DNA from: an uncultured Actinomycetes bacterium
GTDB taxonomy: Bacteria; Actinomycetota; UBA4738; HRBIN12
Direction of reading: 5' to 3'
Length of the DNA: 64,000 bases
Assembly: GCA_963704725.1 (NCBI GenBank)
Contig: OY969934.1
Span: 1,376,001-1,440,000 of the forward strand
This document shows, in pieces, positions 1 to 64,000 of this stretch. Below the pieces are notes generated by a model. That model had not been told where the DNA came from and made no database searches. It saw only the letters and a program-made list of their open reading frames with translations. Each line of letters starts with the position of its first letter. Positions within the stretch are counted from its first letter, which is position 1. The translations under genes were made by a program, and so were the position numbers.

Positions 1-48
1 GCGCCCCGCCTCCGCATACTCGTCGGGTCTGGCCTCGCGCACCTCCAT
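1..48 (-). CDS. Probable GNAT acetyltransferase, N-terminal part only (runs off the window)
   Basis: Minus strand reads MEVREARPDEYAEAGR, a typical GNAT beta1 start; TAGCCT lies 8 nt upstream of the ATG. Confidence 0.5.
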   Translation of the reverse strand, partial: MEVREARPDEYAEAGR

Positions 49-84
49 GACCCCGAAGGCTACCGAAGGTCGCCGACGTCAAGC

Positions 85-564
85 ATGTTGACGACCGCGC
101 GCAACCGGGGCGACGATGTTCGCGTGGGCCAGCCCGATCTGCCGAGGCTCCTCCTCGAGGCGTCGAGGACGCTCGGCGCCGAGCTGATGGCGAGCCTCGA
201 CGAGCGGGGGTTTCCCGATGCGCGGCCGGGGCACGCCGCCATGTTCATGCACATCGACCGGCGGTCGGGGACCCGGCTGACCGACCTCGCGAGACGGGCC
301 AGGATGACGAAGCAGGGGATGATGTTGCTCGTCGACGATCTCGAGACGCGCGGCTACGTCCGCCGGGTCCCCGATCCCGAGGACGCGCGGGCCAAGGTCG
401 TGCGGCTCACGGCCCGCGGCCGGCGCTACGCCGCCGAGGCCCGGCGCGCCGTGGCCGCCGTCGAGGCGCGCGCCCGTCGCGAGCTCGGGGACCGCCGCTA
501 CGACACGCTGCGAGGCGTGCTCGAGGAGCTGATCGAGGCCGGCGACGGCCACGCCGAGCCTTAG
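85..564 (+). CDS. MarR family transcriptional regulator
   Basis: wHTH LTDLARRARMTKQGM...LETRGYVRRVPDPEDARAKVVRLT with the DxR wing motif. Confidence 0.9.
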   Translation: MLTTARNRGDDVRVGQPDLPRLLLEASRTLGAELMASLDERGFPDARPGHAAMFMHIDRRSGTRLTDLARRARMTKQGMMLLVDDLETRGYVRRVPDPEDARAKVVRLTARGRRYAAEARRAVAAVEARARRELGDRRYDTLRGVLEELIEAGDGHAEP

Positions 565-1379
565 ATGCCGACGCCGACGTCGAGCAGCTTGCCGACGACG
601 TAGGTGATCCCCGCCGCGGCCCCGCCGATCGCGAGCATCCGCAGGCCGGAGAGCGCGGGGTTGCGCCCCGTGAGGTAGGACATCGCGGCGCCCACGCCGA
701 ACAGGGCTCCGCCCGAGAGCGCGCCGGAGACGACCACCGCAGCGTTTCCCGAGCCGAACAGGAACGGCACGAGCGGCACGATCGCGCCGACGGCGAACAT
801 CCCGAACGAGGCGCCGGCCGCCGCCACCGGCGACCCCAACCCCTCCTGCGGGTCGAGGCCGAGCTCCTCGCGCGCGTGCGTGTCGAGCGCGACCTCGGGG
901 TCCTTCATCAGCTCCGCCGCCAGACGCTCCGCCAGGTCCCGGGGCAGGCCCTTGCGCACGTAGAGCTCGGCGAGCTCCACGCGCTCGGCCTCCGGGTCCG
1001 AGCCGATCTCGTGTGCCTCGAGGTGGATCAGCCGCTCGAAGACCTCGCGCTGCACGCGGACCGAGATGTACTCGCCGGCCGCCATCGAGAACGCGCCGGC
1101 CAGCAGGCCGGCGACGCCGGCCAGGACGACGACCTGGTTGTCGACCCCGGCGCCGGCCACTCCGAAGATCAAGGAGAGGTTGGAGACGAGCCCGTCGTTG
1201 ACGCCGAAGATCGCCGCGCGCAGCGCGCCCGACTTGCCGCCGCCGCGCTGCTCGCCGCCGATCGGACCGGGATGCGGCACGATGCGCCATCGCCGCCCGC
1301 GCATCCGCCGGACGATCCGGGACAGGAGGTCGACCCGCCCCTTCGTCACCCGGTCCCGCGGCGAGAGCTCGGCGTTCAC
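561..1379 (-). CDS. VIT1/CCC1 family Fe/Mn transporter
   Basis: LRAAIFGVNDGLVSN, AGAFSMAAGEYISV and HAREELG motifs; start uncertain. Confidence 0.9.
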   Translation of the reverse strand: MNAELSPRDRVTKGRVDLLSRIVRRMRGRRWRIVPHPGPIGGEQRGGGKSGALRAAIFGVNDGLVSNLSLIFGVAGAGVDNQVVVLAGVAGLLAGAFSMAAGEYISVRVQREVFERLIHLEAHEIGSDPEAERVELAELYVRKGLPRDLAERLAAELMKDPEVALDTHAREELGLDPQEGLGSPVAAAGASFGMFAVGAIVPLVPFLFGSGNAAVVVSGALSGGALFGVGAAMSYLTGRNPALSGLRMLAIGGAAAGITYVVGKLLDVGVGI

Positions 1380-1416
1380 GTGACGAACCGATCGGCCGGG
1401 AACCGCCGCGGGCGAC

Positions 1417-2679
1417 TCAGGTGACGCTCCGGCGGCGGCGCGCCGCGAACCGCGCGAAGATCCTCCTGTTCGCCCGGTCGTGATCGTCGGCCGCACTCGA
1501 GAGCGCCGCCTTCTCCTCCTCCACATCCTCCTTGGTGAGCTCGGACTCGACGACCTCGTGCCGCGTCAGGTAGGTCGAGACCGTCGCCTGGATCACCGCG
1601 GCGGCGGGCAGGGCCATGAACGCGCCGATGAACCCGCTGACCGAGGCCCCGGCCAGGGCGGCGCCGAAGGCCACGGCGGGATGGAGCTGCATGGTCCGCG
1701 CCGTGATCCGGGGGGCGAGCAGGTAGTTCTCGATCTGCTGGTACACGACCACGAAGATCAGGAAGAAGAGGGCCGACCAGGGATCCTCGAGCAGGGCGAC
1801 CAGGAGCGGAACGGCGGCGGCGATGTACGTGCCCACCACCGGGATGAACTGCGACACGAGTCCCTGCCACAGCGCGAGCGGCAAGGCGAACGGGATCCCG
1901 AGGATCTGGAGTGCGATGAACGTGAACGCGGCGTTGATGACGGCGAGGAGCAGGCGCGAGTACAGGTAGCCGCCGGTCTTGTCGATCGCGATCTCCCATG
2001 CGGCGAGCACCTCGCGCTGTCGCCGCGGCGTGAGCACCGAGCACACGGAGCGACGGAACCGAGGGCCGTCGGCCACGAGGTAGAACGTAAACAGCCCGAT
2101 CGTGAGCAGCTGGAACAGGATGCCCAGCAGGAACGCCCCGATCGAGGCAACGTTCGCCGCGACGTCCTGGACGTCGGTCTGGGCGCTCGCGATGCGATCG
2201 AGGATGTTCTTGGTCGAGAGCTCGTAATCGGGGCCGAACCATCGCTTGGTGTACACGCTCGCCTGCCGGAGCCAGCCGGGGAGGCGGCCGATCAGCTCCT
2301 GCACCTGGTCGATGACGAGCGGCACCATGAGCGCCGTCATCACCAGCACCAGCAGGACGAGGCCGAACAGCACGGCGGCACTGGCGGCGCCGCGCTTCCA
2401 GCCCCTTCCGACCAGCCAGTTGACCGCGGGCTCGAGCGCGAAGGACAGGAACAGGGCGGTCACCAGCCACACGATCAGCTCGCGGACACGCCGGAACATC
2501 GTGAACGCGGCGTACGCGGCGAAGAAGACGAGGACGATCAGCAGCAGCAGTCGGGTGACCCATGGCGGCATCCGGGTCGTGTCGGGATCCTCCCCGGGTG
2601 TGCCGACCTCCTCGGCGCCGCGGGCCTGCGCGTCGGCCAACGGGACGCTCGGCTCCTCGGGCGCGACGACCGGGTCCAT
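1417..2679 (-). CDS. AI-2E family (PerM/TqsA-like) transporter
   Basis: Multi-TM protein with LEPAV, FIPVVG, YQQIENYLLAPRI and GAFMALPAAA; TACCCT 7 nt before the ATG. Confidence 0.9.
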   Translation of the reverse strand: MDPVVAPEEPSVPLADAQARGAEEVGTPGEDPDTTRMPPWVTRLLLLIVLVFFAAYAAFTMFRRVRELIVWLVTALFLSFALEPAVNWLVGRGWKRGAASAAVLFGLVLLVLVMTALMVPLVIDQVQELIGRLPGWLRQASVYTKRWFGPDYELSTKNILDRIASAQTDVQDVAANVASIGAFLLGILFQLLTIGLFTFYLVADGPRFRRSVCSVLTPRRQREVLAAWEIAIDKTGGYLYSRLLLAVINAAFTFIALQILGIPFALPLALWQGLVSQFIPVVGTYIAAAVPLLVALLEDPWSALFFLIFVVVYQQIENYLLAPRITARTMQLHPAVAFGAALAGASVSGFIGAFMALPAAAVIQATVSTYLTRHEVVESELTKEDVEEEKAALSSAADDHDRANRRIFARFAARRRRSVT

Positions 2680-2764
2680 CTCCGGCAGGGTACCCACCGG
2701 CCATGGGCGGCGCCAGCATCGCCGACCGCCACCGCAACGCCGAACGGGCTCGTACGATGGGGCC

Positions 2765-3256
2765 GTGCCGCAGGAGGCCCGGGGGAAGACCGGCCGGCCC
2801 ACCGAAGGGCGGAACAAGCCCGAGCGTCCGCGCGACCACCTGGGGCGGCCCCAGCCGTGGGACGCGGAGGGCACGCTCCGTCTCGAGGACTACGACAGCC
2901 TGCCGATCGAGGAGAACCACCGGCTCGGGCGGGAGCACCTGAACGCGGGACGGTACTTCCCCGCCCACGAGGCCTGGGAGACCGCGTGGAAGCAGGCTCG
3001 GGACACCGACGACGCGGAGTTCTTCAAGGGGCTCTCCCAGCTGGGCGCGGGCTACACGCACCTGCTCCGCGGGAACGCTCACGGGGCCGTCCGCCTCCTG
3101 CGTCGAGCCTCGGGACGGATCGGCGCTTACCCGGACGGCCACCTCGGCGTGCCGACGACTCGGGTGGCCGAGGCCTCGGAGGCCCTGGCGGCGGCGGTCG
3201 AACGCGGGGACGTCGTTCCCGGCGAGGACGCGGCGTTCGAACCGCCGGCCGTGTGA
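2765..3256 (+). CDS. DUF309 family protein
   Basis: NAGRYFPAHEAWETAWK...FFKGLSQLGAG...RGNAHGA signature; TACGAT 6 nt before the GTG. Confidence 0.85.
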   Translation: MPQEARGKTGRPTEGRNKPERPRDHLGRPQPWDAEGTLRLEDYDSLPIEENHRLGREHLNAGRYFPAHEAWETAWKQARDTDDAEFFKGLSQLGAGYTHLLRGNAHGAVRLLRRASGRIGAYPDGHLGVPTTRVAEASEALAAAVERGDVVPGEDAAFEPPAV

Positions 3257-3299
3257 GCGGTTGACTGTGAAGGCCACAGCAGAGACCATGTCTGAAGGA

Positions 3300-4043
3300 A
3301 TGTCACCCGAAGCCGCGAACACGTTGGAGTGGAAGGGCCGAACGGGGCCGTTCTCGATCGAGGTCGACCCCGCGATCTTCGCCCCCACGCACACGAGCCG
3401 CACGATCGCCGACGCGCTGGAGATCCAGTCCGGCGACACCGTGATCGACGTCGGATGCGGCAGCGGCGTGCTGTCGTTCGTCGCGTCCAGGCTCGGCGCG
3501 AAGCGCGTCTACGGCGTCGACCTGTCGCCCGAGGCGGTCGAGGTGGCCGGGCGCAACGCCGAGCAGCTCGGCGTGGGCGACCGGACCGAGTTCCGGGTGG
3601 GGAACCTGCTCGAGCCGATGCGCGGCGTCCAGGCGGACGTCATCATCGGCGACGTCTCGGGCATCCCCGACGAGATCGCGGCGGTCTCCGGATGGTTCCC
3701 CGACGGACGGGCCGGCGGGCCGACCGGGGCCGAGCTCCCCGCCGCCATGCTCGAGAGCATCCACGACAACGACTGCCTCCGGCCGGGCGGGCGTCTGTAC
3801 CTGCCCACCGGCACGATCCAGGCCGAGGGCAGGATCCTCGAGGTGGCCAAGCGCATCTTCGGAGCCGCCAACCTCCAGTCCCTGCTCAGCCGGGAGTTCC
3901 CTCTCCCCGACGTCGTGGCCAGGTCCAAGGCGGTCGCGCAGATGATGAAGGAGGGCATCCTCGACCTCCACGCGCGCGGCAGCCGGCTCCTGTGGCGGCT
4001 CCAGGTGTGGCGCTGCGAGATGCCGACCGTCCTGTCGGACTGA
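3300..4043 (+). CDS. Class I SAM-dependent methyltransferase (PrmA/PrmC-like fold)
   Basis: VIDVGCGSG motif I and VYGVD motif; alternative start at 3288; TTGACT-N17-GACCAT upstream. Confidence 0.8.
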   Translation: MSPEAANTLEWKGRTGPFSIEVDPAIFAPTHTSRTIADALEIQSGDTVIDVGCGSGVLSFVASRLGAKRVYGVDLSPEAVEVAGRNAEQLGVGDRTEFRVGNLLEPMRGVQADVIIGDVSGIPDEIAAVSGWFPDGRAGGPTGAELPAAMLESIHDNDCLRPGGRLYLPTGTIQAEGRILEVAKRIFGAANLQSLLSREFPLPDVVARSKAVAQMMKEGILDLHARGSRLLWRLQVWRCEMPTVLSD

Positions 4044-4054
4044 GCGGCGCCCCG

Positions 4055-4561
4055 CTACGCCCCAGGCCGGACCTCCACGACCGACTTGACCCAGTACCCC
4101 GACTCCCGCAGATGCGCCGCGCCCCCGCGATCGATCGCGAGCACGATGATCCCGATGCGGCATCCGTGCTCCTCGAGCACCTTCGCCGCCTTCAGGACCT
4201 GATGCCCGGTCGTCGAGACGTCCTCGATGAGGGCGATCTCGGCGCCGGCCGGCGCGTGGCCCTCGACCTGCGAACGCGTGCCGTAGGCCTTGGCCTCCTT
4301 GCGGACCACCGCCACGGGCAGCCCGGTCTCGATCGCGACCGCGGCGACCAACAGGGTGGCCGCGCCCTCGGGCGCGCCGAGATGCGTGACGCCCTCCGGG
4401 AGCAGGTCCGCGACGGCGTGGGCGGTCTCCCGCAGCAGGCCGGGCTCGGTGAGGAAGCGGAACTTGTCGAAGTAGACCGTCGACCGCTTCCCGGACGACA
4501 GGATGAAGTCGCCGTGGAGCTCGGACGCCTCGAGCAGGCGCCTCGCGAGATCGTGCGACAT
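4055..4561 (-). CDS. pyrE: Orotate phosphoribosyltransferase
   Basis: GDFILSSGKRSTVYFDK, VRKEAKAYGT and PRPP loop LIEDVSTTG. Confidence 0.92.
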   Translation of the reverse strand: MSHDLARRLLEASELHGDFILSSGKRSTVYFDKFRFLTEPGLLRETAHAVADLLPEGVTHLGAPEGAATLLVAAVAIETGLPVAVVRKEAKAYGTRSQVEGHAPAGAEIALIEDVSTTGHQVLKAAKVLEEHGCRIGIIVLAIDRGGAAHLRESGYWVKSVVEVRPGA

Positions 4562-4582
4562 CGCCGGTAGCATAGGGCGCCG
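4562..4582. promoter_or_regulatory. Overlapping divergent -10 elements (bidirectional, leaderless-type)
   Basis: TAGCAT on + (4568-4573) overlaps TATGCT on -; each lies 7-9 nt before an ATG. Confidence 0.6.
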
Positions 4583-5587
4583 ATGGGCTGGTACCGGACG
4601 CTGGCGCGACCCGCGTTCTTCGCGATCCCGCCCGAGGTCGCCCACGCCGCCGCCACCCGCCTCCTCGGCCTGCCGCTCCCGTGGGAGCGTCTGGGCGGCG
4701 CCGTCCGGGAGCCGGCGCTCGAGACCGAGCTCGCAGGGATCGCCCTCGCCAACCCGGTGGGGCTTGCCGCCGGCTTCGACAAGACCGGCCGCCGTCTGGG
4801 TGCCCTCGGCCGCCTGGGGTTCGGCTACGTGGTGGGCGGGACCTTCACGAGGCGCCCGCGCGGGGGGAACCCGAGACCGAGGATCGTTCGGTACACCGAC
4901 CGGTCGTCGATGGTCAACGCCATGGGCCTGCCGAACCCCGGGGCCGAGGCCGCCGCGGCCACGCTGGCGCTCACGTCGCGGACCGCCCCGAGGTTCGCGA
5001 GCATCGCCGACGAGGACGTCGCCGACGCGGTCGAGGCTCACCGGCTCCTGGAGCCTCACGTCGACGGGATCGAGCTGAACGCGAGCTGTCCCAACGTGTC
5101 GTGGGGCCGGGACCGCGACAACGAGCTGCACCTGTCGGCGCTGCTGGCGGCCCTGGACACCCGGTCCAAGCCCCTGTTCGTCAAGCTCCCGCCGTTCCGG
5201 ACCGGGATCGAGCGAGACGTGGTGCTCGCGCTCGCGAGCATCGCCGTCGCCGGCGGCGCGGACGGCCTGGTCTGCTCGAACACCCGGTCCGTCGCGGACG
5301 CCCGGCTCTCGGTCGGCCGGGGTGGGCTGTCCGGAAGAGCGCTCGTCGCCGACACGTCTCGGATCGTGGCCGAGGTCGCCGCGTTCGTCGGGGGCGCCCT
5401 CCCCATCGCCGCATGCGGTGGCATCTCCACGCCGGCGGACGCGCTGGCGTGCCTGCAGGCCGGCGCCTCGACCGTCCAGGTGTACACGGGCCTCGTGTAC
5501 CGGGGCCCGGGCATCGTGGGGGAGCTCACGGGCGGGCTGGTGGCGGCGCTCGGGGTCCGTGCCGGCGCCGCTCCGGCCCCGGGCTGA
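4583..5587 (+). CDS. pyrD: Dihydroorotate dehydrogenase (class 2-like N-terminus)
   Basis: PEVAH, NPVGLAAGFDK, GNPRPRIVR, NAMGLPNPG, GGLSG and VQVYTGLVYRGP. Confidence 0.92.
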   Translation: MGWYRTLARPAFFAIPPEVAHAAATRLLGLPLPWERLGGAVREPALETELAGIALANPVGLAAGFDKTGRRLGALGRLGFGYVVGGTFTRRPRGGNPRPRIVRYTDRSSMVNAMGLPNPGAEAAAATLALTSRTAPRFASIADEDVADAVEAHRLLEPHVDGIELNASCPNVSWGRDRDNELHLSALLAALDTRSKPLFVKLPPFRTGIERDVVLALASIAVAGGADGLVCSNTRSVADARLSVGRGGLSGRALVADTSRIVAEVAAFVGGALPIAACGGISTPADALACLQAGASTVQVYTGLVYRGPGIVGELTGGLVAALGVRAGAAPAPG

Positions 5588-5643
5588 GCTCCGGCGCGCC
5601 GAAACGTCGAATCGGAGGCGCGCGTCCACGCCGCGCCGAGGGG

Positions 5644-5672
5644 TTGCCGAGGGTTGGCTTCCCGTTCAAGAT
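5644..5672 (+). promoter_or_regulatory. Putative sigma70 promoter of the ABC operon
   Basis: TTGCCG-N17-CAAGAT, overlapped by a GCCGAGGG(G)TTG direct repeat. Confidence 0.4.
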
Positions 5673-5710
5673 GTCGCGGTTCCGGCGATCGAGCAGGTGA
5701 CGGAGGGGGA

Positions 5711-6838
5711 TTGGCACAACCGGAGGTCCGGGTCGACCGCGCCCACGCGTCCGCGGAAGGCGCCGTCGCCGTCCGGCTGGCCGGGGTGCGCAAGCGCTTC
5801 GGAGACGTCGTCGCGGTCGACGGCGTCGACCTGGAGGTCGCCGAGGGCGAGTTCTTCTCGATGCTCGGTCCATCCGGGTCGGGCAAGACCACCTGCCTGC
5901 GGATGATCGCCGGCTTCGAGCCGCCGACCGAGGGCCGGATCGAGCTCGGGGGCCGGGACGTGACGGGCCTCGCGCCGTACGAGCGAGACGTCAACACCGT
6001 CTTCCAGGACTACGCGCTCTTCCCGCACATGACGGTGCTCGAGAACGTCGAGTACGGCCTGCGGGTCAAGAAGGTCCCCAAGACCGAACGGTCCGAGAGG
6101 GCCGCCGACGCCTTGGCCATGGTGCAGCTCGGCGGGTTCGGCGATCGCAAGCCCTCGCAGCTCTCGGGCGGGCAGCGCCAGCGGGTCGCGCTGGCCCGGG
6201 CGCTCGTCAACCGGCCGCGGGTCCTGCTCCTGGACGAGCCGCTCGGGGCGCTCGACCTCAAGCTGCGCCAGGCGATGCAGATCGAGCTGAAGGAGATCCA
6301 GCAGCGCGTCGGGCTCACGTTCGTCTACGTGACGCACGACCAGGAGGAGGCGCTCACGATGAGCGACCGCCTGGCGGTGTTCAGCCACGGCCGGATCGAG
6401 CAGGTGGGGACCCCGGCCGAGGTCTACGAGCGGCCCGCGACGGGGTTCGTGGCCGGATTCGTCGGGACGTCGAACGTGCTCTCGGGAACCGTGGCCGAGG
6501 CGATCACCGGCTCGGCCGAGGCCATCACGATCCGGCCGGAGAAGATCCACATGGGCGAGGTCTCCTCGAGCGCCGGCCCCGACGAGTGCACGGCGACCGG
6601 ACACGTCACCGAGGTCGTCTACATCGGCGCGCTGACGAAGTACTCGGTCGCGCTCGACGCCGGCGGAGTGCTCGTCGTCTTCCAGCAGAATCTCAGCACG
6701 TCGTCGATGGAGGCGCTCCAGGTGAAGGGGCGAGCCGTGCGGCTCACGTGGAGTCGGGGGAACAACCGCCCGATCGTCGCGACGGGCGTCGATGCGTCGT
6801 CGGATCCCGATGCGGGGTCGAAGGAGGGAATGGGATGA
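5711..6838 (+). CDS. Polyamine ABC transporter ATP-binding protein (PotA/YdcT-like)
   Basis: GPSGSGKT, LSGGQRQR, LLLDEPLGALD and C-terminal TOBE; TTG after a GGAGG SD. Confidence 0.92.
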   Translation: MAQPEVRVDRAHASAEGAVAVRLAGVRKRFGDVVAVDGVDLEVAEGEFFSMLGPSGSGKTTCLRMIAGFEPPTEGRIELGGRDVTGLAPYERDVNTVFQDYALFPHMTVLENVEYGLRVKKVPKTERSERAADALAMVQLGGFGDRKPSQLSGGQRQRVALARALVNRPRVLLLDEPLGALDLKLRQAMQIELKEIQQRVGLTFVYVTHDQEEALTMSDRLAVFSHGRIEQVGTPAEVYERPATGFVAGFVGTSNVLSGTVAEAITGSAEAITIRPEKIHMGEVSSSAGPDECTATGHVTEVVYIGALTKYSVALDAGGVLVVFQQNLSTSSMEALQVKGRAVRLTWSRGNNRPIVATGVDASSDPDAGSKEGMG

Positions 6839-8025
6839 GGACTTTCAGGGGGGCGCTGCCGATCGTCTTCGTGCTCGCGCTCGTGGCCGCAGCGTGCGGC
6901 AACGACGAGGGCGACGGGGGCGGCGGCAGCGGCGGCGGGGAGCAGCAGGTGTTCTCCTACGACGCGAACGCAACGGGTGAGGGGGAGCTCAGCCTCATCG
7001 CGTGGCCGGGGTACACGGAGGACGACTGGGTGACGCCGTTCGAGGATGAGTCCGGCTGCCAGGTGACGGTGAAGCCGGGCAACACCTCGGACGAGATGGT
7101 GAACCTCATGCGCCAGCAGGGCGGCAGCCTCTACGACGGCGTGTCGGCGTCGGGGGACGCGACGAACCGCCTCATCGCCAACGGCGACGTCGCAGCGGTG
7201 GACATCTCCTCGTTCCCCGACTACACGGACGTGATGCAGACCCTCCAGGCGCCGCCGCACAACACGGTGAACGGCGTCCACTACGGCGTGCCGTACATGT
7301 GGGGACCGAACCTGCTCATGTACAACAGCGCCGAGGTCAGCCCGGCGCCGACGAGCTGGGACGTGACGTTCGCGGCGGACTCGCCGTACGCGGGGAAGGT
7401 GACCGCGTACGACAGCCCGATCTTCATCGCCGACGCCGCGATGTACCTGATGTCGACGCAGCCCGATCTGGGGATCACCGATCCCTACGAGCTGACGCAG
7501 GACCAGCTCGATGCGGCCGTGCAGGTGCTGCAGACCCAGGCGAACCTGGTGGGCAAGTACTGGGCCGTCTACACGGACGAGATCGACGGGTTCAGCTCCG
7601 GGGACATGGTCGTCGGAACGGCCTGGCCGGTGAACTGGCAGTACACGAAGGCCGAGGACGTGCCGGTGGAGGCCGTCATCCCGTCGGAGGGCGTCACGGG
7701 CTGGGCCGACACCTGGATGATGTCGTCGAACGCGCCGCACCCCGTCTGCATGCTGAAGTGGATGGAGTACACGCTCCGGCCCGACGTGCAGACGCAGGTG
7801 GCGGAGTTCTACGGCGCCACGCCCTCGAACATCGGGTCGTGCGACCAGCTGAACTCGGACCTGGGCGCGGATGCCGCCGCGTACCACTGCGGCGACGACG
7901 AGTTCCTTTCGAGCGTCTGGCTGTGGAAGACGCCGCTGCCCGACTGCGGCGACGATCGCGGGGAGACGTGCACCGACTACTCGGCCTGGACGAACGCCTG
8001 GACCCAGATCCGGGGCGCCGGCTAG
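6835..8025 (+). CDS. Polyamine ABC transporter substrate-binding lipoprotein (PotD/YdcS-like)
   Basis: Lipobox AAAC; IAWPGY, YGVPYMWGPN and EGVTGWADTWM. Confidence 0.9.
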   Translation: MRTFRGALPIVFVLALVAAACGNDEGDGGGGSGGGEQQVFSYDANATGEGELSLIAWPGYTEDDWVTPFEDESGCQVTVKPGNTSDEMVNLMRQQGGSLYDGVSASGDATNRLIANGDVAAVDISSFPDYTDVMQTLQAPPHNTVNGVHYGVPYMWGPNLLMYNSAEVSPAPTSWDVTFAADSPYAGKVTAYDSPIFIADAAMYLMSTQPDLGITDPYELTQDQLDAAVQVLQTQANLVGKYWAVYTDEIDGFSSGDMVVGTAWPVNWQYTKAEDVPVEAVIPSEGVTGWADTWMMSSNAPHPVCMLKWMEYTLRPDVQTQVAEFYGATPSNIGSCDQLNSDLGADAAAYHCGDDEFLSSVWLWKTPLPDCGDDRGETCTDYSAWTNAWTQIRGAG

Positions 8026-8039
8026 GACCTGCGACGTGA

Positions 8040-8067
8040 GGGAGCCCGGCCGGTTGGCCGGGCTCCC
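8040..8067 (+). other. Intercistronic 12-bp stem-loop (likely mRNA stabiliser after the SBP gene)
   Basis: gggagcccggcc-ggtt-ggccgggctccc perfect inverted repeat, no U-tract. Confidence 0.65.
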
Positions 8068-8082
8068 CTCCTCACCGACGAG

Positions 8083-8988
8083 ATGGCCGCGGCGACCGCA
8101 CCGATCGACGCCCCCGAGGGCCCTCTCGCTCGGCGCGTCTCCGCGGGTCTGTTCCGGCATCCCCGGGCCAAGCTCGCGCTCATGCTCGGGCCGCCGCTGA
8201 CGTGGATGGGGCTCGTGTACCTCGCGTCGTTGACCCTGCTCCTCGTGACGTCGTTCTGGCGGCTCGACGTGCTGACGTCGCAGATCGAGCATTCGTGGGG
8301 ACTGCAGAACTACCAGACGCTCGTCCGGGACTCGGTCTATCGAACGATCGTGCTCCGGACGGTCGGCATGGCCGCCGCCGTGACGGTGACCGACCTCGTC
8401 CTGGCGTTCCCCATCGCCTACTACATGGTTCGTCTCGCCACGCCGAGGGTCCGCTCGTTGCTGCTGCTGGCGGTCGTCATGCCGTTGTGGTCCAACTACC
8501 TCGTGCGCATGTTCTCGTGGAAGATCATCACCGCGGGCAACGGGCCGCTGGAGAGCCTCCTCGGGCTGGTCGGGATCCACGTCGGCCTGGCCGCGAGCAA
8601 CTGGGCGGTGTGGCTCACGTTCTGCTACCTCTGGTTGCCGTTCGCGATCCTGCCCGTCTACGCGGCGCTCGAGCGGCTCCCCTCCTCGCTGTTGGAGGCC
8701 TCCAGCGACCTCGGCGCATCGGGATGGATGACGTTCCGCCGGGTCGTGCTCCCGACGATCTTCCCCGGCCTCGTCGCCGCCTCGATCTTCACGTTCTCGC
8801 TCACGCTCGGGGACTACATCACCCCGATCACGGTGGGGAACGGCTTCTTCATCGGGAACGCGATCTACAACCTCGTCGGAACGGCGAGCAACCTTCCGCT
8901 CGCGGCCGCCCTCGCCACGATCCCGGTGATCGTGATGGCGCTGTACCTGACGCTCGCGCGGCGCCTGGGCGCGCTCGAGGCGCTGTAG
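8083..8988 (+). CDS. Polyamine ABC transporter permease (PotB-like)
   Basis: EAA motif LLEASSDLGAS; about six TM helices. Confidence 0.9.
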   Translation: MAAATAPIDAPEGPLARRVSAGLFRHPRAKLALMLGPPLTWMGLVYLASLTLLLVTSFWRLDVLTSQIEHSWGLQNYQTLVRDSVYRTIVLRTVGMAAAVTVTDLVLAFPIAYYMVRLATPRVRSLLLLAVVMPLWSNYLVRMFSWKIITAGNGPLESLLGLVGIHVGLAASNWAVWLTFCYLWLPFAILPVYAALERLPSSLLEASSDLGASGWMTFRRVVLPTIFPGLVAASIFTFSLTLGDYITPITVGNGFFIGNAIYNLVGTASNLPLAAALATIPVIVMALYLTLARRLGALEAL

Positions 8989-8992
8989 GCCG

Positions 8993-9814
8993 ATGGAGTC
9001 TCGTCTGGCGCGGCTGGTGATCAAGGGGGGAACCGCCCTGACGTTGACGTTCCTGTACGCGCCGCTCGTCATCCTCGCCCTGTACGCGTTCAGCAAGACG
9101 ATCGCGCATCGATGGCCCCCACAGCTGTGGACGACGAAGTGGTTCTCGACCGCCTGGCATGACCCGCAGCTCCCGACGGCGCTCGCCGGCTCGCTTCAGG
9201 CGGCGGTCGGAGCGACGATCCTCGCGTTGTTCCTCGGATCGCTGGCGGCGTTCGCGGTGCACCGGTTCCGCTTCTTCGGTCGGGAGGCCGTCTCCTTCGC
9301 CCTGGTGCTGCCGATCGCCCTGCCCGGCATCGTGACGGCCATCGCGCTGTCCTCCGCCATCAACTTCGGGCACGATCTGTTCGGCCTCACGTTCTCGGTG
9401 TGGACGGTCATCATCGGTCACGCCACGTTCTGCATCGTCGTCGTGTTCAACAACGTCATCGCGAGACTCCGGCGCACCGGCACGTCGCTGGTCGAGGCGT
9501 CGATGGATCTCGGCGCAGACGGGTGGCAGACGTTCCGGTACGTGACGCTCCCCGCGATCCGAACGGCTCTCGTCGCCGGGGCGCTGCTCGCCTTCGGACT
9601 GTCGTTCGACGAGGTGGTCGTGACGAACTTCACGGCCGGCACGAAGCTCACGCTCCCGCTGTGGATCTTCGGCAAGATCCGGACGCCGCGAGAGCAACCG
9701 GTCGTCAACGTCGTGGCGCTCGTCCTGATCTTGGCCTCGTTCATCCCCGTGTACCTCGCGCAGCGCCTGGCGACGGACACGACGGGGGCGATCAGCGCGG
9801 GCCGACGTCGATAA
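8993..9814 (+). CDS. Polyamine ABC transporter permease (PotC-like)
   Basis: LVEASMDLGA, LSFDEVVVT. Confidence 0.9.
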   Translation: MESRLARLVIKGGTALTLTFLYAPLVILALYAFSKTIAHRWPPQLWTTKWFSTAWHDPQLPTALAGSLQAAVGATILALFLGSLAAFAVHRFRFFGREAVSFALVLPIALPGIVTAIALSSAINFGHDLFGLTFSVWTVIIGHATFCIVVVFNNVIARLRRTGTSLVEASMDLGADGWQTFRYVTLPAIRTALVAGALLAFGLSFDEVVVTNFTAGTKLTLPLWIFGKIRTPREQPVVNVVALVLILASFIPVYLAQRLATDTTGAISAGRRR

Positions 9815-9826
9815 CCTGCAGGGCAG

Positions 9827-11035
9827 ATGCGCCGCGCCGCCACGCTCGCGATCGTCCTGGCGCTGCTCGCCGCGGCGTGCGGCTCGAGCGGGGAGCCGGA
9901 GCCCCCGGCACCCCGCGGACCGGCCGAGGTCCTGAACGAGATCGGGGACCCCGAGGGCCAGCTCAGCTTGGTGGCGTTCGCCGGGTACGTCGAGGACGGC
10001 TCGAGCGATCCCGAGTTCGACTGGGTCCTGCCGTTCCAGCGCGCGACGGGGTGCGCCGTGGAGGTCCGATACGTGGATTCGGGCGACGAGGTCGTCCGGC
10101 TCCTGGAGCGCGAGGACTCAGGGTACGACGGCGCAGCGGTTCCGGGCGACGCGGCCGGCGAGCTCATCGCCGACCGGCGGGTCGCGGCGGTCGAACCCGA
10201 CCTGTTCCCCGCGTGGGGCGACGTCCTCGCGCCGCTCCGTGAGACGAACGCCCGCCACTACGTCGTCGACGACGACGTCTACGGGGTCCCCGCCCTGTAC
10301 GGACCCAACCTGCTCGTCTATCAGGCGCGGCTCGTCAAGCCCGCGCCGACCAGCTGGGACGTCGTGTTCGAACCGGACACGCCGTACGCGGGCTCGATCG
10401 TGATGATCGACTCCCCGATGGTGATCGCCGACGCGGCGCGCTACCTGCAAGCGCACGATCCCGACCTCGGCATCGAGGACCCGTACGCGCTCACGCCGCG
10501 CCAGCTCGATGCGGCCACGGCGCTGCTCCGCGACCAGTCGGATCGGGTCGGCCTGTACTGGAGCCTCCTGCCGGACTCGGTCGACGGGTTCCGCTCGGGC
10601 GAGACGCTCGTCGGCGAGGCGTGGCCGTTCGCGCTCAGCCTGCTGAAGATCGACGACCTGCCGTTCAACGCGGCCGATCCGTCCGAGGGGATGACCGGCT
10701 GGGCCGACACGTGGATGGTCGCCGTCGACGCTCCTCACCCCAACTGCATGCTGCTGTGGATGCGCTGGACCCTGTCCGCGAAGGTCCAGGCCGAGATGGC
10801 GATGTGGTACGGCGGGGCCCCCAGCAACGGGAGAGCCTGCCCCCTGATCCGCGAGGAGCTCGGTCAGTTCTCCGATCTCGCCGACACGCTTCGGTTCGGC
10901 CGGTGCGGCGACGAGGACTTCCTGGCCGCGCTCTCGCTGTGGCGGATGCCGACGGTCGATTGCGGCGACGATCGCGGGCGCGAGTGCACCGGCCTGCCCG
11001 CCTGGCGCAGGAGCTGGGCCGACGTGCGCAGCTGA
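9827..11035 (+). CDS. Second substrate-binding lipoprotein, paralog of 6835..8025
   Basis: Lipobox LAAAC; EGMTGWADTWM and a shared CGDDRG-x-x-C tail. Confidence 0.88.
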   Translation: MRRAATLAIVLALLAAACGSSGEPEPPAPRGPAEVLNEIGDPEGQLSLVAFAGYVEDGSSDPEFDWVLPFQRATGCAVEVRYVDSGDEVVRLLEREDSGYDGAAVPGDAAGELIADRRVAAVEPDLFPAWGDVLAPLRETNARHYVVDDDVYGVPALYGPNLLVYQARLVKPAPTSWDVVFEPDTPYAGSIVMIDSPMVIADAARYLQAHDPDLGIEDPYALTPRQLDAATALLRDQSDRVGLYWSLLPDSVDGFRSGETLVGEAWPFALSLLKIDDLPFNAADPSEGMTGWADTWMVAVDAPHPNCMLLWMRWTLSAKVQAEMAMWYGGAPSNGRACPLIREELGQFSDLADTLRFGRCGDEDFLAALSLWRMPTVDCGDDRGRECTGLPAWRRSWADVRS

Positions 11036-11047
11036 CGCGGGCGAGGG

Positions 11048-11545
11048 CTACAGGTACTGCCCGCGAAGGTCCGTGTCCGGGGCGGCCTCGGGCGCGCCCT
11101 GGGGCAGCCCTCGCCGTCGAAGCTCCTCGAACTGCGCTCGTGCCGCCGCCTGCTGGGCGAACAGGGCGGCCTGGATCCCGTGGAACAGGCCCTCGAGCCA
11201 GCCCACGAGCTGCGCCTGCGCGATCCGGATCTCGGACTCGGTCGGCACCCCGTCCATGGGGGGTGCCAACGCCTCGAGCTCCTCGCGCAGGTCGGGGCTC
11301 AACACCTCGGCCAGCTCGCCGAGCGAGCGCTCGTAGATCTGGCGCAGGCGCACCCGCCCCGGCTCGTCGAGCGAGGCCTGGCGCGTGTCCTCGAGCAGCT
11401 CGCGGACCATGCTGGCGATCCGCAGGAGCTTGGCCGGCTGGGTGATCGACTCCTGGGGCGCTTCGGGCATCGGCTCGGCGGGAGCGACCGGCTGGGCGTC
11501 CTGGCCCGGCGCCTGGGGCATCGCGACGTCGTCCATGTCCTCCAC
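11048..11545 (-). CDS. bpa: Bacterial proteasome activator Bpa/PafE
   Basis: QPAKLLRIASM, ESEIRIAQAQLVGWLEGLFHGIQ and C-terminal GQYL; alternative start at 11536. Confidence 0.92.
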   Translation of the reverse strand: MEDMDDVAMPQAPGQDAQPVAPAEPMPEAPQESITQPAKLLRIASMVRELLEDTRQASLDEPGRVRLRQIYERSLGELAEVLSPDLREELEALAPPMDGVPTESEIRIAQAQLVGWLEGLFHGIQAALFAQQAAARAQFEELRRRGLPQGAPEAAPDTDLRGQYL

Positions 11546-11583
11546 CGTAGCAGCCCTCAGGCGCCGTCCGGGAGCACGCGGAG

Positions 11584-12930
11584 TCAGTTCCCGGCGAGCT
11601 CGGAGAACAGGATCGCCTCGGCGAGCGCCGCCCGCTCGAGGTCCGCCAGATCGACGCTCTCGTCGATCGAGTGGTACTGGCTCTTCTCGTCGGAGACGCC
11701 GTAGATCAGGATCTCCGCGCCGGGCAGGGCCTCAGCCACGACCGGCACGAGGGGCACCGATCCGCCGCTCCCGCTCTCGACCGGATCCCGCCCGTAGGCC
11801 TCCTTCATGGCGCGCTGCATCGCCGCGAACGCCGGCCCGTCGTTCGGCAGCCGGAGCCCCCGGCCCGCCGACCCCTCCTCGACCGAGACCTCCACGCCCC
11901 ACGGCGCGTGCTCCCGAAGGTGGTTCATGAGCAGCTCCATGGCCCGCGCGGGCTCCTCGTCCGGCGGGATCCGCAGGCTGACCTTCGCCGAGGCCACGGG
12001 GACGAGCTGGTTGGAGGCCTCGCGTACCCGGGGCGCGTCGATGCCGAGCACCGAGACGGCGGGCTTGGACCACAGCCGCTCGGCGAGCGGTCCCGAGCCC
12101 AGCAGCCGGACGCCCGGGCGGATCGGGGCCTCGTCGCGAAGCTCGTTCTCGCTGATCTGGACGCCGTCCCATCGGGCCCGCCGGAGCCCGTCGATCGCGA
12201 CCTCGCCGCCGTCGTCCTGCAGGGTCACCAGGAGCCGGGCGAGGCTCGAGATCGCGTCGGGGATGGGCCCGCCGAACGTGCCGGAGTGCACGGCCAGGTC
12301 GAGGACGCGGACGGTGACCCGGCAGTCGACCACGCCCCGGATGCTCGTCTCGAGCGCGGGGACGCCGGTCCGCCAGTTGCCGCCGTCGGCGATGCCGATC
12401 ACGTCGGCCGCCAGGAGGTCGCGGTGCTCGCCGATCAGGAAGGGGAGATGCGCGGTGCTGGTTTCCTCCTCACCCTCGACGATCACCTTCAGCGTGATGG
12501 GGGGCGAGCCGCCCCACGCGCGCACCGCCGCGGCGTGAAGGACGATCCCGCACTTGTCGTCGGAGGTGCCGCGGCCGAACAGCCGGCCGTCGCGGACCTC
12601 GGGCTCGAACGGAGGGCTCGACCACTCCTCGACCGGTCCCTCCGGTTGCACGTCGTGGTGAGCGTACAGGAGCATCGTCGGTGCGCCGGCCGGTCCGCGG
12701 ACCTCGCCGTACACGGCCGGATGCGGGGTGCCGTCGGGCATCTCGATCAGCCGGACCCCGTCGAAGCCCGCGGAGGTCAGGATCTCGGCGGTCGTCTCGG
12801 CCGACGCCCGGACCGGGCCGCCGTCGTAGCCGGGGAAGGCGATCGAGGGGATCCGCACCAGGCGCGAGAGCTCCTCGACGGACGCCGGCATGCCCTGGGC
12901 GATCGCTGCGCGGAGGTCCGGCGGGCGCAT
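11584..12930 (-). CDS. M20 family dipeptidase
   Basis: LLYAHHDVQP, GRGTSDDK, VEGEEE, GGSVP and HSIDES. Confidence 0.9.
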   Translation of the reverse strand: MRPPDLRAAIAQGMPASVEELSRLVRIPSIAFPGYDGGPVRASAETTAEILTSAGFDGVRLIEMPDGTPHPAVYGEVRGPAGAPTMLLYAHHDVQPEGPVEEWSSPPFEPEVRDGRLFGRGTSDDKCGIVLHAAAVRAWGGSPPITLKVIVEGEEETSTAHLPFLIGEHRDLLAADVIGIADGGNWRTGVPALETSIRGVVDCRVTVRVLDLAVHSGTFGGPIPDAISSLARLLVTLQDDGGEVAIDGLRRARWDGVQISENELRDEAPIRPGVRLLGSGPLAERLWSKPAVSVLGIDAPRVREASNQLVPVASAKVSLRIPPDEEPARAMELLMNHLREHAPWGVEVSVEEGSAGRGLRLPNDGPAFAAMQRAMKEAYGRDPVESGSGGSVPLVPVVAEALPGAEILIYGVSDEKSQYHSIDESVDLADLERAALAEAILFSELAGN

Positions 12931-12960
12931 ACGGGCCCGAACGATACCAGCGCCGACGGC

Positions 12961-12999
12961 ACCGACCTTTCGCCCGCGTGAGGGGGGCCGTTCGACCCG
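12961..12999 (+). promoter_or_regulatory. Putative tandem DosR/OsdR-like boxes
   Basis: ACCGACCTTTCGCCCG and GGGGCCGTTCGACCCG, 23 bp apart, upstream of the osmC-like gene. Confidence 0.35.
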
Positions 13000-13055
13000 A
13001 CCCGGGGCGGGGCGGCGGGCGCAGCCTGGAGTCGAGAACGAGCCCGGGAGGCGCG

Positions 13056-13469
13056 ATGTCCACGATCACGGTGCGGCACGAGGACGGCGACCGGTTCCGC
13101 GTCGGCGTTCGCGGGCACGAGCTCGTCGTCGACCAGCCGCTCGACGACGGGGGCGGGGACATGGGCCCCTCGCCGACGGAGCTGTTCGTCGCGAGTCTCG
13201 CGGCGTGCATCGCGTTCTACGGGGGCCGGTTCCTCCGGCGACACGGCCTGTCGCTCGAGGGCTTCGGCGTCACGAGCGGATTCGCGTTCGCCACGGACCC
13301 ACCCGCGCGGGTGGGGTCGATCGACATCGCGGTGAGCCTTCCCGTCGGCTTCCCGGAGCAGCGGCGCGCGGCGTTCCTTGCAGTCGTCGAGCACTGCACG
13401 GTCCATAACTCGATCCGTCAGCCACCCGACCTGCGGATCGAGCTCCAGCAGGCCCGCGGCGCGGCGTAA
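13056..13469 (+). CDS. OsmC family protein
   Basis: GPSPTELFVASLAAC and HCTVHNSI (two conserved Cys); GGGAGG SD. Confidence 0.9.
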   Translation: MSTITVRHEDGDRFRVGVRGHELVVDQPLDDGGGDMGPSPTELFVASLAACIAFYGGRFLRRHGLSLEGFGVTSGFAFATDPPARVGSIDIAVSLPVGFPEQRRAAFLAVVEHCTVHNSIRQPPDLRIELQQARGAA

Positions 13470-13479
13470 GCCCCACCGC

Positions 13480-13986
13480 TCACCCGAGGTCCTTCGGCAC
13501 GACGAACGACGACAGCCGGGCCCGGCCCGGGCCGAGCTCGTGCCACGCCCCCTCGATCTCGAACGAGGCGAGCGCGCACGTCGGGAATCGCTCCCGGAGC
13601 CGGACGGCTGCCTCATCGAGTTCGGGCCCGACCAGCTCGACCGCGAGGTCCTGCATGCCGGGGTTGTGGCCGATCACGAGCAGCGTCCGGGATGCGCCCG
13701 CCATCTCGCGGATGCAAGCGAGGATCTCCCGGTCGCTCGCCCCGTAGAGCCGGTCCTCGAAGCGCTCGTGGGTGTCCGGCAGCCCGAGCAGCTCGAGCGT
13801 CCGGCGGGTCCGGAGTGCCGAGGAGCACAGGACGAGGTCGGGGAGCAGGCCCGAGGATCGAAGATGCGCGCCCAACCTGGCGGCGGCCGAGCGCCCTCGT
13901 TTGGCGAGCGGCCGGTCGCGATCGGGGGTCGCCGGCTCGTCCCAGCTCGACTTGGCGTGCCGAACCAGCAGGAGTCGGTTGGTCAT
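13480..13986 (-). CDS. SixA-type histidine phosphatase
   Basis: LVRHAKSSW, CSSALRTRRT and IGHNPG. Confidence 0.9.
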   Translation of the reverse strand: MTNRLLLVRHAKSSWDEPATPDRDRPLAKRGRSAAARLGAHLRSSGLLPDLVLCSSALRTRRTLELLGLPDTHERFEDRLYGASDREILACIREMAGASRTLLVIGHNPGMQDLAVELVGPELDEAAVRLRERFPTCALASFEIEGAWHELGPGRARLSSFVVPKDLG

Positions 13987-14261
13987 TCCGCGAGACCACT
14001 ATCAGATCGAACGGGAGGTGGCGGCCGTCCGTGCGGTGGGACGGCACTCCGGTCGTGGGTCCTGCCGGTCATCTGACGCTCCTCCCGCGGCGGCGCCCCA
14101 CGAATCACGCTCGCGGTGCCTCCCCGAGCAAGCCGCGGGCTGTGGCCAGGGGCAAGGGGTGCACCCAACTTGACACAAGTCGAAGAAGTACCCGCAGGTA
14201 GATGGGCCTTTCCGCCTGAGCGGCCGTCATGCGAAGGTTTGGCGCGACGCGACTACGTGCG

Positions 14262-14846
14262 TCACTTCAGCACTTCGAATCGGAAGTGGGTGGCGCCCGG
14301 TGTCTCGATCGAACTCGTCCTCCGCAGTTCGATCCCCTCAGGATCGAGACCCTCGAAGAGCCGGATGCCGCCGCCGAGGAGTAAGGGGACCAGGTGGATG
14401 TGCATCTCGTCCAGCAACCCGGCCTTCAGATACTGCCTCATGATGTTCGCTCCGCCCCAGACACCGACGTTCTTGTCGCCGGCGGCGGCACGGGCCAGCT
14501 CGAGTGCGGCCCCGATCCCATCCGTCACGAAGTTGTAGGTCGTACCCCCCTGCATCGGCAGGGACTCCCGCTCTTCGTGAGTGACGATAAACACCGGCAT
14601 CCCGTACGGCGGAGGATCGCCCCACGGCTCGAACCCGACGTCGAACATCCGCTTCCCCATCAGCACCGCCCCGGTCAACTCGAACATCTCGTCCGCGATC
14701 GCGGCGTCGGTCTCCGTCTTTGCGTCGAATTGCCAGTCGGAAAGTCGACCAGGGTCGTTTCCCTCCAACGGGGTTCCGACGCTCGCATCGGGATCAGTGA
14801 TGAACCCGTCTAACGACATCGAGATCTCGGAAATGACCTTGCCCAT
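14262..14846 (-). CDS. RibD C-terminal / dihydrofolate reductase family protein
   Basis: ISMSLDGFI, MGKRMF, WGGANI and GLLDEMHIHLVPLLLGGGIRLF. Confidence 0.88.
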   Translation of the reverse strand: MGKVISEISMSLDGFITDPDASVGTPLEGNDPGRLSDWQFDAKTETDAAIADEMFELTGAVLMGKRMFDVGFEPWGDPPPYGMPVFIVTHEERESLPMQGGTTYNFVTDGIGAALELARAAAGDKNVGVWGGANIMRQYLKAGLLDEMHIHLVPLLLGGGIRLFEGLDPEGIELRRTSSIETPGATHFRFEVLK

Positions 14847-14913
14847 CGCAGGCCTCCTCATCGATCGAGGGAGACGGCTCCTCGTCTCACGCCATCCCCA
14901 CTTCCCCGCCCGC

Positions 14914-15354
14914 TCAGGTCGCGGACCGTGTCTGGATCCTGGCCTCGAACCCGTCCAGGAACTCGTTCCAGCCTTCGACGTACCCTCGTTCGACGTCGCC
15001 GGAGGGGAGCCCTCGTTGCGTGAGCGTGAGGAGCGTCCGGCCATCTCGCCATTGAAGGCTGATCTCCATCAGCGATTCGACGCGCGATCCGTCCGGCCAC
15101 TCGGTGGTCGACGCGTAGACGAGGCGGTGCGGCCTGTCCACGGTGTGGAAGACGTTGCGCTCGACGTAGGGCGCCGAGGACGGGCCGAACCGGATGATCC
15201 ACTCGCCTCCGACACGGAGATCGCACTCGGACTCCACGATCTCGTCGGGCCCCGAGACCCTGAGCGCACGTTGCGCATCGGGATCCGTGTAGGCGTCGAA
15301 CACGACGTCCGGGGGCGCCTCGAGCCACCGCTGGAGGCGGACGTCCGGGCTCAC
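14914..15354 (-). CDS. SRPBCC/AHSA1 family protein
   Basis: APPDVVFDAYTDP, DLRVGG and EGWNEFLD; GTG overlaps the arsR stop. Confidence 0.85.
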   Translation of the reverse strand: MSPDVRLQRWLEAPPDVVFDAYTDPDAQRALRVSGPDEIVESECDLRVGGEWIIRFGPSSAPYVERNVFHTVDRPHRLVYASTTEWPDGSRVESLMEISLQWRDGRTLLTLTQRGLPSGDVERGYVEGWNEFLDGFEARIQTRSAT

Positions 15355-15695
15355 CCGCGTCGCCCCATGCGAGTCGAGAGGTAGCGGTCGAGCCCGTCGA
15401 GCCGTCGTTCCCACATGCGGAACGTCTCGATCCATCGCCGGGCTTCGTCGAGGCGTTCTGGGCCGAGGGTGCACTCTCGGACCCTGCCCACCTTCTCCGT
15501 CCTCAGCAGTCGCGTCTCCTCGAGGATGCGCACGTGTTCCAGGACCGTGGGAAGCGCGATCCCGAAGGGTCGTGCCAGCTCGCTGATCGATGCCGGGCCC
15601 GCGGAGACGAGCTGCAGGATGCTGCGGCGGGTCGGGTCGGCCAGCGCGCCGAACGTTCGGTCGAGCGACACATACTTAGGCATGTGGCTAACCAT
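15351..15695 (-). CDS. ArsR/SmtB family regulator
   Basis: FGALADPTRRSIL, ISELARPF and EKVGRVR; TTAG-N8-CTAA palindrome over the start region. Confidence 0.88.
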   Translation of the reverse strand: MVSHMPKYVSLDRTFGALADPTRRSILQLVSAGPASISELARPFGIALPTVLEHVRILEETRLLRTEKVGRVRECTLGPERLDEARRWIETFRMWERRLDGLDRYLSTRMGRRG

Positions 15696-15770
15696 ATGCA
15701 AACGACATCGGACCGGTCAACTCGGCATGTTGGAGCGGCGGGAGCGTGATGGTTGCCGATCTCCTCCCAG

Positions 15771-15842
15771 TGCCCTCGGCAGGACTCGAACCTGCGCACC
15801 CGGCTCCGGAGGCCAGCGCTCTATCCACTGAGCTACGAGGGC
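15771..15842 (-). tRNA. tRNA-Arg(CCG)
   Basis: GCCCTCGTAGCTCAGTGGATAGAGCGCTGGCCTCCGGAGCCGGGTGCGCAGGTTCGAGTCCTGCCGAGGGCA cloverleaf; CCA not encoded; TAGACT upstream; usual position divergent from argS. Confidence 0.97.
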
Positions 15843-15887
15843 GTACCGGTCGAGTCTAGCAACCGCCTCGGCACCTATGCTGCTCAG

Positions 15888-16271
15888 ATGGGTGTCATGC
15901 CGCTCGTCCTGCTGGTCGACGACGAGCCGGTCCTGCTTCGGATGCTCGAGGTCAACCTGCGGATCGCGGGATTCGACGTGCGCACGGCGTCGAGCGGGAC
16001 GGGCGCCCTCGATGCGGCGGCCGAGGTCCGTCCCGACGTCGTGGTACTCGACCTGGGGCTTCCGGACCTGGACGGATGGGAGGTGCTCGGCCGGCTCCGG
16101 GCCTCGGCGGAGCTCGCCGATACGCCGGTGATCGTCCTGTCGGGCACCGACCGGGACGCCGCCGACGACCACGGCTACGCTTCGAGCGTGCACGCGTTCC
16201 TCACCAAGCCCGTCGAGCCCGCCGACCTCGTCGAGACCGTCCGCCGCGCCGCGGCGCGGACGGACGGCTGA
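15888..16271 (+). CDS. Stand-alone response regulator receiver protein
   Basis: LLVDDE, VVVLDLGLPDLDG, IVLSG and LTKP; no output domain; TATGCT 6 nt before the ATG. Confidence 0.88.
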   Translation: MGVMPLVLLVDDEPVLLRMLEVNLRIAGFDVRTASSGTGALDAAAEVRPDVVVLDLGLPDLDGWEVLGRLRASAELADTPVIVLSGTDRDAADDHGYASSVHAFLTKPVEPADLVETVRRAAARTDG

Positions 16272-16289
16272 CGGCGCTCGCTCCCGCCG

Positions 16290-17957
16290 ATGATCGAGGA
16301 GCGACTCACCGAGCTGCTGCGCAGGGCCCTCGAGGCCTCCGGGCTGGTCCCCGACGCCGCCTCGGTCGAAATCGTCCTCTCGAAACCCCGCCTGAGGGAG
16401 CACGGGGACTTCTCGACGAACGTCGCGCTCACCCTCTCCAAGCGCCTGGGCCACCCGCCACGGGAGCTCGCCGACCTGATCGTCGCTCATCTCCCCGCGT
16501 CCGGGCTGGTCGAGTCGGCCGAGGTGGCCGGCCCGGGCTTCGTCAACCTCCGGGTCTCCGACGTGTGGCTCCACGACGCCCTGCGGTCGGCGGCCGAGCT
16601 CGCCGAGGGCTACGGGCGGTCGGCCCCGACCGGGCGGCGCGTCCAGGTCGAGTTCGTGAGCGCCAACCCCACCGGGCCGCTCACGCTCGGGCACGCCCGG
16701 AACGCGGCCATCGGCGACGCGCTGGCCCGGCTCCTCGCGTTCGGCGGGTGGGACGTCGAGCGCGAGTACTACTTCAACGACGCGGGCGGGCAGATGGACC
16801 GTTTCGGCGCGAGCGTCGAGGCGCGCTACCTCCGGCTCGCCGGCCGCGAGGCCGAGGTCCCCGACGACGGGTACCACGGGGAATACGTGGCCGAGCTGGC
16901 GAAGGACATCCTCGAGGTCGAGGGACCGGCCCTGGTCGACCTGCCGGCGGACGAGCGCCTGGCGCGGCTGCGCGACGAGGGCGCGCGACGGGTGCTCGGC
17001 TGGATCCGGGCCACGCTCGAGCGGTTCGGCGTGCGGTTCGACGTGTTCACGTCGGAGGCGGATCTCTCCGGCCGCGGCGAGATCGACGGGGCGGTCGAGC
17101 AGCTCCGGGCGTCCGGGTTCGCCTACGACGCCGAGGGCGCCGTGTGGTTCCGTTCGACGGCGTTCGGCGACGACAAGGATCGGGTGGTGGTCCGATCGAA
17201 CGGCGTGCACACGTACTTCGGCGCGGACTGCGCGTACCTGATCGACAAGTTCGGCCGGGGCTTCGATCACGTGATCTACGTGTGGGGCGCCGATCACCAC
17301 GGCGACGTGGTGCGGGTCCGGGGGGCCGGCCGGGCGCTCGGCTTCGATCCCGACGCGATCGAGATCGTGATCTACCAATGGGTGTCGTTCCTGCGGAACG
17401 GCGAGCCGGTGCCCATGAGCAAGCGGGCCGGCACCTTCATCACGCTCGACGAGCTGATCGACGAGGTGGGCGCGGACGCCGCGCGGTTCCACCTGCTGAT
17501 GTTCAGCAACGACGCGACGATGAACTTCGACATCGAGACGGTGCGCCGGCAGTCCATGGACAATCCCGTCTACTACGTGCAGTACGGCCACGCGCGGATC
17601 GCGTCCATCCTTCGCACGGCGACGCAGCGGGGCGTCGAGCTCCGGCCCATCGCCGACGCCGACCTCTCCTTGCTCCGGCACGAGCGAGAGCTCGACCTGC
17701 TGCGCGGGATCGCCGAGGCGCCGGCCGAGATCGCGCGAGCGGCCGACCTCCGAGCCCCGCACCGGCTGACGCACGCGGCCCAGGACCTCGCCGGCTCGTT
17801 CCACCGCTTCTACACGGAGTGCCCGGTGCTGTCCGACGACAGCTCGCTCACCCAGGCGCGGCTGTGGCTCTGCGTGGGAGCGAAGCAGGTGATCGCGAAC
17901 CTGCTGAGCCTGCTGGGCGTCTCTGCGCCGGAGTCGATGGAGCGGTCGGATGACTGA
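16290..17957 (+). CDS. argS: Arginine--tRNA ligase
   Basis: VEFVSANPTGPLTLGHAR, GADHHG, MSKRAG and NPVYYVQYGHARI. Confidence 0.97.
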   Translation: MIEERLTELLRRALEASGLVPDAASVEIVLSKPRLREHGDFSTNVALTLSKRLGHPPRELADLIVAHLPASGLVESAEVAGPGFVNLRVSDVWLHDALRSAAELAEGYGRSAPTGRRVQVEFVSANPTGPLTLGHARNAAIGDALARLLAFGGWDVEREYYFNDAGGQMDRFGASVEARYLRLAGREAEVPDDGYHGEYVAELAKDILEVEGPALVDLPADERLARLRDEGARRVLGWIRATLERFGVRFDVFTSEADLSGRGEIDGAVEQLRASGFAYDAEGAVWFRSTAFGDDKDRVVVRSNGVHTYFGADCAYLIDKFGRGFDHVIYVWGADHHGDVVRVRGAGRALGFDPDAIEIVIYQWVSFLRNGEPVPMSKRAGTFITLDELIDEVGADAARFHLLMFSNDATMNFDIETVRRQSMDNPVYYVQYGHARIASILRTATQRGVELRPIADADLSLLRHERELDLLRGIAEAPAEIARAADLRAPHRLTHAAQDLAGSFHRFYTECPVLSDDSSLTQARLWLCVGAKQVIANLLSLLGVSAPESMERSDD

Positions 17958-19758
17958 GGGCGGTCCCTGGCCGGACCACGCGCGGTTCGGCGCCCAGGGG
18001 CTGGTCGTGGCCGGCGTCGCGGCTGAGGAGCTGGCGCGTCGGTACGGGACGCCGCTCCTGGTCGCGGACGAGGATCACCTGCGCGACCGGGCCCGGGCGT
18101 TCGCGACGCTGTTCCCGCACCCGCTGTACGCCGTGAAGGCGTTCTGTTCGCGCGCCGCGATCCGGATCGTCGCGGAGGAGGGCCTCGACCTCCTGGTCTC
18201 GACCGGCGGGGAGCTCGAGGCCTGCCTGCGCGCCGGGGTCCCGGGGAGCCGGATGGTCCTGCACGGCAACAACAAGTCCGACGACGAGCTCCGCCTGGCC
18301 GTCGCCACCGGGGTGCGGCTCGTGAACGTCGACAACCCCGAGGAGCTCGAGCGCCTGGAGCGGGTCGCGGCGGAGGCGGATGCGGTCCAGCCGATCATGC
18401 TCCGCGTGATCCCGGGAGTGGGCGCCGGAGCCAACGAGAAGATCGTCACGGGGGCCGTGGGGTCCAAGTTCGGCACGGCGCTGGAGCTCGTCCCCTCGAC
18501 GGTCCGCCGGGCCGTGGAGCTCGGCCACGTGCGGCTCGTGGGAATCCACTCGCACGTCGGCTCGCAGGTCCTGGAGGCCGAGCCGTACCTGGCCGAGGTC
18601 GACGTCCTGCTCGACCTGCTCATCCACCTCCGCGAGGAGGCGGGGTTCGTGGCCGAGCTCGTCGACCTCGGCGGCGGGTTCGGCGTGGCGTATACGGACG
18701 AGTCGCCGTTCGCGCTCGACGAGCTCGCGCCGGCCCTCCTCGCCCGTGTGCACGAGGGCGCCGAGCGCCGGGGGCTGCCGCCGGTCCACACGCTCGTCGA
18801 GCCGGGGCGCTCCGTCGTGGGGACGGCCATGCTCACGCTGTACCGCGTGGGAACGGTCAAGGCCTCGGCCGGCGGTCCGACGATCGTCGCCGTCGACGGC
18901 GGGATGTCGGACAACATCCGGCCGATGCTGTACGGCTCCCGCTACACGGTGGCGTTCGCCGGAGCGCCGCGAGGCGTCTCGCCGACGTCCGTCGACGTCG
19001 TCGGGCGACACTGCGAGTCCGGGGACGTGCTCGCCCGCGACGTGAAGCTGCCGGTCGAGCCGCGGCCCGGCGACCTCCTCGCGTTCGCCGCGACCGGCGC
19101 GTACACGTACTCGATGGCGAGCACGTACAACCGCGTGGGGCGCCCGGCCGTGGTCGCCGTGCGGGAGGGGACGGTCGTGCCTTGGCTCCGCCGCGAGGAG
19201 CCGGCCGACCTCGATCGGCTCGAGGCCGCCCCGCCGGCGACCCTGCCGAGGTCGCGGCCCGAGAGCATCGAGATCCGCCCGGCCCGTCCCGGCGACGCCC
19301 GGTCGTTCCTCGAGCTGTACCGGAGCGTCGCCGCCGAGCGGCGCTTCATCCAGACCGAACACGTGTCCCGCTCCGCCGGCTACTACCGGCGACGGTTCCG
19401 CCGGTCCCTCGACGACGGGGGAGCCCACCTGCTCGCCGTGGAGGGCGAGCGCGTGGTGGGAAGCCTGTCGATCCGCCGTGACCTGCAGCCCGCGATCCGA
19501 CACGTGGCGACGCTGGGGATGCTGGTCGCGGAGAGCCACCGTGGCCGGGGGATCGGAGGCGCGCTGATGGAGGAGGCGCTGCGGTGGGCGCGCCGGGTCG
19601 GCATCGAGCGCGTCGAGCTCACGGTCTACCCCCACAACGCCGTGGCGATCGCGTTGTACCGCGGGTTCGGGTTCGTCGAGGAGGGGAGGCTCGTCCGCCA
19701 CTCGAAGAAGTCGTACGGCTACGAGGACGAGATCCTTATGGCCGCGTTCCTGGACTGA
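17950..19758 (+). CDS. lysA: Diaminopimelate decarboxylase with fused C-terminal GNAT domain
   Basis: YAVKAF (PLP Lys), HGNNKS, HSHVGSQ, EPGRS, HCESGD and GAY; followed in frame by GNAT RGRGIG...NAVAIALYRGFGF. Confidence 0.93.
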   Translation: MTEGGPWPDHARFGAQGLVVAGVAAEELARRYGTPLLVADEDHLRDRARAFATLFPHPLYAVKAFCSRAAIRIVAEEGLDLLVSTGGELEACLRAGVPGSRMVLHGNNKSDDELRLAVATGVRLVNVDNPEELERLERVAAEADAVQPIMLRVIPGVGAGANEKIVTGAVGSKFGTALELVPSTVRRAVELGHVRLVGIHSHVGSQVLEAEPYLAEVDVLLDLLIHLREEAGFVAELVDLGGGFGVAYTDESPFALDELAPALLARVHEGAERRGLPPVHTLVEPGRSVVGTAMLTLYRVGTVKASAGGPTIVAVDGGMSDNIRPMLYGSRYTVAFAGAPRGVSPTSVDVVGRHCESGDVLARDVKLPVEPRPGDLLAFAATGAYTYSMASTYNRVGRPAVVAVREGTVVPWLRREEPADLDRLEAAPPATLPRSRPESIEIRPARPGDARSFLELYRSVAAERRFIQTEHVSRSAGYYRRRFRRSLDDGGAHLLAVEGERVVGSLSIRRDLQPAIRHVATLGMLVAESHRGRGIGGALMEEALRWARRVGIERVELTVYPHNAVAIALYRGFGFVEEGRLVRHSKKSYGYEDEILMAAFLD

Positions 19759-19800
19759 TCGGGTGTCCCCTGCCTCGGACCCCGTTAGCCTGATCGGAGC

Positions 19801-21165
19801 ATGGTGGGCGAACGCACCCTGAGGATCGGGCTCCTCGGCTGCGGCAACGTCGGCGCGGCCGTGGTGCGCCTGCTCGAGCGCAACCGCGAGGAGGTCGCGC
19901 GTCGCGCTGGGTGCCGGCTCGAGATCACGAGGGTCGCGGTTCGGGACCCCGCCGCGACCCGGGACGTCCCGCTCGACGTCTCGGTCTTCGTCGACGCACC
20001 GATGGCCGTGATCGAGGATCCGGACGTCGACATCGTGTGCGAGCTGATCGGAGGGATCGAACCCGCGGCGACGCTCGTGCTCGCGGCGTTCGAGCGCGGC
20101 AAGCCAGTCGTGACGGCGAACAAGGAGCTGCTCGCGACGCGCGGCCGGGAGCTGTTCGATGCCTCGGACGCCAAGGGTCTCGACCTGTACTTCGAGGCGG
20201 CCGTGGGGGGCGGGATTCCGCTCATCCGGCCCCTGAAGGAGTCGCTCACCGGCGAGCGGCTCCGCCGCGTCGTCGGCATCGTCAACGGCACGACGAACTT
20301 CATCCTCACGCGGATGTCCGAGGAGGGACGATCCTTCGACGACGTTCTGGCCGAAGCGCAACGGCTCGGCTACGCGGAGGCCGACCCTACCGCCGACGTC
20401 GACGGCCACGACGCCGCGGCGAAGCTGGCCATCCTCGCCTCGATCGCCTTCAACGCGCGCGTCGTCGCCGGCGACGTGTTCCGCGAGGGCATCTCGCGCG
20501 TGCGTACGGAGGACATCGAGTACGCGAGGCGCCTCGGGTACGTCGTGAAGCTCCTGGCGATCGCGGAGCTCGGCGACGACGAGCGCATCACCGCGCGCGT
20601 GCACCCGGCCATGGTCCCCGAGGCGCACCCGCTCGCGAGCGTTCGCGACGCGTTCAACGCCGTCTTCCTGCGGGGGCCGACGATCGGCGAGCTGATGTTC
20701 TACGGGCGCGGCGCCGGCGGCGAACCCACCGCGACGGCCGTGGTCGGAGACCTGGTCAGCGTGGCCAGGAACCGGCTTGCCCACACGCACGGGGTCGGCT
20801 GCACGTGCTTCCACGAGCGCACGATCCGTCCGATGGCCGAGATGACCGGCCAGTACTACATCCTGCTGCATGTCGACGACCGTCCCGGCGTGCTGGCCGA
20901 GATCGCGAGCGTTCTCGGCCGCAACGACGTCTCGATCAAGAGCGTGTGGCAGGAGGGGACCGGCCGCGACGCGCAGCTCGTGTTCGTCACCCACCCCGCC
21001 TTGGAGGGATCGTTCCAGCGCGCGGTTTCGGAGCTCCACGACCTCCCTGCCGTCGAGGAGGTCCGCAGCGTCCTGAGGGTGGAGGAACAGGACTCAAGCA
21101 GCGAAGCGGTAGTCCCCGGAGGAGACCTCGCGGAGCGAGGTCGCCTCCGGAAGGAAGAGGGCTGA
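19801..21165 (+). CDS. hom: Homoserine dehydrogenase with ACT domain
   Basis: [38 protein letters not shown] and ACT DRPGVLA. Confidence 0.96.
21093..21157 (+). repeat. Motif-plus-hairpin element, copy 1
   Basis: CTCAAGCAGCG, then hairpin 21116-21150, then AAGGAAG; same layout at 33136-33210. Confidence 0.5.
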
Positions 21166-22217
21166 TGGCGCGTCCCTGGCGCGGCGTGATCGAGGAGTAC
21201 CGGGACCGGCTTCCTGTGACCGAGCACACCCCGGTGATCACGCTGTGCGAGGGCGGCACGCCGCTCGTCCGCTCGGAGCCGCTGTCGGCCGAGACGGGAT
21301 GCGAGGTCTGGCTGAAGTACGAGGGCGCCAACCCCACGGCCTCGTTCAAGGACCGGGGGATGACGCTCGCGATCAGCAAGGCGGTCGAGGCCGGCTCCAA
21401 GGCGGTCGTGTGTGCCTCGACCGGCAACACGAGCGCGAGCGCCGCGGCCTACGCGGCGAAGGCCGGCCTCACCTGCGCGGTCCTGGTGCCGAAGGGCAAG
21501 ATCGCCATGGGCAAGATGGCCGCCACCCTGGTCCACGGCGCCCAGGTCCTCGAGATCGAGGGGAACTTCGACGCCTCGCTCGAGGTGGCGAAGGAGCTCG
21601 CCGAGCGGTACCCGGTCACGCTCGTCAACTCGGTCAACCCCTACCGCATCCAGGGGCAGAAGACGCTGGCGTTCGAGGTCGTCGACGCGCTCGGTCGAGC
21701 CCCCGACCTCCATTGCGTGCCGGTCGGCAACGCGGGGAACATCTCGAGCCACTGGCGCGGCTACTCGGAGTACCTGGCGGACGGCGTGATCCACGAGCCG
21801 CCGCGGCTGTTCGGCTTCCAGGCCGCGGGAGCCGCGCCGCTCGTCAGCGGGGTCCCCGTGCCGAACCCCCAGACGATCGCCACGGCGATCCGCATCGGGA
21901 ACCCGGCCTCGTGGGACATGGCCCTCGGCGCAGCGAAGGAGTCCGAGGGCGGCATCCTCGCCGTCACCGACCGCGAGATCCTCGCGGCGTACCGCCGCGT
22001 CGCCCACGAGGGCCTGTTCGCCGAGCCGGCCTCGGCGGCGAGCGTGGCCGGCCTGCTGCGCCTGGCCGCGGAGGGCATCCTCAACCCCGGCGCCACTGTG
22101 GTCTGCGTTCTCACCGGCCACGGGTTGAAGGATCCCGAGTGGGCCATCACCGGCGCCGCGCGTCCCCGCACGGTGGGTGCCGACGCGCACGCCGTCGCCG
22201 AGGAGCTCGGGCTCTAG
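21165..22217 (+). CDS. thrC: Threonine synthase
   Basis: [27 protein letters not shown] and LTGHGLKDP. Confidence 0.96.
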
Positions 22218-22234
22218 GAGCCCGATCGCCGCCG

Positions 22235-23107
22235 ATGCGTCTGACCGCCCGCGTTCCGGCCACCTCCGCGAACCTCGGCCCGGGGTTCGACTGTTTCGGA
22301 TTGGCCCTCGACCTGTGCAACGAGGTCACGATCGACACCGACGCCGAGCCGGGAGTGTCGTGGGACGGCGAGGGCGCCGACGAGCTCCCCACCGACGGCA
22401 CCGACCTGGTGAGCTCGGCGATGCTGCGCGCCGCCGCGGACCTGGGGGGACTCCTGCCCGCGCTCTCCGTGCGTGCGAAGAACCGGATTCCCCTCGAGCG
22501 CGGCATCGGCTCGTCCGCTGCCGCGCGGGTGGCCGGCGTGGCGCTGGCCACCCGCCTCCTCGATCCGGAGACCGCCGACGACCAATTCCGAGTGTTCTCG
22601 GTCGTCGCAGAGCTCGAAGGTCACCCGGACAACGCGGCGGCTGCGGTCTTCGGCGGTTTCACGATGGTGCTGGGCGGCCGGGCCCCGCTCGTCCGGCGAT
22701 TCGACCCTCACCCGGGGCTTCGACCGGTTCTCCTCGTCCCCGATGGGATCCGGATATCGACCGCCGCTGCCAGGCAAGCGCTCCCCGATCACGTTCGGTT
22801 CCGTGATGCCACCATCAACGCGGCGCGCTCCGCATTGACCGCCGCGGCGATTGTCGGCGAGCCCGATCTGCTGTTCCCGGCGATGGTGGACAGGCTGCAC
22901 GAGGACGAACGCCTTTCCCTGGCCCCGGCCGCGCGCGCGGTCTTCGACCGGATCCGGGAGGCGGGCTTCGCCGTGTGCGTCTCCGGCTCCGGTCCGTCGT
23001 TGCTGGCGTTCGACAGTCGGCACGGTCGCGTCCCCGACCCGGGCGAGGGCTGGCAGGTCCTCCGGGTCCCGGTTCGATCGACCGGATTCGAGATCGCCGA
23101 AGGCTGA
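22235..23107 (+). CDS. thrB: Homoserine kinase
   Basis: VPATSANLGPGFD, IPLERGIGSSAA, EGHPDN and SGSGPS. Confidence 0.95.
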   Translation: MRLTARVPATSANLGPGFDCFGLALDLCNEVTIDTDAEPGVSWDGEGADELPTDGTDLVSSAMLRAAADLGGLLPALSVRAKNRIPLERGIGSSAAARVAGVALATRLLDPETADDQFRVFSVVAELEGHPDNAAAAVFGGFTMVLGGRAPLVRRFDPHPGLRPVLLVPDGIRISTAAARQALPDHVRFRDATINAARSALTAAAIVGEPDLLFPAMVDRLHEDERLSLAPAARAVFDRIREAGFAVCVSGSGPSLLAFDSRHGRVPDPGEGWQVLRVPVRSTGFEIAEG

Positions 23108-23145
23108 AGGTACCGAGACCGAGTGACGATGTGTGAGGGATGCCG

Positions 23146-23174
23146 TTGAACGCCCACAGGACCGACCCTAGACT
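23146..23174 (+). promoter_or_regulatory. sigma70-type promoter
   Basis: TTGAAC-N17-TAGACT. Confidence 0.6.
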
Positions 23175-23189
23175 CGCCCCCGACCTCCG

Positions 23190-25388
23190 ATGACGACGGA
23201 CCCACACGGCCGCGACGACGACGCCGCGCAGGGATCCGAGCTGTCGGGAGCCAAGCCCGTCGTCGTCACCGACCTCGCGAGCAAGACCCTCGCGGTGAAG
23301 GAAGGCGACACCTTCCTCTACTCCGATCTCGAGGGGAACCTCGACCACGGCGGCGACTACGGCCTCGGCCTGTACGCCAAGGACACGCGGTTCCTCTCGC
23401 ACTTCAAGATGACGATCAACGGCCGGCCCCCGGTCCTGCTGTCGTCGTCGTCCGAGCGCGGCTACATGTCGCACGTCGACCTGACCAACCCCGACCTGTA
23501 CGACGACGAGGTCGTCACCGTCCCGCAGCAGACTCTCAACCTCCGCCGCATCCGCGCCATCAACGGCCGGATGTTCGAGCGCGTCCGGGTGAAGAACTAC
23601 AACCCGTTCCCCGTCACGCTCGACCTCGAGTTCCATCTCGGCGCCGACTTCGCGGACATCTTCGAGGTGCGCGGCATGACCCGGGAGGCGGGGCCCGCGC
23701 CGCGGCCTCCGGTGGTGCGCGACGGCGTGATCGAGTTCGTGTACGACGGTCGCGACGACCTCCGCCGCACCACGCGGATCGAGTTCGCCGGGCTGCCGGA
23801 TCGCATCGACGTCCACGGGCTGCTCGCGACCGCGGTCTTCCGCATTCACCTCGGCCCCTACCAGACCAAGCTCGTCGGGCTGTCCATCGATCCCGTCATC
23901 GAGGACGGGAGCCCGTCGTCGACGGACTTCGACCACGCGGTCCACGAGCTCCGCCGGTCGTACGAGGAATGGGAGCGGGAGTCCACCGAGATCGTGACGG
24001 ACAACGAGCTCTTCAACGAGCTGCTGGCGCGGAGCCGGCGCGACCTCAGGGTCCTCCACACCGACACCGACGGCGGCTCGGTCCTGGCCGCGGGCATTCC
24101 CTGGTACGTCACCGTCTTCGGTCGCGACGCGCTGATCGCCTCCCATCAGCTCTTGCTGGTGAACACGCGCCCGGCCCGCGAGGCGCTCGAGCTCCTCGCC
24201 GCCAAGCAGGGCACGACGATCGACGACTGGCGCGACGAGCAGCCGGGCAAGATCCTGCACGAGATCCGCCATGGCGAGTTCGCGCGCGCCGGGATCATCC
24301 CGCACACGCCGTACTACGGGTCGGTGGATGCGACGCCGCTGTTCGTCCTCCTCTACGCGATGCACCTCCGGTGGACCGGCGACGTCTCGTTCGCCGAGAA
24401 GCTCCTGCCGGCGGCCGAGGCGGCGCTCGGATGGATCGACCAGTACGGCGACGTGGACGGCGACGGTTTCGTCGAGTACCAGACACGCTCGTCTCGCGGG
24501 ATCCGCAACCAGGGATGGAAGGACTCGCACGACTCGGTCGTTCACGCCGACGGTCGCCTGGCCGAGCCCCCCATCGCGCTGGCGGAGGTGCAGGGATACG
24601 TGTACCTGGCGAAGCTGCGGATGACCGACGTGTATCGGGCGCTCGGTCGCCATGCGGACGCGCGGCGCCTGGTCGATGAGGCCGCGGCGTTGAAGCTCCG
24701 GTACAACGAGGCGTTCTGGATGGAGGACGAGCACTACTTCGCGCAGGCGCTCGACGCCGACAAGCGGCAGGTGCGCACCGTGACGTCCAACCCGGGCCAC
24801 GGTCTCTACTGCGGGATCGTGGACGACGACAAGGCCGTGCCGCTCGCCCGGCGCTTGCTCTCGCCCGACATGTTCTCGGGCTGGGGCATCCGGACGATGA
24901 GCAAGGCGGCCGCGGCGTACAACCCGATGAGCTACCACAACGGCTCGGTCTGGCCGCACGACAACGCGCTCATCGCTGCCGGCTTGAAGCGCTACGGCTT
25001 CGCCCGGTCGACGAACCGGGTGGCCACGGCGATGTTCGACGCGGCCGTGCAGGCCGACTACATGCGCCTCCCCGAGCTCTTCTGCGGGTTCACGCGCCGC
25101 ACGCCGAACCGCCCGGTCAGCTACCCGGTCGCGTGCTCACCCCAGGCGTGGGCCGCCGGATCGCCGTACCTCATGCTGCAGGCGATCCTGGGGATCTCGG
25201 CCCGGGCCCACGAGAACCTCCTCACGGTGAACCTCCCGCACCTCCCCACGTGGCTCAACACCGTCGAGGTGCGCAACATCCGGGTCGGCGAGAGCCGCAT
25301 CAGCATCGTGTTCCGGCGCGAGGGGGAGATCACGTCGTTCTCGCTGCTGGCGCGCGAGGGCGACGTGCGTGTGGTGATGGAGGAGTAG
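23190..25388 (+). CDS. Amylo-alpha-1,6-glucosidase-like (alpha/alpha)6 glycoside hydrolase
   Basis: AAGIPWYVTVFGRD, EQPGKILHE, YYGSVDATPLF, NQGWKDS, YHNGSVWPHDN and LPELFCG. Confidence 0.9.
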   Translation: MTTDPHGRDDDAAQGSELSGAKPVVVTDLASKTLAVKEGDTFLYSDLEGNLDHGGDYGLGLYAKDTRFLSHFKMTINGRPPVLLSSSSERGYMSHVDLTNPDLYDDEVVTVPQQTLNLRRIRAINGRMFERVRVKNYNPFPVTLDLEFHLGADFADIFEVRGMTREAGPAPRPPVVRDGVIEFVYDGRDDLRRTTRIEFAGLPDRIDVHGLLATAVFRIHLGPYQTKLVGLSIDPVIEDGSPSSTDFDHAVHELRRSYEEWERESTEIVTDNELFNELLARSRRDLRVLHTDTDGGSVLAAGIPWYVTVFGRDALIASHQLLLVNTRPAREALELLAAKQGTTIDDWRDEQPGKILHEIRHGEFARAGIIPHTPYYGSVDATPLFVLLYAMHLRWTGDVSFAEKLLPAAEAALGWIDQYGDVDGDGFVEYQTRSSRGIRNQGWKDSHDSVVHADGRLAEPPIALAEVQGYVYLAKLRMTDVYRALGRHADARRLVDEAAALKLRYNEAFWMEDEHYFAQALDADKRQVRTVTSNPGHGLYCGIVDDDKAVPLARRLLSPDMFSGWGIRTMSKAAAAYNPMSYHNGSVWPHDNALIAAGLKRYGFARSTNRVATAMFDAAVQADYMRLPELFCGFTRRTPNRPVSYPVACSPQAWAAGSPYLMLQAILGISARAHENLLTVNLPHLPTWLNTVEVRNIRVGESRISIVFRREGEITSFSLLAREGDVRVVMEE

Positions 25389-25397
25389 GCGGGGCCC

Positions 25398-26156
25398 TCA
25401 GGGCCGGACGATCACGGGCGTGCCGAGCCGAAGGAGCGGCCGGAGCCTGGCCAGCGCCGCCTCCGAGACCCGGAGACACCCGGCGCTGGCCGACGTGCCG
25501 ATCGAGGAGGCGTCGTTGGTCCCGTGGATCGCGAGCTGGTCGCCGCCGGTCCACCCGGACGGCAGCCGGGGCTGGATCCCCGAGATGCCGAACGCGAACG
25601 TCCCGAGCGATCCGCCGCCCGGGAACGCGATGCGGTCGGTGACGAAATACCGGCCGGCGGGGGTGGGGGAGGCCGCCGCGCCGGTCGCCGCGGGCGTACG
25701 CAGGATGACCCGGCCCCCGCGTCGCACCGCGAGCCGGTGCGCGGACAGGTCCGCCACCACGGTGACCCGCGTCCCGGATCGCTCGAGCCCGCGAAGGCGG
25801 ATCCACCCGGAGACGTGCGTTGCGAGGTACGGCACGTCGACCAGCCCGAACCGCCCGTTCGCGCTCACCCGGCGGACCCACGCTACCGTCTGCGTGCCGT
25901 AGAAGCGGGAGCCGTCGGGCATCGTGCCGACGACCCGCCCGCCGTCCGGGCGGGCGGTGACGGGCAACGAGCGATCGATCTCGACGAGGAGGGCCGCCGG
26001 AACACGGCTCGCCGGAACGTGAGCCGGGGCGAGCGGCGGCACCGGTGGGTCGGCCAGGATCGCGGCCCGCGCCTCGGTGCCGCGGGTACCTGTGGCGATC
26101 GTCACCAGGGTGACGATCGCCACGATGGCGAGCCCCCGCTTCCGCGCCGGTCCCAT
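25398..26156 (-). CDS. L,D-transpeptidase (YkuD family)
   Basis: Signal peptide; TPAGRYFV and AIHGTN...SAGCLRV catalytic motif. Confidence 0.88.
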   Translation of the reverse strand: MGPARKRGLAIVAIVTLVTIATGTRGTEARAAILADPPVPPLAPAHVPASRVPAALLVEIDRSLPVTARPDGGRVVGTMPDGSRFYGTQTVAWVRRVSANGRFGLVDVPYLATHVSGWIRLRGLERSGTRVTVVADLSAHRLAVRRGGRVILRTPAATGAAASPTPAGRYFVTDRIAFPGGGSLGTFAFGISGIQPRLPSGWTGGDQLAIHGTNDASSIGTSASAGCLRVSEAALARLRPLLRLGTPVIVRP

Positions 26157-26277
26157 GCACGCGATATCGGCGCCTCGGGACGCAGGGCTGACCGGGTGGC
26201 GGCGCGTCTAGCCGAAGGTCCTCACCCGCGATCCCGGAAGGCCTCGACCCATCGGCCGACCCGGGCCGGGACCGAGG

Positions 26278-27459
26278 TCAGCGAAGGCAGGCGCCGGTGC
26301 CGACCGGGTCGGTCTCGCCGACGGCGTCGTCCAGGCGATCCCGCACGTCGCGAGCCGCTATCGCGTAGCCGACGTCCTCGTTCGTCGACGAGGCCGCGAA
26401 GACGACGCCGGCGACCGTGCCGTCCGCCAGCATGAACGGCCCTCCGGAGTTCCCCGGGCGGACCTCCGTCTGCAGCTCGATCACCAGACGGTCGACGTTC
26501 CCGGTCCCGTAGATGTCGTGCCCGAGGGCGGAGTACGAACGGAGCACGGCCGCGGGCGTGCCCGACAGTGGCCCGCCCCCGGGGTAGCCGAGGACCGCCC
26601 CGACCTCGCCCCGCTCGACGTCCCCCGAGGTGAGCACCAGGATGCGACCGATCGGCTGGCCCACGTGCACGACGGCCAGGTCCAGGTCGGGGTCGAAGAG
26701 CACGGTCGTCCCGTGCTGGGTCCCCCCGGCCGAGGTCTGCACGATCGGATCGTCCACGCCGGCCAGGACGTGCGCGTTCGTGACGACGTACCCGTCGGCG
26801 GCGACGAAGCCGGATCCCTCCTGCACGTGGCCGCAGGCCTCCCCCCAGATCTCCAGCGTGCTCCGGGCCGCGGCGTTGTAGGCGGCCTGCTCCTGCCGGT
26901 CGGTGGGCGGCGGGACGGGGGCGGCCGGCAGCGGCGGGATCCCCGAGAAGACGTCGGGGAAGCCGAACCGGTTGAAGAAGCGCCGGACCTGCCCGAGCAG
27001 CGAGGGCGGCTCGGGGAGCGCGTCGTCGAGCGTGCGCACGATCGCGGAGCCCCGGACCTCGCTGGCCAAGCCGGGGAAGGGGCCGTTGACCAGGTTCAGC
27101 GCGACGAACCAGATCGCCAGCAGCGAGGCCATCACCGCGACGACCGATCCCCCCACGGCGTCGGCGGGCGCGAACCGCGTGGCGCGCGCCCGCTCCCTGA
27201 TGCGATGGCCGAGGAACCATCCCGCCGTGTCGCCGACGGCCGCCAGGAGCAGGAGGGTCAGAGCGGTCAGGCCCGCCTGGGCGCCCGGCGAATCGGCCAG
27301 CCCCGCCACCCGCGGCGCGAGGAGCGCGCCGACGACGAGTCCCACGAGCAGACCGCCGAACGCGCACGCCTGCAGCATCACGCCGCGGCGGTAGCCGGAC
27401 ACGCCGGCGAGCGAGATCAGCAGGAACAGGGCCAGATCGAGCAGGTTCACGACCCGCAC
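26278..27459 (-). CDS. MarP-type membrane serine protease (CvpA-like TM region plus trypsin domain)
   Basis: Four TM N-terminus; VTNAHV, DLAV and GNSGGP triad; paired Cys. Confidence 0.9.
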   Translation of the reverse strand: MRVVNLLDLALFLLISLAGVSGYRRGVMLQACAFGGLLVGLVVGALLAPRVAGLADSPGAQAGLTALTLLLLAAVGDTAGWFLGHRIRERARATRFAPADAVGGSVVAVMASLLAIWFVALNLVNGPFPGLASEVRGSAIVRTLDDALPEPPSLLGQVRRFFNRFGFPDVFSGIPPLPAAPVPPPTDRQEQAAYNAAARSTLEIWGEACGHVQEGSGFVAADGYVVTNAHVLAGVDDPIVQTSAGGTQHGTTVLFDPDLDLAVVHVGQPIGRILVLTSGDVERGEVGAVLGYPGGGPLSGTPAAVLRSYSALGHDIYGTGNVDRLVIELQTEVRPGNSGGPFMLADGTVAGVVFAASSTNEDVGYAIAARDVRDRLDDAVGETDPVGTGACLR

Positions 27460-27530
27460 ATGGTCCCAAAGCGGCGACCCGTCGGCCGTGCCGGCTCCGG
27501 CGGCAGCCCTCCACTAGACTGGAAGCGGCC

Positions 27531-28334
27531 GTGGTCACGATCGCCCACATCTCGGACCCTCACGTCGGTTCCCCCTACTTCGTCCCCAACCTGATGCACC
27601 GCGTGATCGTCGAGCTGAACGAGCTGCAGCCCGACGTCGTGATCTGCAGCGGAGACCTGACCAACGAGGGGTATCGGCAGGAGTTCAAGAACTGGGTCGC
27701 GTACGCCCAGCGGATCCAGGCCCCCATGTTCACGGTCCCCGGCAACCACGACGCTCGCAACGTGGGCTACCTCCACTTCGAGGAGCTGATCGGCGCCCGC
27801 GCCTGGAGCACCGACGTCCAGGGTGTGCGCATCGTCGGCGTCGACTCCAGCGAGCCCGACATCAACGAGGGGCAGGTGGGCCGCGAGCGCTACGACTGGA
27901 TCCGGGAGCGCTTCGACGTCCCGGCGGACCTCAAGGTGTTCGTGCTGCACCACCACCTCCTGCCGATCCCGGGCACGGGCCGCGAGCGCAGCACGGTGAT
28001 GGACGCCGGCGATCTGCTGGAGGAGCTGATCTCGGCCGGGGTGAACATCGTGCTCTCCGGTCACAAGCACGTTCCGTACGTGTGGCGGCTCGAGGACCTG
28101 TACGTCGCGAACGCTGGGACCGTCGCCTCGCTCCGCGTCCGCGGCTACACCAAGCCGTGCTACAACGTGCTCGAGTTCGAGGGGGACCTGGTCAAGATCA
28201 CGCGGAAGTACCCGTTCGGCGCGGGGAGCGTGATCGCGCATTTCTCGCTGTCCACCGGCGAGCAGTTCTTCCGAGAGCTCGAGCCGCCGGTGCAGCCGCG
28301 GACCACGGTGTCGCAGGGGCATCAGGGGGAATAA
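27531..28334 (+). CDS. Calcineurin-like metallophosphoesterase (CpdA/Icc-like)
   Basis: HISDPH, SGDLT, PGNHD, LHHH and SGHKH motifs; TAGACT upstream. Confidence 0.9.
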   Translation: MVTIAHISDPHVGSPYFVPNLMHRVIVELNELQPDVVICSGDLTNEGYRQEFKNWVAYAQRIQAPMFTVPGNHDARNVGYLHFEELIGARAWSTDVQGVRIVGVDSSEPDINEGQVGRERYDWIRERFDVPADLKVFVLHHHLLPIPGTGRERSTVMDAGDLLEELISAGVNIVLSGHKHVPYVWRLEDLYVANAGTVASLRVRGYTKPCYNVLEFEGDLVKITRKYPFGAGSVIAHFSLSTGEQFFRELEPPVQPRTTVSQGHQGE

Positions 28335-28407
28335 CCCGCCGGACGATCGAGCCACCGCACCGGATCGATAGGTCCACCCACCCAGGAATCGGCACCCAGG
28401 AGGCGTC

Positions 28408-29745
28408 GTGAGGGTCCTCGTCCTCGTGGACGGCGAGCACTATCCACCCGTCACCCGGTGGGGGATCGAGGTCGCCCGAGGACGGGGCCTCGACCCCGTC
28501 GCCGCGCTGCTGGTCGGCGGCGTCGAGAAGCTGCGGCCGGGGGAGGCGCTCGACCTGGGAACCCCGGTCCGGATCGCGGGCGAGGACGTCGCCGCCTCCC
28601 TCGCCGCGGCAATCGAGGACCTGGCGCCGGAGGGTCTGCAGGGCGTGCTCGATCTGTCCGACGAGCCCGTCCTGGGCTATCGGGAGCGGATGGAGCTGGC
28701 CGCCGTGACCCTGATCCGGGGGTTGCCGTACGTCGGCGCCGACTTCCGGCTCGACCCACCGATCGATGGCCCGCCGCTCGAGGTGCCGGCGCTCGCGGTG
28801 ATCGGGACCGGCAAGCGAACGGGCAAGACCGCCATCGCCGGCGAGGTCGCCCGGACCGCGGTGGCGATGGGAGCCCGTCCCGTCGTCGTGGCCATGGGCC
28901 GGGGCGGTCCGCTCGAGCCGCAGATCGCGCAGGCCGGCAGTGTCACGCTCGATCGGTTGCTCGAGCTGGTCCGCAGCGGAGAGCACGCGGCGTCGGACTA
29001 CCTCGAGGACGCGGTGACGACCGGCGTGACGACCGTCGGGGCCCGGCGTGCCGGCGGAGGGCTGGCCGGCCGGCCGGCCGCCACCAACCTCCGGGAGGCC
29101 GCCGAGCTCGCGACGGGTCTCGGCGCCGGGATCGTGATCCTGGAGGGGAGCGGCTCCGCGATCCCCCCGGTCCCCTGGGACGCCGGCGTGCTGGTTGCGC
29201 CCGCCTCGCTCCCCGTCGAGTACCTGGGGGGATACCTGGGACCGTTCCGACTCTTGCTATCCAACCTGGTCGTTGTTACCATGGGTGCCAGCCCAGCCGG
29301 GCTCGAGAACCTCCCTGTCTTCAGATCCCTCGTCCAGCGACTGCATGGTGATGCCCGGCTCATCGTGACGGATCTCCATCCACAGCCGCTCGGCGATGTC
29401 GAGGGCAAGGACGTGTTCTTCACCACGACGGCGCCGGGGCCGGTCGCGAAGAGGCAGGCCGGGTCCCTGGAACGGAACCACGGCTGCCGTGTGGTGGGGT
29501 GGAGCGCTCGTCTTGCCGACCGGGCGGGGCTGGCGCGAGACCTGGACGGCGCCGGAGGGTACGAGGTGCTGCTCACCGAGTTGAAGGCGGCCGCGGTGGA
29601 CGTGGCCTGCGAGCGGGCCCTCGCGCGGGGCGCGGAGGTCGTGTTCGTCGACAACCGGCCCGTCCCGATGGAGGGCGAACCCGATCTCGGGTCCGCGCTG
29701 AGGGAGACGATCGAGCTGGCCGTGGAGCGGAAAGCCGACAGATGA
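28408..29745 (+). CDS. cpgS: Cyclic 2,3-diphosphoglycerate synthetase
   Basis: LVDGEHYPPV, DLSDEPVL, IGTGKRTGKTA, MGRGGP, HAASDYLED, RRAGGGLAG, LEGSG and LLTELKAAAVD match the CpgS motif series as I recall it. Confidence 0.88.
   Translation: MRVLVLVDGEHYPPVTRWGIEVARGRGLDPVAALLVGGVEKLRPGEALDLGTPVRIAGEDVAASLAAAIEDLAPEGLQGVLDLSDEPVLGYRERMELAAVTLIRGLPYVGADFRLDPPIDGPPLEVPALAVIGTGKRTGKTAIAGEVARTAVAMGARPVVVAMGRGGPLEPQIAQAGSVTLDRLLELVRSGEHAASDYLEDAVTTGVTTVGARRAGGGLAGRPAATNLREAAELATGLGAGIVILEGSGSAIPPVPWDAGVLVAPASLPVEYLGGYLGPFRLLLSNLVVVTMGASPAGLENLPVFRSLVQRLHGDARLIVTDLHPQPLGDVEGKDVFFTTTAPGPVAKRQAGSLERNHGCRVVGWSARLADRAGLARDLDGAGGYEVLLTELKAAAVDVACERALARGAEVVFVDNRPVPMEGEPDLGSALRETIELAVERKADR
29254..29282 (+). 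promoter_or_regulatory. Internal sigma70 promoter within cpgS
   Basis: TTGCTA-N17-TACCAT with extended TG, in a locally AT-richer patch. Confidence 0.55.
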
Positions 29746-30755
29746 CGCCAGACACCGGTACCCCTTCCCGATCCGGGACGGGGCCCGACACCGGTTCCGA
29801 GAGCAGGAACGAGCCTCGGAGCCCGCGCATCCTCATCCACGACGGTCCGTCCGGACTGCCGTACTCGAAGGGTCTGCGAGCGTCCGAGGTCATGGTGACC
29901 GGTCTGTCGCCATATCGCGCCTACCAGGTCGCCGAGGCCGTGGAGCAGCGGCTGCTCGAGCGGGGCGCGGCCTCCGCGACGAGCGAGGAGCTGGGTGACC
30001 TGACCCTCGAGGTCATCGAGGAGCTGGCCGGCGAGCGGTACGCCGACAACTACCGGCGGTGGCGGGAGGTGGAGGCGCTCGACGTCCCGATGGTCGTCCT
30101 GATCGGCGGGGCGACGGGGGTCGGGAAGTCGACCATCGCCACCCAGCTCGCGACGCGACTGGGGATCGTCCGGGTCGTCGCCACCGACGCGGTTCGAGAG
30201 GTCCTGCGCGCCGTCTTCTCCCGGGAGCTCATGCCGACCCTGCACACGTCGTCGTTCGAGGCGGGGGAGGTGCTGCGGGAGCCGCCATCGCGCGACGCGG
30301 TGGTGGTGGGGTTCCGCGAGCAGACGGCCGCCGTCGCGGTCGGCGTGAACGCGCTCCTGGATCGCGCAGCGATGGAGGGGACGAGCCTCATCATCGAGGG
30401 CGCGCATATCGTCCCGGGGTTCCTCGAGGCGAGCGCCTGGGAAGACCGCGTGCTGGCGGTGCCGGTGATCCTCACCGTGGACGAGGAGGATGCGCATCGC
30501 AGTCACTTCGCGGCTCGCGCGGCCGATCACGCGGGCCGATCCGCCTCCCGGTACCTCGAGCAGTTCGACCACATCCGGCGGGTGCAGCGCTACATCAAGA
30601 ACCAGGCGCTCTCGCACGGCGTGCCGGTCATCTCCAACTTCAACTTCGACCGCACCCTGGCGGCCGTCATCGACCTCGTGATGGAGCGCGCGACCGGGCG
30701 GATCGCGGGTCACCGCCCGCGCGTCGGATCCGCGACCGAAGGAGGGACCCCGTGA
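29742..30755 (+). CDS. pgk2: 2-phosphoglycerate kinase (ATP-cone plus P-loop)
   Basis: LPYSKGL, LIGGATGVGKSTIA, ATDAVREV, PTLHTSSF and IIEGAHIVPG; ATGA overlap with cpgS. Confidence 0.87.
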   Translation: MTPDTGTPSRSGTGPDTGSESRNEPRSPRILIHDGPSGLPYSKGLRASEVMVTGLSPYRAYQVAEAVEQRLLERGAASATSEELGDLTLEVIEELAGERYADNYRRWREVEALDVPMVVLIGGATGVGKSTIATQLATRLGIVRVVATDAVREVLRAVFSRELMPTLHTSSFEAGEVLREPPSRDAVVVGFREQTAAVAVGVNALLDRAAMEGTSLIIEGAHIVPGFLEASAWEDRVLAVPVILTVDEEDAHRSHFAARAADHAGRSASRYLEQFDHIRRVQRYIKNQALSHGVPVISNFNFDRTLAAVIDLVMERATGRIAGHRPRVGSATEGGTP

Positions 30756-31414
30756 AGCTGTTCCTGGACACCGCGAACATCGAGGAGATCCGAGAGATCA
30801 ACCGATGGGGCGTGCTGCGTGGCGTGACCACGAACCCGTCGCTGATCTTCAAGGAGAAGCTGGACCCGGAGCGGGTATGGAAGGAGATCCTGGCCGAGGT
30901 CGACGGCGACGTGTCGCTCGAGACCACCGAGCCCGAGCCGGGCCCGATGTACGAGGAGGGGCTCCGGCTGGCCCAGATGGCCCCGAACGCCGTCGTGAAG
31001 GTCCCCATGACGGAGGCCGGGCTCGAGGCCGGCAAGCGCCTCGTCGACGACGGGATCCGGATCAACGTGACGCTCGTGTTCTCCCCGGCCCAGGCGATCC
31101 TGGTGGCCGAGGTGGGCGCGTACATCGTGTCCCCGTTCCTGGGGCGACTGGACGACGCCGCGGCAGACGGGATGGACGTCCTTCGGAAGATCTGCGAGAT
31201 CTACGAGGTTCAGGGGTATGAGACCAACGTGCTGGCCGCGTCCCTGCGGCATCCCATGCACGTCGTCGAATCCGCGCTCGCCGGGGCCGACATCGCCACG
31301 ATGCCGTATGCGGTCTTCAAGCAACTGGTCAAGCACCCGCTCACCGACGTTGGAAACGAGAAGTTCCTCCGGGACTGGACGTCCCTCAAGGAGGAGCTGG
31401 AGAAGGGAGCCTGA
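30752..31414 (+). CDS. tal: Transaldolase / fructose-6-phosphate aldolase (short type)
   Basis: FLDTAN, GVTTNPSL, VVKVP, NVTLVFS, SPFLGRLDD and HPLTD. Confidence 0.92.
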   Translation: MKLFLDTANIEEIREINRWGVLRGVTTNPSLIFKEKLDPERVWKEILAEVDGDVSLETTEPEPGPMYEEGLRLAQMAPNAVVKVPMTEAGLEAGKRLVDDGIRINVTLVFSPAQAILVAEVGAYIVSPFLGRLDDAAADGMDVLRKICEIYEVQGYETNVLAASLRHPMHVVESALAGADIATMPYAVFKQLVKHPLTDVGNEKFLRDWTSLKEELEKGA

Positions 31415-33118
31415 GTGGCAACCATGGAGAAGAGCGCCCTCGAGGGCAAGGTCGCGTCCGAGCTGCACCAGATCGCGTCCGACCTCGGGATCGAGGGGCA
31501 CAAGGGGCTCAAGAAGGCCGATCTGATCGATCGCATCCTGACGCACGCCAACGGCGCGCGGTCGGGCGGCGTCGCGACGGCGCCGGCCCCGGCCCCCGCG
31601 CCGGAGTTGACGGCCGGCCCGGCCGAGGAACGTCGGGCCGCCGGCAACGGCGAGGCACGCATCGACATGCGCCCCGCCCCAGGCAACGGAGAAGGCAGCT
31701 CGCAGGAGCGTCGGGACGACCGTCCGCCGCGCGACCGGTTCGAGCCCCGCGGGGGCGATCGGACGAACGTGCGCGAGGGTGGTCCTGTTCGCGACCGTGA
31801 GGGGGGTCCTCCCCGCGGCCGCGAGGGCGGGCAGCAGCGCGAGGGCGGTCCTCCCCGCGACCGCGAGGGCGGGCAGCAGCGCGAGGGCGGTCCTGCCCGC
31901 GACCGCGACGCGAGCCGTCGCCGGCCGTCCCGGGAGGAGCGCCGCCGACAGCGGGAAGAGCGCCGGGTTCGCGAGTTCGAGGTCCGCGAGGAGGAGCTCG
32001 CCACCGCCCCGACCGCGACCGGGCTGCTCGACATCCTGCCCGAGGGATACGGGTTCCTGCGGACCTCCGGGTTCCTGCCGGGCCCGCAGGACATCTACGT
32101 CTCGCTGTCGCAGGTCCGTCGGTTCATGCTGCGCAAGGGCGACACGGTCACCGGCAAGGTGCGCCAGCCGAAGGACAGCGAGAAGTACTTCGCGCTGCTG
32201 CAGATCGACACCGTGAACGGCGTCGACCCCGAGACTGCGAAGGCCCGGCCCGTCTTCGAGAAGCTGACGCCGCTGTTCCCGCACGATCGGTTCCGGCTGG
32301 AGACCGGACCGACCGACGTGACCGGCCGCATCATCGACATGGTCTCCCCGATCGGCAAGGGGCAGCGGGGGATGGTCGTCTCCCCGCCGAAGGCCGGCAA
32401 GACGACCGTGCTGAAGAACATCGCAAACGGGATGATCGCCTCGAGCCCGGACACGCACGTGATCATCCTGCTCGTCGACGAACGGCCCGAGGAGGTCACG
32501 GACTGGCAGCGCACGGTGTCGGCGGCGGAGGTCGTCTACTCGACCTTCGACAAGCCGCCGGACCAGCACATCCAGGTGACCGAGCTCGTGCTCGAGCGGG
32601 CCAAGCGTCTGGCCGAGATGGGCAAGGACGTCACGATCATCCTCGACTCGATCACCCGGCTCGCGCGCGCGTACAACCTCGCCGCGCCGGCCTCGGGCAA
32701 GATCCTGTCGGGGGGCATCGACTCGACGGCCCTGTACCCGCCGCGGCGGTTCTTCGGCGCCGCCCGCAACATCGAGGAGGGCGGCTCGCTCACGATCATC
32801 GCGAGCGCGCTCGTCGAGACCGGCTCCCGGATGGACGAGGGTATCTTCGAGGAGTTCAAGGGCACGGGGAACATGGAGATCCGCCTCGACCGCCAGATGG
32901 CCGAGAAGCGCATCTTCCCCGCGATCAACGTCGAGGCCTCCAGCACGCGCAAGGAGGAGCTGCTCCTGCCGACCGAGGAGCTCGCGCTGGTCTGGCGGCT
33001 CCGACGGGTGCTGCACGCGCTCGAGCCGGGCGCCGCGCTCGAGCTCCTCACCGACAAGATCCGTCAGACGAAGTCCAACGAGCAGTTCCTGAGGGAGATC
33101 GCCAAGGCCCCGTCGTAA
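31415..33118 (+). CDS. rho: Transcription termination factor Rho with N-terminal insertion
   Basis: GYGFLR, DIYVS, PIGKGQRG, PPKAGKT, DERPEEVTD and EEFKGTGNME. Confidence 0.97.
   Translation: MATMEKSALEGKVASELHQIASDLGIEGHKGLKKADLIDRILTHANGARSGGVATAPAPAPAPELTAGPAEERRAAGNGEARIDMRPAPGNGEGSSQERRDDRPPRDRFEPRGGDRTNVREGGPVRDREGGPPRGREGGQQREGGPPRDREGGQQREGGPARDRDASRRRPSREERRRQREERRVREFEVREEELATAPTATGLLDILPEGYGFLRTSGFLPGPQDIYVSLSQVRRFMLRKGDTVTGKVRQPKDSEKYFALLQIDTVNGVDPETAKARPVFEKLTPLFPHDRFRLETGPTDVTGRIIDMVSPIGKGQRGMVVSPPKAGKTTVLKNIANGMIASSPDTHVIILLVDERPEEVTDWQRTVSAAEVVYSTFDKPPDQHIQVTELVLERAKRLAEMGKDVTIILDSITRLARAYNLAAPASGKILSGGIDSTALYPPRRFFGAARNIEEGGSLTIIASALVETGSRMDEGIFEEFKGTGNMEIRLDRQMAEKRIFPAINVEASSTRKEELLLPTEELALVWRLRRVLHALEPGAALELLTDKIRQTKSNEQFLREIAKAPS
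31772..31908 (+). repeat. Imperfect 42-bp in-frame tandem repeat in the rho insertion
   Basis: Encodes REGGPPRGREGGQQ-REGGPPRDREGGQQ-REGGPARDR. Confidence 0.8.
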
Positions 33119-33135
33119 GCTGAAGGGCCGTTCGC

Positions 33136-33210
33136 CTCAAGCAGCGCGAGGCGCGATAGGCGGGACCCAGGAACGGCTTCGCTCTCGAAGCCGTTCCTGA
33201 GAACAAGGAA
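33136..33210 (+). repeat. Motif-plus-hairpin element, copy 2 (rho-rpmE intergenic)
   Basis: CTCAAGCAGCG, then 14-bp hairpin caggaacggcttcg-ctct-cgaagccgttcctg (33168-33199), then AAGGAAG. Confidence 0.5.
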
Positions 33211-33218
33211 GGAGCGAC

Positions 33219-33506
33219 ATGAGACAGGGGATCCATCCCGAGTACCAGATCGCGACCGTGCACTGCTCCTGTGGCAACACGTTCCAGACCAGGAGCACGA
33301 AGTCGGAGCTTCGTGTGGAGATCTGCTCCAATTGCCACCCGTTCTACACGGGCAAGCAGAAGCTCGTCGACGCCGGCGGCCGCGTGGAGCGGTTCCAGCG
33401 CCGGTACGCCAAGCAGCAGGAGCAGCAGAAGGCCGCCGTGAGCGCCCGGAGAGCGTCCGCGCCGGCGCCGTCCGCCGAGCCCGAGCCGGCTCCCGAGCAG
33501 GGCTGA
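33219..33506 (+). CDS. rpmE: 50S ribosomal protein L31 (Zn-binding C+ type)
   Basis: [24 protein letters not shown] and GRVERF. Confidence 0.96.
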
Positions 33507-33541
33507 CCGCGATGTCCGAGCGGGCCTGACCGTCGGCCGGC

Positions 33542-34441
33542 ATGGCCGACGAGCCGACGACGCCGAACCACTTCTACGGCGGCCAGGCCGTGGTCGAGGG
33601 CGTCATGATGCGCGGCCGCGACGTGTGGGCCGTCGCGGTGCGAAAGCCGACGGGCGCGATCCACGTCGAGTCGCACGACATCGACTCTGTGATGCAGCGA
33701 CACCCGATGCTGGGCAAGCCGTTCCTGCGCGGGGTCATCGCGCTCGGTCAGGCACTCGGGATCGGGTTCCGGGCGCTGTCGATCTCCGCCCGCGAGGCCG
33801 CGCCCGAGGAGGAGCGGCTCAGCTCTCGGCAGATGGGCCTGTCGATGGCGATCGCCGGCATCTTGTTCATCGGAGTGTTCATCGTCCTGCCCGCCGCGAC
33901 CTTCCGGTGGGTGGGCCGGCACATCGACTCGAGCCTGCTGGTGAACGTGCTGGAGGGCCTGTTCCGCGTGGCGCTGTTCCTGGCCTACCTCATCGTGATC
34001 GGGCGGGCCAAGGACATCCGCCGCGTGTTCGCCTACCACGGCGCCGAGCACAAGACGATCGCGGCGTTCGAGCACGACGAGCCGCTCGTCCCCGATCGCG
34101 TCGACCGCTACTCGACCCTCCACGTGCGCTGCGGGACGAACTTCCTCCTGCTGGTCATGGTGATCACGATCTTCGTCTTCGCCCTGTTCGGGAACCCCGG
34201 GATCTGGTGGCGGATCGGCTCGCGGATCGCAGCCATCCCGATCATCGCCGGGCTGGCTTTCGAGCTGCTCCGGCTGGGGGCCAGGTTCCCGACGTCGATG
34301 GCCATGCGCGTCGTGATGACGCCCGGGCTGTGGCTGCAGAAGATCACGACGCAGCCGCCGGACCGCGACCAGATCGAGGTCGCGATCGCCTCGTTCAACG
34401 AGGTGCTCCGCCGCGAGGCCGAGCCGACCGGCGCGGCCTGA
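33542..34441 (+). CDS. DUF1385 family membrane protein
   Basis: GGQAVVEGVMMRG, YHGAEHK, HVRCGTNF and LQKITT. Confidence 0.9.
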   Translation: MADEPTTPNHFYGGQAVVEGVMMRGRDVWAVAVRKPTGAIHVESHDIDSVMQRHPMLGKPFLRGVIALGQALGIGFRALSISAREAAPEEERLSSRQMGLSMAIAGILFIGVFIVLPAATFRWVGRHIDSSLLVNVLEGLFRVALFLAYLIVIGRAKDIRRVFAYHGAEHKTIAAFEHDEPLVPDRVDRYSTLHVRCGTNFLLLVMVITIFVFALFGNPGIWWRIGSRIAAIPIIAGLAFELLRLGARFPTSMAMRVVMTPGLWLQKITTQPPDRDQIEVAIASFNEVLRREAEPTGAA

Positions 34442-34534
34442 TCGCATCCGACGATCCCAGCGCAGGTGCTTGCATCGGCTCCTGCCCCGTGTAGCGTCCT
34501 GGGGGTCCCCCCAGCGTTCCGAGGAGGCTTCCCC

Positions 34535-35332
34535 ATGGCCGCCACCAGGCTCGACCATCCCGTCTTCATCTCGGCCGACCAGATCCGCCGGCGCGAGTTC
34601 GTCACGACCCGGCGCGGCTACGACCCCGATCAGGTCCGCATCTACCTGGAGGAGCTCGCCGAGCAGGTCGACCTCATGGCCTCCATGATCCGCGAGGCCC
34701 GGCTGGAGGCGGACTCGGCGCTCCGTGCCGGCTTGCAGCCCGCCGACCCGTACGAGCGGCTGGCCGCGCGTGTGGCCTCGGTCCTGCGTGAGGCGGACGA
34801 GACCGCCGACCGGCTGCGGGTCGAGGGCCAGCGCGAGGCTGAGCGGATCACGATCGAGGCGCGAACGGATGCCGACCGGATCCGAACGGACGCGCAGGCC
34901 AAGGCGGAGCAGGCCCGGACCGAGGCCGAGCGAGCGTTGCGCGACGCCCGCGATCAGGCCGATCGCACGATCTCGGGGCTCGCCACGCGCCGGGAGGCGC
35001 TGGTCGAGCAGCTCGCGCAGATGCAGGAGCGGCTCCTCGGCGTGGCTCGCGAGCTCGAGGCCGCCATCGAGTCGCCGATGCAGGCGGACGACGCCGCCGG
35101 GGGGGACACCGAGGAGGTCTCGCCCGAACGGGTCGTCGACGTCCGCGGGCCCGAGGACCCGGGCGGGGACGTTCGCCGGATCGTGGCCGATGACATCCTC
35201 GAGGGGCTCGACGACCCCGCGTACGAGGAGCTCTGGGACGGGGCCGACGCGATGCAGCTCGAGGTCCCGAACATCCCGCCGCTCGACCTGTCCTGGGGCG
35301 ACGGCGACGACGAGCGCAACGGCTCGTCCTAG
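34535..35332 (+). CDS. DivIVA domain coiled-coil protein
   Basis: IRRREF...RGYDPDQVRIYLEELA, followed by EAE/ADR heptads and an acidic tail. Confidence 0.82.
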   Translation: MAATRLDHPVFISADQIRRREFVTTRRGYDPDQVRIYLEELAEQVDLMASMIREARLEADSALRAGLQPADPYERLAARVASVLREADETADRLRVEGQREAERITIEARTDADRIRTDAQAKAEQARTEAERALRDARDQADRTISGLATRREALVEQLAQMQERLLGVARELEAAIESPMQADDAAGGDTEEVSPERVVDVRGPEDPGGDVRRIVADDILEGLDDPAYEELWDGADAMQLEVPNIPPLDLSWGDGDDERNGSS

Positions 35333-35379
35333 CCCACGCCGCACGGGGCGCCACCTGCTCGTCCCGGGATAATCTCGGC

Positions 35380-36459
35380 ATGGACTTCGACGCGCGTCTC
35401 ACGGACGTCGAGGACCGCTACGAGCGGGTGCAGGCCGAGATGGCCGAACCCGGCGCCACGGCGGACCTCGACCGGTTGCGGCGGCTGGGCAAGGAATTCG
35501 CCGAGCTGCAGGAGATCGTCGCGCCCTACCGGGAGCTACGGCAAGCCCGGGCCCAGGCCGACGAGGCGCGATCGCTGGCCAAGGACGAGCGGGAGCCGGA
35601 GATGGCGGCGTTCCTGCGCGAGGAGGCCGACGCCGCCGACGCGCGGGCGGCGGAGATCCGGACCCGCCTCGAGGGACTGCTCGTACCGAAGGACCCCAAC
35701 GACGACAAGGACGTCGTCGTGGAGATCCGGGCCGGGGCGGGGGGCGAGGAAGCGTCGCTGTGGGCTGGGGAGCTCTTCGAGCTCTATCGCCACTACGCGG
35801 ACCGGCGTCGGTGGAAGACCGACGTGCTCTCGGCCTCGCCCTCGGACCTCGGGGGGTTCAAGGACGTCGTGCTGGAGGTGCGCGGCAAGGGTGCCTACTC
35901 GCGGCTGAAGCACGAGTCCGGCGTGCACCGCGTCCAGCGCGTGCCGGTGACCGAGTCCTCGGGCCGCATCCATACCTCGACCGCCACCGTGGCCGTGCTC
36001 CCCGAGGCCGAGGACGTCGAGGTCGAGATCCGGCCGGAGGACCTCCAGATCGACGTGTACCGCTCCTCCGGTCCGGGAGGACAGTCGGTGAACACGACGG
36101 ATTCCGCGGTCCGGATCACGCACAGGCCGACCGGGATCGTCGTGGCCTGCCAGGAGGAGCGGTCCCAGCTGCAGAACCGGGAGAAGGCGATGCGGTACCT
36201 ACGCGCGCGGCTGCTCCAACGCGCGCAGGAGGAGGCTGCGGCCAGGGAGGCGGCGACGCGCCGGTCGCAGGTTGGGACGGGCGAGCGGGCCGAGAAGATC
36301 CGCACGTACAACTTCCCCGAGAACCGCGTGACGGACCACCGTGTGAAGGTCACGCTCCACCAGCTGCAGAACGTCCTGGCCGGCGACATCGACGAGTTCG
36401 TGGACGCGCTGCTCGCCGCGGAGCGCGCGGCACAGCTCTCCGGCGACGGCGAGGGCTGA
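35380..36459 (+). CDS. prfA: Peptide chain release factor 1
   Basis: EIRAGAGGEEA, HRVQRVPVT (PxT), GPGGQ and RTYNF. Confidence 0.97.
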   Translation: MDFDARLTDVEDRYERVQAEMAEPGATADLDRLRRLGKEFAELQEIVAPYRELRQARAQADEARSLAKDEREPEMAAFLREEADAADARAAEIRTRLEGLLVPKDPNDDKDVVVEIRAGAGGEEASLWAGELFELYRHYADRRRWKTDVLSASPSDLGGFKDVVLEVRGKGAYSRLKHESGVHRVQRVPVTESSGRIHTSTATVAVLPEAEDVEVEIRPEDLQIDVYRSSGPGGQSVNTTDSAVRITHRPTGIVVACQEERSQLQNREKAMRYLRARLLQRAQEEAAAREAATRRSQVGTGERAEKIRTYNFPENRVTDHRVKVTLHQLQNVLAGDIDEFVDALLAAERAAQLSGDGEG

Positions 36460-36464
36460 GGCAG

Positions 36465-37295
36465 GTGCGCCCCGCGGAGGTCCTGCGCCGCGCCGCCGAC
36501 TACCTCGACCGCCACGGCGTCGAGAGTCCGAGGGAGAACGCCGAGCTCCTCCTGATGCACGTGCTCGAGACCGACCGGGCCGGCCTCTACGCGCGGACCG
36601 AGGGGCTCGACACGCGCCAGGCCCGGATCTTCGGACGGGCGCTGTGCCAGCGCTGCTCGGGCACGCCGTTGCAGCACCTCACCGGCGAGCAGGCGTTCTG
36701 CCGGCTCCGGCTCGAGGTGCGACCCGGCGTGTTCGTGCCCCGGCCGGAGACCGAGGTGCTGGTCGAGCACGCCCTGCGGGCTCTCGGCGCGGCGGAGGAC
36801 CCCGTCGTCGTGGACGTGGGAACGGGGACCGGCGCGATCGCCCTGGCCGTCAAGCACGAGCGCCCCGACGCGTCCGTGTTCGCGACGGACGTCTCGCCCG
36901 AGGCGGTGGAGTTGGCCCGGACGAACGCCCAACGGCTCGCGTTGGACATCCGCGTCCTGCAGGGCGCCCTCCTCGAGCCGTTGCCGGCCGAGCTGCGGGG
37001 GTGGGTCGACCTGGTCGTCAGCAACCCTCCCTACGTGACGACGCAGGAGTACGCCGACCTTCCCGCCGAGGTGCGGGCGGACCCGGAAGGTGCCCTCGTC
37101 GGCGGCCCGGAGGTCCATCGCCGGATCGCGGACGAGGCGTCGAGGTGGCTCCGCGACGGCGGGGTCCTCGCGGTCGAGATCGGCGCGCAGCAGGCGGCGG
37201 TCGTCACCGAGGGCCTCGCGGGCGACTACGGCGACGTCCGCGTCGAGCGCGACCTGGCCGGCCGCGACCGGGTGGTCGTCGCCCGGCGGGTCTGA
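36465..37295 (+). CDS. prmC: Release factor glutamine methyltransferase
   Basis: PLQHLTG, FVPRPETE, DVGTGTG and SNPPY. Confidence 0.95.
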   Translation: MRPAEVLRRAADYLDRHGVESPRENAELLLMHVLETDRAGLYARTEGLDTRQARIFGRALCQRCSGTPLQHLTGEQAFCRLRLEVRPGVFVPRPETEVLVEHALRALGAAEDPVVVDVGTGTGAIALAVKHERPDASVFATDVSPEAVELARTNAQRLALDIRVLQGALLEPLPAELRGWVDLVVSNPPYVTTQEYADLPAEVRADPEGALVGGPEVHRRIADEASRWLRDGGVLAVEIGAQQAAVVTEGLAGDYGDVRVERDLAGRDRVVVARRV

Positions 37296-37304
37296 GCGCG
37301 TCCG

Positions 37305-37904
37305 GTGCTTGATCCGATCGAGGACGCGGCCCGCGCGGCGCTCCGGGGCGAGCTGGTCGTGCTCCCCACCGACACCGTGTACGGCGTCGGCACCCGGCCC
37401 GACGATCCCGCCGCCACGGCCCGACTGTTCGAGGCGAAGGGCCGGCCGCGCGACCTCGAGCTGCCGGTGCTCGTGCCCTCCGTCGCGGCGGCTCGCGTGA
37501 TCGCCGAGGTGGGTGGGCGGGCCGAGGCCCTGGTCACCCGGTTCTGGGCCGGGCCGCTGACGATCGTGCTCCCCCGTGTGGGAGCGAGTCGGTTCTGGCA
37601 GCTCGGGGGTGATGGAGGCACGATCGGGGTGCGGATGCCGCATCATCCGCTCGCGCTCGCCGTCCTCGCCCGGACGGGACCGCTCGCGGTGACGAGCGCG
37701 AACCGCTCCGGACGGCCGACGCCGTCGTCCTGCGACGACGTCGCGCGGGTGTTCGGCGACGCCGTCGCCGTGTACCTGTGCGCCGCATCGCCGCTCGGCG
37801 GGTCGGCCTCGACCGTCGTCGACCTCGCGCACGGCGATGCGCGGATCCTGCGCGCCGGCGCGGTGGCGGGGCCGGACGTGCTGGCCGCGCTCGCCGAGGG
37901 CTGA
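37305..37904 (+). CDS. tsaC: L-threonylcarbamoyladenylate synthase (YrdC/Sua5)
   Basis: PTDTVYG, KGRP, GPLT, TSANRSG and STVVD. Confidence 0.93.
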   Translation: MLDPIEDAARAALRGELVVLPTDTVYGVGTRPDDPAATARLFEAKGRPRDLELPVLVPSVAAARVIAEVGGRAEALVTRFWAGPLTIVLPRVGASRFWQLGGDGGTIGVRMPHHPLALAVLARTGPLAVTSANRSGRPTPSSCDDVARVFGDAVAVYLCAASPLGGSASTVVDLAHGDARILRAGAVAGPDVLAALAEG

Positions 37905-37941
37905 GCTCGGGGACGCCGGGACGCGGGTAGACTCGCGGCCC

Positions 37942-38526
37942 ATGGCGTCGATCCTCGTCGTGTGCACCGGCAACGTCTGCCGGTCGCCGATCGCCGAGGG
38001 CGTGATCCGCTCCCTGCTCGTCGACCGGTTCGGCGTGGAGGCCCCGAGCGTCGCCTCGGCCGGCACGACCGGTTGGGAGGGCTCGCCCGCCGACCCGGGA
38101 TCGGTCGCCGCCGCCGCCGAGCTCGGAGTGGACATCTCCGGCCATCGCGGCCGGCTCCTGACCGAAGAGCAGCTCGACGCGAGCGAGCTGGTGGTCACGA
38201 TGGGTGCCGGGCACCGCGACCGGATCGTCTGGGACGTCCCGCGGCTCGATTCGCGAACGTTCACGCTCAAGGAGCTCGTCCGGCTCCTGGAGGCCCTCCC
38301 TGCCGCCCAGGGACGACCGGCGCTCGCCGATCGTGTCGCGGAGGCGGACGCGCTGCGCCGGGGCGGGTTCGGCGGCAACCGGCGAGACGAGGATGTGGCG
38401 GATCCGCTCGGCATGTCGCTCGAGACGTTCCGGGCGGTCGCGGCGGAGCTCGAGGCGTGGTCCGAGCGCCTCGTGGCGGGGCTGTTCGGCCCCGTTCCCG
38501 CGCGGGCCGAGGCCGAGGGCGGCTGA
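37942..38526 (+). CDS. Low-molecular-weight phosphatase
   Basis: VCTGNVCRSP P-loop and DVADP. Confidence 0.9.
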   Translation: MASILVVCTGNVCRSPIAEGVIRSLLVDRFGVEAPSVASAGTTGWEGSPADPGSVAAAAELGVDISGHRGRLLTEEQLDASELVVTMGAGHRDRIVWDVPRLDSRTFTLKELVRLLEALPAAQGRPALADRVAEADALRRGGFGGNRRDEDVADPLGMSLETFRAVAAELEAWSERLVAGLFGPVPARAEAEGG

Positions 38527-38527
38527 C

Positions 38528-38974
38528 GTGCGCGTCGCGCTCGCGTGCGACCACGCGGGCTTCCCGCTGAAACGGGCGCTCGCCGCCTTCCTCGCGGAGG
38601 AGGGCCACGAGGTGCTCGACTTCGGCACCGACTCGGAGGAGCCGGTGGACTATCCGGACCTGTGCGCCGCCGCGGCTCGTGCCGTCGTGCAGGGGCGCGC
38701 CGATCGCGCCGTCGTGGTGGGGGGCTCGGGCCAGGGCGAGCAGCTCGCGGCGAACAAGGTCCACGGGATCCGGGCCGCCCTGTGCAACGACGTGTACCTC
38801 GCCGAGCTCTCGCGCCGCCACAACGACGCGAACGTGCTCGCGATGGGCGGCCGGATCGTCGCCGCCCCCCTGGCGAAGGAGATCGTTCGCGTGTGGCTCG
38901 CCGCACCGTTCGACGGCGGTCGCCACGCCCGGCGGCTCGAGCAGGTCGCACAGATCGAACGGGGCGAGCGATGA
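38528..38974 (+). CDS. rpiB: Ribose-5-phosphate isomerase B
   Basis: DHAG, DYP, GGSGQGE, ANKV, HNDANVL and GGRHARR. Confidence 0.93.
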   Translation: MRVALACDHAGFPLKRALAAFLAEEGHEVLDFGTDSEEPVDYPDLCAAAARAVVQGRADRAVVVGGSGQGEQLAANKVHGIRAALCNDVYLAELSRRHNDANVLAMGGRIVAAPLAKEIVRVWLAAPFDGGRHARRLEQVAQIERGER

Positions 38975-39088
38975 CGTCGCGCGATCTCGGTCCCGCGAGG
39001 CGGTGACGGGCCGCTCCGGCAAGGACCCGGTTGCGTCCTCGGAGGGGTCTCGCCGGCGGCACCTCAGGCGGTAGCATCGCCCGAGAGC

Positions 39089-40345
39089 GTGGTCCGTTCC
39101 TACCTGCTGGTCTTCGTCGTGAGCGCGGGTGTGACCTTCGCGGCCACGCCGCTCGTCCGGCGCGTCTCCCTCCTCCTCGGGTGGATCGACCACCCTTCCG
39201 ATCGCAAGATCCATCCCCGGCCCACCCCGACGGCCGGGGGCCTGGCCATCTATCTCGGCATCGCCGCCGGGCTCGTGGTCACGCGCTTCGTCCCGTTCCT
39301 GGACGACCTGTACCAGACGAGCTCGGACCTGGACGCGGCGGCCATCGCGGGCACCTTGATCGTCACGCTCGGCGTGATCGACGACACCAAGGGCGTGACC
39401 GCTCTTGGCAAGCTGACGGGACAGGTCCTCGTCGCGGGCGTGGTGGTCCTGCTCGGCGTGCAGCTCCTGTACTTCTACTTCCCCGGCCAGGGCGTCCTGT
39501 CGAACCCTCCCGACCTCGCCGTGCCGCTCACGATCGTGTGGGTGCTGGCGATGGTGAACGCCGTCAACCTGATCGACGGCCTCGACGGGCTCGCCGCCGG
39601 CATCGTCGCCATCGCCGGGGCGGCGTTCTTCGCGTACATGGTCCGCTCGCCCGGCGGCGACGTGGAGGCGTCGACGGCCGCGCTGCTGTCGGCGATCGCG
39701 GCGGGCTCGGCGATCGGGTTCCTCCCGTGGAACTTCTACCCGGCGAAGATCTTCATGGGGGACTCCGGCGCGCTCCTGCTCGGGCTGATGCTCGCGATCG
39801 CCACGATCTCCGGCGTCGGCCGCAACCTCGAGGGCCCCACGGGCGGCGACCTCGCCGTCATCGCCATCCCGGTGGCGCTCCCCCTGTTCGTGCTCGCCGT
39901 GCCGTTCCTCGACGTCGTGCTCGCCATCAGCCGGCGCATGCGCCGGGGGATCGGGATCTCCCACGCCGACAAGGAGCACATCCACCACCGGCTGCTCGAC
40001 ATCGGGCACTCGCACCGGCAGGCGGTGCTCCTGATGTACCTGTGGTCGGCGCTCATGTCCGGCTGCGCCCTGACCGTGGCGTTCGTGGACGGCCGGCTGC
40101 TCGTCGCGGCCATCCTGGTCGTTGCGCTCCTCGTGGCGACGGTGCTGCCGAGGCTGGTGCGCGATCGCCGGCCGCGAGGCAGCGACGCGCCGGCCGACCA
40201 GGGCAACGGCACGGGGTCCCGGCACCGCCGCCGCCGGGGGCGCCCGGTCGTGGTATCGGGCGGAGGACCGACCCATCCGGATCGCCCGGCGGCCGAGGGC
40301 GAGCCGGGCGACGCGCCGCCGGCCCCGGCCCGCGACGCCTCCTGA
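39089..40345 (+). CDS. wecA: Polyprenyl-phosphate GlcNAc-1-phosphate transferase (WecA/TagO)
   Basis: RKIH...PTAGG, GVIDD, NAVNLIDGLDGLA, FMGDSG and DKEHIHHRL. Confidence 0.9.
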   Translation: MVRSYLLVFVVSAGVTFAATPLVRRVSLLLGWIDHPSDRKIHPRPTPTAGGLAIYLGIAAGLVVTRFVPFLDDLYQTSSDLDAAAIAGTLIVTLGVIDDTKGVTALGKLTGQVLVAGVVVLLGVQLLYFYFPGQGVLSNPPDLAVPLTIVWVLAMVNAVNLIDGLDGLAAGIVAIAGAAFFAYMVRSPGGDVEASTAALLSAIAAGSAIGFLPWNFYPAKIFMGDSGALLLGLMLAIATISGVGRNLEGPTGGDLAVIAIPVALPLFVLAVPFLDVVLAISRRMRRGIGISHADKEHIHHRLLDIGHSHRQAVLLMYLWSALMSGCALTVAFVDGRLLVAAILVVALLVATVLPRLVRDRRPRGSDAPADQGNGTGSRHRRRRGRPVVVSGGGPTHPDRPAAEGEPGDAPPAPARDAS

Positions 40346-40546
40346 TCCCGTCCGAGTCGGCTCGGCGAGGCCCGGGGCGTTGGCCGGCTCGTACAAGGTG
40401 TGGTCGGGAACTCGTCGCGACGGGCCGTGACCGCGCCCGGCCGTCGCTGGGTGATAATCCCCGGAGGGGTGGGTCATAATCGGGCTCTCTCGGCCGCCGG
40501 CGCTCGATGAGCGCCGCGGTGACGCGTCGAGTACGAAGGGGGCGGT

Positions 40547-41671
40547 GTGGCGGAGGTCGACGTTCGGCTCGACCGCGTGACCAAGGACTTCGGCGACGCG
40601 ACGGCCGTGGACGATCTCTCGCTCGACATCGCCGAGGGCGAGTTCTTCAGCATGCTGGGGCCGTCCGGCTGCGGCAAGACGACGACCCTGCGGATGATCG
40701 GGGGTTTCGAGGAGCCGTCGCGCGGCACGATCTACCTGGGCGGCCGGGACGTGACGGACCTGCCGCCCTACCGGCGTGACGTCAACACCGTGTTCCAGTC
40801 CTACGCGCTCTTCCCACACCTGGATGTGTTCGAGAACGTCGCGTTCGGCCTGAGGAGGAAGAAGGCGTCGGGGTCGGACATCAAGTCACGGGTCGACGAG
40901 GCGCTGCGGCTCGTGGACCTGCGAGGGTTCGAACGACGCAGGCCCTCGCAGATGTCGGGCGGCCAGCAGCAGCGGGTGGCGCTGGCCCGGGCTCTCGTCA
41001 ACCATCCCAAGGTGCTCCTGCTCGACGAGCCGCTCGGCGCGCTCGACCTGAAGCTTCGCAAGCAGATGCAGCTCGAGCTGAAACGCATCCAGCAGGAGGT
41101 CGGGATCACGTTCATCTACGTGACCCACGACCAGGAGGAGGCGATGACGATGTCGGATCGTCTCGCCGTGATGCGGCTCGGCAAGATCGAGCAGATCGGG
41201 GAGCCCGAGGAGGTCTACGAGAGCCCGCTGACGCAGTTCGTCGCCGGCTTCCTCGGGGCGTCGAACCTGCTCGAGGGCGATCTCAAGGAGCACGTCGACG
41301 GGATCTCCACGGTCCTGCTGTCCGGAGGCGACCTCGTTCGGCTGCCCTCGGATCGGGCGCCCTTCGAGCCCGGCACGGGGGTGCTGGTCGGGGTTCGCCC
41401 CGAGAAGATCACGATCGGCCCGGAGGACCCCTCGCCCCCTCCGAGCGGCTGGAACGCCGTCTCCGGGCTGCTCCGGATGTCGACCTACATCGGGGTCAGC
41501 CACCAGTACAAGGTCGAGGGTCCGGGGGGCCACGAGCTCACCGTCTGGGTCCAGAACCTCGGCGTCGAGTCCGCGCCGCGTCCCGGGGAGCGGGTGCGGC
41601 TGTCCTGGCAGTTGCAGTACACGTTCGCGGTTCAGCCGCAGGCCGGGCTGACGGATGAGGAGGAGCAATGA
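40547..41671 (+). CDS. potA: Spermidine/putrescine ABC transporter ATP-binding protein
   Basis: GPSGCGKT, MSGGQQQR, LLLDEPLGALD and TOBE. Confidence 0.9.
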   Translation: MAEVDVRLDRVTKDFGDATAVDDLSLDIAEGEFFSMLGPSGCGKTTTLRMIGGFEEPSRGTIYLGGRDVTDLPPYRRDVNTVFQSYALFPHLDVFENVAFGLRRKKASGSDIKSRVDEALRLVDLRGFERRRPSQMSGGQQQRVALARALVNHPKVLLLDEPLGALDLKLRKQMQLELKRIQQEVGITFIYVTHDQEEAMTMSDRLAVMRLGKIEQIGEPEEVYESPLTQFVAGFLGASNLLEGDLKEHVDGISTVLLSGGDLVRLPSDRAPFEPGTGVLVGVRPEKITIGPEDPSPPPSGWNAVSGLLRMSTYIGVSHQYKVEGPGGHELTVWVQNLGVESAPRPGERVRLSWQLQYTFAVQPQAGLTDEEEQ

Positions 41672-42984
41672 GCGAGTTCCAGGGGCGATCGACGCCCGAG
41701 GGCCGGATGCAGGAGATCATGCGCCGTCGCCTCACCCGGCGCAGCCTCCTGAGGGGGGCGGGCGCCGGCGTGGCGGGCATCAGCTTGGCCTCCTTCCTCG
41801 CCGCCTGCGGGAGCGGGGACGGCGGCTCCGGCGGCGGTGGCGACGGTGGCGACGGCGGGACGGACCCGAGCCAGATCTTCTCGACACCCGACGCGGAGCA
41901 GCACGTCGAGTTCGCCAACTGGCCGCTGTACATCGACAAGGCGAAGGACGACAGCGGAACCGTGTTCAATCCCTCGCTCCGCCAGTTCACGGACGACACG
42001 GGCATCAGCGTGAACTACCTGGAGATCATCCAGAGCAACGAGGAGTTCTTCGCCCGGATTCAACCCGTGCTCGCCGCCGGCGACTCGACCGGCTACGACA
42101 TCATCGTCATCACGAACGGGCGGCAGCTCACGGCGCTGATGGCCAACGAGTGGGTCCTGCCCCTCGATCCGGCCAAGCGTCCGAATTTCGACGCCAACGG
42201 CGCGGCCTGGGCCAAGAGCCCGATCTACGACCAGGGGAACGCGCACTCGATGGCGTGGCAGTCCGGGATCACGGGGATCGCCGTCAACCATGATCTCGCC
42301 ACCGGCGAGATCACGAAGATGGAGGACCTGCTCGACTCCAGCAAGCTGCCCGACGCGAGCGTGGGGATGATCTCCGGCGACGCCGCGGACTGGACGATGA
42401 TCAACCTGGGCATCGACCCGACGACGTCGGGACCGGCGGAGTGGCAACAGGCCGCCGACTGGCTGAGCCAGCTCCGCGAAGCGCCGACGTTCCGCAAGTT
42501 CTACGACCAGGGCTACGCCGACGACATGACGTCGGGGAACCTCGGGGCCACGATGGCGTGGTCGGGCGACGTCCTGTACTACGCGCAGTGGGCGGGCTAC
42601 GACAACCTCGAGTTCGTGTTCCCCGAGGGCGGCGCGCTGCTGTGGATCGACAACATGATGATCCCGGCCGGGGCCCAGCATCCCGTCAGCGCGTACACGC
42701 TGATGGACTACGTGTACAAGCCCGAGATCGCCGCGATGATCACCGAGTTCGTCCTGTACATGTCGCCGTGCCCGTCGACGAGCGACGTGATCTCGCAGGA
42801 TGCGGACAAGGCGGAGGCGGACGGCTCGAAGGGGCTCGCCAACAAGCTCCGCCTCACGGCCCAGAGCCCGTTCCTGTATCCGGACGATGCGTTCCTGGCG
42901 AAGACGTCGTTCGGGTTCAGCGATTGGACGGACGAGGCGGCCTCCGAGTGGGACTCCATCTTCAACTCGGTCATCTACGGCTGA
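41668..42984 (+). CDS. Polyamine ABC substrate-binding protein, Tat lipoprotein
   Basis: LTRRSLL Tat motif, LAAC lipobox, ANWPLYID, MAWSGD and PEGGALLWIDNM. Confidence 0.88.
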   Translation: MSEFQGRSTPEGRMQEIMRRRLTRRSLLRGAGAGVAGISLASFLAACGSGDGGSGGGGDGGDGGTDPSQIFSTPDAEQHVEFANWPLYIDKAKDDSGTVFNPSLRQFTDDTGISVNYLEIIQSNEEFFARIQPVLAAGDSTGYDIIVITNGRQLTALMANEWVLPLDPAKRPNFDANGAAWAKSPIYDQGNAHSMAWQSGITGIAVNHDLATGEITKMEDLLDSSKLPDASVGMISGDAADWTMINLGIDPTTSGPAEWQQAADWLSQLREAPTFRKFYDQGYADDMTSGNLGATMAWSGDVLYYAQWAGYDNLEFVFPEGGALLWIDNMMIPAGAQHPVSAYTLMDYVYKPEIAAMITEFVLYMSPCPSTSDVISQDADKAEADGSKGLANKLRLTAQSPFLYPDDAFLAKTSFGFSDWTDEAASEWDSIFNSVIYG

Positions 42985-43009
42985 GGATGCTCGGAGCGGC
43001 GGGCCGTCG

Positions 43010-43915
43010 ATGAGCGCCGATGCGCCTCCCGTCGTGCGCGGAGGCGGCGGGTCGGTCCGCAAGCGACTGATCCCCTACGCGCTGGCCTCCCCCGGCCTGG
43101 GATGGCTCGTCGTCCTGTTCCTCCTGCCCATGGTGTTCATGGTGACCACGGCGCTGTCGAGCGGCGGACTGATCTCGGGCGGCTTCCACTTCGCCTGGGA
43201 CTGGAGCAACTTCGAGGCCGTCTCGGAGAACCGCGCCTACTACGTGCGCTCGATCGAGTACTCGTTGCTGACCACGGTCTTCGCGCTGCTGCTGTCGTAC
43301 CCGCTCGCGTACTGGATCGCGTTCCACGGCGGCCGGTTCAAGTCGACGCTGCTCTTCCTGGTCCTGCTGCCGTTCTTCGTGTCCTACGTGGTGCGGACGG
43401 TGCAGTGGCGATTCATCCTGGCCGACCACGGGATCCTGTTCGGGCCGCTCAAGAACCTCGGGCTGCTCCCGGACAACTTCCACGTCCTGGCCACGTCGAT
43501 CTCGGTCGTCGCGGGCATGACCTACAACTTCCTGCCGTTCACCATGTTCCCGCTCTATGTCGCGCTCGAGCGGATCGATGGGTCGCTGGTCGAGGCGGCG
43601 AAGGATCTGTACGCGAGCAAGAGGCAGGCCTTCCTCAAGGTCGTGCTGCCGCTCTCGCTCCCCGGCGTGTTCGCGGCGTCGCTGCTGACGTTCGTCCCCG
43701 CCACGGGCGACTACGTCGAGGCGGAGATCCTCGGGTCCCCGAGCACGACGATGATCGGGAACATCATCCAGCGCAAGTTCCTGGTGGAGCTGAACTACCC
43801 GCAGGCGGCGGCGCTCTCGATCGTGCTCATGATCGGGATGCTGGTCCTGGTGAGCATCTACGCGCGGGTCCTCGGGACGGAAGAGGTCGCCTCGGCGGCC
43901 GCGGCGGGACCATGA
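43010..43915 (+). CDS. Polyamine ABC permease (PotB-like)
   Basis: LVEAAKDLYA, FVPATGDY. Confidence 0.88.
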   Translation: MSADAPPVVRGGGGSVRKRLIPYALASPGLGWLVVLFLLPMVFMVTTALSSGGLISGGFHFAWDWSNFEAVSENRAYYVRSIEYSLLTTVFALLLSYPLAYWIAFHGGRFKSTLLFLVLLPFFVSYVVRTVQWRFILADHGILFGPLKNLGLLPDNFHVLATSISVVAGMTYNFLPFTMFPLYVALERIDGSLVEAAKDLYASKRQAFLKVVLPLSLPGVFAASLLTFVPATGDYVEAEILGSPSTTMIGNIIQRKFLVELNYPQAAALSIVLMIGMLVLVSIYARVLGTEEVASAAAAGP

Positions 43916-44775
43916 GCGCGGTCGCGACGGCACCGGTGACCCCGACGGCGGCCGACCGCCCGCCCCTCAACGAGCCGAGGAAGCGGGTCACCAGGTTGGT
44001 GCTGCCCGTCTACGCCGTCGTCATGATGGTCTACCTGGCGAGCCCGATCTTCCTGATGATCCTGTACGGGTTCAACAACGTCCCGAACCCGCCCGGGCGC
44101 CAGGCATCGAGGTTCTACGGGTGGACGACCCAGTGGTGGAGGAACCTGTTCGACGTGCCCGAGCTCAGCGCGGCGCTGCGGCACTCGATCAGCATCGCGA
44201 TCCCGAGCGCGATCGTGGCGACGCTCATCGGTACGCTGCTCGGGCTGGTGTTGGGCCGCTATCGCTTCAAGGGGCAGGCACCGACGATGTACGTGATCTT
44301 CCTGGCGATCGCCGTCCCCGAGATCGTGCTGGGGTCCTCCCTCCTCAGCGGGTTCGTCAAGGCCCAGACGCCGCCGCTCGGGTTCTGGACGCTCATCCTG
44401 TCCCACATCACCTTCAGCATCCCGTTCGTCGCCGTGACCGTGCGGGCCCGGGTGCAGGGGATGGACCGATCCCTGGAGGACGCGGCGCAGGATCTGTTCG
44501 CGAGCCCGGTCGTCGCGTTCTTCAAGGTCACCCTGCCGCTCATCCTGCCGGGGATCCTGGCGGGGGGGATGCTGGCGTTCGTCCTGTCGCTCGATGACTT
44601 CGTCATCTCGAACTTCGTCTTCGGCAGCTACGTGACGTTCCCCATCTGGGTGTTCGGCGCGACCCGGATCGGCCTGCCTCCACAGGTCAACGTGATGGGG
44701 ACGCTGCTGTTCGCGGCGGGCATCATCCTGGCCGTGATGACGGCGCTGCTGCAGCGGCGCGAGGCGAAGGCGTAG
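43912..44775 (+). CDS. Polyamine ABC permease (PotC-like)
   Basis: LEDAAQDLFA, LSLDDFVIS. Confidence 0.88.
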   Translation: MSAVATAPVTPTAADRPPLNEPRKRVTRLVLPVYAVVMMVYLASPIFLMILYGFNNVPNPPGRQASRFYGWTTQWWRNLFDVPELSAALRHSISIAIPSAIVATLIGTLLGLVLGRYRFKGQAPTMYVIFLAIAVPEIVLGSSLLSGFVKAQTPPLGFWTLILSHITFSIPFVAVTVRARVQGMDRSLEDAAQDLFASPVVAFFKVTLPLILPGILAGGMLAFVLSLDDFVISNFVFGSYVTFPIWVFGATRIGLPPQVNVMGTLLFAAGIILAVMTALLQRREAKA

Positions 44776-44800
44776 TTCCCGCGGCCGGGACCCTCAACGC

Positions 44801-44818
44801 TCGTGAAAACCTTCACAA
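44801..44818. promoter_or_regulatory. Rex operator-like palindrome
   Basis: TCGTGAAAACCTTCACAA, one mismatch to TTGTGAA-N4-TTCACAA. Confidence 0.65.
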
Positions 44819-44867
44819 GCGACACCCGAAACGGCCTTCTACCAGGGCAAACGGGTCGGTCCGACCT

Positions 44868-44896
44868 TTGACGGCCGATTGGGCCACGTCTATACT
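44868..44896 (+). promoter_or_regulatory. atp operon promoter
   Basis: TTGACG-N17-TATACT. Confidence 0.8.
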
Positions 44897-44905
44897 CACG
44901 CTCCC

Positions 44906-45136
44906 ATGCCCGAGCCTGAGCCGAGGAACGCATGGTCCGGCATGGGGGTCGGTTGGGCGATCGCCAGCACGATCGTGGCGGGCATCGCCGCGGTGGGCGG
45001 CCTCGGGTACCTGGTGGACCTGCTCGTCGGCACGGACCAGCACGTCTTCGCCGGGTTGGGGTTCCTGATCGGCGGGTTCGGCGGCATGTACGTGGTCTTT
45101 CTCAGGTGGGGGAGGGGGAACGGCGAGGATGGTTGA
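44906..45136 (+). CDS. AtpZ/AtpI family protein
   Basis: Two TM helices with GGLGYLVD; first gene of the atp operon. Confidence 0.8.
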   Translation: MPEPEPRNAWSGMGVGWAIASTIVAGIAAVGGLGYLVDLLVGTDQHVFAGLGFLIGGFGGMYVVFLRWGRGNGEDG

Positions 45137-45539
45137 GCCCGAGCGCGAGCTCGTTCGCCGGGCTTCTCCGTTCATCCCCGTGGCGATCGCCGTCGCGTTC
45201 GGCGTGGGGGCGGTGGCCGCCGGAACGGACGCCGCCTGGTCGGCCTCGATCGGCGTGGCGGTCGTGGCCGCGAACTTCGTGGCGAACGCCCTGTCCATCG
45301 CCTGGGCGGCCAGGATCTCGCCGACGCTCGTGGCGGCCGTCGCGCTCGGCGGGTTCTTCCTGCGGATGGCCGTGATCGTGATCGCCCTGGTACTGCTGAA
45401 CACGCTCGGATGGTTCTCGCCCACCGCGTTCGCGCTCACGGTGGTTCCGGCCACGGTCGTGCTGCTCGTGTTCGAGGCCCGCGCACTCGGCGGCCGGATG
45501 CAGGCCGACCTGTGGTCGTTCGACGAGGCCCGACGTTGA
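45129..45539 (+). CDS. atpI: ATP synthase protein I
   Basis: Four-TM protein before atpB. Confidence 0.75.
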   Translation: MVEPERELVRRASPFIPVAIAVAFGVGAVAAGTDAAWSASIGVAVVAANFVANALSIAWAARISPTLVAAVALGGFFLRMAVIVIALVLLNTLGWFSPTAFALTVVPATVVLLVFEARALGGRMQADLWSFDEARR

Positions 45540-46333
45540 TCGGCGCGATCCTCGGCGCCGAGTTCGAGCCCCCCAGCACCAAGGACTTCGTCTTCGGATG
45601 CTGGGGCGGCGAGATCGACATCCTCGGATTCCACATCTGCCTGAACTTCATCACGTTCCTGGTCCTGCTCACGTTCATCACGTTTCTGGGCCTGTTCTAT
45701 TTCGGCCTGCGCAAGCCTCGGGTCGTGCCCGGCAGGTTCCAGGCACTCATGGAGATGTCGATCGGGTTCGTCCGGGAGCAGATCGCGGTCCCCATGCTCG
45801 GCCCGCAGGCCGACCGGTACCTCCCGCTGCTCGCGTCCTTCTTCTTCTTCATCCTGATCGGCAACATGTTCGAGGTGATCCCCGGCTTCAACTTCTCCGC
45901 CAACAGCCGGGTGGCGACCCCGCTCACGCTGGCGATCATCTCGTGGGTCGTCTACAACGGGGCGGGGATCGCGAAGCACGGGTTCCTCGGCTACCTCAAG
46001 CACACGTGCATCATCGACGAGGCGCCGGCCATCCTCCGCTACACGCTGATGCTGCTGATCGAGTTCGTCTCGAACATCATCGTGCGGCCGATCACCCTGA
46101 CCGTCCGACTCGCGGCCAACTTCCTCGCCGGTCACTTCCTGCTGGCGATCTTCTTCCTGGGGACGGTCTTCTTCCTCCAGGACGGACCGAAGACCTGGGT
46201 CCTGGTGGCGTTCTCGTTCCCGCTCTCCATCGTGGTCGTCGGTTTCGAGATCTTCGTCTCGATCCTGCAGGCATTCATCTTCACGATCCTCACCGCCTCC
46301 TACATCGGGCAGGCAGTGGCTGAGGAGCACTAG
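45536..46333 (+). CDS. atpB: ATP synthase Fo subunit a
   Basis: VPGRFQ, RPITLTVRLAANFLAGH and LQAFIF. Confidence 0.95.
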   Translation: MIGAILGAEFEPPSTKDFVFGCWGGEIDILGFHICLNFITFLVLLTFITFLGLFYFGLRKPRVVPGRFQALMEMSIGFVREQIAVPMLGPQADRYLPLLASFFFFILIGNMFEVIPGFNFSANSRVATPLTLAIISWVVYNGAGIAKHGFLGYLKHTCIIDEAPAILRYTLMLLIEFVSNIIVRPITLTVRLAANFLAGHFLLAIFFLGTVFFLQDGPKTWVLVAFSFPLSIVVVGFEIFVSILQAFIFTILTASYIGQAVAEEH

Positions 46334-46594
<261 letters not shown>

Positions 46595-46605
46595 GAGGCG
46601 AGGTC

Positions 46606-47178
46606 GTGTTCCCAGGCGCAACCTTCATCCTCGCCCAGGCCGCTGAGAGCGTCAGCGACAAGGAAGACCTGTATCCGCACGCGAGCGAGCTCATCGTCGG
46701 CGCGATCTGTTTCGCCATCCTGTTCTTCTTCATGTGGAAATGGGTGGTCCCGCAGGCCAACAAGATGCTCGAGGCGCGTCGCGAGAAGATCCAGGGCGAC
46801 CTCGAGCATGCCGAGCAGACGCGCTCGGAGGCCGACCGCATGCTGGCCGACTACCGCGACCAGCTCTCCGGCGCTCGAGACGAGGCGAACCGGATCATCG
46901 AGGAGGCGCGCAAGACCGCCGACCAGCTCCGGCGGGACCTCCAGGCCAAGGCCGAGCAGGAGTCGCAGGTCATCGTGGCGCGCGCCCAGGACGAGATCCG
47001 AGCCGAGCGTGACCGCGTCCTTCAGGAGCTCGGCTCCCAGGTCGGCCAGATCGCCCTCGAGCTGGCCGGGCGCGTCGTAGGACGCTCGCTCGACGAGCAG
47101 GGCCACGAGCGTCTGGTCGACGAGTACATCGAGCTCGTCGGCGGCGCGGCCGGCAACGGCGCCTCGAAAGGGGAGTAG
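46606..47178 (+). CDS. atpF: ATP synthase Fo subunit b
   Basis: One TM followed by coiled coil [12 protein letters not shown]. Confidence 0.93.
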
Positions 47179-47721
47179 GTGGCCGAGCGCGACGAGTTGG
47201 TCCGGGGCTACGCGGAGGCCCTGTTCGCCGTGGCGGATGCCGAGGAGGAGCTCGGCGCCGTGGAGGACCAGCTCTACGCGTTCGGCAAGCTGGTCGAACG
47301 CGACGCGAAGGTTCGAGACGCCCTGGCCGACCCCGCGCTCCCGGTCGAGAACAAGAAGGGCCTGATCCGCGACCTCCTCGGCGAGCGGGCCAACCCCGTC
47401 GCGGTCAACCTCCTCGGCCTGATCGTCGACCTCGAGCGCGGCCGCGACATCGGTCACATCGTCGAGGGATTCGTGGCCGTCGCGGCGGAGCGCCGCAAGC
47501 ACCAGCTGGCCGAGGTGCGCTCCGCCGTGCCGCTGGACGCCGCGCGGCGCGAGCAGCTCGCCGCCGCCCTGTCCAAGGCCACCGGCCGGACGGTCGAGGT
47601 CAAGGTCGTCGTCGACCCCAGCGTGATCGGCGGCGTCGTCGCCCGGCTCGGGGACGAGGTCTTCGACGGCACGATCCGCACCCGGCTGCGCGAGGTGCGC
47701 GAGCGGCTGGCCGGCACCTGA
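47179..47721 (+). CDS. atpH: ATP synthase F1 delta
   Basis: [15 protein letters not shown] and DGTI. Confidence 0.94.
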
Positions 47722-47756
47722 GGCAACCCCAGACCGACGAAGAGGAACGAGGAGCG

Positions 47757-49430
47757 ATGGCGCTGAACATCGAAGCGTTCGACCCGAAGCGGATCGCCGA
47801 GGCCCTGCGGCGCAACGTGGAGGGCTGGACCCCGTCGGTCGAGCGCGAAGAGGTGGGCCGGGTCCTCCTCGCGGGCGACGGCATCGCGCGGGTCAAGGGC
47901 CTGCCGAACGCGATGGCCAACGAGCTGCTCGAGTTCCCCGGCGGCGTCCTCGGCCTGGCGTCCAACCTGGACGAGGACGACATCGGCTGCATCATCCTCG
48001 GCGAGTCCGAGCACATCGAGGAGGGGGATCTCGTCAAGCAGACGGGGCGGGTCCTCTCGGTGCCGGTGGGGGACGGGTTCCTCGGCCGGGTGATCGACCC
48101 GCTCGGCAACCCCATCGACGGGAACGGGCCGATCCAGGCGGCCGATCGGCGTATCCTCGAGGTCCAGGCGGCGAACGTGATCGATCGCCAGCCGGTGAAG
48201 GAACCGCTGCAGACCGGGATCGCGGCGATCGACGCGATGACGCCGATCGGGCGGGGCCAGCGCGAGCTCATCATCGGCGACCGGCAGACGGGCAAGACCG
48301 CGATCGCGATCGACGCCATCATCGCCCAGCGCGACAACTGGGCGAGCGGCGACCCCAAGCGGCAGGTCCGGTGCATCTACGTCGCGGTCGGCCAGAAGGC
48401 GTCGACCGTGGCCGAGGTCGTGGAGACCTTCCGCGCCAACGGCGCCCTCGACTACACGGTGATCGTGAACGCGTCGGCCTCCGACCCGGCGCCGTTCCAG
48501 TACATCGCGCCGTACTCGGGCGCGGCCCTCGGCGCGTACTGGATGTACGAGGGCCTGCACGCCTTGGCGGTCTACGATGACCTGTCGAAGCAGGCCACCG
48601 CCTACCGGACGCTGTCGCTGCTGCTGCGGCGGCCGCCCGGACGCGAGGCCTATCCGGGCGACGTGTTCTACCTGCACTCGCGGCTGCTCGAGCGCGCCGC
48701 CAAGCTCTCGGACCGGCTTGGCGGAGGTTCGCTCACCGCGCTGCCGATCATCGAGACCAAGGGCAACGACGTGTCGGCGTACATCCCCACCAACGTCATC
48801 TCGATCACGGACGGCCAGATCTACCTGGAGCCCGACCTGTTCTTCGCCGGCGTGCGGCCCGCGATCAACGTCGGCATCTCGGTGTCGCGGGTCGGCGGCA
48901 ACGCCCAGATCAAGGCGATGAAGAAGGTGGCCGGGCGGCTGCGCATCGACCTCGCGCAGTACCGGGCGCTCGAGGCGTTCGCCCAGTTCGGCTCCGAGCT
49001 CGACAAGGCCTCGCAGCGCCAGCTGGCGCGGGGCGCTCGGGTCGTCGAGATCCTGAAGCAGCCCCAGTACCGGCCGGCGTCCGTCGAGCGCCAGGTGGTG
49101 GCGATCTGGGTGGGGACGGGTGGGTACCTCGACGACCTGGTGGTGGAGGACGCGAGGCGCTTCGTCGACGAGTTCCTCGACCGGCTCGCCGCCGGGACCA
49201 AGGTCCTGGACTCGATCCGCGAGTCCGGGGATCTCTCGGACGAGACCGAGGCCACGTTGAAGCAGGCCATCGAGGACTTCACCCATGCCTTCGCGGCCAC
49301 GGATCCCGACGCGGGAAGCGAGCACGGGGCGGGCCCCGGCGGCGCGCGCGATGCGATCCGCGAGGACGTCGGGTGGGAGCGAATCTCCTCCCACGACGAC
49401 GTCGACGACGCCGAGGTTCCGGGCGAGTAG
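47757..49430 (+). CDS. atpA: ATP synthase F1 alpha
   Basis: [22 protein letters not shown]. Confidence 0.97.
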
Positions 49431-49433
49431 CGG

Positions 49434-50321
49434 ATGGGTGCGCAGCTCCGGGTCGTCCGCCGGCGGATCCGCTCGGTCCAGTCGACGATGAAGATCACGC
49501 GGGCCATGGAGCTCATCGCGGCCTCGCGCATCGTGAAGGCCCAGCAGCGTGTGATCGAGGCCCGGCCCTACGCCGACCTGCTCACGTCGGCCATGGAGGA
49601 CGTCGCCCGGCAGACCGGGTTCCTCGTCCACCCCCTGCTGGAGGAGCGGGAGCACCCCGAGCGGGCCGGGGTCCTCGTGATGACCTCGGACCGGGGGCTC
49701 TCGGGCTCGTACAACGCCAACGTCCTCAAGCGGGCCGAGGCGGTGCTCGGCCGCGTCCGGCGCGCCGGCCACGAGCCCGTGATCTACGCAGTCGGCAAGA
49801 AGTCGATCGGGTACTTCCGGTTCCGCGCGGTGCCGGTCGAGGCGTCGTGGTCCGGTTTCTCGGAGGTGCCGAACTACCCGGCCGCCGAGGAGATCGGCGC
49901 GCGATTGATCCGGGACTTCGCGGAGCGCCGGATCGACCAGCTCTTCGTCGTCTACACCGATTTCCGGACGTCGTTCACGTTCCGCGCCACGGACAAGCGG
50001 TTCCTGCCGATCGCGCCCGAGGAGGTCGGTCATCCGGAGGGCCCGCCGAGCGCGGAGTACCTGTTCGAGCCGGAGCCGGCGGAGATCCTCGACGACCTGC
50101 TTCCCCAGTACGTCGTGACGAAGATCTTCTTCGCGCTGCTCGAGTCCGCGGCGTCCGAGAACGCGGCGCGCCAGCGGGCCATGGCCGCCGCGACCGACAA
50201 CGCCGAGGAGCTCATCAAGGTGCTTACCCGGCAGGCCAACCGGGCCCGCCAGGACGAGATCACCACGGAGATCATGGAGATCGTGGGCGGCGCCGAGGCG
50301 CTCGCGCACGCAGAGGAGTGA
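49434..50321 (+). CDS. atpG: ATP synthase F1 gamma
   Basis: KITRAMELIA, TSDRGL and RQDEITTEI. Confidence 0.96.
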   Translation: MGAQLRVVRRRIRSVQSTMKITRAMELIAASRIVKAQQRVIEARPYADLLTSAMEDVARQTGFLVHPLLEEREHPERAGVLVMTSDRGLSGSYNANVLKRAEAVLGRVRRAGHEPVIYAVGKKSIGYFRFRAVPVEASWSGFSEVPNYPAAEEIGARLIRDFAERRIDQLFVVYTDFRTSFTFRATDKRFLPIAPEEVGHPEGPPSAEYLFEPEPAEILDDLLPQYVVTKIFFALLESAASENAARQRAMAAATDNAEELIKVLTRQANRARQDEITTEIMEIVGGAEALAHAEE

Positions 50322-51752
<1,431 letters not shown>

Positions 51753-51754
51753 CC

Positions 51755-52153
51755 TTGGCCACGATGGACGTGCACCTCGTCACGCCCGAGCGGGAGGTGT
51801 GGACCGGCCGGGCCCAGATGGTCGTGGCCAAGGGGGTCGAGGGCATGGTGGGCATCCTGCCCGGCCACGCCCCGCTCCTGATCCGCCTCGCGATCTCGGA
51901 GATGAAGCTCCAGCTCGAGGACGGGAGGTGGGAGTTCGCGGTGGCGGACGGGGGGTTCCTGCACGTCACGACCGGCGAGGAGGGAACCCGCGTCGACATC
52001 CTGGCGTCCCACGCGCAGATGGCGGGCGAGATCGACGCGGTCGCGGCGCAGGCCCGTGTGGCGGAGCTCGAACGTCAGCTCGCGCAGCACGCGGACGCGG
52101 GAGCCGCGGTCGAGCTGGCCAAAGCCCACGCCCGGGCGAACCTGCGCCGGTGA
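51755..52153 (+). CDS. atpC: ATP synthase F1 epsilon
   Basis: LVTPE, GILPGHAPL and GGF; alternative start at 51764. Confidence 0.93.
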   Translation: MATMDVHLVTPEREVWTGRAQMVVAKGVEGMVGILPGHAPLLIRLAISEMKLQLEDGRWEFAVADGGFLHVTTGEEGTRVDILASHAQMAGEIDAVAAQARVAELERQLAQHADAGAAVELAKAHARANLRR

Positions 52154-52197
52154 GGGTCCTGGGGGCCGCGCTCCCGCGGCCCTAGGATGGGAGGCAC

Positions 52198-53469
52198 ATG
52201 GATCGACTCCTGGTGACGGGGGGGACGAGCCTTCAGGGTGTCGTGCCCATCGCCGGCGCGAAGAACTCGGCGCTGAAGCTCATGTCGGCCGCGCTCCTTG
52301 CTCGCGGTCGGACCACGATCCACAACGTCCCCCGGATCCAGGACTGCGTGACGATGGTCGAGGTGCTCGAGGGTCTGGGCGCCGCGTGCCTGTGGGAGGA
52401 CGGCACGCTCGTCGTCGATACGACCTCGGTGGAGCCGCTCGAGACCCCTTACGAGCTGGTGAGCCGGATGCGCGCCTCGATCCTGGTCCTCGGCCCGCTC
52501 CTGGCCCGGTTCGGCCACGCGCGGGTGGCGATGCCCGGCGGGTGCAACATCGGATCGCGCAAGATCGACCTCCACGTCCGCGGCCTCGAGAAGATGGGCG
52601 CGCGCTTCTCCTCCGAGCACGGCTATCTCGAGGGGACCACCGCCGGTCTCCGCGGCGCGATCATCTCGCTCGACTTCCCGAGCGTCGGGGCGACCGAGAA
52701 CGTGATGATGGCCGCCGTCGCCGCGCGGGGCACGACCGTCATCGAGAACGCCGCCCGCGAGCCCGAGCTCTCGGACCTCGCCGCCTTCCTGTCGTCGATG
52801 GGGGCCAGGATCGAGGGGGTCGGAACCCCCACCGTGGAGATCGAGGGCATCGACGAGTTCCGGCCGACCGAGCACACGGTCCTGCCGGACCGGGTGGAGG
52901 CCGGCACGTTCGCCGTCGCGGCGTGCGTCACGGGCGGCAGCGTGGTGTTGGACGGCGCCCGCAGCGATCACATGGACCTGGTCTTCTCCAAGCTCGCGGA
53001 CGCGGGGGCCGACGTGCTCGCGGTCGAGGGCGGCGTGGCGGTGTCCATGGAGCGCCGGCCCCGCGCCGTCGACCTCGTGACCCTGCCGTACCCGGGCTTC
53101 CCCACGGACCTGCAGCCCCAGATGATGGCGCTGCTCGCGATCTCCGACGGGACGAGCATCGTCACCGAGAACGTGTTCGAGAGCCGGTTCATGTTCGTCG
53201 ACGAGCTGAACCGGATGGGCGCCGACATCCGTACCGAGGGGCACCACGCCGTGATCCGCGGGGTCGACCGGCTCTCGGCCGCTCCCGTGCGCGCCCTGGA
53301 CATCCGAGCCGGCGCCGCCATGGTGATCGCCGCGCTCTCGGCCGACGGGGTGACCGAGATCAACGACATGTACCACGTCGATCGCGGCTACCAGGACTTC
53401 GAGGCGAAGATGACCGCGCTCGGCGCCCGGGTCCGTCGCGAACGCCAGCTCTCGCCCGCCCTGTCGTGA
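52198..53469 (+). CDS. murA: UDP-N-acetylglucosamine 1-carboxyvinyltransferase
   Basis: GAKNS, MRAS, PGGCNIG (Cys type), SVGATEN, PGFPTD and DRGY. Confidence 0.96.
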
Positions 53470-55190
53470 CCCGCGCGCGTCTCGGCGCGCTTCTCGGCGT
53501 GTGCGCGCTCGTGTGGATCCCGGCGTCGACCGTCCCCTCCCGCGCCGACCTCGCGGCCGCCAAGGAGGCCTACGTCTTCCTCGTCGAGGGCGTGGCGTTG
53601 CCCGACCTCCTGCCGATCCCCGGCGGCGGCGTCGCCCTGCTGAGCGGCGGCGCCGACCTCCCCGGGCGGCTCCGATCCCTGGCCCGCGACCCCGCGGTCC
53701 ACGTCGTGGACCTCGGCTCCCTCGAGGGACCGGGCACCGGGGACGCGGCCGTCCCCGTCGTGGACGGCGACCGGCTCCTGCGGGCCTGGGACGCGATCCG
53801 GGCCGAGCTCCGCGCGTCGAGGGCGACCCGCGTGCTCCTGGTGATCGCCTCGACGACCCCCCCGAGCGGGTATCCGGCCCCGGTCACGCCGATCGCCCTG
53901 GCTGCGGGCGACCCAGCGACGCTCCTGCCGGCGGGCCCCGGGCCGGTGGCCGTGGTGGGGAGCGAGCTGCACGCGCTGACCTCGGACTCCACCCGGCGAA
54001 CCGGCGTCGTCGTGGGAGCGGACGTCGTCCCGACCGTTCGGGCGTTCCTCGGCCTGCCCGAGGGGGACGACGGGTTCCCCATCCGTTCCACCGACGACCC
54101 GTGGCCGTTCGAGCTGCACGAGCGGTACCTGGCGCAGCGGCAGCTCTACGTGCCGATCGGGACGGCGGCGGCGCTGTACCTCACCGCCGCCGGCCTGCTC
54201 GGGGTCGCGTTCCTCGTCACCCGCCGGCGGGTCCCGCAGGGGTGGCGGCGGGTGGCCGCCTGGGGGACGCTCTCGGTGCCGATGCTGGCCACCGGGATGC
54301 TCGCGGCCGGACACCTCCCCGACCTGTCCTATGCCACCGCCGTGCCGATGATCGCGATCGTCACGGTGTTCGGGACGATGGCGTTCTCGCCGCTCGAGCG
54401 GGCGGACCCCACGCTGATCCCGGCGGGGATCGGCGCCGCCGTCCTCGGCCTCGGCGTCGTCGAGGCCATCCTCGGCTGGTCGGGGATGCTCACGCCGTTG
54501 CTGGGGGGCTCCCAGCTCGACGGCGGCCGCTTCTACGGCCTGCCGAACGTGGCGATCGGCCTCCTGGTGGGTGCCGCGCTGTGGGTGGCGCAGCGGCTGC
54601 GAACGCGCGACGGCTTCGTGCTCCTGTGCCTGCTGGGGCTGTTCGCCGGGCTCCCGTTCGTGGGTGCGAACCTCGGCGGCGCGGTGACCGCCTTCGCCGC
54701 CGCCGGGCTGTGGCTCGCCGTCCGCCGGCGGGAACGCCTGGGCGCGTGGCGGGGCGCCGGCGTCGCGCTCGGCGTGACGGCGGTCGGCGCCGCGGTGATC
54801 CTGGTGGCGCACGCGATCTCGCCGGTCCAGACGCACGTCTCCCGACTCGAGCAGAGCGGTGGCGGGGTCGGCGGCATCCTGGACAAGGTCGGCGATCGTC
54901 TCCAGGTCGGGTTCGACCTGATCGCGCGGAGCCCGGCGGCGCTCGTTCCCGTGCTCGGGCTCCCCGTCGTGCTGTTCTTCGTGCTGCGGCCGCCCGCCGT
55001 GATCGCCGCCACGTTCGAGCGGTGGCCGGCGTGGCGGGACGCCGTGCTGGTGACGATCCTCGCCGGGATCGTCGCGTACGTGGTGAACGACTCCGGCCCC
55101 GCGGCGGCCGGCCTGGCCTTCGGTCTCGGCCTGGGCGGGATGCTGGCCGTGTCGCTCCTCGCCGTCCGGGGCAAGATGGAGGGGCCATGA
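53466..55190 (+). CDS. Uncharacterised membrane protein (extracellular N-domain plus about 10 TM)
   Basis: Signal peptide; [15 protein letters not shown] and NDSG motifs; overlaps the murA stop. Confidence 0.7.
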
Positions 55191-55984
55191 GCGCCGATCA
55201 GGTCCCGCCGCGGCCCGACGGCGTGCTCCCCGTGCCGCCGCCGCCCGCTCGCGCCGCCGGGAGCGGGATGGGCGGCCGCCCCACCGCCACCTGGAACCTG
55301 TGGGAGGCCGTCGGGATCTACGTGCTGGCCCTGTTGATCGGCGGCATCGCCGCGGTTCCGGTCCTGGCGCTCCTGGGCGAGACCGACGCCGCGGACCTGT
55401 CCGCCTCGGCCGTCGCCGCGATCGTCACCGTGGGGGTTCTCCTGGCCTGGCTCACCCACTCGCACCGGACGTGGCGAGAGGTGATCGGCCTTCCCGCTCC
55501 GGGGACCTGGTGGCGCGAGATCCGGTCCGCCGTGGGGTTTGGCCTGCTGCTCTACCCCGTGATGGCCTTCGGGGTGGGTCTCGTCGTGAGCGCCCTGCTC
55601 TCCGCCGTTTCCGGACACACGGCGCAGACCCCGGAGCAGGTGCCGCCCGATCTGCCGGCGCTGGGGGTGGCGGTGGCCGTGCTCTACGCCATCGTGATCG
55701 CCCCGATCCACGAGGAGCTCTTCTTCCGCGGCATCTTGTTCCGGGCGGCCGGGGACCGGTACGGTCTCGTCGCCGGGCTGCTCGTGTCGGGGCTCGGCTT
55801 CGCGCTGATCCACTACGTCCCCGATCCCTGGCAGGACGCGCTGCTCTTGATGGGCGTGATGTTCTTCAACGGGATGGCGCTGGCGTGGTGGTACGCGCGG
55901 AGGGGGACCATCGTGGCCTCGATGGTGGCGCACATGACGTTCAACGTGATCGGCCTGACCCTGATCCTGGCGCTGGGGTCGTAG
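55187..55984 (+). CDS. CPBP (CAAX/Abi) intramembrane protease
   Basis: APIHEELFFRG, FALIH and AHMTFN. Confidence 0.9.
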   Translation: MSADQVPPRPDGVLPVPPPPARAAGSGMGGRPTATWNLWEAVGIYVLALLIGGIAAVPVLALLGETDAADLSASAVAAIVTVGVLLAWLTHSHRTWREVIGLPAPGTWWREIRSAVGFGLLLYPVMAFGVGLVVSALLSAVSGHTAQTPEQVPPDLPALGVAVAVLYAIVIAPIHEELFFRGILFRAAGDRYGLVAGLLVSGLGFALIHYVPDPWQDALLLMGVMFFNGMALAWWYARRGTIVASMVAHMTFNVIGLTLILALGS

Positions 55985-56022
55985 GTCGGCCGCGGGATGG
56001 TCCGAGAGGGGAGAGGGGATCG

Positions 56023-56457
56023 ATGGCGCTGTTCCCGAGCGAGGAGTGGGTCTCGGTCTACCGGGATCGCATCAACGGGTCGGCCGACTACCGTGACGCC
56101 GCCGCCACCTGGGAGGGCGCGGTCGCGTTCGTCTTCGAGGCCGAGCCCGACCACGGCGTGCCGCAGGACCTGTGCGCGTACCTCGACCTGTGGCACGGCG
56201 AGTGCCGGCGGGCGGCGATGCTCGGGGCCGACGACACCGGAGAAGCTCCCTTCGTGATCCGGGCGCCGTACTCCCGGTGGAAGGAGGTCGTGCGCGGCGA
56301 TCTCGACCCGGTCAAGGGCATGATGCAGGGCAAGCTGAGGTTGGAGGGGGACCTGGCGACGATCGTGCGGTACGTGCGGGCGGCCAACGAGCTCGTCCAC
56401 CTCACGATGCAGGTGCCGACCGAGTTCCTCGACGAGCGGCCCACCGCGACGGCCTGA
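56023..56457 (+). CDS. SCP2 sterol/lipid-binding domain protein
   Basis: FPSEEW, LDLWHGEC and LDPVKGMMQGKLRLEGD. Confidence 0.85.
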   Translation: MALFPSEEWVSVYRDRINGSADYRDAAATWEGAVAFVFEAEPDHGVPQDLCAYLDLWHGECRRAAMLGADDTGEAPFVIRAPYSRWKEVVRGDLDPVKGMMQGKLRLEGDLATIVRYVRAANELVHLTMQVPTEFLDERPTATA

Positions 56458-56461
56458 TCCC

Positions 56462-57502
56462 GTGCGCGCGGTCGTCTTCCGGGGGCCGGGGGTCGTCGAG
56501 GTCGCCGACGTCCCCGAGCCCGAGCTGCTCGATCCGCGGGACGCGATCGTCCGGGTCTCGACCGCCGCGATCTGCGGATCCGACCTGCACTTCTTCCACG
56601 GGAAGGCGCCGCTCGAGCTGGGCGACACGATGGGCCACGAGGCGGTGGGGTTCGTCGAGCACGCCGGTGACGGACTCCGGCGCGCCTGGGCCGGCCGCAG
56701 GGTCGTGGCCGCGTTCAACATCGCCTGCGGGACGTGCTGGTTCTGCGCCCACGGCCAGAGCCAGCTCTGCGAGGACGCGCGCATCCTCGGGGCGGGCCTG
56801 TTCGGCGGCGCCCTGGGCGGCGCGCAGGCCGAGCTCGTGCGGATCCCCGACGCCGACGTGAACCTGCTCGCGGTCCCCGACGACGTCGAGGACGAGCGCG
56901 CCATCTTCGTGGGCGACGTGCTCTCGAGCGCGTTCCACGCGGCCACGGTGGCGGCGATCGAGCCCGGCGAGACGGTCGCCGTCCTCGGGGCGGGCCCCGT
57001 CGGGTACCTGGTCGCCCAGGCCGCGATGACCCACGGGCCGGCCGAGGTGATCTCGATCGACCTCGAGCCTGACCGACTCGCCCTGGCCGAGGCCTCGGGC
57101 GCCGTGCCGGTGAACGCCCGCGAGCGCAACCCGCAGAGCGCCGTGTTCGAGCGGACCGGCGGCCGGGGCGCGGACGTCGTGATCGAGGCCGTCGGAACGG
57201 CCACCGCCTTCGAGGAGGCGCTCGAGGTGGTGCGCCGGGGCGGGCGGGTCGTGGTCGTCGGCGTCTACGCGAGCGAGGTCGTCCAGGCGCAGCTCGGTGT
57301 GTGGTGGGCGCGCGCCCTCGACGTGCGGTTCACGGGCCTGTGCCCCGTGCACGGCGTGTGGGAGCGGGCGATGGCCGAGGTGCGACGCCGGGCGATCGAT
57401 CCGCTCCCCCTCGTGTCGCACCGGCTCTCGCTCGAGGAGGCGCCGAAGGGGTACGAGCTCTTCGACGAGCGGCGGGCGACGAAGGTCCTGCTCGCGCCGT
57501 GA
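56462..57502 (+). CDS. Zn-dependent alcohol dehydrogenase (FDH-like MDR)
   Basis: ICGSDLH, GHE, CGTCWFC...C and GAGPVG. Confidence 0.9.
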   Translation: MRAVVFRGPGVVEVADVPEPELLDPRDAIVRVSTAAICGSDLHFFHGKAPLELGDTMGHEAVGFVEHAGDGLRRAWAGRRVVAAFNIACGTCWFCAHGQSQLCEDARILGAGLFGGALGGAQAELVRIPDADVNLLAVPDDVEDERAIFVGDVLSSAFHAATVAAIEPGETVAVLGAGPVGYLVAQAAMTHGPAEVISIDLEPDRLALAEASGAVPVNARERNPQSAVFERTGGRGADVVIEAVGTATAFEEALEVVRRGGRVVVVGVYASEVVQAQLGVWWARALDVRFTGLCPVHGVWERAMAEVRRRAIDPLPLVSHRLSLEEAPKGYELFDERRATKVLLAP

Positions 57503-57915
57503 CGCCGCCCATGCTGCTCGCCGACGACGAGCCGAACGCGTTCGCGGGGATGCTGGCCGGGCTGATCGAGGCGAACCTGGCCCGCCACCCGCGTCGCGCC
57601 TCCCTGCTGCGCCCGGCCACCGTGGAGCTCGAGGCCACCGACGCCGGCGTGGCGGTGGCCGTCCGTACCCGGCGGGGCGAGGTTCGGATCGCGAACGGGC
57701 CGGCGAACCCCGGGTTCGACGTCCGCATCCGCGCCGGCGGCCAGGACCTGCTCGCGCTCGCGGCGGCGCCGCTCCTGCTCGGGTACCCGAACCCGCTGCG
57801 ACGGGACGGCCGGGCCGTTCTCGGTGGTCTGGCGCGGGGGCGGATCCGCGTCCATGGGCTCCTGCGCCATCCGGTCGTCCTGTCGCGGTTCGCCCGGCTG
57901 CTCTCGGTGACGTGA
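57499..57915 (+). CDS. Small protein, probable divergent SCP2-like fold
   Basis: Coupled ORF; beta-rich core and LARGRIRVHG ending resemble the SCP2 C-terminus. Confidence 0.6.
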   Translation: MTPPMLLADDEPNAFAGMLAGLIEANLARHPRRASLLRPATVELEATDAGVAVAVRTRRGEVRIANGPANPGFDVRIRAGGQDLLALAAAPLLLGYPNPLRRDGRAVLGGLARGRIRVHGLLRHPVVLSRFARLLSVT

Positions 57916-58487
57916 TGGATACGTCGGCGACGATCCTTCCCGCCCCGCCTGTCCGGGAGCGGAGGTTCCTGCCGGCGCTCGTCGTCCTCGTCGTCCTTCT
58001 CGGCGTGGTGTTCGGCGGGTACGTGGCGGCGGCGGCGCTCTCGTCGCCCGCGGGTTCCCCCGTGGACGTGGCCGGCCTGGTCCGCATCCGGCCCCTGTCG
58101 GGTTGGGAGCTGGCGCGCCGCTTCGGGGATCCGCCGGGGGTCCGGCTGACGCGGGGGAGTGCCAGCCTGGACGTGGCGGCCGGGGCGTTCTCGGGACCGT
58201 CGGCCGAGCTCCTGGAGGGGTACGTGCGGGAGGTGATCGAGGCGCAGGGCGACCAGGTCTCGGTCTCGCGGGTCGAGACGGTCTCGCTCGTGTCGGGGCT
58301 GGAGGGATCACAGGTCTCCTACGTCGGGGTGTTCGGCCGGGGCCAGACGCCGATCGAGGGCCGGCTCACCGCGGTGGTCTCCGCATCGGGCGTCGGGGTG
58401 GTCTTCGACGGCTGGGCCCCGAACGGGCTGCTGCGGTACGCGCAGGAGGACCTCCAGACGATGATCGAGCGCGCGGAGGTGGCGTGA
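57915..58487 (+). CDS. Single-TM membrane-anchored protein of unknown function
   Basis: TM FLPALVVLVVLLGVVFGG followed by an extracytoplasmic domain; translationally coupled on both sides. Confidence 0.7.
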   Translation: MDTSATILPAPPVRERRFLPALVVLVVLLGVVFGGYVAAAALSSPAGSPVDVAGLVRIRPLSGWELARRFGDPPGVRLTRGSASLDVAAGAFSGPSAELLEGYVREVIEAQGDQVSVSRVETVSLVSGLEGSQVSYVGVFGRGQTPIEGRLTAVVSASGVGVVFDGWAPNGLLRYAQEDLQTMIERAEVA

Positions 58488-59695
58488 TGGCGGTCGCGCC
58501 GGCGCCCCCGAGGATCCGAGCCGGCTGGGGCGGGCAGGCCTCGCTGTTCCAGACACGCCAGCCCGCCTTCTGGCTGTACGCGGCGATCGTCGCCGTGACC
58601 GGCTCGTACGCGTGGCAGGAGCAGCGCCTGTTCAGCGAGCTCTCGCCGTCGGGGTGGGCGCTGTCGTGGCTCCTGCTGCTCGTGTACGCGCTGCCGCTGT
58701 TCCTCGGGATCTACCTGCTGGACCTGTACGAACGCGAGCCCCTGTCCCTGGTGCTCGGGGCGCTCGTGTGGGGCGGCGTGGCCGCGACCGTCCTGTCGGC
58801 GCTGGCGAACCAGGGGTGGGGGCTGGTCGTGGCCCGGCTGGCGAGCCCGGAGTTCGCGTCGCGCTGGACGGCGGCGCTCACGGCGCCCTTCGTCGAGGAG
58901 ACGACGAAGGTGGCCGGCGTCGTGCTGATCTACCTCATCGCCCGTCGCGAGATGGACGACGTGATGGACGGGTTCGTGTACGGCGCGATGGTGGGGCTCG
59001 GCTTCGCCGTCGTCGAGGACGTCTTCTACTTCGTCGCCATCTTCGGAGGCTCGCCGGCCGGTGTGATCGCCGGGTTCTACGTCCGGATCGTCTCGAGCGG
59101 CCTCTACGGGCACGTCCTGTACACCGGGCTGTCGGGGATGGGGGTGGCGTACTTCACCTCGCGCGCCGGCGAGGAGCCTTTCCACCGAAGGCTGCTCGTC
59201 GCGACCCTGCTCTTCGCCGCCGGCGTCGGCGGCCACTTCCTGTGGAACTCGCCGCTGCTCAACTTCTTCCCGGGCAGCGTGCAGGGCCCGGTGGATTGGC
59301 TCCGGATCCCGCTCGCGGCGGCGGTGAAGGGATTGCCGCTGCTCGCCTTCGTGGTCGTCCTCGTCGCGCTGGCGCATCGGCGGGAGCGCGTCTGGCTCGG
59401 CGCCGCGCTGAGATCGGAGGCGGATACGCCGGCTCTGTCGCGGACCGAGCTGGGCATCCTCCTCGACGCGGGCGCCCGACGACGTTCGCGACACGACATG
59501 CGCGTGCGGGCGGGAGACGGCGCGGCCCGGCTGCTCAGGCGGCTGCAGCGGGAGCAGGTCAACCTGGCCATGGTCCGGTCGCGCGTGGCGGAGGGCGACG
59601 ACCCGGCGCTCGTCCGGCAGCGCCAGCTGTGCAAGTCGCTGCGGGACGCGCTGTTCGCCATCCCGGGCGCCGCGCCCGCGGCGGACGCACCCTGA
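58487..59695 (+). CDS. PrsW family intramembrane protease
   Basis: DLYEREP, APFVEETTK, GLGFAVVED, H-x-x-x-TG and HFLWN. Confidence 0.9.
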   Translation: MAVAPAPPRIRAGWGGQASLFQTRQPAFWLYAAIVAVTGSYAWQEQRLFSELSPSGWALSWLLLLVYALPLFLGIYLLDLYEREPLSLVLGALVWGGVAATVLSALANQGWGLVVARLASPEFASRWTAALTAPFVEETTKVAGVVLIYLIARREMDDVMDGFVYGAMVGLGFAVVEDVFYFVAIFGGSPAGVIAGFYVRIVSSGLYGHVLYTGLSGMGVAYFTSRAGEEPFHRRLLVATLLFAAGVGGHFLWNSPLLNFFPGSVQGPVDWLRIPLAAAVKGLPLLAFVVVLVALAHRRERVWLGAALRSEADTPALSRTELGILLDAGARRRSRHDMRVRAGDGAARLLRRLQREQVNLAMVRSRVAEGDDPALVRQRQLCKSLRDALFAIPGAAPAADAP

Positions 59696-59726
59696 CGCCA
59701 CCCCGAGCCGCGCGTAGGCTCCGGCC

Positions 59727-60665
59727 GTGAACCTCGTCGACGGCGTTCGCGGCGGGGATCCCCGGGCCATCGCCCGGGCGATCTCGATGGTGGAGGACGG
59801 CGCCGAGGGTCTGGCCGAGCTCTCCGCGGCCCTCTTCCCACACACCGGAAGGGCGGCCACGATCGGGCTCACGGGGTCGCCGGGGGTCGGCAAGTCGACG
59901 CTCGCGGCGGAGCTGGTGCGCGTGGCGCGGGAGCACGGCCGGACCGTCGCGGTCCTCGCGATCGACCCCACGTCCCCGTTCAGCGGCGGCGCGCTCCTCG
60001 GCGATCGCCTCCGGATGCAGGCGCATGCCACCGACCCCGGCGTGTTCATCCGCTCGATGGCGACGCGCGGGCACCTCGGCGGGATGGCCCTGGCGGCGCC
60101 GGAGGCGGTCCGGATCCTGGATGCCTCGGGTCACGACGTCGTGATCGTCGAGACCGTGGGTGTGGGGCAGGCCGAGGTGGACGTGGCGGCCGCGACCGAC
60201 ACCACGCTCGTCGTCGTCTCGCCGGGGTGGGGCGATCAGGTGCAGGTGGCCAAGGCGGGGATCCTGGAGGTGGCGGACGTCTTCGTCGTGAACAAGGCCG
60301 ATCGCGAGGGGGCGGACGGGGCCGCCCGTGACCTCGCGCAGATGATCCGCATGGGGGCCGAGCTCGCCTGGACGCCGCCCGTGGTGAAGGCCGCCGCGGC
60401 AAGCGGCGAGGGCGTCGAGGGCGTGTGGGAGGCGATCACGTCCCATCGGGCCCACCTCGAGGCGACGGGCGCTCTCGGCGCGGGCCGCCGCGAACGACTG
60501 GTCCACGAGGTCGAGAGCCTTGCCGCGGAGCGGTTCCGCGTCCGGATGCGCGAGCGGCTCGACGCCGACCCCACGCTCGCGGACGACCTGGCGGAGCGCA
60601 GGGTCGATCCGTACCGGGCCGCGGATATCCTGGTGGATCGGCTCCGGCAGAGCCTCGAGACGTAG
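59727..60665 (+). CDS. meaB: B12-mutase-associated GTPase MeaB
   Basis: [34 protein letters not shown] and NKAD. Confidence 0.95.
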
Positions 60666-60675
60666 GAGCGCGGAC

Positions 60676-62319
60676 GTGGTCGAGCAGCGCGAGCGTCGCA
60701 CCCCCGGCGCGGCGGGCCCGGATGAGGTCCGAACGCTGTCCGGCGAGCCCCTCGAGCCCGTGTACACGCCCGAGGACCTGGCGGGGTTCGATCCGGAGCG
60801 CAAGCTGGGCGATCCGGGCGCGTACCCGTTCACGCGGGGGGTGTACCCCACGATGTACCGGGGCCGGATGTGGACGATGCGCCAGTTCGCCGGCTTCGGG
60901 ACGCCGGCGGAGACGAACGCCAGGTACCGGTACCTGCTCGAGCACGGCCAGGGTGGGCTCTCGGTCGCGTTCGACATGCCGACGCTCATGGGCCGGGACT
61001 CCGACGACCCGCGCGCCGAGGGCGAGGTGGGCCGGTGCGGCGTCGCCACCGACACGCTGGAGGACTTCGACGACCTGTTCGCCGGCATCCCCCTCGGCGA
61101 CATCAGCACCTCGATGACGATCAGCGGCCCGGCGGTGATCGTCTTCGCGTACTACCTCGCGGCGGCGGAGCGCCAGGGCGCGTCGTGGGAGGGACTCGAC
61201 GGCACCCTGCAGACGGACATCCTGAAGGAGTACATCGCCCAGAAGGAGTGGATCTTCCCGCCGCGGCCGCACCTCCGGCTGATCGGCGACCTCATGGCGT
61301 TCTGCCTGGAGCGCACCCCCCGGTTCCATCCCCTCAGCGTGTCCGGGTACCACATCCGCGAGGCGGGGGCGAACGCGTGGCAGGAGCTCGCGTACACGCT
61401 CGCCGACGGGTTCGCCTACGTCGAGCTCGGGCAGCAGCGCGGCCTGGACGTCGACCGGTTCGCGCCGGGGCTGTCGTTCTTCTTCAACGCGCACGTCGAC
61501 TTCTTCGAGGAGATCGCCAAGTACCGCGCCGCCCGCAGGATCTGGGCCCGGTGGCTGCGCGAGCGGTACGGCGCGACCGACGAGTCCTCGATGCGGCTGC
61601 GGTTCCACACGCAGACGGCGGGGGTCTCGCTGACCGCCCAGCAGCCCATGAACAATGTCGTCCGCACGGCCGTCGAGGCGCTCGCGGCGGTGCTCGGCGG
61701 GACGCAGTCGCTCCATACGAACGCGCTCGACGAGGTCCTGGCGCTGCCCACCGAGGAGGCGGCCAAGCTCGCCCTGCGCACCCAGCAGATCATCGCGTAC
61801 GAGAGCGGCGTGGCGGACGTGATCGACCCGCTCGGCGGCTCGTACTTCGTGGAGACGCTGACCGATCGGATGGAGGAGCTCGCCGAGGCCGAGTTCGTTC
61901 GCATCCAGGCGATGGGGAACGGCTCGATGCTCGAGGGCGTGCTGGCGGGGATCGAGCGCGGGTACTTCCAGCAGGAGATCGCGGAGTCGGCGTTCCGCGA
62001 GCAGGAGCGGTACGAGCGCGGGGATCTCGTGAAGGTCGGGGTGACCCACTTCGTGGAGGAGGGGGAGGCGCCGATCGACGTCCTCGAGATCGGCCCCGAC
62101 GTCGAGCGCGAGCAGGTCGAGCGGATCCGCGACGTCCGCACGCGGCGGGACGACGACGCGGCGGGCGCGGCGCTGGAGCGGCTCTCGGCTCTGGCGGCCA
62201 CGGACGAGAACCTCGTCGAGCCGCTGGTGGCGTGCGCCCGGGCCCTGTGCACCGAGGGCGAGATCGTGGCGGCGCTCCGCCGGGTCTTCGGCGAGTACAC
62301 GGAGACGCCCCGCTTCTAG
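60676..62319 (+). CDS. icmA: Acyl-CoA mutase large subunit, isobutyryl-CoA mutase type
   Basis: RQFAGFG and [14 protein letters not shown] (Phe/Gln determinants); no DxHxxG B12 domain. Confidence 0.8.
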
Positions 62320-62492
62320 CTCGCCGGGCGATCCGCCCGGGGCCGGCGCTCGAAGACCTTGCGAGCGGGCCCACTGGTCCTTCCTGCAGTTCGTGCCTGT
62401 TGCAGCTCGATGCAGCAACTCGGTAGACTCGTGCCCCCGAGCCCGCCCGAGGATGGCCCGACATGGTTCCGCGGGTTCGCGAGGGAGACGCG

Positions 62493-63410
62493 ATGCTCCG
62501 ACAACTGATCTCGGCGACCGACGCGGAGGCGTTCCGGATCGGGCTCGTCGCGACCACGTTCGGGTTCGGGCTCCGCCACGGCATCGACTGGGACCACATC
62601 GCGGCGATCACGGACATCACGACCTCCCAGGAGACCGGCCGGGTGTCGATGCTGTTCGCGACGCTGTACGCGCTCGGGCACGCGCTGGTCGTCTTCGTCC
62701 TCGGGGTCGCCGCGATCACCCTGGGAGACCTGCTCCCGAGCAGCGTCGACTCCATGATGGAGCGGATCGTGGGGGTGACGTTGATCCTCCTGGGGGTCTA
62801 CGTGTTCTTCGCCCTGATCCGGGACCGCAGGGACTTCCGCATGCGGAGCCGTTGGATGCTGATCTTCGCCGGGGTCCGGGCCGGCTCCAGGTGGGTCCGC
62901 TCGCGCGTCGGATCGGCCCCCTCCCGGCCCGCCCTCGAGCCGCTGGAACACCAGCACGAGCACGTCTCGGGGACCCCTCACCACAGCGCGGTCGAGTCGC
63001 CCAAGCAGGCCGCGGCCACCCTCACGGCCGGTCCGCACGAGCACCTGCACCATCACGTCGGCGCCAAGGAGAGCGACGCGTTCATGAACTACGGCAAGGG
63101 CACGTCGTTCGTCGTGGGGATGATCCACGGCGTGGGCGCCGAGACCCCGACGCAGATCCTGATCTTCCTCGCCGCGGCCGGCGGGGGAGGGGTGACCGGG
63201 GGCGTGCTGCTGCTGTTCGTGTTCCTGGCCGGCCTGTTCGCCAGCAACTCGATCATCGCCCTCGCGTCGACCTACGGCTTCCTGGCCGCGGGCCGGAGCT
63301 TCCGGGTGTACGCGACCGTCGCCGTGCTGACGGGGACGTTCAGCCTCGTCATCGGAATGCTGTTCGTGGTCGGCAAGGGGACGTTCCTGCCGGCGATCTT
63401 CGGGGGCTGA
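62493..63410 (+). CDS. Nickel/cobalt permease (NiCoT/UreH-like)
   Basis: GLRHGIDWDHIAAI, YALGH, His-rich loop and GMIHG. Confidence 0.8.
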   Translation: MLRQLISATDAEAFRIGLVATTFGFGLRHGIDWDHIAAITDITTSQETGRVSMLFATLYALGHALVVFVLGVAAITLGDLLPSSVDSMMERIVGVTLILLGVYVFFALIRDRRDFRMRSRWMLIFAGVRAGSRWVRSRVGSAPSRPALEPLEHQHEHVSGTPHHSAVESPKQAAATLTAGPHEHLHHHVGAKESDAFMNYGKGTSFVVGMIHGVGAETPTQILIFLAAAGGGGVTGGVLLLFVFLAGLFASNSIIALASTYGFLAAGRSFRVYATVAVLTGTFSLVIGMLFVVGKGTFLPAIFGG

Positions 63411-63431
63411 ACGCCTCGACCTCTGCGAGCG

Positions 63432-63875
63432 TCAGCCGGAAGCGGCGAGCTCGCGGCGACAGTCGGCACACAGCCCGCCGATCGCGAAGTGCGTGAGGTC
63501 GGGCTGGAACCCGTGGTGGCGCTCGATGAGCCGGACCAGCGCCTCGGCCTCGTCGATGGAGAGGTCGTCCTCGGCGCCGCAGTGGGAGCACGTGAGGTGG
63601 ACGTGTCCGGCGTCCTCGGCGCGGTGGTACTCGGCCCCGCTTTCCATGTGGGCGTGGGCCAGCACGCCGACCTCCTCCAGGAGCGAGAGCGTCCGGTAGA
63701 TCGTCGAGGCGTTCACGCCCGGCATCTCGCCCTGGACCTTCCGCGCCAGCGCGGTCGGCGAGATGTGGCCGTGGGTCCGCATGATCTCGGCCACGATGGC
63801 TCGCCGCTGCGGCGTCATCCGCAGGCCCCGGTCGCGAAGGACCTCGATGACGTCGAGGGTTGTGCGCTGGGCCAT
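63432..63875 (-). CDS. Fur family regulator, Nur-like
   Basis: RMTPQR, STIYRTL, HAH, HVHLTCSHC, HFAI and CADC; TACTCT 6 nt before the in-frame GTG at 63878. Confidence 0.88.
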   Translation of the reverse strand: MAQRTTLDVIEVLRDRGLRMTPQRRAIVAEIMRTHGHISPTALARKVQGEMPGVNASTIYRTLSLLEEVGVLAHAHMESGAEYHRAEDAGHVHLTCSHCGAEDDLSIDEAEALVRLIERHHGFQPDLTHFAIGGLCADCRRELAASG

Positions 63876-63970
63876 CACGGGCCGAGAGTAGCAGCAGGCT
63901 GTTGCAGGTGCAACGAGGCGCCGCCTCCTCGTGCGGGAGCGCGCCACGCGGTCTGCGAGGATAGGCGGCC

Positions 63971-64000
63971 ATGGGAGAGCTGGTGCGGGTCGAGATCGAC
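63971..64000 (+). CDS. Start of the next gene, possibly a crotonase family protein (partial)
   Basis: MGELVRVEID only. Confidence 0.3.
   Translation, partial: MGELVRVEID

Follow-up and report, generated by a model that had tools for sequence, protein, structure and literature searches.

We identified a three-gene set in an uncultured Actinomycetes bacterium (Bacteria; Actinomycetota; UBA4738; HRBIN12) that encodes a metallophosphoesterase (MPE), a homologue of cyclic 2,3-diphosphoglycerate (cDPG) synthetase (CpgS), and a kinase of the 2-phosphoglycerate kinase (2PGK) family. We read this set, which adjoins the tal and rho genes, as a vertically inherited cDPG pathway, to which we assign a probability of roughly 0.6. 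This reading rests on homology, on the conserved ligand residues, on the coupling of the genes, and on their co-occurrence and synteny.

Methanogenic archaea make the solute cDPG with 2PGK and cDPG synthetase, and the pathway was first described in archaea. Surveys by 31P-NMR in the 1980s reportedly detected cDPG in several Methanobacteriales, mesophiles included. The literature searched contains no record of bacterial cDPG, and a passage of the paper on the structure of the synthetase states that the compound is exclusive to hyperthermophilic methanogens (PMC10690619).

From the evidence set out below, we infer the substrates and product of the module, the role of the MPE, and the physiological role of the whole. 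The module would be an ancient, chromosomal, vertically inherited unit that shares its orientation with tal and rho and is coupled to them. The kinase would convert 2-phosphoglycerate to 2,3-diphosphoglycerate (2,3-DPG), and CpgS, as in Methanothermus fervidus, would form cDPG by ATP-dependent closure of the intramolecular phosphoanhydride. The likeliest role of the MPE is to open or dephosphorylate this product, converting either cDPG to 2,3-DPG or 2,3-DPG to a phosphoglycerate; in that case the three genes would amount to a make-and-break cycle off lower glycolysis/gluconeogenesis. The cDPG pool would act as an anionic solute, a carbon-phosphate reserve, or both, rather than as a hyperthermophile-specific thermoprotectant.

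Organization of the gene cluster

The whole stretch of DNA analyzed, referred to as the window, comprises 64,000 nt of contig OY969934.1 (assembly GCA_963704725.1, positions 1,376,001 to 1,440,000, forward strand). The original prediction placed a cpgS gene and a 2PGK gene in the interval from 27531 to 30755 of the window; both are there, but the interval holds a third gene, for the MPE, that had been overlooked (Table 1).

Table 1. Features of the cpgS region, in window coordinates
Feature	Position	Strand	Length	Description	Basis
MPE	27531..28334	+	267 aa	Metallophosphoesterase, first gene of the cluster	PF00149
Shine-Dalgarno-like AGGAGG	28398..28403	+		4 nt before the cpgS start, inside the 73-nt MPE-cpgS spacer	Sequence read directly
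cpgS	28408..29745	+	445 aa	Cyclic 2,3-diphosphoglycerate synthetase homologue	Match to 8ORU/8ORK
pgk2	29742..30755	+	337 aa	2-phosphoglycerate-kinase-family P-loop kinase	NF003259
tal/fsa	30752..31414	+	220 aa	Short-type transaldolase or fructose-6-phosphate aldolase	TIGR00875, PF00923
rho	31415..33118	+		Transcription termination factor	TIGR00767

The cpgS gene starts with GTG at 28408, and its stop codon (TGA, 29743-45) overlaps the start of the kinase gene (ATG, 29742-44) in an ATGA at 29742-29745. A GTGA at 30752-30755 likewise joins the kinase stop to the GTG start of tal, and the tal stop (TGA, 31412-14) is followed by the GTG start of rho at 31415 with a gap of 0. Both overlaps and the gapless rho junction are present in the sequence as originally described. 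The same holds for the host-like codon style, with a GC3 of 0.88 to 0.94 for MPE, cpgS, and pgk2 versus 0.91 to 0.96 for the neighbors argS, lysA, hom, rho, and prfA, and for the absence of mobility genes, none of which occurs among the flanking open reading frames scanned. All reading frames of the module are intact. Profile searches place the tal product in TIGR00875 (257.7 bits; cut-off, 245.95) and PF00923 (E 7.6e-56) and the rho product in TIGR00767 (607.7 bits); the latter carries a long R/G/E-rich insert between its N-terminal and RNA-binding domains. A scan of positions 27000 to 34000 returned neither terminator-like sites nor promoters, which says little, as only the sigma-70 consensus was used in a genome of 71% G+C. 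Sequencing runs matching the sequence comprise only DNA runs (shares 0.05 to 0.07) and no RNA run among those listed, and we base no statement on habitat or expression on them.

Conservation of ligand residues in CpgS

Membership of the encoded protein in the CpgS family, as claimed from its motifs, is borne out by a full-length phmmer match to M. fervidus cDPGS (8ORU/8ORK; De Rose et al. 2023, PMC10690619) with an E value of 6.9e-93 (residues 2-440 versus 5-453), which takes in the unique N-terminal domain as well as the P-loop core of 8ORU. The protein had no match in the Pfam and NCBIfam copies searched; for its relatives at 70 to 83% identity, the precomputed family is PF27272 and the name given by the source is "cyclic 2,3-diphosphoglycerate synthetase." Its motifs comprise a Walker A GTGKRTGKT (133-141), HAASD (193-197), and ELKAA (391-395), and it shares with the M. 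fervidus enzyme the two-domain homology, the Walker A pattern GTGKRxGKT, the Mg ligands, the E/K pair of the partner subunit, and the C-terminal ELK motif.

We mapped 11 ligand and catalytic positions by alignment to 8ORU/8ORK, leaving out P335, and 10 of them are kept (M. fervidus to this protein): E45 to E40, K46 to K41, K145 to K136, R146 to R137, K149 to K140, T150 to T141, D208 to D197, T353 to T341, E404 to E391, and K406 to K393. All ten are invariant across 19 actinobacterial sequences. These same ten residues are named as binding 2,3-DPG, Mg, or ATP in a passage of the structure paper, which gives K145 and R146, plus E45 from the partner subunit, as the 2,3-DPG contacts in the crystal (PMC10690619). 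The exception is the ATP-ribose contact E305, which is A294 here (MGASP replaces MCEEP), whereas EE is the usual state in the other actinobacterial sequences. In M. fervidus cDPGS, E305 is a nucleotide contact and no catalytic residue. Apart from this substitution, the protein differs from the M. fervidus enzyme in its bacterial host and in that its activity is predicted from sequence. A third chain named cDPGS, PDB 9SXB, is distinct from the protein of family f19, an actinobacterial family discussed below.

A diverged 2PGK-family kinase

The original prediction called the second gene a 2-phosphoglycerate kinase. The grouping by family stands, since the best NCBIfam match is the 2PGK model NF003259 (E 3.6e-88; profile positions 6-294 of 306), whereas the score of 295.9 bits falls below the curated equivalog cut-off of 343 bits. 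Paralogous families score much lower (NF008995, 150.9 bits; NF008996, 84.8 bits). The protein is a P-loop kinase with a Walker A GATGVGKS at 123-130 and a weak N-terminal ATP-cone signal at 54-110 (E 0.0015), whose 19.5 bits fall short of the 25.8-bit cut-off; the archaeal counterpart gives E 8.1e-12. That counterpart, from Methanobacteriota (L109 in G442), is 41% identical, has the ATP-cone plus kinase layout, and passes the NF003259 cut-off at 408.6 bits; the kinase described here also has a variable N-terminal extension of about 25 residues. Identity to the long forms of three Methanobacteriota genomes is 35 to 41%, and each of these genomes has two members of the kinase family. No solved structure corresponds to the kinase, the best match (E 0.006) being unrelated. 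We regard the protein as a diverged 2PGK-family kinase, and we infer orthology to 2PGK because its gene is coupled to cpgS.

Given this divergence, the operon-linked actinobacterial enzymes could instead form a subfamily that acts on another phosphorylated acid and yields a different cyclic or linear pyrophosphate. A second operon-linked actinobacterial kinase also scores under the cut-off (315.6 bits), whereas an unlinked kinase of family f19 passes it at 380.6 bits, as does the archaeal protein. CpgS is 38 to 44% identical to the archaeal sequences listed and has E305 replaced, and in another phylum a cpgS homologue occurs without the kinase, in transporter surroundings. Against this, the 2,3-DPG contacts K145 and R146, the partner residue E45, and the Mg ligands are invariant, and family f19 has an archaeal-grade 2PGK alongside the same MPE-cpgS pair. 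We consider such a change of substrate improbable and retain the cDPG pathway as the preferred reading.

A metallophosphoesterase that tracks cpgS

The MPE belongs to the calcineurin-like family PF00149 (75.5 bits; cut-off, 21.5) and has the complete dinuclear-metal motif set: D9-x-H11, G41-D42, G71-N-H-D74, H140-H-H142, and G177-H-K-H180. These metal motifs (DxH, GD, GNHD, HHH, and GHxH) are invariant in the family, as are the family-specific motifs T149-G-R-E-R153 (TGRER), DSSxPD, and LRGxxxxxYN; invariant basic residues (R76, R151, R153, K179, and R204) surround the dimetal site. The nearest solved relatives are the Rv0805/GpdQ group (3IB7, 2HY1, 3D03, and 2ZO9), which shares the metal-binding motifs and is related in sequence at E about 1e-9 and, for the structural model, at a Foldseek E of about 1e-16 (TM 0.65 to 0.74). 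The MPE is set apart from that group by an identity of only about 20%, by its own motifs, and by a phyletic pattern that tracks cpgS. The longest helix in its model spans no more than 14 residues, and the protein looks soluble.

In our sample of 301 Actinomycetota genomes, a strong MPE match (E <= 4e-59) occurs in 174/178 cpgS-positive versus 1/123 cpgS-negative genomes, although this shared absence may reflect few deletions, since the two genes are mostly adjacent in the phylum and relatives are not independent. Some actinobacterial families do hold the MPE apart from cpgS. Orthologues with 43 to 45% identity (E about 1e-64) are found, unlinked, in three Methanobacteriota genomes with cpgS and 2PGK, two of them titled Methanobrevibacter. 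Across 181 Methanobacteriota genomes, 159 have both MPE and cpgS, 8 have only the one and 8 only the other, and 6 have neither, versus 1.1 expected; the two genes are discordant in 16/181. As a further control, 221 genomes of a Bacillota-labelled phylum include four with a cpgS homologue, all four without MPE, and none of the 221 has an MPE match at E <= 1e-25. In the one such cpgS locus examined, the kinase is absent too, and the gene is flanked by a GntR regulator and an ABC transporter.

Co-occurrence and gene context suggest that the MPE may be the hydrolytic arm of the cDPG pathway. According to a review passage, Methanothermobacter thermautotrophicus has cDPG hydrolase activities, one of which is membrane-bound and inhibited by K+ and phosphate, and the passage names no gene for them (PMC1224877). 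These activities would form the degradative arm of a cDPG cycle, which is the role that we propose for the MPE; they are known as activities, one of them membrane-bound, whereas the MPE is predicted from its model to be soluble, a difference that counts against the proposed role. It is a tentative extension, and one that we would not yet favor, that the MPE is the cDPG-degrading enzyme common to methanogens and Actinomycetota, that MPE, 2PGK, and CpgS make up a full cycle, and that cDPG belongs to mainstream metabolism in over half of the lineages sampled from the phylum.

Distribution and inheritance

The cluster is old, widespread, and machine-annotated in the phylum, and it is no rare import. 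Describing the pathway as archaeal-type, with cpgS in a few bacteria such as Rubrobacter, understated its spread: cpgS is present in 178/301 phylum genomes and is already named in public sources. The kinase is present in 176 of these genomes and both genes in 175, that is, in 175/179 genomes with either, and whole families carry both or neither. The claim that the genes are a long-resident core trait held up well, with cpgS in 40/41 relatives and 146/151 genomes of the class, a single copy in the source genome, one clade for the class in the CpgS tree (100*), and a location within a core backbone.

This pattern bears on an alternative in which cells make 2,3-DPG rather than cDPG as their physiological product. 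It might then, for instance, prime cofactor-dependent phosphoglycerate mutase or act as a metabolic effector, with CpgS and the MPE only buffering its level. In archaea, the kinase family is the more widespread, with two members in each of the three genomes mentioned above; one actinobacterial genome (G247) has the kinase without cpgS; and central-carbon genes are neighbors, tal here and glpX in family f19. However, the near-complete co-occurrence of cpgS and the kinase and their translational coupling here speak against this, and every 2,3-DPG and catalytic residue that we mapped in CpgS is invariant, which argues that cyclization itself is under selection. We therefore find 2,3-DPG as end product unlikely, if the most credible of the alternatives, and cDPG the better candidate.

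The order MPE-cpgS-pgk2-tal-rho recurs across many families within a conserved hom-thrB...rho-rpmE-prfA backbone. Among testable bacterial loci, the MPE lies adjacent upstream of cpgS in 17/20 and 50/69, and the kinase adjoins cpgS in 18/20 and 72/73; tal is linked in 13/20 and 61/67 and rho in 16/19 and 54/57. In Methanobacteriota, MPE, cpgS, and kinase are all present but unlinked, and the archaeal cpgS loci examined lack the kinase, MPE, tal, and rho neighbors of the bacterial operon (0/3 and 0/11 testable). Retention of the tal/rho link over phylum-scale divergence could mean that cDPG or 2,3-DPG is made at a low level as a regulatory molecule, its synthesis tied to the expression of rho and of sugar-phosphate metabolism, with no bulk solute or store, and the pairing of a synthase with a phosphoesterase resembles second-messenger systems by analogy. 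We found no receptor, riboswitch, or regulator, and no Rfam match at E <= 0.1 in positions 25000 to 35000; an order beside a housekeeping gene may also simply be inherited, and the archaeal genes are unlinked. A signaling role seems to us quite improbable next to that of a solute or reserve.

In the CpgS tree, the archaeal rows also form one clade (100*), and archaeal and bacterial sequences lie on opposite sides of one 100* branch; as the tree is unrooted and its archaeal rows come from one phylum only, it supports no claim on the direction of transfer between the domains. That the pathway was first described in archaea might suggest a recent horizontal import from methanogens, or else a decaying, functionless relic. 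Both are very improbable in view of the intact frames and the lack of mobility genes in the flanks scanned, and we reject recent import on the grounds of class-wide presence, host-like composition, backbone synteny, and the 100* split between the domains.

Implications

The database names of these genes were already known; new here are the phylum-wide counts, the MPE controls in archaea and in the Bacillota-labelled phylum, and the setting within the tal-rho backbone. The operon is a compact three-gene set that can be directly expressed and assayed, and it is a potential non-archaeal source of enzymes for cDPG production, which is described as being of industrial interest in passages of two reports (PMC10690619; bioRxiv 10.1101/2025.02.21.639460). 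For the hydrolytic step, the MPE is a specific candidate, in methanogens too. If these bacteria make cDPG, the view that it is confined to hyperthermophilic methanogens is wrong, and a large section of the Actinomycetota, most of it uncultured, would gain a highly charged phosphorylated compound in its physiology, whether as solute or as reserve.

A putative cDPG gene cluster within the core backbone

The original prediction described an archaeal-type module for cyclic 2,3-diphosphoglycerate (cDPG), in which a CpgS-motif gene and a 2-phosphoglycerate kinase (2PGK) gene are joined to tal and rho. This observation is confirmed and extended here. The ATGA overlap between cpgS and the kinase gene (29742-29745) and the GTGA overlap between the kinase gene and tal (30752-30755) are real, the GTG of rho begins at the base right after the tal stop codon, and AGGAGG can be read in the sequence 4 nt ahead of the cpgS start. 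The interval originally singled out opens at the start of a metallophosphoesterase gene (MPE), yet that gene went unmentioned. Codon style is host-like, as had been noted, with GC3 values of 0.88-0.94 for MPE, cpgS, and pgk2 versus 0.91-0.96 for argS, lysA, hom, rho, and prfA, and the first three genes each occur once in the 3.45-Mb genome. The surrounding gene order is the actinobacterial core backbone: argS, lysA, hom, thrB, a GDE/MGH-like hydrolase gene, MarP (minus strand), and the cluster with rho are followed by rpmE, DUF1385, DivIVA, prfA, Sua5, LMW-PTP, and GT4.

Coordinates of the cDPG cluster and of other features in the window
Feature	Position	Strand
PLP decarboxylase-GNAT fusion (lysA position), 602 aa	17950-19758	+
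Long ORF with GHMP-kinase N domain	21245-23107	+
GDE/MGH-like hydrolase, 732 aa	23190-25388	+
Metallophosphoesterase (MPE)	27531-28334	+
cpgS (cDPG synthetase homologue)	28408-29745	+
pgk2 (2PGK-family gene)	29742-30755	+
tal/fsa (transaldolase/fructose-6-phosphate aldolase)	30752-31414	+
rho	31415-33118	+

Several backbone genes have features of their own. The diaminopimelate/ornithine-type decarboxylase carries a fused C-terminal GNAT acetyltransferase domain. Between Rho_N (residues 9-42) and the RNA-binding domain (202-273), Rho contains an R/G/E/P-rich insert of ~150 residues in which REGGPPRDREGGQQ-like units recur. In the long ORF the GHMP-kinase N domain is confined to residues 389-471, which puts the probable start of thrB near 22.2 kb; no Pfam match was obtained for the ~1 kb separating hom from thrB. 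The mycobacterial order is hom-thrC-thrB, and no threonine synthase was found where thrC would sit.

Identity of the synthetase and the kinase

The CpgS-motif gene is a genuine cpgS: the alignment of its product with the Methanothermus fervidus enzyme of known structure (8ORU/8ORK) spans the full length (E = 6.9e-93). We transferred the residues named in the ligand-complex section of PMC10690619 through this alignment. E45 and K46 from the partner subunit correspond to E40 and K41 in the window; the Walker A residues K145, R146, K149, and T150, which contact 2,3-diphosphoglycerate (2,3-DPG) and Mg, to K136, R137, K140, and T141; the Mg ligand D208 to D197; T353 to T341; and E404 and K406 to E391 and K393. 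All ten are invariant across 19 actinobacterial CpgS sequences from 19 genomes. The ribose contact E305 is replaced by A294, and P335, as given in that section, could not be placed with the numbering used. The Pfam and NCBIfam copies searched gave no model match for CpgS; for relatives that are 70-83% identical, PF27272 is a precomputed assignment, and JGI and NCBI label them "cyclic 2,3-diphosphoglycerate synthetase". A homologue search gave E <= 1e-5 for 7897 of the 8000 scored candidates, and the family forms 232 clusters (50% identity, E <= 1e-30). Another deposited chain, PDB 9SXB (436 aa), the third of that name, is likewise called a synthetase and matches the window protein at E = 5.1e-92.

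The kinase assignment stands at the level of family: NF003259 is the top match, covering profile positions 6-294 of 306, but its 295.9 bits fall below the curated cut-off of 343. Paralogous families reach only 150.9 and 84.8 bits. Since a second operon-linked actinobacterial kinase scores 315.6 bits and a long-form Methanobacteriota 2PGK with a clear ATP-cone 408.6 bits, the operon-linked kinases form a diverged group within the 2PGK family.

Distribution, synteny, and phylogeny

The genes had been taken as rare in bacteria, which the genome survey contradicts; the original interpretation holds in kind, with a genuine cpgS and a 2PGK-family kinase, but not in scale. We found cpgS in 40 of the 41 nearest relatives, 146 of 151 genomes of the class (>=85% complete), and 178 of 301 genomes of the phylum (>=90% complete); the phylum tallies take in genomes flagged unpublished, and no conclusion rests on those alone. 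The kinase occurs in 176 of the same 301, and comparing the two lists gives 175 genomes with both genes, 122 with neither, three with cpgS only (G036, G395, and G399), and one with the kinase only (G247). Whole families are all-or-none for the pair (f9, 21/21; f19, 24/24; f14, 0/13; f15, 0/14; f27, 0/9), and more distant holders of cpgS include Candidatus Aquicultor and Euzebyaceae.

Synteny was scored by tblastn of window proteins against fetched loci from 20 phylum-sample genomes and 76 bacterial loci. The kinase lies directly downstream of cpgS in 18/20 genomes and 72/73 testable loci, the sole miss being a Bacillota-labeled locus; MPE lies directly upstream in 17/20 and 50/69, tal is next in order in 13/20 and 61/67, and rho in 16/19 and 54/57. 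Among the MPE misses, the group around f9 and the f16 locus analyzed (L011) have a strong match at another site in the genome. Family f19 has the order MPE-cpgS-glpX-rho (L013, 5846-6850, minus strand, and L138; also L027 and L137), glpX encoding a class II fructose-1,6-bisphosphatase; its 2PGK maps ~0.9 Mb from the cluster and scores 380.6 bits, above the curated cut-off that the operon-linked kinases miss.

In an unrooted tree of 74 CpgS sequences, with archaeal rows from one phylum, the window's class forms one clade (100*). All archaeal rows likewise form one clade (100*), and sampled bacterial and archaeal CpgS are therefore split by a single branch. Near-universal presence in the class, the single class clade, and the core-backbone synteny uphold the proposal of a long-resident core trait.

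A metallophosphoesterase associated with cpgS

All dimetal motifs are present in the MPE. Among solved structures Rv0805 and GpdQ are closest (~20% identity), and invariant basic residues round the metal site would suit a polyanionic small substrate. Of the 178 cpgS-positive phylum genomes, 174 have a strong match (E <= 4e-59; the exceptions are G180, G324, G339, and G405), as does one of 123 cpgS-negative genomes (G271), with three others weak only, near 1e-16; this co-occurrence adds little beyond synteny, given that the genes mostly neighbor each other and the relatives are non-independent. In three Methanobacteriota genomes, two titled Methanobrevibacter, cpgS, 2PGK, and an MPE orthologue occupy separate sites, the latter two 35-41% and 43-45% (E ~1e-64) identical to the window proteins. 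Among 181 Methanobacteriota genomes, cpgS and MPE each occur in 167: 159 carry both, 8 + 8 only one, and 6 neither versus 1.1 expected (Fisher p = 1.5e-4, overstated because the genomes are related and incomplete). Of 221 genomes of a Bacillota-labeled phylum, four carry cpgS and none MPE at E <= 1e-25. These counts indicate that the MPE family is specific to cpgS-carrying lineages and not obligatory for cpgS.

In the Bacillota-labeled MAG examined (L102, 5041-11219), the neighbors of the cpgS homologue (45% identical) are a GntR/UTRA regulator on one side and an ABC transporter (SBP, permease, and ATPase) on the other; no 2PGK homologue or MPE orthologue was found in its genome, and the CpgS fold may serve another purpose there.

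Proposed pathway

Passages of PMC10690619 and bioRxiv 10.1101/2025.02.21.639460 assign cDPG to the metabolism of hyperthermophilic methanogens and contain no discussion of bacterial homologues; PMC7554672 takes cDPGS in archaea to mark thermophily, and a section of the review PMC1224877 reports a membrane-bound hydrolase and a proposed carbon-phosphate storage role. No paper on a cDPG pathway in bacteria emerged from our literature searches, which covered the compound and its synthetase in bacteria or Actinobacteria, the hydrolase, and 2PGK combined with metallophosphoesterase. The most likely mechanism would be synthesis of cDPG from 2-phosphoglycerate by the kinase and CpgS, with the MPE as a possible turnover enzyme. 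We give the pathway in this lineage a probability of about 0.6 and consider the MPE role less likely than not.

Two genes upstream of the cluster, the GDE/MGH-like hydrolase has a glycoside hydrolase domain of MGH1-like (mannosylglycerate hydrolase-like) type together with GDE_N_bis and GDE_C. Its activity may be that of a glycosyl-glycerate hydrolase or of a glycogen-debranching-type one. A second solute-related gene near the cDPG cluster would be of interest.

Follow-up and report, generated by a model that had tools for sequence, protein, structure and literature searches.

Introduction

The ring of cyclic 2,3-diphosphoglycerate (cDPG) is a pyrophosphate, that is, an anhydride, and not a cyclic phosphodiester; each of its phosphorus atoms is held by one ester and one anhydride bond. 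Among the metallophosphoesterases, LpxH, ApaH, and ADPRibase-Mn, for example, cleave pyrophosphate bonds. Sastry and coworkers reportedly purified, in 1992, a soluble cDPG hydrolase of roughly 33 kDa.

cDPG is made by 2-phosphoglycerate kinase (2PGK) and cDPG synthetase (cDPGS) (PMC10690619, PMC1224877), and the cDPGS of M. fervidus is reversible (PMC1224877). cDPG and its hydrolysis have been described in the methanogen group (Roberts, 2005, PMC1224877). In M. thermautotrophicus, a hydrolase activity (that of van Alebeek et al., 1994) is described as bound to the membrane and subject to inhibition by K+ and Pi (PMC1224877), and a study of the enzymatic degradation of cDPG to 2,3-diphosphoglycerate (2,3-DPG) (Sastry et al., 1992) is cited in PMC10690619. 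The same paper treats cDPG as confined to hyperthermophilic methanogens (PMC10690619). A storage role has been proposed for the compound (PMC10690619; PMC1224877), and it can be produced enzymatically (PMC12136491). Our literature search, which lay mostly outside the subscription journals, found no gene assigned to the cDPG hydrolase activity and no link between a metallophosphoesterase and cDPG. The original prediction for the locus studied here had held that cDPG hydrolysis was described in methanogens, and it was aware of no firmly assigned gene.

The solved proteins nearest to the one described below are Rv0805 of Mycobacterium tuberculosis and GpdQ of Enterobacter aerogenes, both of the class III phosphodiesterase branch. 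CpdA/Icc, the 3',5'-cAMP phosphodiesterase, belongs to the common superfamily, and many automatic annotations give its name to the present protein. In this study, we analyzed a 64,000-nucleotide stretch of DNA from an uncultured Actinomycetes bacterium (hereafter the window), in which a metallophosphoesterase gene lies directly upstream of cpgS, a homolog of the cDPGS gene.

Materials and methods

The signature alignment comprised 29 Actinomycetota rows spanning 44-91% identity. Co-occurrence was scored in a sample of 401 genomes of the phylum, with cut-offs of E ≤ 1e-10 for cpgS and E ≤ 1e-25 for the phosphoesterase. Shared and unshared genomes were counted by comparing the two genome lists by eye.

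Adjacency was counted in the 109 genomes that were present in both lists of the best 150 positions per search. Twenty loci were chosen for family diversity and contig extent. A cpgS-centered scan covered the best 80 of 573 matches, of which 79 were of Actinomycetota type and one was labeled Burkholderiales.

A quick phylogenetic tree was built from 52 of the 91 collected sequences, and matches shorter than 200 residues were dropped. Every unlinked copy (12 in all) and the window protein were retained, as were the linked copies found at the 20 diverse loci and at two f16 loci; of the linked copies from the remaining loci, every third was used.

Results

Organization of the locus

The features at the locus, in window coordinates, are listed below.

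23190..25388, plus strand: GDE-like glycoside hydrolase gene; two minus-strand genes lie between it and the phosphoesterase gene
26278-27459, minus strand: MarP-like gene
27460..27530: divergent intergenic region of 71 bp between the MarP-like gene and the phosphoesterase gene, a likely promoter region
27531..28334, plus strand: dimetal metallophosphoesterase gene (267 aa), of the cpgS-associated subfamily with the signature HHHLxPxPGTGRER
28335..28407, plus strand: spacer of 73 bp from the phosphoesterase gene to cpgS, with AGGAGG at 28398-28403 and no terminator-like site
28408..29745, plus strand: cpgS, cyclic 2,3-diphosphoglycerate synthetase homolog (445 aa), E 6.9e-93 to 8ORU, with a conserved Walker A motif and other invariant residues
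29742..30755, plus strand: 2-phosphoglycerate kinase homolog (337 aa; NF003259); its start overlaps the cpgS stop (ATGA)
30752..31414, plus strand: gene of the fructose-6-phosphate aldolase/transaldolase type, starting with a GTG that overlaps the stop of 2PGK (GTGA)
From 31415: rho ORF, directly after the aldolase-type gene

The phosphoesterase ORF (27531-28334, plus strand) is intact and runs from a GTG start to a TAA stop at 28332-28334. The GTG start is supported because homologs align from residue 1-2 and a GGAAG lies five bases 5' of it. The product has 267 residues, a mass of 30.0 kDa, and a pI of 5.6. It contains no hydrophobic segment (Kyte-Doolittle maximum over 19 residues, 1.02) and is predicted to be soluble.

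The identity of cpgS rests on its match to the Methanothermus fervidus enzyme (PDB 8ORU/8ORK; E 6.9e-93 over residues 2-440); no model in Pfam or NCBIfam matched its product. The ATG of the kinase gene, at 29742, lies within a 4-bp overlap with cpgS. Its product matched NCBIfam NF003259 with E 7e-88 and 294.9 bits, under the model cut-off of 343 bits. No sigma-70-like and no terminator-like sites were found in 27200-31500. A search of the whole window with Rfam at gathering score gave one tRNA as the sole family, and none in 27460-27530. The phosphoesterase, cpgS, and kinase genes are probably co-transcribed. The GDE-like hydrolase gene, which directly adjoins the phosphoesterase gene on its upstream side in other families, is treated here as a neighbor and not as a member of the unit.

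The original prediction described an intact dimetal metallophosphoesterase gene co-directional with cpgS and 73 bp upstream of it. The five motifs reported below, the spacer at 28335-28407, and the cpgS match (E 6.9e-93) confirm the description. The prediction further stated that the gene heads a cpgS-pgk2 unit; the three genes do stand in that order, but the co-directional string is longer and also takes in the aldolase-type gene and rho.

A distinct subfamily of metallophosphoesterases

All five metal/catalytic motifs are present in the product, namely D9-x-H11, G41-D42, G71-N72-H73-D74, H140-H142, and G177-H178-K-H180, and Pfam Metallophos (PF00149) matched residues 3-182 (E 1e-20). The family is under strong constraint: a database search gave 6908 relatives at E ≤ 1e-5, the best 120 of which were 74-91% identical. 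A Protein Atlas search returned metallophosphoesterase clusters only, commonest in Actinomycetota. The five PF00149 motif blocks (DxH, GD, GNH[DE], H, GHxH) were invariant in the 29-row alignment. The completeness of this catalytic apparatus and its invariance across the family argue for an active hydrolase, and we read the phosphoesterase as such.

Beside the metal ligands, the same alignment displayed blocks that mark the subfamily: HHHLxPxPGTGRER (140-153) and SSEPD..G..GR (106-118), and further GHKHVP..W (177-185) and GT..S.R.RG (196-205). Residues 140-153, 106-117, and 177-185 of the window protein carry the signature in the form HHHLxPxPxTGRER, SSEPD..G..G, and GHKHVP..W, respectively, and it is kept in 11 further representatives beyond the 29 rows, 5 of them in clusters with archaeal names. 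The conserved basic residues of the subfamily are R76, R90, R118, R151, R153, K179, R202, and R204; an abundance of conserved arginines of this kind would be in keeping with a substrate that is small and polyanionic.

The AlphaFold2 model of the phosphoesterase (pLDDT 86.4, pTM 0.86) gave 374 PDB matches at E ≤ 0.001 in Foldseek. All 41 of the top matches listed have the metallophosphoesterase fold, and purple acid phosphatases occur among the fold matches. Rv0805 and GpdQ were the best PDB matches both by sequence (E about 1e-9) and by fold (TM 0.65-0.73, 18-22% identity). They share the five motifs and a similar size with the phosphoesterase, whereas the HHHLxPxPGTGRER, SSEPD, and GT..S.R.RG blocks are specific to the window subfamily and the gene context differs. 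These comparisons place the phosphoesterase broadly in the branch of the class III phosphodiesterases, as a distant relative of Rv0805 and GpdQ.

An orthologous relationship to CpdA/Icc was ruled out: the NCBIfam model NF008359 scored 41.8 bits against the phosphoesterase, versus a curated cut-off of 225. The original prediction had called the protein CpdA-like and had argued from the ability of the CpdA/Icc group to open cyclic phosphate rings. Given this score and the 18-22% identity to Rv0805/GpdQ, that premise has little weight, because the phosphoesterase is not a CpdA/Icc ortholog and is only distantly related to Rv0805/GpdQ; the cDPG ring is, besides, an anhydride rather than a cyclic diester. 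The protein represents a distinct, cpgS-associated subfamily of the known metallophosphoesterase superfamily.

Co-occurrence with cpgS

In the 401-genome sample, cpgS was found in 230 genomes and the phosphoesterase subfamily in 227. Both genes were present in 225 genomes and neither in 169; five genomes had cpgS only (G019, G177, G195, G281, and G391) and two had the phosphoesterase only (G117 and G315), so that 2 of the 171 cpgS-negative genomes carried the phosphoesterase. The miss in G195 is attributed to the assembly, since its cpgS sits at a contig end. When 30 families were tallied by name, the counts of the two genes were identical in 27 and differed by one genome in 3. Genomes marked as unpublished made up to 15 of those in the tallies.

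The GDE-like hydrolase gene, taken as a control, was present in 172 of the 401 genomes, and its distribution by family diverged from that of cpgS (20/21 versus 0/21 in f11, 0/28 versus 28/28 in f18, and 9/22 versus 21/22 in f1). As this neighbor does not co-vary with cpgS, shared ancestry of neighboring genes alone does not produce the match seen for the phosphoesterase. The distribution of the phosphoesterase is tied more closely to cpgS than to any other gene tested.

Conserved adjacency and its exceptions

The phosphoesterase gene lay directly upstream of cpgS on the same strand in 105 of the 109 genomes (3 of the 105, G088, G332, and G318, being marked as unpublished); in the remaining 4, the two genes were on different contigs. 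The gaps between the matched stretches in the 105 genomes were 14-831 bp, with a median of 68. Among the 20 diverse loci, the phosphoesterase and cpgS genes were adjacent in 18, and the kinase gene was directly downstream of cpgS in 19.

In the cpgS-centered scan, whose 80 loci overlap with the 401-genome set and are not independent of it, the phosphoesterase was upstream in 61 of the 75 loci with at least 700 bp of upstream DNA and absent in 14; the other 5 loci had too little upstream DNA to tell. The kinase gene was downstream of cpgS in 79 of the 80 loci, and the remaining one was without downstream DNA. Other genes of the region were also retained, with the aldolase-type gene downstream in 16/20 and 69/80 loci, rho downstream in 19/20 and 64/80, and the GDE-like gene directly upstream of the phosphoesterase in 9/20 and 24/80. 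Since the whole block including rho is syntenic in the phylum, adjacency alone is weak evidence. Related genomes are, in addition, not independent of one another.

Family f16 separates the genes of the block. The kinase and aldolase genes are absent from its locus, and the phosphoesterase and cpgS genes are adjacent in 3 of 3 loci; in one of its genomes, G056, a kinase homolog of 37% identity was located elsewhere. The family also has extra paralogs of the phosphoesterase, and 2 of the 3 that were scanned adjoin SAM hydroxide adenosyltransferase genes.

Several genomes retain cpgS with no phosphoesterase beside it. G078, of family f6, has cpgS and the kinase gene with no phosphoesterase upstream; its only subfamily member, of about 48% identity, is unlinked and lies on another contig beside ABM, EamA, acyltransferase, and gpsA genes. 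The cpgS loci of G401, G403, G404, and G405 likewise carry no phosphoesterase, and each of these genomes has only an unlinked copy of 45-49% identity. In G402, whose cpgS locus is also without the gene, no phosphoesterase was found anywhere at E ≤ 1e-8. In G019 (95% complete), a peptidase S49 gene takes the place of the phosphoesterase gene beside cpgS and 2PGK, and no subfamily member was found elsewhere in the genome, the best superfamily match there having 27% identity (E 4.5e-10). Conversely, G117 (98% complete) has a phosphoesterase copy of the unlinked type and neither cpgS nor the kinase gene, and G315 (89% complete) has a phosphoesterase copy, no cpgS, and a kinase fragment. As the cpgS-kinase pair persists without the phosphoesterase, the latter is dispensable for the synthetic pair. 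A biosynthetic role fits less well with such dispensability than an accessory, catabolic, or regulatory one.

The unlinked copies keep the full subfamily signature. In the tree, 36 linked rows fell into one group, and the linked copies and paralogs of f16 formed one clade with a support of 99. The other unlinked copies formed a weakly supported group (SH-aLRT 85-89%) with no clean split from the linked clade. They may be relocated orthologs or represent an old paralog.

Carriers beyond the phylum

Of 1.84 billion representatives searched, 193 matched at E ≤ 1e-30. Those listed included single-domain proteins at 35-45% identity and, at about 490-560 residues, proteins built of two phosphoesterase halves in tandem. 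Named by cluster, the subfamily members included those of Methanobacterium sp. (270 aa, 38%) and Methanobrevibacter sp. DSM 116169 (248 aa, 42%). Other carrier clusters were those of Altiarchaeales, Wukongarchaeota, Diapherotrites, Methanomicrobia and Thermococci metagenome-assembled genomes (tandem form), Thermoleophilum album (280 aa, 48%), and Gaiellaceae. These rows retain the signature.

Seventeen of 150 representatives matched both the phosphoesterase and cpgS. They were rejected as evidence of fusion: in most of them, stretches of the genes are skipped or repeated, and those looked up were single-member clusters, so that a frameshift or gene-calling run-through is as likely an origin.

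A metagenome scan with the Methanobacterium-type phosphoesterase retrieved seven contigs of 28-32% G+C. No cpgS or kinase match was found in any of the seven within the 1-8 kb available on each side. In four of them, the phosphoesterase match was split into several pieces. Genes for a ligase, a rhodanese, and an acetyl-CoA-synthetase-like protein were among the neighbors in these contigs, one of which also had an HTH-PhoU regulator gene nearby.

Discussion

In Actinomycetota, the unit described here combines an intact catalytic site and co-orientation of the genes with near-perfect co-occurrence and conserved adjacency. We tentatively propose, with a confidence that stops somewhat short of even, that the phosphoesterase is the hydrolytic arm of a cDPG make-and-break unit and opens cDPG to 2,3-DPG. 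The 2-phosphoglycerate kinase and the cDPG synthetase would build cDPG, and the phosphoesterase, as the mobilizing arm, would open its cyclic pyrophosphate to give 2,3-diphosphoglycerate. cDPG would then be a store of phosphate, carbon, or energy, with one operon providing for both its synthesis and its breakdown. We infer which substrate is used, which way the reaction runs, and that cDPG serves here as a store. We favor ring opening because the two metabolites handled by cpgS are 2,3-DPG and cDPG, and because the bonds of cDPG are diester-like, as are those cleaved by the nearest relatives. Clusters named for Methanobacterium and Methanobrevibacter hold members of the subfamily, and these genera belong to the group for which cDPG hydrolysis was described; this also counts for the reading, as does the adjacency of the phosphoesterase and cpgS in f16, where the kinase gene is absent from the locus.

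At 30 kDa, the phosphoesterase is near the size of roughly 33 kDa that the soluble enzyme of 1992 is said to have. The cDPG hydrolase activities reported for Methanothermobacter by Sastry et al. (1992) and by van Alebeek et al. (1994), neither of which has an associated sequence, correspond to the reaction that we propose. The hydrolase of van Alebeek is described as membrane-bound (PMC1224877), whereas the phosphoesterase has no membrane segment; the soluble enzyme of 1992 would be the better match.

The ppk-ppx operon of E. coli (polyphosphate kinase and exopolyphosphatase) and glycogen operons each gather into one unit the genes that make a storage compound and those that degrade it. The present locus resembles them in that the make and break genes of a store would lie in one transcription unit. 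The likeness is an analogy only: the proteins are unrelated to those of the window, and the compound is a polymer in the one case versus a small cyclic molecule in the other. A make-and-break placement of the genes would fit the storage role that has been proposed for cDPG (PMC10690619; PMC1224877).

Several considerations count against ring opening. A hydrolase and a synthetase expressed from one transcript would run an ATP-wasting cycle unless they were regulated; if the two are made together, regulation at the enzyme level would have to prevent the futile cycle. The exceptions to linkage (14 of the 75 loci, G019, G402, G117, and the archaeal contigs) also count against it. The original prediction that the enzyme opens cDPG finds partial support: the co-occurrence and adjacency with cpgS in Actinomycetota favor it, its CpdA premise adds little, and the linkage exceptions and the archaeal contigs weaken it. 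It had named co-occurrence and neighborhood with cpgS in bacteria and archaea as the check; in Actinomycetota both were observed (225 shared genomes, 105 of 109 adjacent), but the seven Methanobacterium-like contigs all showed no cpgS in the 1-8 kb available on each side.

The genomic evidence is equally compatible with cDPG and with 2,3-DPG as the substrate. The phosphoesterase may thus be a 2,3-diphosphoglycerate phosphatase, a monoesterase that converts the kinase product to 2- or 3-phosphoglycerate and either sets the level of the intermediate or completes mobilization after the synthetase has run in reverse. Co-occurrence and adjacency fit such an enzyme equally well, 2,3-DPG being the substrate of cpgS; the superfamily includes monoesterases, with purple acid phosphatases among the fold matches; and, with the M. 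fervidus cDPGS reversible (PMC1224877), ring opening need not require a hydrolase. We nevertheless consider a phosphatase unlikely, although the points against it are not decisive: the gene keeps its place beside cpgS in f16 rather than following the kinase, the source of 2,3-DPG, and the nearest solved relatives, Rv0805 and GpdQ, are diesterases. The chance that the substrate is a phosphoester outside this pathway, for instance a cyclic nucleotide, the head group of a lipid, or a derivative of a nucleotide, and that the enzyme's place beside cpgS is inherited synteny, is to our mind also low. Public annotations do say CpdA/Icc, and the model score for that family is far under the cut-off. The whole region is syntenic, including rho, but the GDE-like neighbor behaves differently from the phosphoesterase. 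Unlinked copies stand beside plsC-like and gpsA genes or SAM hydroxide adenosyltransferase genes, G117 has a copy without cpgS, and the Methanobacterium-like contigs lack the linkage; against this, cpgS accompanies the subfamily in 225 of the 227 genomes that carry it, and of the 171 genomes that lack cpgS only 2 carry the subfamily.

A role in support of synthesis, in which the phosphoesterase clears a by-product that the kinase or the synthetase makes in error or that is toxic, or supplies a precursor, appears improbable. The gene is the first of an otherwise biosynthetic string with no terminator-like site in the spacer, and joint production with the synthetic enzymes is easier to grasp for a helper than for an antagonist. 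However, cpgS and 2PGK persist without the phosphoesterase in several lineages, and we know of no candidate side product of the kinase or the synthetase. It is more improbable still that the protein acts chiefly by binding the synthetase and regulating it. The conserved adjacency to cpgS is the only point in favor of such a partner, but the catalytic residues are all invariant across the family, which argues for an active enzyme.

The proposal of a cDPG hydrolase has good grounds and could be tested at little cost, but it is unproven, and the phosphoesterase is a candidate only. A wider claim, that the arginine-rich subfamily is the cDPG hydrolase to which no gene has been assigned and that cDPG is a widespread reserve of Actinomycetota handled by one operon in the manner of ppk-ppx, seems to us possible but doubtful. 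The synthetase gene is present in 230 of 401 Actinomycetota genomes, versus a literature that confines cDPG to hyperthermophilic methanogens (PMC10690619). If the wider claim is true, cDPG would be no curiosity of hot-spring methanogens but a reserve of phosphate, carbon, or energy in Actinomycetota lineages that are known mostly from metagenome assemblies. If the phosphoesterase is the hydrolase, an enzyme without an assigned gene would gain one, and the physiological role of cDPG, as store or as protectant, would become testable by genetics. For enzymatic cDPG production (PMC12136491), a degrading activity would then be known that could be avoided or put to use. A test of the hydrolase reading is practical, since a cultured carrier exists: Thermoleophilum album encodes a subfamily member of 280 aa with 48% identity to the window protein (WP_093115957.1).

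Spread of cpgS in Actinomycetota

Homologs of cpgS (window 28408-29745), the gene for cyclic 2,3-diphosphoglycerate (cDPG) synthetase, were carried by 230 of the 401 sampled Actinomycetota genomes, and a scan of genome contigs recovered 573 relatives. In the abstract of PMC10690619, cDPG is described as exclusive to hyperthermophilic methanogens. The portions of the cDPG literature that were consulted contained no report of bacterial production of cDPG.

Gene neighborhood

Downstream of cpgS, the start of an aldolase/transaldolase gene (window 30752-31414) overlaps the stop of the 2-phosphoglycerate kinase gene in a GTGA, and the aldolase stop is followed without a gap by the rho ORF, which starts at window 31415; rho thus continues the co-directional string. 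Two further features of the window were recorded:

23190-25388, GDE-like glycoside hydrolase (GDE_N_bis, MGH1-like GH, GDE_C)
15770-15842, minus strand, tRNA-Arg (CCG), the sole RNA gene found within the 64-kb window

In several other families, the GDE-like gene precedes the phosphoesterase gene at a distance of 9-31 bp (loci L005, L009, and L018). The phyletic pattern of the GDE-like gene does not match that of cpgS. A second copy of the GDE-like gene is present in genome G000 (C1:383670-385691).

A peptidase S49 gene occupies the usual position of the phosphoesterase gene, between the GDE gene and cpgS, in G019 (L021:6414-7349). In G038, the phosphoesterase gene is separated from cpgS by an additional 264-aa ORF without a Pfam match (L018:7944-8738), which accounts for the 831-bp gap.

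Tandem, archaeal, and unlinked forms

Proteins of approximately 490-560 residues composed of two tandem phosphoesterase halves were represented by P0127, P0128, P0132, and approximately 25 further cluster representatives. Their signature motif is usually confined to the first half, and Methanomicrobia and Thermococci archaeon MAGs are among the names of their clusters. On one Methanobacterium-like metagenome contig, the second gene downstream from that for the phosphoesterase encodes an HTH-PhoU-domain regulator (L122:6031-6930), a neighbor that may hint at phosphate control.

Neighbors were scanned at three loci of the Actinomycetota family f16; at two of these (L111:6853-7677 and L114:9067-9924), a gene for SAM hydroxide adenosyltransferase adjoins the extra phosphoesterase paralog. 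In G078, a genome of family f6, the sole subfamily member is oriented divergently from its neighbors, gpsA and a plsC-like acyltransferase gene (L107:7958-10589); these surroundings are a glycerol-phosphate and lipid context.
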